Program-made: the position numbers and the translations under genes
DNA from: Macrostomum lignano
Lineage: Eukaryota
NCBI GenBank assembly: GCA_002269645.1
Contig: NIVC01000700.1
Coordinates: forward strand, 1-64,000
DNA length: 64,000 nt
Direction of reading: 5' to 3'
The notes under the pieces: generated by a model
What the model saw: the letters and a program-made list of their open reading frames with translations, nothing else
Database searches by the model: none
What the model was told of the DNA's origin: nothing
Part shown: piece by piece, positions 1-64,000 of the stretch
Numbering within the stretch: the stretch's first letter is position 1
Layout: each line of letters starts with the position of its first letter

Positions 1-26871: not shown

Positions 26872-28730
26872 TCTGTCTTTGAGGATATGCTGGCTGAGGG
26901 TGCTGTCTTTGAGGTTGTGCTGTCTTTGAGTTTGTGCTGTCTTTATGTTTGTGCTGTCTTTGAGGCTGTGCTGTCTTTGAGGCTGTGCTGTCTTTGAGGC
27001 TGTCTTTGAGGTTGTGCTGTCTTTGAGGCTGTGCTGTCTTTGATGCTGTGCTGTCTTTGAGGCTGTCTTTGAGGTTGTGCTGTCTTTGAGGCTATCTTTG
27101 AGGTTGTGCTGTCTTTGAGGTTGTGCTGTCTTTGAGGTTGTGCTGTCTTTGAGGCTGTGCTGTCTTTGAGGCTGTCTTTGGGGTTGTGCTGTCTTTGGGG
27201 TTGTGCTGTCTTTGAGGTTGTGCTGTCTTTGAGTTTGTGCTGTCTTTATGGTTGTGTGTCTTTGAGTTTGTTCTGACTTTGAGGCTGTGCTGTTTTTGAT
27301 GCTGTGCTGTCTTTGAGGCTGTCTTTGAGGTTGTGCTGTCTTTGAGGCTATCTTTGAGGTTGTGCTGTCTTTGAGGTTGTGCTGTCTTTGAGGTTGTGCT
27401 GTCTTTGAGGCTGTGCTGTCTTTGAGGCTGTCTTTGGGGTTGTGCTGTCTTTGGGGTTGTGCTGTCTTTGAGATTGTGCTGTATTTGAGGTTGTGCTGTC
27501 TTTGAGGCTGTGCTGTCTTAGAGGCTGTGCTGTCTTTGAGGCTGTCTTTGAGGTTGTGCTGTCTTTGAGGTTGTGATGTCTTTGAGGCTGTGCTGTCTTT
27601 GAGGCTGTCTTTGAGGTTGTGCTGTCTTTGAGGTTGTGCTGTCTTTGAGGCTGTCTTTGAGGTTGTGCTGTCTTTGAGGCTGTGCTCTCTTTGAGGCTGT
27701 GCTATCTTTAAGGCTGTCTTTGGGGTCGTGCTGTCTTTGAGGCTGTGCTGTCTTTGAGGCTGTCTTTGAGGTTGTGCTGTCTTTGAGGTTGTGCTGTCTT
27801 TGAGTTTGTGCTGTCTTTGAGGCTGTGCTGTCTTAGAGGCTGTGCTGTCTTAGAGGCTGTGCTGTCTTTGAGGTTGTGCTGTCTCTGAGGTTTGAGGACA
27901 GTCTTTGAGGTTGTGCTGTCTTTGAGGTTGTGCTGTCTCTGAGGTTTGAGGACAGTCTTTGAGGTTGTGCTGTCTTTGAGGTTGTGCTGTCTTTGAGGTT
28001 GTGCTGTCTTTGAGGTTGTGCTGTCTTTGAGGTTGTGCTGTCTTTGAGGTTGTGCTGTCTCTGAGGTTTGAGGACAGTCTTTGAGGTTGTGCTGTCTTTG
28101 AGGTTGTGCTGTCTCTGAGGTTTGAGGACAGTCTTTGAGGTTGTGCTGTCTTTGAGGTTGTGCTGTCTTTGAGGTTGTGCTGTCTTTGAGGTTGTGCTGT
28201 CTTTGAGGTTGTGCTGTCTCTGAGGTTTGAGGACAGTCTTTGAGGTTGTGCTGTCTTTGAGGTTGTGCTGTCTCTGAGGTTTGAGGACAGTCTTTGAGGT
28301 TGTGCTGTCTTTGAGGTTGTGCTGTCTTTGAGGTTGTGCTGTCTTTGAGGTTGTGCTGTCTTTGAGGTTGTGCTGTCTTTGAGGTTGTGCTGTCTTTGAG
28401 GTTGTGCTGTCTTTGAGGTTGTGCTGTCTTTGAGGTTGTGCTGTCTTTGAGGTTGTGCTGTCTTTGAGGTTGTGCTGTCTTTGAGGTTGTGCTGTCTTTG
28501 AGGTTGTGCTGTCTTTGAGGTTGTGCTGTCTTTGAGGTTGTGCTGTCTTTGAGGTTGTGCTGTCTTTGAGGTTGTGCTGTCTTTGAGGTTGTGCTGTCTT
28601 TGAGGTTGTGCTGTCTTTGAGGTTGTGCTGTCTTTGAGGTTGTGCTGTCTTTGAGGTTGTGCTGTCTTTGAGGTTTGAGGACAGTCTTTGAGGTTGTGCT
28701 GTCTCTGATGCTGCGCTGTCTTTGGGGACA
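26872..28730. repeat. 17-bp tandem repeat (CTGTCTTTGAGGTTGTG)
   Basis: Read directly; homogeneous at the right, more degenerate at the left. Confidence 0.95.
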
Positions 28731-29444
28731 GCGTAAGCAGCCCAGCAGCCCAGAGCCAAAAGGCAGCAGCAGCAGAAGTGCACTCAGCGCTTGTCCGTGA
28801 CCGAAGTCGCATCGACTCGCATCCGAGTTGGAGGAGTAAGCTGGCGACCTATCGGTAGGGTAGGCAGCTCAGACACAGGAAGCGGCCTTAAAGCCCGACA
28901 TCTCACGCAGACTCATCATCGTTTTTCCTGACCCGCGGCACACAGGAAATCGGTCTGCAGGAGGCTGCAAGCCCCGCATCACACCCTCAGTAGCGTGCGA
29001 CAGCGAGGATGGGACAGGCGGAGCGGAAGGGGCAAAAGATGAAATAATCCTTTTCTGTCTCTCCCCCCAGGTCCTCGGCGCTCTCTCGCCCTCGCCCTCG
29101 CCGTCGCAGCTGCGCTGCTCGTCGACCCTCGAAATCTGGCCGCGTCAGTCCCCCCCGGCCTCCCTTTTTTGCAATTAATTTTCCCACGAAACGGATTCAG
29201 GCCCGCCCAGCCTCGATGAGGAATAGAAGCTGCTGAGAGTCCAGAAAGTTGTTTTGTTTTTTTGCCCAAAGCTTTTTATTCATTCCGAATGCGCCAAGTT
29301 GCTCTGGTCAGCATGCGCTTGAATGGGAGTTGCACTGGCTCAGTTTCAAATAATTCTCACACTGTTTTAAACTGCAAATATTTCTGAACCTCTGTAGAAA
29401 CTATAAATAATTATCAATCATTTTTTATTGTCAGGCTGCTGCGT

Positions 29445-29882
29445 CAAGAGCCGTATGGCTTGGGTCAGGCTTCTGGTCAAGAGCCATATGACTAGGGTCA
29501 AGCTGCTGGGTCAAGAGCCATATGACTAGGGTCAAGCTGCTGGGTCAAGAGCCATATGACTTGGGTCAGGCTGCTGCCATAGGTCAAGAGCCGTATGGCT
29601 TGGGTCAGGCTTCTGGTCAAGAGCCATATGACTAGGGTCAAGCTGCTGGGTCAGGAGCCATATGACTAGGGTCAAGCTGCTGGGTCAAGAGCCATATGAC
29701 TTGGGTCAGGCTGCTGCCATAGGTCAAGAGCCATTTGACTAGGGTCAAGCTGCTGGGTCAAGGGCCATATGGCTTGGGTCAGGCTGCTGGGTCAAGAGCC
29801 ATAGGGCTTGGGTCAGGCTGAGTCAAGAGCCATATGGCTTGGGTCAGGCTGCTGGGTCAAGAGCCATAGGGCTTGGGTCAAC
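29445..29882. repeat. About 35-bp degenerate tandem repeat (GGTCAAGAGCCATATGACTAGGGTCAAGCTGCTG-like)
   Basis: Read directly. Confidence 0.85.
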
Positions 29883-30336
29883 TGCATCAAGTTTCCCTAT
29901 CACAAAATGTCGGCCAGCCTCAAAGCCCAGTGATGGCTGCCGACTTGCCCACCTCCTTCCCACTTGCTGGCCGAATCGAATTAAGCGAGCCGAGAAATTG
30001 TCAATTAGCGGCTCCCGGGGCGGCTGTAGTGAAATAATAATAATAATAATACTAATATACATGCACAAGCGACACAGTCAGCCAACAGGAAGCTGCACGG
30101 GATTTCACCCGAGCCTCATCTAATTAGCTATCAGGCCAAAATTGGTGCGACAAAAGTGCGCCGGCAATTGCGCAGATTTACGAGTAGTGTAGTAAGGGTT
30201 TTTTTGCGGCTGAAAGCATTTTTATGGTTTTGGAAAGCCGAATTAAGGTTCAAAGTGTTCCATGCGCCCTTTGAAATAAAATAAAAATTAATTGGTGAAC
30301 TTGTGGTGATTCAATGTTTGAGTGATGATGTCAAAG

Positions 30337-31055
30337 TCGGTGAATTGAGAATCAGTGAGTTGAGAATCGGTGAATTGAGAATCGGTGAGTTGAGAATCGG
30401 TGAGTTGAGAATCGGTGAGTTGAGAATCGGTGAGTTGAGAATCAGTGAATTGAGAATCGGTGAATTGAGAATCGATGAGTTGAGAATCGGTGAATTGAGA
30501 ATCGGTGAATTGAGAATCGGTGAGTTGAGAATCGGTGAATTGAGAATCGGTGAGTTGAGAATCGGTGAATTGAGAATCGGTGAGTTGAGAATCGGTGAGT
30601 TGAGAATCGGTGAGTTAAGAATCGGTGAATTGAGAATCGGTGAGTTGAAAATCGGTGAATTGAGAATCAGTGAATTGAGAATCAGTGAGTTGAGAATCAG
30701 TGAGTTGAGAATCGGTGAATTGAGAATCGGTGAATTGAGAATCGGTGAATTGAGAATCGGTGAGTTGAGAATCGGTGAGTTGAGAATCAGTGAGTTGAGA
30801 ATCGGTGAATTGAGAATCGGTGAGTTGAGAATCGGTGAGTTGAGAATCGGTGAGTTGAGAATCGGTGAGTTGAGAATCGGTGAATTGAGAATCGGTGAAT
30901 TGAGAATCGGTGAGTTGAGAATCGGTGAGTTGAGAATCGGTGAGTTGAGAATCGGTGAATTGAGAATCGGTGAGTTGAGAATCGGTGAGTTGAGAATCAG
31001 TGAGTTGAGAATCGGTGAATTGAGAATCGGTGAGTTGAGAATCGGTGAATTGAGA
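30337..31055. repeat. 15-bp tandem repeat (TTGAGAATCGGTGAR)
   Basis: Periodicity read directly. Confidence 0.97.
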
Positions 31056-32518
31056 AAAATGACGAGGAAGGTCATTTGACAGATGCAATGCAGCCCGTTT
31101 AGTTCATTACAGACCTAAGCAGGCAGGGCGTTGCTGGGGAAGTTGTCCCCACACACGTCAGCCGATAATTTTCTCAGTGTGAAATCAATCCAAAGCATCG
31201 ACCCTGCCAGGTAAAAAATCGAATTTCACTCAGCAACAGAGCGATGTCAGTTTTAATTGACAGGAAAACTCTAAGCCAGTTGACACTTGCACTCACAACA
31301 GAGTGAAATATACTAAATAGGTCATCATGCCCCAAGTGCCTACTAGGAGTAGAGTTCCAGACTCTACTCTACTCCTACTCCTATAAAAACTTGCATGCGG
31401 CAGGATTAAAGGGGTTCGTATTAAGGATTTAAAAAATCAGCCGTCGTATCCTGGATATTATTAGCGGACTACATGATGTCTGCTCTAAACTTTGTCCTGG
31501 ATTACTGCAGGTTCCTCATTTTTAAATGAGTCTGAACATTGATTTGAGCATCCTTCATTATCATCATTGTCTAGACAAAAGCATAAATTGTCTCATTGCA
31601 CATTGTCTCATAAATGCATTTTTTGTAGTTTTGAATGTTGATTTCGTAGTCGTAAAGTACCTAACATAATTATACTGAAATGTTTTTGGCACTCTACTAA
31701 TAGTACTAATACATGTATAAGGAAAATGCGCTAAGAAAAATAATCAATAAAAGTTCAATGCAAGTACTGTGCTACTAACTTAATAGTTTCTAGTCACTAC
31801 ACAGGGAAACGTTTTGTCTGTAGGAAAGATTTGGCTGACTGTAGATTATATAATGTACATTGCATACGAACTTCAAGGACCAGCTTTAGTTTTATAGTTT
31901 TACTTATAAAAGCCATGAAACAGGCCTGTTTTCAAGAACTGTGGTTAGCTTTTTAGTAGCTTTAGTTAGACTTAGAACACAAGTAACTATCAACAGTAGT
32001 ATATTTTGCAGTCAATTATTTAGCGGCAGGGTTAGGCTATAGCATTGCACACACTCTCTGCTCGTGTATTTTTATAGATAGCACATTTCAAATTCGCAGA
32101 TCTTTTGACAATAATACTAGGAATGAGCAGCTAATGTATGGCACATGTTGTGGAGAGAAAACAGCCACGGAAAAACTTATTAATAAAAATATCAATAAAC
32201 AAAAGTGACTGGCAGTTTCTGCTTGATAAAAAATCTGGTTACTAAGAAATAAAAATGAAATATTGCAATACAACCGATTGAATTTTAACCTTATTACTAT
32301 TGCAGAAATTCGGCAATCAAAACTAAAACAAATACTGACTGGCTACTGACCAGATAAGTAGTATAAAAAGGACACGGAAGAAAAACATGAAGTAAGCAGG
32401 AATATATTTTCAAAGGCAGCACGCCACTCTACAAGGATAAACAATATTTTTTAAATATTTAAAATCAACAATCAGAGATGCGACACCTGATTGTACGCGC
32501 AAAATCGACAAGGCAAAT

Positions 32519-32720
32519 TTTCCGATCTAGATGATTAATTTCGCAACATATCGCCGATAACAAATATAAACTAAATTATTGATCAAATTCAAATTTTCCT
32601 ATCTAGATTATTAACTTCGCAACATATCGGCAATAACAAATATAAACTAAATTAATGATCAAATTCAAATTTTCCTATCTAGATTATTTAATTCGCAACA
32701 TATCGGCAATAACAAAAACC
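32519..32720. repeat. About 76-bp AT-rich tandem repeat, about 2.6 copies, downstream of the EHD stop codon
   Basis: The motif TTTCC.ATCTAGAT.ATT...TTCGCAACATATCG recurs at about 32519, 32595 and 32671. Confidence 0.8.
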
Positions 32721-32840
32721 AACTACTAAACTAATAACCAAATTCTGTAAAATTCGGCGTCACTGATTTTCGATAAATAAAAAACTAAAACAGATTAAAA
32801 TACAAATTGAGAAGTTATTTTTTCGACACATATTGGTCGA

Positions 32841-35800
32841 TCAGTGCCGGCTGCCTGGGGGCACCAGGTGTTCAGGCAGGGTGCCGGGCAGCTCGTGGCC
32901 GTCCAGCCGCAGCTGGATGAGATACTTGGCCAGCGCGAACTCCTCAATGTTCAGCATGCCGTCCTGGTCATAATCGGCCAGCTTCCAGATCTTGCCCAGC
33001 TGCTGGAACGGCAGCTTGGACCTGGTCATCTCGTCCTTGGCCTGGGCTCCGGTCAGCCGGCCGTCCACCGGGCCGAGGCTGTAAAACTGGGCGTCGAACT
33101 CGGCGCGGAATTTATTAACAACCCAGTCGTGCTCGAACTTGCCGTCCGACAGGCCGGGGTTGTCGCTGAAGGCGAAAGGGTTGTCGGCCGTGGCCTGGAC
33201 GAAGGCGCCGCCGGCGATGACGCCCCAGTCCTTGCTCTGATTGGTCGACTCCTGAATTTTGATCATTTATAAAATATACATTCGGTTGTGATTATACTAC
33301 TGACCAAACTACTGGCGATAGCATTTTACAACTATTTAAAAAAATAATTTTAAAACAAAAAATTTACTGGGTCATTGAAAGACAAAATTTGAAGCAAATC
33401 ACAAATCTGCGAAGATATAACATATTTCAATTGGCACAGACACGGAAATCTATTGCGCAGAAAAAGAGCAACTATGGTTACCCCCTGAAACAAGCGCATT
33501 ATGGTACAATTAAGTGTGCACCGAAGTAAGCGCAGCATTTTCAGTGGAACCGTTCGTCAAATTAAAAAAAATATGTATTACCTACATGATGTACAAGAAA
33601 GCTTTTACAAACAGCCTATTGATGATAGTAAATATTCAAATTGCACAGTATGTATGATATGAAAAGTGTAGCACTTTGCCCAGCAACAGTTTGCAGTGCG
33701 CACTGAGATAAAGGTCCATGATAGCAGCATAGCATACCTTACTTTAACTGCTAGACCCACACAGCTCAGAATAAAACCTTGAAATTCTGCCCTTATTTTT
33801 GCTTTGAATTTGTCATTTGAGATGTCGCTGTTTAGCCGCATAGGATAGGAATGCAAATTCACAGTATTCAAATTAGATTGAAGAAATTCTATATTGCCAG
33901 CTTTCACACCCTCCCACCAATCCTCCGTCAGGCTTACCTGCCGTCTGAAAACTTAGGATACTGCTCTCCCATGCTCCATATTTCAATACCTGAAGCTCTC
34001 ATCGCCCCCTCTTCAGCACCTGAAGCCCTCATCCGCCTCTATTTAGCACCTGAAGTCCTCATCCGCCCCCTCTTCAGCACCTGAAGCCCTCATCCGCCTC
34101 TATTTAGCACCTGAAGTCCTCATCCGCCCCCTCTTCAGCACCTGAAGCAGTCATCAGCCCCTCTTCAGCACCTGAAGCTCTCATCGCCCCTCTTCAGCAC
34201 CTGAAGCCCTCATCCGCCTCTATTTAGCACCTGAAGTCCTCATCCGCCCCCTCTTCAGCACCTGAAGCAGTCATCAGCCCCTCTTCAGCACCTGAAGCTC
34301 TCATCGCCCTCTCTTCAGCACCTGAAGAAGGCTTCATCCGCCCCCTCTTCAGCACCTGAAGCCCTCATCCGCCTCTATTTAGCACCTGAAGTCCTCATCC
34401 GCCCCCTCTTCAGCACCTGAAGCAGTCATCAGCCCCTCTTCAGCACCTGAAGCTCTCATCGCCCTTTCTTCAGCACCTGAAGAAGGCCTCATTCGCCCCC
34501 TCTTCAGCTCCTGAAGCCCTCATCGCCCTCTCTTCAGCACCTGAAGCCCTCATCCGCCCCCTCTTCAGCACCTGAAGCTCTCATCGCCCTCTCTTCAGCA
34601 CCTGAAGAAGGCTTCATCCGCCCCCTCTTCAGCACCTGAAGCCCTCATCCGCCTCTATTTAGCACCTGAAGTCCTCATCCGCCCCTCTTCAGCACCTGAA
34701 GCTCTCATCGCCCCCTCTTCAGCACCTGAAGCTCTCATCGCCCTCTCTTCAGCACCTGAAGCCCTCATCCGCCCCCTCTTCAGCACCTGAAGCCCTCATC
34801 CGCCCCCTCTTCAGCTCCTGAAGCCCTCATCCGCCCCCTCTTCAGCACCTGAAGCCCTCATCCGCCCCCTCATCAGCACCTGAAGCCCTCATCCGCCCCC
34901 TCTTCAGCACCTGAAGCCCTCATCCGCCCCCTCTTCAGCACCTGAAGCCCTCATCCGCCCCCTCTCACCTGCGGAATCATCTGCATCAGCTTGGCAATAT
35001 CCTCGCTCAGCATGCCGTCAACCGTAGCGACCAGCCGCTCTCTGAGCGGTTGGAATTTAGTAAAGTCGGCCTCCTCCAAGGCCTGCTGCATCCGCTGCAG
35101 ATTGGGCAAATCTCCCTGGCTGATATTGTGCTCCCTAGCAACCGTGGCGTACACCTGTGGCAAATCTTTAATCAGCTGCTTCTTCTTGCTGTCCTTGCCA
35201 AACATGGACGGCATCTGCTTTTGCAGGGCGGCAATGATGTAGGCGTGGGTCTTGGCCAGGCGGGCCCGCTTGATCAGGTCGTTCAGCTTGCGCAGCGTGG
35301 CGTTCCGGGGCAGCGACTGCAGGTCGCGGAACAGGTCTTGCGATTCCAGCTCGAACAGGCGCTTGTTGGTGTCGAACTTGAGTGGCTCGTTCCAAAAACT
35401 GCCGATGTACACTCGGGCCACCTCCGGGGTGTACAGCACCTTGCCTGCGGTGGTTGGGGAATTTTTGAAAAAAGTGCAAAACAGCTGGGCATTTTGGGAC
35501 ATATTTCCGGGCTATGTGAAAAAATGAATTAATTACAAACCGAAACTTGAAAATCATGAAATTTTACTATCCCGAAACTTCACAATTCCGAAACTTAAAA
35601 ATCCCGAAGCTTCACAGTCCCGAAAATTCACAATCCTGAAGCTTCACAACCACGAGAATTCACAATCCCGAAACTTCACATCCTGAAGCTTCACAATCCC
35701 GAAGATTCACAACCCCAAACTTCACAATCTGAAAATTCACAATCACAAAAATTCACAATCCCAAACTTCACAATCACAAAGATTTACAGTCCCTAAGATT

Positions 35801-38675
35801 CACGATCATAAAACTTAGCCTCAAACTTCACAATCTCTAATTTCACAATCCCGAAGATTCACAATCACGAAAATTCACAATCCTCAAGCGTCACAATCTT
35901 GAAACTTCACAATCTCAAAGATTCACAATCCCGAAGCTTCACAATCCTGAGACTTCACAATCACGAAAACTCACAATCCTGAAAGTTCACAATCAATCAC
36001 GAAAACTCACAATCCTGAAACTTCACAATCACGAAAAATCACAATCCCGAGTAGAAAGCCTGAGTTCCGGCCCGGGACCCGTTTCCTGTAAATATTTTAT
36101 CAGGCTGCACAGCCTTGACTGCATATATAGTATGCAGCTATGGATAGTAAGTATGTATATAAATATATATAAGCAAATATGTATAAGTACTATATATAAG
36201 TCTATTTTTGTCATTTACGCTCGTATCAATCGCGCACTGTCCATGTCCACGGCTGTCGCAAATTTAGTCTACTCGAATGCAATTGAATATTTAAGTGCAG
36301 ATTAAATGTCTATACCGGTACCGGAACTCCAGCCTTTGCCGAACTTCTCAACCCGGAGACTCCACAGCCCCGAAACTCCACAACCCTGAGACTCCACAAC
36401 CATGAGACTCCACAATCCTGAGACTCCACAACCCGGAGACTCCACAACCATGAGACTCCACAACCCCGAGACTCCACAACCCGGAGACTCCACAACCCTG
36501 AGACTCCACAATCCTGAGACTCCACAATCCTGAGACTCCACAACCCGGAGACTCCACAACCCCGAGACTCCAAAACCCTGAGACTCCAGAACCCTGAGAC
36601 TCCAGAACCAGGAGATTTCACAACCCCGAGACTCCACAACCCGGAGATTTCACAACTATGAGACTCCACAAACCTGAGACTCCAAAACCCTGAGACCCCA
36701 AAACCCTGAGACCCCAAAACCCTGAGTCTCCAAAACCCTGAGACTCCACAACCCTGGGACTCCACAACCATGAGACTCCACAACCCGAAATTCCACAACC
36801 CTGTGACTCCACAACCCGAAATTCCACAACCCTTAAAACTTGATAAATGGCTGCGGACTCACCCAGACTCCACATGAGCGCCCCGTACACCCGCATGAGC
36901 TGCTGCGAGTCCACCATATCGGACTTGTTGAGCACTATACGAATTTTGTCTTCATAGCCTTTCATGCTCTCGATGACCGCCTTGAATTCGTCAGAGATGT
37001 CCAGCTTGTGCGCGTCGAACAGCAGGACGATCCGGTCCACTCTGGCCGAGAACCATTCGATCACTTCGTTCATGGAGTAGCCGCGGTCCACGCGCTGCTT
37101 CTCGCCTGGGGAAGGCGGGAGGAGGCTGGGATGTGGCGATGATGATGCTCAGGGGTGAAACGGAACGGGTCAGGCTAAATGAGAACTGGCTGGGTAGGAA
37201 AACAGCGGGAAAGGAGGGTAGACGGAGGGTAAAGCGGTAGATGGTGGGTAAAGCAATAGATGGAGGGTAAAGCGGGAGACAGAGGGTAAAGCGGGAGACG
37301 GAGGGTAAAGCGGTAGATGGAGGGTAAAGCGGTAGATGGAGGGTAAAGCAATAGATGGAGGGTAAAGCGGGAGACGGAGGGTAAAGCGGGAGACGGAGGG
37401 TAAAGCGGTAGATGGAGGGTAAAGCAATAGACGGAGGGTAAAGCGGTAGATGGAGGGTAAAGCAATAGATGGAGGGCAAAGCGGGAGACAGAGAGACGCA
37501 AACGGGTGAAAAGCAGCAGGAGACAGATGAGCACTGCACTCAAAGTTAGCCAGATGCTCAGTGGAAGCAAGATGTTTTGGAAAAGATGTCCCTAAAGACG
37601 CGATCAAAGTTGACCATGGAAGACTCACCAGACAGGATGCCGGGCGTGTCAACGATAGTGATGGACTTGAGCACTTCGTTGCGCACAGTTGAGCACTGGA
37701 ACCGGTTCAGAAAGGCGTTACCAAACCGGCTCAGCGGACGGAAGGGATGCTGCGGGTCCACCACCAACGCGTTGCCTTGGAAACAGAAATTTGCAGATAA
37801 AATAAATCGGTTGCTTTGTTATCGATTGGAAAGTACTATCTCCTCTATCTGTCTGACTCACCCGGCACAACACCTTCAGTTTCGTCGTGCATGACAGCAA
37901 TGAATTTGTCGGTAGTTGGCTCAGGGCCAATGTGAATGCCGGGAAAGTCGCTCTCCAGCAGGTAGCGAATGAATGTAGTCTTGCCAGTGGAGTACTGGCC
38001 CACTAGCAGGATTATGGGCTTGCTGGGTGGATGAAAAAGTTCCAAGTGATGGGTGGATTTTTTGGGCTATGGCCTTGTCGTAAATATATTTCTTATCTTC
38101 TAGTGACCTTGAACGACTGCCCTAGAAACCTATCTAGTGATCCTGGAACCCTATCTAGTGATCCTGGCACTCTTCTAAGATCCTGGAACCCCTATAACAT
38201 TTGAACTGCTATACTTTCCCTAAAATTCATCTACCTATATACCAATTTGACACCAAAATTTGGTCAATAATCTTAAAGCCCATAGCTACTTGTTCTTAGC
38301 ATTTTTGTAAAATATATATATCTATCTAAAACACAAGCAACTAGATAAATAACTAAATAAGCAAGTATTTTTTGAGCCAAACTATTACAAAGGTGATATT
38401 TGCAATCAAAATAATTGATTGTGTCCTAGTTACAACTACTCAAATCAATTAGAATTAAAAGTGCTTTGACCAATAAAAGTACTATGGTAGTTTTTAATGA
38501 AAATAACTTACCTATGAAAATCAGCATCTTCCAGAGCTGGCGAATGAAAGTCATGAAATTTGTAAACCTCTTCCAATGGCAATAGCTTTGTCTTATAAAT
38601 CCTTTTCAGACCATTGGCTACAGTAGTAAATGTATCTGCTTCCTTAGAATCATTTTTATGCAAAAATGAAAACAT
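32841..38675 (-). CDS. EHD1: EH domain-containing protein (EHD1/Past1/RME-1 family dynamin-like ATPase), 533 aa, six exons
   Basis: Exons on the minus strand: 38675-38512, 38022-37862, 37775-37629, 37105-36863, 35444-34969, 33251-32841. All introns GT-AG with consistent phases; total 1602 nt. Motifs: KLLPLEE.Y.FHDFHSP, P-loop GQYSTGKT, IGPEPTTD, DTPGILSGEKQ, LFDAHKLDISDEF, NKSD, RVYIGSFW, and a C-terminal EH domain (LGKIWKLADYDQDGML..EEFALA). The paralog number is nominal. Confidence 0.97.
33985..34971. repeat. 31-bp minisatellite in EHD intron 5, abutting the splice donor
   Basis: Minus-strand unit CAGGTGCTGAAGAGGGGGCGGATGAGGGCTT; higher-order blocks are visible. Confidence 0.95.
35560..36048. 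repeat. Degenerate 16-17-bp repeat (TTCACAATCCCGAAA-like) in EHD intron 4
   Basis: Read directly. Confidence 0.85.
36340..36838. repeat. 16-bp tandem repeat (GAGACTCCACAACCCT-like) in EHD intron 4
   Basis: Read directly. Confidence 0.92.
37213..37492. repeat. 19-bp tandem repeat (GGGTAAAGCGGTAGATGGA-like) in EHD intron 3
   Basis: Read directly. Confidence 0.9.
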
Positions 38676-40588
38676 TGCAGAGTTGGTCTAGTTGCTGTGG
38701 GATATACAAATGGAGTCAATAAATCTTAAAATGAAAATAAAAAAATTCCTAAAAACTATAAAAAAGAAAATATTTAATATGATATTAATTTTAGATGTCT
38801 GCTTTTAAATGAATGTTTTATTTATAAAAATTAAAAAAGTGTTCTTTATAAAAAGACAACTAAAAAAGCAGGGACAATTATTTTTCACTGTTTAAATAGT
38901 TAAAACAATTAACTAATTATTAATAGTCTCATTAATTTATCCTAAAGAATTTTACTATAAATTTTTCTATCCTTGTCAATTATAATTGGATATAGAGTAC
39001 ATTTATAAGTATTATATAAATCTATATTTTTTCCTAGGGTAAGTATCACCGCATCTGAGATTTTTCAACACCCTTTTCATTGCTAATATTAATAATATTC
39101 TTGTAACCATTCTAATTACAGTTTTAGGCTCTAAAAATAGAAATTCAAAGAAAATTATTATCTTATACAGTATATAGCTAGTTTCTTAGTATTTTTTAAA
39201 CTAATCAGCAGACATTAATATGTTCAAGAAAGAACTATAAAGCAGTACGAGTTAGCTGTGACTTTTAAGAATGTTTTAAATATTTATTTTTTGTCTTTTT
39301 GCTGTAGAGAACAATTCAGAACAAGAACAAAAGACAACATCAGTAATACCATTTTCGGCTGGATACGGAGATAAAAAATGAATGAAAATGGCATTAGTCT
39401 CAATCAAGAAACGAAAATGATGATGCCAGTTGCCAGGATTGAACTGCTTTCATAGAAATGCTAACTTTTCAATTAGTTTTCGAGTTTGTTGAGCAGACAA
39501 ACAAATTGAAAAAAATTACCTAGATAACTGTGTCGTAAGGAATAAGAATAGATACCATTCGGATAGCCTGACATTATTTGGCGAAGTAGATATGATTTTT
39601 ATTATTATAGTTGTACTTAAATAGTTGATAAAGAGTCCGTTAATTGCGTTAGTTATTAGTTCTGAAGTGAATTTTAGACGTGTATTTAATCTAATCTAGG
39701 ATACAAACATTAAAGTTAATCCGTAAATGTTTTTATTGAGATAAATGCAGTAAATTCAATTCCGCAAATACTCATCAACGTGACGGAAATGATAATGCTA
39801 GCTGTGACGGGACCTTTTGTCCGAGTTCGGTACTGACGGCTACAGCTAAATAAATGTGCCGAATATATTTAGCAAGTACCGATAAGATGCTACCGCCCCG
39901 ACGAAATAGTTACAGATACAAGATTTGAAGAAAGGAGCAGCGAGATTGAAGCGCAACACGTACAGCGTGGTAGGTCAGGCCTACGTACGTACATGTACAC
40001 CCGAATGAAACCGTTTTCTGCGTAGTGTACAGTGTAAATGCGTCATTCTTTTCCTGTATGAAAAGTAATGTTCCACTTAATCTAAACGCAGGCCGGCCCC
40101 GCCTTTTTTATTTTACTTTTTATTTATTTAAATGAGGTTATAGTTACCACCCGGTGTTAGCTAGCTAACCTTTTCCACCGGGGGTGTAACTCAATCCTCT
40201 CCCACCCGCTGTCTCATGAGAGTCTATAAAAGAGTCTGTGCTCGTCAAGCCCTTGCCAGACTCGTGTGGAATTCGCCCATGGCCAGAGTATAGAGTGGAA
40301 TACTCATAACCCAGACTGGTGGGAATGCCAACTCTCAGCACCCCGATCTTAAATTCCAATACCGGTGGTTCCCAACTGTAAGCCCGAATTATTCAAATCC
40401 CGACCAGCTCCCTTGCCGACTATAGCCAGTGTGCTTGATTATTTTAGCTCTACGTGAAATTAACACCCAGAAAAACTTTTAGCGAAACGAATTATCATCT
40501 AGCGTACATACCTTAAGCGCTATTTAAATAAATCAAGTGGTGCCCAAAGACTTCGTGACCTCAGACTGCATTTTCTTGGTTTAAGGTC

Positions 40589-40795
40589 CCCGGCTGCCGG
40601 CGCCCTCCGCAGGGCCTTGCTCGGACTCACCGCAGGGGACATCAGGGCGGTGACTATGGCCCTCTCAGAGCATGGCTGTTTTGCCAGGCATTGTCATCCT
40701 CAGGAGAAATCCGCAGTGAGAAATGCCCTTTCTGTGTCTCCGGTGTTGAGAAGTGGAGCACTTTGTCGGTGACTCCCGCCTTTGTACACGCATAT
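40589..40795 (+). pseudogene. 3' relic of a non-LTR retrotransposon ORF2 (C-terminal Cys/His region)
   Basis: Translates as RALLGLTAGDIRAVTMALSEHGCFARH, then after frameshifts KCPFC...VEHFVGD. This resembles the GH...C-x2-C...EH...C tail of non-LTR ORF2 proteins; recognised from recall only. Confidence 0.5.
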
Positions 40796-41582
40796 GCAAC
40801 ACGCATCTGATATTGTGTATGTATTCCTTTTGTGTTATTGTGTGCCTAAGCTTCTATGCAGTCTAATAAGGACTTAATTATAAAATATACCTTACCTTAT
40901 TTGCCATTGAAATATTAGAATCTTTACTTATTAGCAACAAAAGATAGGGCTTTATTGTACATTTACAAAAGCTATTGTAGCTATTGGTAGCTACTGGTAT
41001 GTAGCGTTGACCTATTGCCGAAGAATTGCCATACTGATTGCTTTGCAGCTGGCCCGGCGTACATACAGGAATTTTCGCACATCAGTAGATCAAGTTGACG
41101 GATTATTTTAAAAAATTATACTATACATGGATTTTAGATACGTGCTAGTCTTTGTTATGACTTAATTAAAGATAAATTTGTTCAAAAGTGGCACTTTTTT
41201 CAATATATTTTTACATATTTAGAAAGTTTATAAAATATTTTCAGCAAAGGGGAAATTGTACCAAACATTTCTGTAAAAACCAACGAGATGATCTGTGCTA
41301 TGCACAAGTACGAGTAGTATGCGTGAATTGTAACTGAGTGATAGAAATCTACATTAAAATAATCAATTTTCATGCATAGACGCAGTTTAACTCATCATGC
41401 ATAGGACAGAGACAAGGAGCTAGAATAACAGATAAAACAAAAAAGGGATGAAAAATGTAAAAAATATGTACTTATTTATACATCTTTTTCGTCGTATTTC
41501 CTTAAAGTTTAGGACATTTTAGTTCCATCACCAAAAGTGCACATCAAAAGATCGAAATCAAGCAGGGTGGTGTAATTTAAGT

Positions 41583-42762
41583 TCAGCAGATTTTGGGCAG
41601 CATGCTTTCCATTTTCTTCATATCTGCCAGGCCCTTGGAACCGAGCTTATAAACTCGTTTTTTTGATCCTTTACCGGTGTCCAGGTACTCAAAATAGTCC
41701 TTGTGTTTCTCGCGACCAACTCTGCAATGCGAAGAAAGTAGGCTTATGCGAACACGAGAGACTTAAGTGGCAGGAACAATCTGGTAATTCACTGTAATAC
41801 GCACCTCATCGCACGAGCAAACGTGTCATACGTGCTTCTCCTATTTTCCTTCACAATCTGCCACACAGTACCCATTGTTTTCGTGTCTTTAGCCAGGAAA
41901 TGATTCGTTCTTCTGTTGCTTGGCTTCCCGTTTTTGTCGCAGAATACCAGAATGTTGTCAAGGTGGTACCTCATCTCACTGTGATGCTCTGTTGATAGCA
42001 ATATAAAGAGGACTACCTGATGCACCTGAAGCTTTCCATTAGAATAATTTTCATTGACTTCTTTGTCATAGCGAGCTGTAATTGAAATGCAAATGCGCGC
42101 ATGAAGTGAATAGTAGGGGATTTACAATTATTTACGTCCGAGTTGCAGACAGAAGTGAACTTGTAACGCCCAAACTTACCCAAGCACTCTTTCATGTACT
42201 CCACTTTAACTTTAACATCGTGGAAACGTTCTGAAGAAGATGTATCAGCTGTCGTTGACGTTGTCGATGGTTGTTGCTCCTGGTTCTCTAGCCAGGAATT
42301 CTTGCACTCTTCTTTTGTCGAGTCCTCCTGCTGGGCTGTCATTTGAACGGCTGGCGATTCTGTGATTACCGGAGGGCATTCGGGAGAAGTAGTGGTAGAC
42401 GGATCGGGTTCCGTTTCGACAGAAACCAATGCGTCACCCAGAGCGTCTGACTGCGCTACCTGGCGCTTCAAAGTTACGTCACACACAGTTGAGACCTGCG
42501 TCTGCTGCAGCTGGAGAAAACCGTCTTCAATACTCTGAAATTGGTTTGTTCGAGTTTAAAATTGGAGATAAAAGTCAAGAAAGTGGTATATGAATAATGA
42601 ACGCCTATTCAAATGAGTCATTTTATCGTACCATGATTTCCACGTCACCAACAGGCTCAGTAAAGAGTTCGATCATCAGTTCTTGAAATTCATCATCCCC
42701 GGATGGTGTCGAGTCAAACAGAGGGGTCACGTCACTAAACTGCGTGAAGGTTTTACGCTGAT
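41583..42762 (-). CDS. Divergent ETS-domain transcription factor (5' end uncertain)
   Basis: Exons 42762-42632, 42534-42180, 42075-41805 and 41721-41583 splice GT-AG in consistent phase. The C-terminal region reads GKLQVHQVVLFILL...DNILVF...TNHFLAKDTKTMGTVWQIVKENRRSTYDTFARAMR-RVGREKHKDYFEYL...KKRVYKLG, collinear with the ETS consensus (GxIQLWQFL..LL, I.W, F......A..WG..K, M.Y..LSRALR, ..LVYKF). An acidic/Ser-Thr-rich region precedes it. No in-phase upstream exon or start codon was resolved. Confidence 0.72.
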
Positions 42763-43149
42763 CTAAAAATAGAAACACGAAAGGAGCTTAGGAGGATTGG
42801 CGTTCAATTTGTATAGGACGTACATGGTGCGCTCCAAAGCTGGGTACAAGATCACTAAGGATGCTTATTTGAAGTGGCTGCATGCTGCTGCAGTCAATGG
42901 GGATTTGTAACTTAACTTCACACAGAACTACACCATCGACAATCGACCATCAGCCAATCAAATGGATAATTCCAAGCAGCACTCTTCAGCGTTAACAGTT
43001 GTTAACGCGCGTCCAGTTATTAACTAAGCGTTGTACTCGTAAAACTAATCATCGGCTAGTTCGTTTTCGGTAATTTTTTCGTCAATATTTTCGACTTCGC
43101 TCAGTGTCCGACACTGAGCCAACTAATACAATAACATTTTCTGATGACT

Positions 43150-43510
43150 ACGCTTGTACAGTATTCCTGCCAAATCAGTTTGCTAACTTCTCAAGTATCA
43201 ATTAAGGAGCTTAAACTGACCATTTGTGAGAAACAATACACACTTTTCAGAAGTTATAGTTTGAACCTCGGGCTTTTATCTCTAAGGAAAGCCTCGCAAT
43301 CATCTTGTGAGCTAGTGTTAATAACTATCCAATCAATGAGCCTTGCGCTCCTGACCACGTACTTCATAAACAACTGAAGATAACAACGACTCACCAGCTT
43401 GATCCATTCAACCAGGACGGCTAGCTTTATTGAACAAGATATCAGAGTGCTACCTTGTTGTTGGAAGATTCTGCTTTTGCCGCATGCCGAAAACAGGGCA
43501 GCACCTTGTA
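43150..43510 (-). pseudogene. Possible highly decayed Ty3/Gypsy RT fragment
   Basis: Broken frames give FGM..., IFQQ, IVIN.SSQDD and TITSEKCVLF, resembling RT core motifs; many stops and frameshifts. Confidence 0.3.
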
Positions 43511-44569
43511 GCCGAGGCTTTAAATACTACTAAGCTCATTTCTATGGCACACGGTAGTACCGTGGCGTCGCCCATGCTTTAACTGCCTATCTGAGAACAT
43601 ACTGATGACGCCTATATCGACGGTTCAGCCAAGGAATTCCCTCAGCAGTTTGAAATCTGCTTGGATTTTCCAAGCCAAGCCCAGAGGGTACAACCTAGTA
43701 GCTAAAAATAGCAATGACAGCCGTGCGGGGGTGGGCGCTGGGTGGGTAAGGAGCTGGGTGGGTGAGGCGCTGGGACAGCGAACACTCTTGGGTCTATTTT
43801 TAGCATTTACGCAAATGACCTTTCCATCCAGAGGCAATCCCTCTGAAAATAAGGCCGCTTGTAAAATGTATTTTGATTATAAGGTACAACCCTGATCACC
43901 AAAATGTCAAACTCATTGGTGACAACAGAGACAAAAATAAACCGGGAAAATGGTAATAATTTTCGTTTCACGCTCGCTTTTTGCTATTCATTTCTCGACT
44001 CGCTGTGCTCGACTGCTCAGAGCTTGTTACACTATATGGCCTGATGCAACTGTTAATTCTATTGGTTCTTGATGAGTCTAGACTCTTCATTCCCAGCATG
44101 AAGCTTCTCGCTAAAAAATCTTTAGCGAGTAAGCAAGCGTCAGTTTTTAGGAACTAAAAAATTGACTATTGTTGTCTTCTGAACAGCCGCAAGCAATAAT
44201 ATACGCTGTCAGTAGGTCTTACAACGGAAGCTGCGTCACGGGGCTTTGGCGCAAAAGCAGGCCACCTCGCAGACCAAATCTGCGACGCCGGCGTCAGCCA
44301 AATGCGCGCCTTTCCTCACCTGTTGAGTTGGCCGATCGCCTGGCCAAGGTAATCGGCTCGACCGGGTCTTTTTCTGGTCCCCTGCCTGTGCCCCCCCCCC
44401 CCTGCTCCCACCGCCGTTGTCACCACTCAGATCAACCAGTGGATTGCATCTGAGCATAGGGAGACGTCGCTAACGCCCTGACTGCCGGAAACCCGCGCCG
44501 CTGTCCCCGCCCTCCCCCTCGCATGAACCTGATTGGGCTCAATTCCTCTCGGGTCAGGGAAACCGAGAA

Positions 44570-44790
44570 TAGACCGCCACAATTCGACCGCCACAAATTG
44601 ACTGCCACAAATTGACCGCCATAAACTGACCGCCACAATTCGACCGCCACAAATTGACTGCCACAAACTGACCGCCACAATTTGACCGCCACAAACTGAC
44701 TGCCACAATTTGACCACCTCAATTTGACCGCCACAATTTGACCGGCACAATGTGACTGCAACAATTTAACCGCAACAATTTGACCTTAAT
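44570..44790. repeat. 14-bp tandem repeat (AATTTGACCGCCAC), copy 1
   Basis: Read directly. Confidence 0.92.
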
Positions 44791-45315
44791 TTGAAATCTT
44801 AAATCCCCTGCAATGTCTAGACTTTAAATGAAAACAGTAGTAAGACGTCTAATCACAACGCATTTAATATGTATTTAAAAATACTTCATTTCTTTTTTAG
44901 ATACAAAAAAACTTCATCTCTAAACAAAATTTCAAACACAACGAAACAAAGATGACCAAATTTACACGAATAATGAAGAAATGAATAAAAATTACGAAAA
45001 CAAACTGCGAAAACTTCGAAAAAGGTATGTTAGACGATAACTGAAAAAGTCTAAAGTCTAAGTCTAAACTATTAATACTAACAAATCGACAAATGGGGTT
45101 TAAGCTACTAGGATTTTACTTTTGTCTGGGATAAACATGTATATTTGCGATTCAAAGAATGATAAATACTAGAAAGAGAAATATAAACTTTAAGCTTAAA
45201 AAACTATTGTTGTGATTAATCAAACGTGACAATTGTGATAATCAAATCAAATTGTTTTGCTTTTTAACCAAACATAACATTAATACGCAGTCTAAGCAAA
45301 CTTCATTTCTACCAA

Positions 45316-45865
45316 TGACTCATTGTCCAGAGCTCTGTACTCTATGATCATTATGTTCACACCTATGACTCATTGTCCACAGCTCTGTACTCTTTGATCA
45401 TTATGTTCACACATATGATTCATTGTCCACAGCTCTGTACTCTACGATCATTATGTTCACACCTATGACTCATTGTCCAAAGCTCTGTACTCTACGATCA
45501 TTATGTTCACACCTATGACTCATTGTCCAAAGCTATGTACTCTACGATCATTATGTTCACACCTATGACTCATTGTCCAAAGCTCTGTACTCTACGATCA
45601 TTATGTTCACACCTATGACTCATTGTCCACAGCTCTGTACTCTACGATCATTACGTTCACACCTTTGACTCATTGTCCAAAGCTATGTACTCTACGATCA
45701 TTATGTTCACACCTATGACTCATTGTCCAAAGCTCTGTACTCTACGATCATTATGTTCATACCTATGACTCATTGTCCAGAGCTCTGTACTCTACGATCA
45801 ATATGTTCACACCTATGACTCATTGTCCACAGCTCTGTACTCTATGATCATTATCTTCACAGCTT
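45316..45865. repeat. 50-bp tandem array derived from the 3' end of the adjacent ORF, 11 units
   Basis: Unit TGACTCATTGTCCAAAGCTCTGTACTCTACGATCATTATGTTCACACCTA; unit starts at 45316 to 45816 in 50-bp steps; the last unit is coding. Confidence 0.97.
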
Positions 45866-47274
45866 CGCAGAGCTCGACTGCGCTGTCGGCCAGAGACCTG
45901 ACGGAGTCCACCAAACCTGTCAGCTGTTTCTGGGCGTCCTCAGACACTTCAGCTTTCTGAGTGGAGAGCTTCAGCGCTTCTGAATGATCTGGGTACTGGT
46001 TCTGACGTGAGAGAGACAGTGCTGCATCCGCTTTGGAATTTGCATATGGAGTTCCTGCTTTAATAAATTCAACCTCCAGTTTTCGATCTTCTTTCAGCTT
46101 GGCCTGCCTGATACGGGCATCTCCGTTTACTTCGTTAAGCAGCTTATTCGCCTCGCCTTCAAATGTTTCGAGTCCGTCCCGGAAATTTCCTATTGCCTCC
46201 GACAGCCTGACCAAGCTGCTGCATATCTCTGATAGAATTACTTGCTTCTTTTCGTTTTTTGCTTTCCGTAGTTTCTTCAAGCTCTTCTTCACCTTCTTGA
46301 CGAGAGTCTTCGATTTAAGAGTGGTTCTTGGTAGCAGCGGCACTCTCTCGGCCTCAGTTGTCAGCGCAGATAGCTTGTCCTTGTACCCGTATTTTGGAGA
46401 CTTTTTTGTTAGCAGCTTGATTTTTTCCTGGATAGCTTTTGTCCGATCTCGAAAATAGTCTGTGTTGGAGGACTTCAGAGTTGCCAGGGCGCAGGCCTCG
46501 CACAAGAAGCAGGTTCCGACAGAATGAATCGAAGGTCGAGCCGCTGACAGTTGGCTATCTTGACTCTCTTGACCCCCTTGACTCTCTTGACCCCAACCAG
46601 AACAGATGCCACACTCCTTATTCCACATATTGGTTGTCCTCTTCGACCTTCGTACGATCAAATCCTGGTACAGCACGGCAATGCGCTTGCTTCCGAAGTC
46701 CACACACCTGGCATCATCAAGCGTTCTCACTGGTATCTTTTTGAAGTAGCCGACCATCTGACGAATGTTGCGGACAGGACTATCGATCTCAGATGCTTCC
46801 CTGCCTGCCTGCCCGGTGGAAGCACGCAGCTTTCTCAGTTCGTCCTCGCTTACCTTTGAGTTCTCGAGGCGAGAATCCAAGTCACCGATAGAGTCACAAA
46901 TCTTAAGACAAACCTTGACGAGTTCATCCAGGACCGGAGCCAGCTTCTTGCCGCAGAATGTGAGCTGTGAAGCCTTTTTATTTACACCTGAACAGAGATC
47001 TTTTGCTTCTTTGTGGAGCGCTCTGTCCTTCCGTTCGGCAACTATTCGAAGTTCGAACAGCTTTTTGCATGTCGTCTGGGCAAGACAAATAAGGTCTACG
47101 AATGGAAGGATTTCCTTAACTTTAAAATCGTTTTGGATTGATCTTTTTCGTCTCCGTGTCCACCGATTGAATCGAGCGCCACAATTCTTCATTCTTCAGG
47201 CATTTCACGAGCTTTAGCACGTTAGAAAGGCATTTGAATTCGGCTGACTTTTGTTTAGAAACGAAGCCTCCCAT
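45813..47274 (-). pseudogene. Orphan coiled-coil/Cys-His protein, copy 1, with a +1 frameshift near 47130
   Basis: ATG GGA GGC TTC GTT TCT AAA at 47274 matches the start of copy 2. AATCCAAAACGATTTT versus AATCCAAAAGATTTT in copy 2 shifts the frame. The remainder to TAG at 45813 is open. There is an 18-bp insertion (GQESQG) relative to copy 2. The frameshift could be a sequencing error. Confidence 0.8.
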
Positions 47275-48771
47275 GGAGTCTGCGGCAGTCGGGAATCTAG
47301 AAAATGGTGCAATGCAATCTCGAAATTTTTTTTTCTGGCCTTATTATTTTTTCTTCAAGCGGATATATAGATTCGCTTACACTATTCGCGAACACAACCT
47401 CCTGCCACGCGCAGCCTCTCTATCCAGCCCTCAAGTATTTCGACACTTTACAATATGAATCCCCGTCCGCTCAAAGTTGGTGTCTCTTTCTCAAGCTCTC
47501 TCTCTACATTCTCTCTTTTGTCTTCTCTCCCCTCTTCTCTCTCTTCTGCCGAAAAAAAAACTGCGCAAAAACACTGCCTGCTCAGCTGCAATAAAATACA
47601 CCCCGCCGGTGGATCGCTTGGCGCGCACCTAACCAACACAAAACAGAACGTACACACGCGGTGGGGGGGGGGGCGCACAGACGTAGGCCCAAGGCCCAAG
47701 AAGGCCTGCCTTAACACCCACGGGACGAGTACCCTTCGAAGTGCGTCTTGCAAGGTGAAAAGCATTAGACAGAGTCTCTTGAGCTATCAGCCCGCCAGGG
47801 GAGGCAGGTGTGAGCATCGCTGGCTGGGATAAGGGCCATACCAGTCTCATACTGCACAGATAGTTCACCACGCCATTGTGTGCACGACCCGAATTTCCTG
47901 GGGGCAGCAGCCCCGGCAGTAATTTGCCACATGACCCTTGACATCTTAGCAATTAGAGTAATTTTTGGTTGACACGACGAGTGTTGTATGGTTGAACCCT
48001 AACCCTTAACCCGCAGCCAAGTTACAGCATTTCAGCAATCCCCTCAGCCCAAAAAAATTATAAATTCCCCTATGAGCATTCCATATGAGCTTGAAAATCT
48101 AGCGACTTACCTTTTGATGTCTTGGAAATTCCACATGAGTCTTATGGATGAACCCTAACCCTGTCGAGTCACAGAATTTCAGCTCCCCCATGAGGCACAG
48201 CATTAACCAATTATGAACCTTGATATTTTGTGAATTTTTTCTCTGCATAATAATTCCAGCAATTCCCTTATGAGCCTTTGAAATCTCAGCTATTCCCTCG
48301 TGAGTCTTAGCGTCTCAACCATAACGCAAGAGCCACAGCTAACATCGTAACAGTGATCACCACATGAGCTTTCACACAGGCAATTTACCATGAGCCGTGA
48401 GCCACATGGGATATCTTTTCAGATATCCTCCCATGAGCCTTGACATCTTATGATCTTAGCAATTTCCAAATGAGTCTATTACATGCATGTTTGTCAGGCC
48501 AATTCTTTTATGGTTTAACCCTTACCCCTACCCTAACAATTCCTCCAACAGCCACAGCATTCCAGTAGCCACATCATTATAGCAATTCCCCCTGGGGCTT
48601 GAAATCTCAGAAATTCTCCCATGAGAATCTCTCATGTAATCAACAACCTGCAGTAATCCTTAGAAGCACTTAGTTGCCTCCAGAAATATGGTCTGGAGGC
48701 GAGGAACTCTTTCTGCACATCTCACATCTTTACATTCTATGATATGATCCTCCAAACGATATGATCTATAT

Positions 48772-49735
48772 GGTCTGGGGGAACTACCTTAGCAGTTTGC
48801 AGTTTTTCCCTTTGCAGTCTGCAATGATCCTTTCGACAATCTGCAGTTCTCCTGTCGGCCGGCTCCTCAGTCTCCTGCTTAGTAAACTACAATGATCTTT
48901 TCAACAATCTAAAAATTTGTTCACAAAAATTTGCTCACAATTTAGTAAGATTCATTCACTAATCAATTTTCGATACTTATCAACAGTCTTTTGCACAAAT
49001 CAGCATTATGCAATGCCTTCATCCCTAATAAATAGCAAGCATCCCCCAAAAGCAAGAAACCGCAGCATCACCCCCGTCAGCCTTGTAATCTCAACGATCC
49101 CCCTATAAGCCTTGAAACCTTAATTCAAGCAATTCTTCCAGTAAGCCATATGATATATCAGCAATTCCCCGTGAGCCTTGAAATCTCAGAAATTCACCAA
49201 AAAAGTCATGACATCTCAGCAATTCCTGATATATCCCCACAACAACCTTAAATTATCCCTTCAAATCCCACAAAACAGACTGCATTTATCCTTCAGTGGC
49301 CTAGAACTGTCCCATCAGCAAACCACAAAAATTCACTCAGCAGTCCACAGTAATCCCCTAAAAAACCTGCACCTAATCCACCAGTAATCATCCAGTCAAA
49401 ACTGCAGTTTTGAAACTGATGTAACTGATGAAGAGTTGTCTTCCTCAGAGGTCCACCAATCCTCCAAGCAGTCCCCTCAGCAATTTGCAGCTATACGCTT
49501 ATAAGTCGGGGGGAACTACCTCAGCAGTTTTCAGTTTGTCCCCTTTGCAGTTGCATGAATGATCCTTTCGACAATCTACAGTTCCCCTCAGCAGTCTTCA
49601 GTTCTCTTCCCGGCCGGCTCCTCAGTATCCTCAGCAAACTGAAATAAAGGATCCTTTCAGGAATCTAGTTTTTTTCTCAGCATTTATTACGGTTAACTAA
49701 CCGATTTTCGATACATATCGGCAGTTTTTTACAAC
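48772..49735. repeat. Diverged direct repeat pair of about 200 bp (48772-48985 and 49504-49735) within a degenerate CAGCAATTCCCC...GAGCCTTGAAATCT-type repeat region
   Basis: Shared GGGGGAACTACCT.AGCAGTTT.CAGTTT...GATCCTTTCGACAATCT...CGGCCGGCTCCTCAGT. Confidence 0.65.
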
Positions 49736-49793
49736 TACAACTCAGCCTTCATTTTAGCAATAACTTCAGCACCTTAGCAATTTAATACTTTCG

Positions 49794-52235
49794 TGTAGCT
49801 AGGGCAATACCTATTGATGCGATGAGTAATACTCGAAGCAGTTTTTTACAAATCAAATTTGCTTAGTGACTCATAAATCCCGCGTTGTCAAAGTCAACTT
49901 GCTTTAATACCAGACTCCCCTCGTTTTCAAACTTAAAGCTTTTGCCCGGCTCTGATGAGTATTCATCTGAGACTATCATACATGAATTCTTTCCTGCACA
50001 ACTAGTTCATGCTACGGTCACAACAATGGCGTTGCAACACCTTGGACCTTTAAATCTAACTGAACCTGAACTGAACTGACTTGGCTGACAGCATTTCGTG
50101 CGCTTGCCCGAGCAAAACAATGGCAAGATAATGAAGATGGAAAACGGATCGCGGACAATTTCATCGCTATTTGTGGCCTACCAGCCCTCGAGAAGCTCAC
50201 AGCTCTGCTTGCTCCAAAAGCTATCGAGACATAAACATTTGACGCAATACAAGAGGCCATCACAGCTTACCTGCAGCCTAACACCCGAATTATGCTAGCG
50301 GAGCGCACAAAATTCTACTTTCTGCGACAGAATGAAGGCTAAGTATTGCCGGACTTACTAACTAGACTACGTAAAGCTGCCAATCACTGCAGTTTTGATT
50401 CATTGAAGACGGCGGAGAGCCCTGAGGAAGAGATGATAAAGTTGGCTCTGATTGCTGGGATACGCTGCCCACGAACTCAGCAACGGGTACTCGAAGCATT
50501 CCAAATCAAAGAACTTCTGTCGGTTACGGACATCACAGACTTCGTCCGGCAGGCTGATCAAATGAAGGACTTCGTTACGAAGCAAGCAGCTGACGGGGTC
50601 AGCGTGACAATTGCGAACTCTGCTCATGAGTCATCCAAGGAGATTCATCACAACGACTCGGGACGCCCTAATGCCATCAAACGTGGCTGTGGCTACTGTG
50701 GAAGGTCGCATCCAGTGGGGAAATGTCCCGCCTATGGAAAAACATGCAGTAAGTGCACAAAGCCGAATCACTTTGCTAGTGTTTGTCGATCTTCTCGACC
50801 CAAGCAGACACATCATATGGAAGGCTCTATGACGCCTCGTGATGTGAAAGATCTTCACGTTGGTGAGATAAGCTCAGTTAACTCCGTCGACGCCAATATG
50901 GAGAACATCGTCATCGGCGAGGTCCGCGTTCCCATGCAGCTGGACACGGGAGCTGCAGTGACTGTCATCTCATCCACCATCTGGGAGTCTCTAAAGAGGC
51001 CACCGCTCCAAAAATGTCATCGCCACTTGCAGGCTTACGATGGTCACGATCTCAAGGTCCTCGGCACTCTCACGACTACCATAGACCGTGGCCGGCTACA
51101 TCCCGCTCAGCTGACCGTTGTCAAAGCTGAGAAGCAGTTTGGTCTGCTAAGCCGCGATCTTCTGCAATCTGACAGTCTCTTCAACGTGACTGAAGCCGCT
51201 CCCAAGGAGGACAAAACACTTTCGTTGATTACGAGCTAAGGGCGCTGAGGCGAAGATTTCACTCGTGGAAGGCGCTGCCCCAAAGTTCTGCCGAGCCCGT
51301 CTTGTGCCAATTGCTATGGAGTCTGTGGTAAACGCTGAGCTGGAGGGACTTCAACAACTGGGTGTGATCAAGCCTGTTGACGGCCCGGTAAGCAACTCCT
51401 CCCCGGTTGTATGGGTGAAGAAGAAGGACGGGTCACTCAGATAATTTGCGCTGATTACAGCGTACATGTGAATGCGAAAATTAAGTCTGAGGATTACCCT
51501 ATTCCTAGTGTAGAGCATCTCCTAGCCAAGTTGAAAAACGCAAAAGAGTTTGCCTCTGTTGATTTGCGATCTGTCTACTGGCAGATCAAGCTGGATGAGG
51601 CTGCGCAAGAGCTGTCAATCATAAACACTTCTAAAGGACTGTTCCGCGTAAAACGCTTGCAGATGGGTATGAAGAACGCGTCCTTTATTTTTCAACGCAC
51701 AATGGAACAGATTCTCTCCGACATGAAGGGCGTTTTGATCTACCAGGACGATGTGCTGGTTTTTGCTGAAAACTCTGACTCCCTGCACAAGCGCTTGCGC
51801 TCCGTGAAAACCAGGCTAGCCGAGAAACAAGTTACAATCAATGAAGCCAAGTGCGTTGAGGAGATCGATTAAATTTCTTTTCTTGGCTTCCAAATTTCCG
51901 CAGCCGGCATCAAGCCAGACAACCGACTTGTGGAGAAAATCAAACGCATTGCTGTCCCATTAGACAAAAAGGAGCTAGAGCATTTCATTGGCTTGGTAAA
52001 TTTCTTCGGCAGGCTCATCCCCAACTTTGCCGGCAAAGCGAAGCCGCTAAACGAGTTACGGCGGGACAACGTCGCGTTTGAGTGGACGGATGCCTGGAAT
52101 CGAGCGTTTGAAGCACTTAAGCAAGAGATTACGTCGCAGCCTGTGGTGCAACCTTATTCCTTGGAGAAGGAGGTCACCATCACAACTGACGCCTCAAAAG
52201 GCGCCCTTGCTGGTGTAGTGACTCGGAATGGCCAC
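49794..52235 (+). mobile_element. Decayed, 3'-truncated Ty3/Gypsy LTR retrotransposon (gag, protease, RT, partial RNase H)
   Basis: ORF 50346-51239 has tandem zinc knuckles (CGYCGRSH...C; CSKCTKPNHFASVC) and the protease motif LDTGA. About 51300-51872 has RT motifs (SPVVWV, DYPIP, VDLRSVYWQI, MGMKNAS.IFQR, YQDD). 51930-52232 has FIGLVNFF and RNase H TTDASKGALAGV, then breaks off; no integrase or 3' LTR. A tentative 5' LTR (TG...CA, 49794-50025) is followed by a PBS-like TGGCG at 50027; this boundary is low confidence. Confidence 0.9.
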
Positions 52236-52825
52236 CCCTACATGTATAATCTACATTTCCAGAAGCCTCTCCAAATCCAAGTTATCTCCAAGTTATCTTC
52301 ACGCTTCTTGCATGCAAATTTAGAAAAAAATCTGCGCGCTGGTTGTCCCTTTGATATTTGGTAAAAGCGCGCGGAATGTTGTTTTGCTGAGGTTTGCTGA
52401 GGTTTTCTGGTGTCATGCCATTTGCTGAGGTCTATATAAGCACTAGTACCACAACCGCCTAGCAACAACCGGCCTGGCTGACCGAGATGGCGTTCTTCCC
52501 TGAAGCTGCGATTGTCTCGAAGGAGGCCCTCGAACGCAAGGATGCGGCAATCCTCTTCGGAAAGGCAGAGAAGTGGAACAAACACGACAAACGGACTGCG
52601 AGCTCTGGCGTGGCGACCCAGCTCTGCATGCTGGGAGTAGCTGCCGCTCGTTTTTTCAGACCAAAAAGCCGGTAGAGGTCTTTCGCGGCATCGCCCGAAA
52701 TGAAGGCCACAGTCCGGACAGCGGCTCGGGAGGGACAACTATGGCCCGCGAGCTGCAGTGCCCGTGCTGACCGAGACTGCTGGCTGGGAGCCGGACAAGT
52801 CGAATACATCGACTGCTGACTGCTG

Positions 52826-53148
52826 CCTCAATTTGACCGCCACAATTTGACCGCCTCAATTTGACCTCTGCAATCTGACCGCCTCAATGTGACCGCCACA
52901 ATTTGACCGCCTCCATTTGACCGGCACAATTTGACCGGCACAATTTGACCGGCACAATTTGACCGCCTCAATCTGACCGGCACAATTTGACCGCCACAAT
53001 TTGACCGCCACAATTTGACCGCCTCAATTTGACCGCCACAATCTGACCGCCACAATTTGACCGCCACAATCTGACCGCCACAATCTGACCGCCACAATTT
53101 GAGCGGCACAGTTTGACCGGCACAATTTGACCGCAACAATTTGACCTT
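52826..53148. repeat. 14-bp tandem repeat (AATTTGACCGCCAC), copy 2
   Basis: Read directly. Confidence 0.92.
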
Positions 53149-53651
53149 AATTTGAAATCTTAAATCCCCTGCAATGTCTAGACTTTAAATGAAAACAGTA
53201 GTAAGACGTCTAATCGCAACACATTTAATATGTATTTAAAAAGACTTCATTTCTTTTTAGATACAAAAAAACTTCATCTCTAAACAAAATTTCAAACACA
53301 ACGAAACAAAGATGACCAAATTTACACGAATAATGAAGAAATGAATAAAAATTACGAAAACAAACTGCGAAAACTTCGAAAAAGGTATGTTAGACGATAA
53401 CTGGCAAAGTCTAAAGTCTAACTCTAAACTATTGATACTAACAAATCGACAAATGGGGTTTAAGCTACTAGGATTTTACTTTTGTCTGGGATAAACATGT
53501 ATATTTGCGATTCTAAGAATGATAAACACTAGTAAGAGAGATATAAACTTTAAGCTTAAAAAACTATTGTTGTGATAATCAAACGTGACAATTGTGATAA
53601 TCAAATCAAAGCGTTTTGCTTTTTTAACCAAACATAACATTAACACGCAGT

Positions 53652-54946
53652 TAGGGGTGTTCGGGTCGGTCATTTTTTCGGGGTTCGGGGTTTACCCCGA
53701 ACCCGGTACCCCTACCCCGAACCCCGAACCCCGTCCCGAACATTTCTTCCAACCCCGAACCCCGAACCCGGTACCAAAACCCGACCCGACCCCGAACGTA
53801 ACCCCGAACATTTTCACGCTTATTTTGGTCAATCATTTTAATAAATTAATACACTTTTTCCACCGATAAAGGTACAATATTAATTTGTATTTCACTTCAA
53901 TTGTAAGCCTTTTGGGCGCGACGTTAGCTCATGAATGACTTGGGACAAACACAGTTTATATTTGTTGTATAAGTGTAAATTATATTGCACAATTCTTATC
54001 CTTCAGCTTCAGGAAATTCAAACTGTAATTGTTAGTTACAATGTTAGTTAATTCGGTCATTTGTCATTTATTTTCAGTAGATGCTAGATAGTAGACTACA
54101 TACTGGGCTCATAGACAAAGTAAATGAATAATAATAGTAATATTACATCTATGAGTTTATTTAAGCTGCAAAAATAGAGTACAATAAAATTAGATTATAC
54201 CCTGTAGTGCAGATATCAGTAGAGATAGAACTAGAGCGATAAAGAGATAGCACAGATAAAACAATGAAACAATGAAACAGGAGAGTTAATCACAAATATA
54301 TATTTATTTTTACTTTTGACTACAGTTAACAGTAAGTCAGTAGTGGTATAACAGAATTGCTATGTAAAAACTAAAGTGACGTCTTTACATAAAATTGTAT
54401 GCTGATATGAGTAGGTAATCATTGTGATAATTGATTATTGGCGACTGATGCGTGGAGAATAATAGTGTATTTATAAATTTTAAGCTTCCTCATCCAATCC
54501 AGAAGTTCAGACCATGTTACACGTAGCACATGTAAAATTATTACTGAACGAAATTTTTTAAATCATCAACTGCAAGACTGAATGGGTCGAAAAACGACAA
54601 TCCTTATTTACCAGAAAGTGTAAATGAATCCATGGTTCTATCTGCTATTTCCGTTTCAAATTGTATGTAAAATATAATTTAATTTGTACCTGAAACTCAA
54701 TGCATATCTTTCGCATTGTGGATTTTGCATAAGGAGTAAAAAGTGCTTGAAAATACTCTTGAGAATGATAATTGTTCAAAACCCCGAAAACCCCGAAAAC
54801 CCGGTGGCCAAACCCGACCCGAACCCCGAACCCGGTAACCCTACCCCGAACCCCGAACCCGACCCGGAACACCTACCCCGAACCCCGAACCCGGTACCAA
54901 AACCCGACCCGAAACCCGACCCGACCCCGAACCCCGAACACCCCTA
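53652..54946. mobile_element. Non-autonomous hAT-type DNA transposon (MITE) with 8-bp TSD
   Basis: TIRs TAGGGGTGTTCGGG (53652) and CCCGAACACCCCTA (ending 54946). TSD CACGCAGT at 53644-53651 and 54947-54954. Subterminal ACCCCGA-type repeats, AT-rich non-coding interior. The empty site (TACGCAGT, single copy) is at about 45284-45291. Confidence 0.93.
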
Positions 54947-54978
54947 CACGCAGTCTAAGCAAACTTAATTTCTACCAA

Positions 54979-56528
54979 TGACTCCTTGTCCAGAGCTCTG
55001 TACTCTACAATCATTATGTTCACACCTATGACTCATTGTCCAAAGCTCTGTACTCTACGATCATTATGTTCACACCTATGACTCATTGTCCAAAGCTCTG
55101 TACTCTACGATCATTATGTTCACACCTATGACTCATTGTCCAAAGCTCTGTACTCTACGATCATTATGTTCACACCTATGACTCATTGTTCAAAGCTCTG
55201 TACTCTACGATCATTATGTTCACACCTATGACTCATTGTCCAAAGCTCTGTACTCTACGATCATTATGTTCACACCTATGACTCATTGTCCAAAGCTCTG
55301 TACTCTACGATCATTATGTTCACACCTATGACTCATTGTCCAAAGCTCTGTACTTTACGATCATTATGTTCACACCTATGACTCATTGTCCAGAGTTCTG
55401 TACTCTACGATCATTATGTTCACACCTATGACTCATTGTCCAGAGTTCTGTACTCTACGATCATTATGTTCACACCTATGACTCATTGTCCAAAGCTCTG
55501 TACTCTACGATCATTATGTTCACACCTATGACTCATTGTCCAAAGCTCTGTACTTTACGATCATTATGTTCACACCTATGACTCATTGTCCAGAGTTCTG
55601 TACTCTACGATCATTATGTTCACACCTATGACTCATTGTCCAGAGTTCTGTACTCTACGATCATTATGTTTACACATATGATTCATTGTACACAGCTCTG
55701 TACTCTATGATAATTATGTTCACACCTATGACTCATTGTCCAGAGTTCTGTACTCTACGATCATTATGTTCACACATATGATTCATTGTACACAGCTCTG
55801 TACTCTATGATAATTATGTTCACACCTATGACTCATTATCCAAAGCTCTGTACTCTACGATCATCATGTTCACACCTATGACTCATTGTCCAGAGTTCTG
55901 TACTCTATGATCATTATGTTCACACCTATGACTCATTGTCCAAAGCTCTGTACTATATGATAATTATGTTCACACCTATGACTCATTTTCCAAAGCTCTG
56001 TACTCTACGATCATCATGTTCACACCTATGACTCATTGTCCAAAGCTCTGTACTCTACGATCATTATGTTCACACCTATGACTCATTGTCCAAAGCTCTG
56101 TACTCTACGATCATTATGTTCACACCTATGACTCATTGTCCAAAGCTCTGTACTCTACGATCATTATGTTCACATCTATGACTCATTGTCCAAAGCTCTG
56201 TACTCTACGATCATTATGTTCACGCCTATGACTCATTGTCCAGAGTTCTGTACTCTATGATCATTATGTTCACAGCTATGACTCATTGTCCAGAGCTCTG
56301 TACTCTATGATCATTATGTTCACACCTATGACTCATTGTCCAGAGTTCTGTACTCTACGATCATTATGTTCACACCTATGACTCATTGCCCAGAGTTCTG
56401 TACTCTACGATCATTATGTTCACACCTATGACTCATTGTCCAGAGTTCTGTACTCTACGATCATTATGTTCACACCTATGACTCATTGTCCAGAGTTCTG
56501 TACTCTACGATCATTATCTTCACAGCTT
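54979..56528. repeat. 50-bp tandem array derived from the 3' end of the adjacent ORF, 31 units
   Basis: Unit starts at 54979 to 56479 in 50-bp steps; the last unit is coding. Confidence 0.97.
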
Positions 56529-57918
56529 CGCAGAGCTCGACTGCGCTGTCGGCCAGAGACCTGACGGAGTCCACCAAACCTGTCAGCTGGTTCCGGGCGT
56601 CCTCAGACACTTCAGCTTTCTGAGTGGAGAGCTTCAGCGCTTCTGAATTATCCGGGTACTGGTTCTGACGTGAGAGAGACAGTGCCGCATCCGCTTTGGA
56701 ACTTGCATATGAAGTTCCTGCTTTAATACATTCAACCTGCAGTTTTCGATTTTTTTCAACCTTGGCCTGCCTGATACGGGCATCTCCGTTTACTTCGTTA
56801 AGCAGCTTGTTCGCCTCGCCTTCAAATGTTTCGAGTCCGTCCCGGAAATTTCCCATTGCCTCCGACAGCCTGACCAAGTTGCTGCATATCTCTGATAGAA
56901 TTACTTGCTTCTTTTTGTTTTTTGCTTTCCGTAGTTTCTTCAAGCTCTTCTTCACCTTCTTGACGAGAGTGTTCGATTTAAGAGTGGTTCTTGGTAGCAG
57001 CGGCACTCTCTCGGCCTCAGTTGTCAGCGCAGATAGCTTGTCCTTGTACCCGTATTTTGGAGACTTTTTTGTAAGCCGCTTGATTTTTTCCTGGATAGCT
57101 TTTGTCCGATCTCGAAAATAGTCTGTGTTGGAGGACTTCAGAGTCGCCAGGGCGCAGGCCTCGCACAAGAAGCAGGTTCCGACAGAGTGAATCGAATGTC
57201 GAGCCGCTGACAGTTGGCTATCTTGACTCTCTTGACCCCAACCAGAACAGATGCCACACTTCTTATTCCACATATTGGTTGTCCTCTTCGACCTTCGTAC
57301 GATCAAATCCTGGTACAGCCCGGCAATGCGCTTGCTTCCGAAGTCCACACACCTGGCATCATCAAGCGTTCTCAGCGGTATCTTTTTGAAGTAGCCGACC
57401 ATCTGACGAATGCTGCGGATAGGACTATCGATCTCAGATGCTTCCCTGCCTGCCTGCCCGGTGGAAGCACGCAGCTTTCTCAGTTCGTCCTCGCTTACCT
57501 TTGAGTTCTGGAGGCGAGAATCCAAGTCACCGATAGAGTCACGAATCTTAAGACAAACCTTGACGAGTTCATCCAGGATCGGAGCCAGCTTCTTGCCGCA
57601 GAATTTGAGCTGTGAAGCCTTTTTATTTACACCTGAACAGAGATCTTTTGCTTCTTTGTGGAGCGCTCTGTCCTTCCGTTCGGCAACTATTCGAAGTTCG
57701 AACAGCTTTTTGCATGTCGTCTGGGCAAGACAAATAAGGTCTACGAATGGAAGGATTTCCTTAACTTTAAAATCTTTTGGATTGATCTTTTTCGTCTCCG
57801 TGTCCACCGATTGAATCGAGCGCCACAATTCTTCATTTTTCAGGCATTTCACGAGTTTCAGCACGTGAGAGAGGCATTTGAATTCGGCTGACTTTTGTTT
57901 GGAAACGAAGCCTCCCAT
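56476..57918 (-). CDS. Intronless orphan protein, 480 aa: MGxxxSK N-terminus, Lys-rich coiled coils, central CxxC...HxxxxCxxCxxC cluster
   Basis: Open frame from ATG 57918 (the ORF-track start at 57960 is a TTG) to TAG 56476. Non-repetitive; conserved in the paralog. No family recognised. Confidence 0.78.
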   Translation of the reverse strand: MGGFVSKQKSAEFKCLSHVLKLVKCLKNEELWRSIQSVDTETKKINPKDFKVKEILPFVDLICLAQTTCKKLFELRIVAERKDRALHKEAKDLCSGVNKKASQLKFCGKKLAPILDELVKVCLKIRDSIGDLDSRLQNSKVSEDELRKLRASTGQAGREASEIDSPIRSIRQMVGYFKKIPLRTLDDARCVDFGSKRIAGLYQDLIVRRSKRTTNMWNKKCGICSGWGQESQDSQLSAARHSIHSVGTCFLCEACALATLKSSNTDYFRDRTKAIQEKIKRLTKKSPKYGYKDKLSALTTEAERVPLLPRTTLKSNTLVKKVKKSLKKLRKAKNKKKQVILSEICSNLVRLSEAMGNFRDGLETFEGEANKLLNEVNGDARIRQAKVEKNRKLQVECIKAGTSYASSKADAALSLSRQNQYPDNSEALKLSTQKAEVSEDARNQLTGLVDSVRSLADSAVELCEAVKIMIVEYRTLDNES

Positions 57919-58181
57919 GGCATCTGCGGCTGATACGAAAGAATCTACAAAATGGTGCAATACAAGTCGTACTTGGATGCTTCAGCTTCCGCGAGGGCAA
58001 TACATAGCAGTGCGGATGGGGCTGGGTAACGGCCTGGCCAATGAAATGGAATGGAAGCATGGAAAGGAAAAATAAGGAACTAAGCTAGCCTCATTTCATC
58101 CCCATAACTTGCACAGCTGGACTCGTGCTCCAATACGGAACTAAAAAAGGGAAAGAAAAGTGGGGATAAAAGAGAGAGAGA

Positions 58182-58298
<117 letters not shown>

Positions 58299-59092
58299 GG
58301 AGGGCGCCTCCAATCTCAGGCACGGACGCGGTACATGTAAAAAGGACAAACAAGTCAAGATGATTTAAGTTGCCGATATTTCGAATTAGGTAAATTCTTC
58401 GTCAGGGCAAATGAAAAGTAGCGACAAGTGGTGTTGTAAAAGTTATTAAATAGGCGGGTTAGAGGGGAGAGAGAGTAGGCAGGTAGATAGAGAGCGTACG
58501 GTATGTACACTTGGTGTGAGTCGATAAAACACTATTAGAGTTGAAAATGCAAAATAAAAAACAGTGCACAAATAAAGTGAACCGCACGTGGGCTGCAGCG
58601 ATCCTACACACGAAATAAATAATGGAATAGTGCGACTGCACCGGTGTCTAAAAAGGGGAAAGAGTGACTCTAAGCACTTTACAAAATTGACCTCAATAAA
58701 TAAATAAGCAGTAAATCAATAAATAAATAAATAAGGTGAAAGGCCCTCAAAAACTTAAAAAAAGAGCAATTGTACGATAAGCAAAAGAGTAAAAGTAAAA
58801 AGTGTAATAAAAAGTACAGGGTGTCAAGAAACAATAGAAATGTTGATGCAGAATAAATGCTGAGAATATACAAAAGCTGTGCTTGGGCTAGCGATGAGAA
58901 TAAAAAAATTTCTAAGAAAGGAGCAACAAAAGGCTTGGTAGGTACCGGCACGGTCTGACAAAGGTAAGTAGAAGGGAAAGTGAAGTAAAAAATCAAAAGG
59001 AAAAAATACAAAAATTCAATCAGTGGTGGACTCCAGTCGACTGGGACAGAGCAGCTGCCGGAGGTTCCGCCCTTTGGTGTAGGCGGGCAGCC

Positions 59093-59094
<2 letters not shown>

Positions 59095-59188
<94 letters not shown>
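59095..59188. repeat. (GA)n microsatellite
   Basis: Read directly. Confidence 0.97.
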
Positions 59189-59189
<1 letters not shown>

Positions 59190-59581
59190 GAAAAAGAGAC
59201 ACCAACCTTGAGCGGACGGTTGGTATTGCGAAGAGTCGAAATAACCCGAGGGCCGGATAGAGAGGCTGCGTGGGCCAGGCCACACGTACACCATGGGCCC
59301 TGGTGTACGTATGACTTTTTGCGTGCCAGAGTTTAAATTAGAACAAGGAACTACAGCAAGCAGATCAAAATTGTGGTGTACTTTGGTGAAAGAGGAAGTT
59401 CCTCTTTTGGAGAAAGAGGAAGTTCATAAACAAGCAGCAAACCCTGTAGTGCACAGAAAGCTAGTCTGCATTTGGGTAGATATTTGTAGCAGTGTGTGCA
59501 GTGAGCACCGCCATCCAAATTGGATAAAAAGTTTAATATGAGACTTACGGAAACTTACAATCCGGGACATTTCCTCATAGG

Positions 59582-62500
59582 GAGGGGAAGTGCCCGAGGG
59601 GAAGTGCCGGAGAGAAATTGCCGGAGGGGAAGTGCCGGAGGGGAAGTGCGGGAGGGGAAGTGCGGGAGGGGAAGTGCGGGAGGGGAAGTGCCGGACGGGG
59701 AAGTACGGGAGAATTGACGGAGGGGAAGTGCGGGAGGGGAAGTGCTGGAGGGGAAGTGCGGGAGAAGTGCGGGAGGGGAAGTGCGGGAGGGAAAGTGCGG
59801 GAGGAGAAATGCGGGAGGGGAAGTGCGGGAGCGGAAGTGCGGGAGAAGTGTGGGAGGGAAAGTGCGGAAGGGGAAGTGCTGGAGGGGAAGTGCAGGAGAG
59901 AAAGTGCGGGAGGGGAAGTGCGGAGGGGAAGTGCGGAGGGGAAGTGCGGGAGAGGAAGTGCGGGAGAAGTGCGGGAGGGGAAGTGCCGGAGGGGAAGTGC
60001 GGGAGGGGAAGTGCGGGAGGAGAAGTGCGGGAGAGAAAGTGCGGGAGAGAAAGTGCGGGAGGGGAAGTGCCGGACGGGGAAGTACGGGAGGGGAAGTGCG
60101 GAGGGGAAGTGCGGGAGGGGGAGTGCGGGAGGGGAAGTGCGGAGGGGAAGTGCGGAGGGGAAGTGCGGGAGGGAAAGTGCGGGAGGAGAAGTGCGTGAGG
60201 GGAAGTGCGGGAGAAGTGCGGGAGCGGAAGTGCGGGAGAAGTGCGGGAGGGGAAGTGCGGGAGGAGAAGTGAGGGAGGGGAAGTGCCGGAGGGGAAGTGC
60301 AGGAGAGAAAGTGCGGAAGGGGAAGTGCGGAGGGGAAGTGCGGGAGGGGAAGTGCCGGACGGGGAAGTGCGGGAGGAGAAGTGACGGAGGTGAAGTGCGG
60401 AGGGGAAGTGCGGGAGAGGAAGTGCGGGAGGGAAAGTGCGGGAGGAAAAGTGCGTGAGGGGAAGTGCGGGAGAAGTGCGGGAGCGGAAGTGCGGGAGGGG
60501 AAGTGAGGGAGGGGAAGTGCCGGAGGGGAAGTGCAGGAGAGAAAGTGCGGGAGGGGAAGTGCGGAGGGGAAGTGCGGGAGGGGAAGTGCGGGAGGGGAAG
60601 TGCGGAGGGGAAGTGCGGGAGGGAAGTGCGGGAGGGGAAGTGCGGAGGGGAAGTGCGGAGGGGAAGTGCGGGAGGGAAAGTGCGGGAGGAGAAGTGCGTG
60701 AGGGGAAGTGCGGGAGAAGTGCGGGAGCGGAAGTGCGGGAGAAGTGCGGGAGGGGAAGTGCGGGAGGAGAAGTGAGGGAGGGGAAGTGCCGGAGGGGAAG
60801 TGCAGGAGAGAAAGTGCGGAAGGGGAAGTGCGGAGGGGAAGTGCGGGAGGGGAAGTGCCGGACGGGGAAGTACGGGAGAATTGCCGGAGGTGAAGTGCGG
60901 AGGGGAAGTGCGGGAGAGGAAGTGCGGGAGGGAAAGTGCGGGAGGAGAAGTGCGGAGGGGAAGTGCGGGAGGGGAAGTGCCGGACAGGGAAGTACGGGAG
61001 AATTGCCGGAGGGGAAGTGCGGAGGGGAAGTGCGGGAGGGAAAGTGCGGGAGAAGAAGTGCGTGAGGGGAAGTGCGGGAGAAGTGCGGGAGCGGAAGTGC
61101 GGGAGAAGTGCGGGAGGGGAAGTGCGGGAGGGGAAGTGCGGAGGGAAAGTGCGGGAGGGGAAGTGCGGGAGAAGTGCGGGAGGAGAAATGCGGGAGGGGA
61201 AGTGCGGGAGAAGTGCGGGAGCGGAAGTGCGGGAGCGGAAGTGCGGGAGAAGTGTGGGAGGGAAAGTGCGGAGGGAAGTGCAGGAGAGAAAGTGCGGGAG
61301 GGGAAGTGCGGAGGGGAAGTGCGGAGGGGAAGTGCGGAGAGGAAGTGCGGGAGGGGAAGTGCGGAGGGGAAGTGCGGGAGGGGAAGTGCGGGAGGAGGGA
61401 AGTGCGGGAGAAAAGTGCGGGAGGGGAAGTGCGGAGGGGAAGTGCGGGAGGGGAAGTGCGGAGGGAAGTGCGGGAGGGGAAGTGCGGGAGGGGAAGTGCG
61501 GAGGGGAAGTGCGGGAGGGGAAGTGCGGGAGGGGAAGTGCGGGAGGGAAGTGCGGAGGGGAAGTGCGGAGAAGTGCGGGAGGGGAAGTGCGGGAGAAGTG
61601 CGGGAGGGGAAGTGCGGAGGAGAAGTGCGGGAGGGGAAGTGCGGAGGGGAAGTGCGGGAGAAAGTGCGGAGGGGAAGTGCGGAGGGAAGTGCGGGAGGGG
61701 AAGTGCCGGAGGGGAAGTGCGGGAGAGAAGTGACGGAGGGAAGTGCGGAGGGGAAGTGCGGGAGGGAAGTGCGGGAGGGAAAGTGCGGGAGGAGAAGTGC
61801 GGAGGGGAAGTGCGGGAGAAGTGCGGGAGCGGAAGTGCGGGAGGGGAAGTGCGGGAGGGGAAGTGCGGAGGGGAAGTGCGGAGAGAAGTGCGGGAGGGGA
61901 AGTGCGGAGGGGAAGTGCGGGAGGGGAAGTGCGGAGGGGAAGTGCGGAGAGAAGTGCGGGAGGGGAAGTGCGGGAGGGGAAGTGCGGGAGGGGAAGTGCG
62001 GGAGGGGAAGTGCGGAGGGGAAGTGCGGGAGGGGAAGTGCGGGAGGGGAAGTGCGGAGGGGAAGTGCGGAGGGGAAGTGCGGGAGGGAAAGTGCGGGAGG
62101 AGAAGTGCGTGAGGGGAAGTGCGGGAGAAGTGCGGGAGCGGAAGTGCGGGAGAAGTGCGGAGGGGAAGTGCGGGAGGGAAGTGCGGAGGGGAAGTGCGGA
62201 GGGGAAGTGCGGGAGAAAGTGCGGGAGGAGAAGTGCGGAGGGGAAGTGCGGGAGGGAAGTGCGGGAGGGAAGTGCGGAGAAGTGCGGGAGGGGAAGTGCG
62301 GGAGGGGAAGTGCGGAGGGAAGTGCGGAGGGAAGTGCGGGAGGGAAGTGCGGGAGAAGTGCGGGAGGAGAAATGCGGGAGGGGAAGTGCGGGAGGAGAAA
62401 TGCGGGAGGGGAAGTGCAGGAGAGAAAGTGCGGGAGGGGAAGTGCGGAGGGGAAGTGCGGAGGGGAAGTGCGGGAGAGGAAGTGCGGGAGAAGTGCGGGA

Positions 62501-64000
62501 GGGGAAGTGCCGGAGGGGAAGTGCGGAGGGGAAGTGCGGGAGGAAGTGCGGGAGAGAAAGTGCGGGAGAGAAAGTGCGGGAGGGGAAGTGCCGGACGGGG
62601 AAGTACGGGAGGGATGTGCTGAGGGGAAGTGCGGGAGGGGAAGTGCGGGAGGGGAAGTGCGGAGGGGAAGTGCGGAGGGGAAGTGCGGGAGGGAAAGTGC
62701 GGGAGGAGAAGTGCGTGAGGGGAAGTGCGGGAGAAGTGCGGGAGCGGAAGTGCGGGAGAAGTGCGGGAGGGGAAGTGCGGGAGGAGAAGTGAGGGAGGGG
62801 AAGTGCCGGAGGGGAAGTGCAGGAGAGAAAGTGCGGAAGGGGAAGTGCGGAGGGGAAGTGCGTGAGGGGAAGTGCCGGACGGGGAAGTACGGGAGAATTG
62901 CCGGAGGTGAAGTGCGGAGGGGAAGTGCGGGAGAGGAAGTGCGGGAGGGAAAGTGCGGGAGGAGAAGTGCGTGAGGGGAAGTGCGGGAGAAGTGCGGGAG
63001 CGGAAGTGCGGGAGGGGAAGTGAGGGAGGGGAAGTGCCGGAGGGGAAGTGCAGGAGAGAAAGTGCGGGAGGGGAAGTGCGGAGGGGAAGTGCGGGAGGGG
63101 AAGTGCGGGAGAAGAAGTGCGGAGGGGAAGTGCGGGAGGGGAAGTGCGGGAGGGGAAGTGCGGAGGGGAAGTGCGGAGGGGAAGTGCGGGAGGGAAAGTG
63201 CGGGAGGAGAAGTGCGTGAGGGGAAGTGCGGGAGAAGTGCGGGAGCGGAAGTGCGGGAGAAGTGCGGGAGGGGAAGTGCGGGAGGAGAAGTGACGGAGGG
63301 GAAGTGCCGAAGGGGAAGTGCCGGAGGGGAAGTGCAGGAGAGAAAGTGCGGGAGGGGAAGTGCGGAGGGGAAGTGCGGGAGGGGAAGTGCGGGAGGGGAA
63401 GTGCGGAGGGGAAGTGCGGAGGGGAAGTGCGGGAGGGAAAGTGCGGGAGGAGAAGTGCGTGAGGGAAGTGCGGAGAAGTGCGGGAGCGGAAGTGCGGGAG
63501 AAGTGCGGGAGGGGAAGTGCGGGAGGAGAAGTGACGGAGGGGAAGTGCCGGAGGGGAAGTGCAGGAGAGAAATTGCGGGAGGGGAAGTGCCGGACGGGGA
63601 AGTGCGGAGGGGAAGTGCGGAGAGAAGTGCGGGAGGGGAAGTGCGGAGGGGAAATGCGGAGGAAGTGCGGGAGGAGAAATGCGGAGGGGAAGTGCGGGAG
63701 GAGAAATGCGGAGAGAAAGTGCGGGAGGGGAAGTGCTGGAGGGGAAGTGCGGAGGGGAAGTGCGGAGGGAAATGTGCGGGAGGGGAAGTGCGGAGGGGAA
63801 GTGCGGAGGGGAAGTGCAGGAGAGAAAGTGCGGAGGGGAAGTGCGGAGGGGAAGTGCGGGAGGGGAAGTGCCGGACGGGGAAGTACGGGAGAATTGCCGG
63901 AGGGGAAGTGCGGCTTGGAAGTGCGGGAGAGGAAGTGCGGGAGAAGTGCGGGAGGGGAAGTGCCGGAGGGGAAGTGCGGGAGTGGAAGTGCGGGAGGAGA
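59582..64000. repeat. G/purine-rich 11-15-bp satellite (GGGAGGGGAAGTGC and variants), running off the window end
   Basis: Read directly; recurring rarer variants (CCGGACGGGGAAGTACGGGAGAATTGCC) show higher-order duplication. Confidence 0.97.

What the first reader, a model, noticed from the sequence alone, without database searches (positions are those of the whole stretch)
45316..56528. A satellite made from a gene's own last codons: the 50-bp arrays truncate the ORF and leave an apparent ancestral C-terminus beyond the array
Seen: in both paralogs the 50-bp unit is a copy of the ORF's final ~16 codons (V.IMIVEYRALDNES). There are 11 units in copy 1 (45316-45865) and 31 in copy 2 (54979-56528). 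The junction between units creates TCA-TAG-GTG-TGA, a double stop. The outermost unit lacks this junction and reads GAG TCA TTG GTA GAA ATG/ATT AAG TTT GCT TAG (ES-LVE[M/I]KFA*) in both copies. Inference: the ancestral single-unit gene ended in LVEMKFA. A non-triplet 50-bp duplication removed those 7 residues and then expanded into a variable-length 3'-UTR array. Contraction to one unit would restore the old C-terminus, so array dynamics could act as a C-terminal switch or 3'-UTR rheostat. The array might also yield small RNAs matching the mRNA end.
Basis: partly seen in the sequence, partly recalled or inferred. Interest (0 to 1): 0.75.

Follow-up and report, generated by a model that had tools for sequence, protein, structure and literature searches.

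The report
Minisatellite born from a gene's end
Two neighbouring copies of an orphan animal gene each end in a 50-bp tandem array that grew out of the gene's own last 16 codons, but this looks like ordinary repeat formation in a very repeat-prone, decaying locus and not a regulatory device.

Summary
Two direct paralogous segments each carry a minus-strand, intronless ORF. Copy 2 is intact at 480 aa; copy 1 is frameshifted. The last 50 bp of each ORF is the first unit of a 50-bp array, with 11 and 31 units. Interior junctions read TCA-TAG-GTG-TGA. Only the last unit reads TCA-TTG-GTA-GAA-AT[G/T]-AAG-TTT-GCT-TAG.

The best reading is a minisatellite formed in place: a non-triplet tandem duplication across the ORF's 3' end, later expanded by unequal exchange. 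It predates the segmental duplication, and the coding unit still exchanges variants with the non-coding units.

The "lost LVE[M/I]KFA tail" is plausible, about 60%. The two edge-private bases lie 6 and 4 nt from the array's outer ends. No array-less homolog exists to prove it: a search of 1.84 billion protein representatives found nothing.

The switch, rheostat and small-RNA ideas have no support:
- The paralogs evolve neutrally (dN/dS 0.68, CI 0.35-1.44), and the ORF diverges no more slowly than its non-coding flank.
- Copy 1 has a frameshift.
- A hAT-like element sits 8 bp after copy 2's putative old stop.
- A nearby 14-bp array varies in length just as much.
- 37% of the window is tandem arrays.

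Interest is low to moderate.

The parts
56476..57918 (-). Copy 2 ORF, intact. 480 codons plus TAG, intronless. Starts gccATGG with MGGFVSKQKS (a myristoylation-like MGxxxS motif). Ends ...AVKIMIVEYRTLDNES*.
   Evidence: - Sequence and translation.
- GC1/GC2/GC3 = 0.51/0.385/0.554.
- No Pfam family, no PDB match and no homolog in any search.
54974..56523 (-). Copy 2 50-bp array of 31 units. Unit 1 (56474-56523) is the ORF's last 15 codons, the stop and GT. Units 2-31 are non-coding.
54955..54973 (-). Copy 2 distal flank, A-GAA-ATT-AAG-TTT-GCT-TAG. With TTG-GT of the last unit it reads LVEIKFA*, the putative old C-terminus.
   Evidence: It has no similarity to the unit.
53652..54946 (.). 1295-bp non-autonomous DNA transposon, present only in copy 2. 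It has 14-bp perfect terminal inverted repeats (TAGGGGTGTTCGGG), an 8-bp target duplication CACGCAGT (53644-53651 and 54947-54954) and CCCGAA-like subterminal repeats. It sits 8 bp after the putative old stop.
   Evidence: - Inverted repeat pair I12.
- Ends and target duplication.
- The empty site in copy 1 is TACGCAGT at 45284-45291.
53147..53651 (-). Copy 2 AT-rich non-coding 3' flank, about 96% identical to that of copy 1.
52825..53146 (-). Copy 2 14-bp array (GCCACAATTTGACC), 23 units. This is the distal end of the duplicated segment.
45813..47274 (-). Copy 1 ORF, broken. It has the same ATG as copy 2, but a 1-bp insertion (C at 47130, codon 48) shifts the frame. It also has an 18-bp in-frame tandem duplication at 46559-46594. 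Ends ...AVKIMIIEYRAVDNES*.
   Evidence: and for the 18-bp repeat.
45311..45860 (-). Copy 1 50-bp array of 11 units. Unit 1 (45811-45860) is the ORF's end.
45292..45310 (-). Copy 1 distal flank, A-GAA-ATG-AAG-TTT-GCT-TAG. With TTG-GT of the last unit it reads LVEMKFA*.
44786..45291 (-). Copy 1 non-coding 3' flank. There is no AATAAA in it; the first ATTAAA lies 443 nt after the array.
44572..44785 (-). Copy 1 14-bp array, 15 units.

Best explanation
This is an ordinary minisatellite (VNTR) that formed in place, in a genome region that makes such arrays very readily.

**Proposed history**
1. A 50-bp segment was tandemly duplicated. It ran from codon 465 of an orphan, intronless ORF to 2 nt beyond codon 480, with only 1 nt of microhomology at the breakpoints.
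2. Because 50 is not a multiple of 3, the new junction shifts the frame and stops translation at once (GTG-TGA). A T-to-A change then made TAG one codon earlier.
3. This probably removed a 7-residue tail, LVE[M/I]KFA.
4. Unequal exchange and slippage expanded the array, including multi-unit steps of 100-200 bp.
5. The whole locus (14-bp array, 3' flank, 50-bp array, ORF and about 45 bp upstream) was then duplicated in direct orientation. The two arrays drifted to 11 and 31 units.
6. The coding first unit remains part of the array's exchange domain, so amino-acid changes at residues 471, 475 and 476 come from the array's variant pool.

**Function**
Nothing indicates that the array has one. It is a neutral by-product, and the gene pair itself is evolving neutrally or decaying.

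**Shown versus inferred**
- Shown: the anatomy, the unit counts, the variant distribution and the neutral divergence.
- Inferred: the order of events, the ancestral tail and the absence of function.
For: **Origin in place**
- The arrays are exactly 11 x 50 and 31 x 50 bp between unique flanks. Neither flank resembles the unit (P = 0.24-0.96 against shuffles).
- All 42 units lie in the two arrays.

**Edge pattern**
- G6 occurs only in the first unit and T47 only in the last unit, in both paralogs.
- All 40 other units have C at position 6, and all 40 other units have A at position 47.
- This is expected if the outermost bases keep the original state while the interior is homogenised.

**The array predates the segmental duplication**
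- The compound variant G31+A42+T48 is shared by copy 1 unit 9 and copy 2 units 15 and 17.

**Continuing exchange with the coding unit**
- A28 is found only in copy 2, in 11 units including coding unit 1.
- The three paralog differences inside the coding unit (positions 16, 28, 31) are exactly the three commonest array polymorphisms.
- In copy 2, units 1, 2 and 4 are identical apart from position 6.

**Multi-unit steps**
- Copy 2 units 15-16 match 17-18 (unit 18 has one extra change, A3), and units 20-21 equal 24-25.

**Neutrality**
- dN/dS is 0.68 (bootstrap CI 0.35-1.44; binomial P = 0.28).
- The ORF is 96% identical between copies, and so is the 505-bp non-coding flank.
- Copy 1 is frameshifted.
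- A transposon lies in copy 2's 3' flank.

**Background**
- 25 arrays cover 37% of the window.
- The co-duplicated 14-bp array also differs in length, 15 versus 23 units.
- An 18-bp tandem duplication lies inside copy 1's ORF.
Against: - No outgroup or array-less homolog is available, so the direction of the two junction changes is argued from position only.
- The case that T47 is ancestral rests on about a 1-in-10 to 1-in-20 positional argument.
- Both ORFs remain open over 432-480 codons after 57 substitutions. The chance of that under neutrality is about 0.065, so weak constraint on copy 2 cannot be excluded.
- The first 48 codons show 5 synonymous changes against 1 non-synonymous. That hints at some selection.
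- Expression, 3' ends and population variation could not be examined.
Confidence: 0.62

Rival explanations
1. There was no truncation. The ancestral single-copy gene already ended ...DNES-TAG. The 50-bp duplication simply included the stop codon and 2 nt of 3' UTR. The TTG in the last unit is a later neutral A-to-T mutation in non-coding DNA that both paralogs inherited. LVE[M/I]KFA was never translated.
For:
- A 7-codon open stretch after the array is expected by chance about 70% of the time.
- A duplication that leaves the protein unchanged is the easiest kind to fix.
Against: - The single private change of the last unit would have to fall on the stop codon and make it a sense codon, about a 5% chance.
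- It would also have to lie within 4 nt of the array's outer edge, about an 8% chance.
- The other edge-private base (G6) also sits at an outer edge. That fits edges preserving ancestral states.
Confidence: 0.25
2. The ORF captured a satellite that already existed. A 50-bp array, perhaps carried by a transposon, became fused to the ORF, which now reads 46 nt into it until the first stop.
For: - The region is saturated with minisatellites: 37% of the window.
- Transposon fragments lie nearby.
- Only 64 kb of the genome could be searched for the unit.
Against: - Both arrays are whole numbers of units between unique flanks. After an independent fusion this would happen only about 6% of the time.
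- The unit is absent from the rest of the window and from metagenome contigs.
- The predicted C-terminal helix (low confidence) runs from 439 to 479, straight across the unit boundary at residue 465.
- The proximal units of copy 2 are copies of the coding unit.
Confidence: 0.06
3. The array is functional. It acts as a length-variable 3'-UTR rheostat, a reversible C-terminal switch through collapse to one unit, or a source of small RNAs against the mRNA's own end.
For: - The array has persisted since before the segmental duplication.
- A three-unit RNA folds slightly better than shuffles (z = -2.8).
- The coding end and the array exchange variants.
Against: - The ORF evolves neutrally, and copy 1 is frameshifted.
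- A transposon separates copy 2's array from its former 3' flank.
- The neighbouring 14-bp array varies equally in length.
- The arrays are direct repeats with no inverted partner in the window.
- DNA folds of the unit are no better than shuffles.
- Restoring the tail would need a crossover between the first and last units within a 41-nt interval.
Confidence: 0.04
4. The arrays or their lengths are assembly artefacts.
For: Long arrays of near-identical units are hard to assemble, and unit counts may be wrong.
Against: - Each array has its own ordered pattern of variants and higher-order duplications.
- Both arrays sit between well-aligned unique flanks.
Confidence: 0.03

Closest known systems
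Minisatellites / VNTRs formed in place by tandem duplication and unequal exchange (for example the human 40-bp SLC6A3/DAT1 3'-UTR VNTR; from general knowledge)
   Same: - Head-to-tail units of tens of bp.
- Length differs between copies.
- Interspersed variant units and multi-unit duplications.
- Edge units differ from a homogenised interior.
- The array lies 3' of the stop codon that is actually used.
   Different: - The first unit is itself the end of the coding sequence, and the unit contains the stop.
- The array therefore probably created the present stop codon.
- Variation between individuals has not been examined.
Coding minisatellites in last exons (CEL 33-bp VNTR, PRDM9 84-bp zinc-finger array, mucins; from general knowledge)
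   Same: - A tandem array sits at the 3' end of an ORF.
- Array turnover rewrites the protein's C-terminal residues.
   Different: - Those units are multiples of 3 and are translated as protein repeats.
- Here the 50-bp period breaks the frame, so only the first unit is translated.
Tandem repeats arising just downstream of the coding region of LTR retrotransposons (Macas et al. 2009 and Vondrak et al. 2020, as listed in the references of PMC12692304)
   Same: Arrays arise immediately after an ORF and can seed satellites.
   Different: - The ORF here has no transposon domain or relative.
- Only two copies are known, in one tandem segmental duplication.
Gene-derived repeat loci that give small RNAs against the parent gene (Drosophila Su(Ste)/Stellate; from general knowledge)
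   Same: The repeat shares sequence with a protein-coding mRNA.
   Different: - No antisense or inverted arrangement is present, and there are no small-RNA data.
- The array lies in cis on the same transcript strand.

Membership tests
Minisatellite / VNTR formed in place | Head-to-tail units of about 10-100 bp with high identity | tested here: met
   50-bp period, 11.0 and 31.0 copies, 94% matches, no indels. 42 in-register units.
Minisatellite / VNTR formed in place | Derived from the local sequence: a whole number of units between unique flanks, and flanks that are not part of a wider repeat | tested here: met
   The arrays are 550 and 1550 bp. The flanks show no similarity to the unit. The unit is absent elsewhere in the window.
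Minisatellite / VNTR formed in place | Copy number varies between alleles or individuals | not testable with these tools
   Only two paralogs could be compared, with 11 versus 31 units. No population or read data are available.
Minisatellite / VNTR formed in place | Turnover by unequal exchange or conversion: interspersed variants, higher-order duplications, distinct edge units | tested here: met
   - A28 has spread to 11 units of copy 2 only.
- Copy 2 units 15-16 match 17-18 (unit 18 has one extra change), and units 20-21 equal 24-25.
- G6 and T47 are confined to the edge units.
Dispersed satellite DNA family | The same unit forms arrays at many unrelated loci | tested here: inconclusive
   No copies occur outside the two paralogous arrays in 64 kb or in metagenome contigs. 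The rest of the genome is not available.
Coding (in-frame) VNTR | The period is a multiple of 3 and the array is translated | tested here: not met
   The period is 50. Every frame of the gene strand has stops, and neither strand has an ORF longer than about 150 bp through the array.
Transposon-borne tandem repeat (3' region of an element) | The adjacent ORF is a transposon protein, or the segment has element termini | tested here: not met
   - No Pfam family above threshold.
- No homolog among 1.84 billion representatives.
- No terminal repeats were noticed at the ends of the segment; these were only inspected by eye.
Small-RNA-producing gene-derived repeat (Su(Ste)-like or hairpin locus) | An inverted or antisense arrangement able to give double-stranded RNA, and small RNAs mapping to the unit | tested here: not met
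   Both arrays lie on the same strand with no inverted copy in the window. The unit's DNA fold is no better than shuffles. The RNA fold z-score is only -2.8. The small RNAs themselves cannot be tested here.
hAT-like non-autonomous DNA transposon (the insertion in copy 2 only) | 8-bp target-site duplication, short terminal inverted repeats, and an empty site in a paralog | tested here: met
   - Target duplication CACGCAGT on both sides, with 14-bp perfect terminal inverted repeats.
- The empty site TACGCAGT is present in copy 1.
- The longest ORF in the element is 89 aa.
- No transposase homology is available to confirm the superfamily.

The most novel reading that the evidence does not exclude
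The array may be more than debris. The last 16 codons of a lineage-restricted gene sit inside the exchange domain of a non-coding minisatellite. Array turnover would then continually rewrite the protein's C-terminus, and on rare collapse to one unit would restore a tail 7 residues longer. Array length would tune the 3' UTR or feed small RNAs. That would make it a heritable, reversible C-terminal and expression switch driven by repeats.
Probability: 0.04. Interest if true: 0.6.

Novelty: new member of a known kind. Interest (0 to 1): 0.25.

Why it matters
This is a clean, datable example of how a minisatellite is born. Both original flanks, the junction, the protected edge bases and a later segmental duplication are all still readable.

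It shows two effects of a non-triplet tandem duplication at a gene's end:
- It can set a new stop codon.
- It can then draw the remaining terminal codons into concerted evolution with non-coding copies.

That makes it useful as a textbook illustration and for annotating this very repeat-rich genome. On present evidence it does not open a new mechanism. The gene is an orphan under no detectable constraint, and one copy is broken.

Tried and rejected
- **Protein homology.** Nothing was found in any search: the word-indexed search of 5.8 billion clusters, full HMMER over 1.84 billion representatives, Pfam (only sub-threshold CorA and Med19 noise), PDB sequences, and metagenome and viral contigs by back-translated patterns.
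- **Search for the unit elsewhere.** The 32-nt junction core was not found in metagenome contigs.
- **Structure.** The single-sequence AlphaFold2 model is all-helical but has pLDDT 41. That is too poor for a fold search, so none was run.
- **Flanks as decayed units.** Rejected.
- **Hairpin-prone unit as the driver of slippage.** Rejected, because DNA folds are no better than shuffles.
- **Bacterial promoter and terminator scan**. Irrelevant for an animal genome; the hits merely repeat with the unit.
- **Rfam.** No matches in the window.
- **Identifying the species from a host exon.** The FN2-domain ORF gave no hits. Only the LINE reverse transcriptase gave a taxonomic hint.
- **Literature.** Searches for stop-codon-spanning minisatellites found nothing specific.
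- **Region between the copies.** Pfam scans of ORFs in and beside it found nothing, and a direct-repeat search found only two short repeat pairs at about 750-bp spacing.
Full report
**What is there**

The window is animal DNA and is extremely rich in tandem repeats.
- TRF reports 62 rows, which collapse to 25 arrays covering 37% of the 64 kb.
- It also carries a LINE reverse transcriptase (5811-7175, minus strand), a gag-protease/RT/RNase H fragment of an LTR element (50346-52364, plus strand) and an ORF with a fibronectin type II domain.
- The nearest named relatives of the LINE RT are from the flatworm Macrostomum lignano, at 66-76% identity. The source is therefore probably a flatworm-like animal whose proteins are not in the searched collections.

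The finding's range holds two direct paralogous segments, about 93-95% identical.
- Copy 1 spans 44572-47317. Copy 2 spans 52825-57965.
- Read on the minus strand, each has about 45 bp of upstream sequence, an intronless ORF, the 50-bp array, about 505 bp of AT-rich non-coding flank, and a 14-bp array.

**The ORFs**

Copy 2 (57918 to 56476) is intact.
- It has 480 codons and starts at gccATGG with MGGFVSKQKS, a myristoylation-like motif.
- GC1/GC2/GC3 is 0.51/0.385/0.554, which is typical of coding sequence.

Copy 1 shares the ATG at 47274.
- An inserted C at 47130 (codon 48) breaks the frame.
- An 18-bp in-frame tandem duplication lies at 46559-46594.

The protein has no detectable relative anywhere.
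- The word-indexed search found 0 hits.
- A complete HMMER pass over 1.84 billion representatives found 0 hits.
- Pfam, PDB and metagenome or viral contigs gave nothing significant.
- A single-sequence AlphaFold2 model is all-helical at pLDDT 41.

**Checking the observation**

- All 42 in-register units (11 + 31) lie in the two arrays, with none expected by chance.
- With the phase GTGAA...TCATnGGT, unit 1 of each array is the ORF's last 15 codons, TAG and GT.
- Interior junctions read TCA-TAG-GT|G-TGA-AC.
- The last unit reads TCA-TTG-GT and is followed by A-GAA-AT[G/T]-AAG-TTT-GCT-TAG.
- The unit has stops in all three gene-strand frames, and neither strand can be read through the array.

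**How the array arose**

Four observations point to birth in place from the ORF's own end.

1. *Whole numbers of units.* Both arrays are exact multiples of 50 bp between unique flanks, and neither flank resembles the unit. An independent fusion of an ORF to a foreign array would give this only about 6% of the time.
2. *Edge bases.*
   - Only two bases are private to the edge units and shared by both paralogs: G6 in the first unit (AAG, where 40 other units have AAC) and T47 in the last unit (TTG, where 40 other units have TAG).
   - They lie 6 and 4 nt from the array's outer boundaries. Crossovers and conversion tracts cannot replace bases there.
   - The simplest history starts from a single copy GCT|GTGAAG...TCATTGGT|AGAAATG and a tandem duplication with 1 nt of microhomology.
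   - Two changes at the new junction followed, T47 to A and G6 to C. Unequal exchange between the two units then produces only C6/A47 interior units.
3. *Age.* The compound variant G31+A42+T48 is shared by copy 1 unit 9 and copy 2 units 15 and 17. The array therefore already had several units before the segmental duplication.
4. *Multi-unit growth.* Later growth included multi-unit steps: copy 2 units 15-16 match 17-18 (unit 18 has one extra change), and units 20-21 equal 24-25.

**The coding unit is still part of the array**

- A28 occurs only in copy 2, in 11 units including coding unit 1.
- The three paralog differences inside the coding unit fall at positions 16, 28 and 31. They give I/V471, A/T475 and V/L476, and they are exactly the three commonest array polymorphisms.
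- In copy 2, units 1, 2 and 4 are identical apart from position 6.
- The protein's last residues are therefore being rewritten by exchange with non-coding copies.
- This is the most interesting detail of the locus.

**The "lost tail"**

If the array arose in place while the ORF existed, the single-copy ancestor read through one unit into the flank and ended ES-LVE[M/I]KFA*. The exception is an ancestor whose position 47 was already A.

- That rival history needs the same two mutations.
- The positional argument favours an ancestral T47 by roughly 10-20 to 1. Under the rival history, the single private mutation of the last unit would have to hit the stop codon and also lie at the extreme edge.
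- No outgroup is available, and a 7-codon open stretch is not evidence in itself.
- I put the truncation at about 0.6.
TAG came afterwards.

**Function**

Nothing supports a switch, a rheostat or a small-RNA role.
- Nei-Gojobori dN/dS between the paralogs is 0.68 (CI 0.35-1.44; binomial P = 0.28).
- The ORF is 96% identical between copies, and so is the non-coding 3' flank.
- Copy 1 is frameshifted.
- A 1295-bp non-autonomous, hAT-like element has inserted in copy 2, 8 bp after the putative old stop (53652-54946). It has 14-bp terminal inverted repeats and the 8-bp target duplication CACGCAGT, and copy 1 keeps the empty site. The insertion cuts the array off from its former downstream flank.
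- The co-duplicated 14-bp array differs in length just as freely, 15 versus 23 units.
- The arrays are direct repeats with no inverted partner.
- DNA folds of the unit are no better than shuffles, and a three-unit RNA is only mildly stable (z = -2.8).

Two observations go the other way and are weak.
- Both ORFs stay open after 57 substitutions (P about 0.065 under neutrality).
- Codons 1-48 show 5 synonymous changes against 1 non-synonymous.

**Comparison and verdict**

The locus works like any minisatellite formed in place, and it meets the defining features that could be tested.
- It is not an in-frame coding VNTR, because the period is 50.
- It is not demonstrably a dispersed satellite, a transposon-borne repeat or a small-RNA locus.
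- It is a neat, well-preserved new member of a known kind. The functional speculation is unsupported.

Noticed in passing
window 53644-54954: A 1295-bp non-autonomous DNA transposon is present only in copy 2. It has 14-bp perfect terminal inverted repeats (TAGGGGTGTTCGGG), an 8-bp target duplication (CACGCAGT) and CCCGAA-like subterminal repeats. The intact empty site in copy 1 is at 45284-45291. It looks hAT-like and inserted after the segmental duplication.
   Followed up: yes
window 57775-57918 and 47130-47274: The first 48 codons (MGGFVSKQKS..., a myristoylation-like start) differ between the paralogs by 5 synonymous changes and 1 non-synonymous. Codons 49-480 differ by 8 synonymous and 29 non-synonymous. 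Copy 1's frameshift falls exactly at this boundary and leaves a 50-codon ORF. This may mean constraint on the N-terminal part only, or it may be a small-number effect.
   Followed up: partly
window 56701-56760 (copy 2 codons 387-406) and the matching part of copy 1: There is a cluster of amino-acid differences between the paralogs: 8 non-synonymous changes in 20 codons, including four consecutive codons (CTG AAA GAA GAT versus GTT GAA AAA AAT). This looks like a complex mutation or a micro-conversion.
   Followed up: no
window 46559-46594: An 18-bp in-frame tandem duplication (GGGGTCAAGAGAGTCAAG x2) lies inside copy 1's ORF and is absent from copy 2. The same duplication process is acting within the coding region.
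   Followed up: partly
window 44572-44785 and 52825-53146: A 14-bp array (GACCGCCACAATTT) forms the distal end of the duplicated segment. It has 15 units in copy 1 and 23 in copy 2.
   Followed up: partly
window 1-64000: 25 tandem arrays cover 37% of the window, with periods of 2-177 bp. They include a 4.4-kb G-rich array (GGGAGGGGAAGTGC, about 329 copies) at 59580-63997, a 2.7-kb 28-bp array at 18483-21152, and a 42-bp array at 10311-12211 that is open on both strands.
   Followed up: no
window 5811-7175 (-), 7731-8369 (-), 50346-52364 (+): There are LINE fragments (RT, with a weak endonuclease match) and LTR-retrotransposon fragments (gag-protease, RT, RNase H). The LINE RT's closest named relatives are Macrostomum lignano proteins at 66-76% identity, with unnamed metagenome proteins reaching 86%.
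   Followed up: partly
window 15549-16205 (+): An ORF with a fibronectin type II domain (Pfam E = 1.7e-14) lies between a 10-bp array and a TCA array on one side and a 15-bp array on the other. It is probably an exon of a host gene. No close protein was found in the collection.
   Followed up: partly
window 8368-8698: A 177-bp tandem duplication with 1.9 copies at 100% identity, next to the LINE fragment. It is very recent.
   Followed up: no
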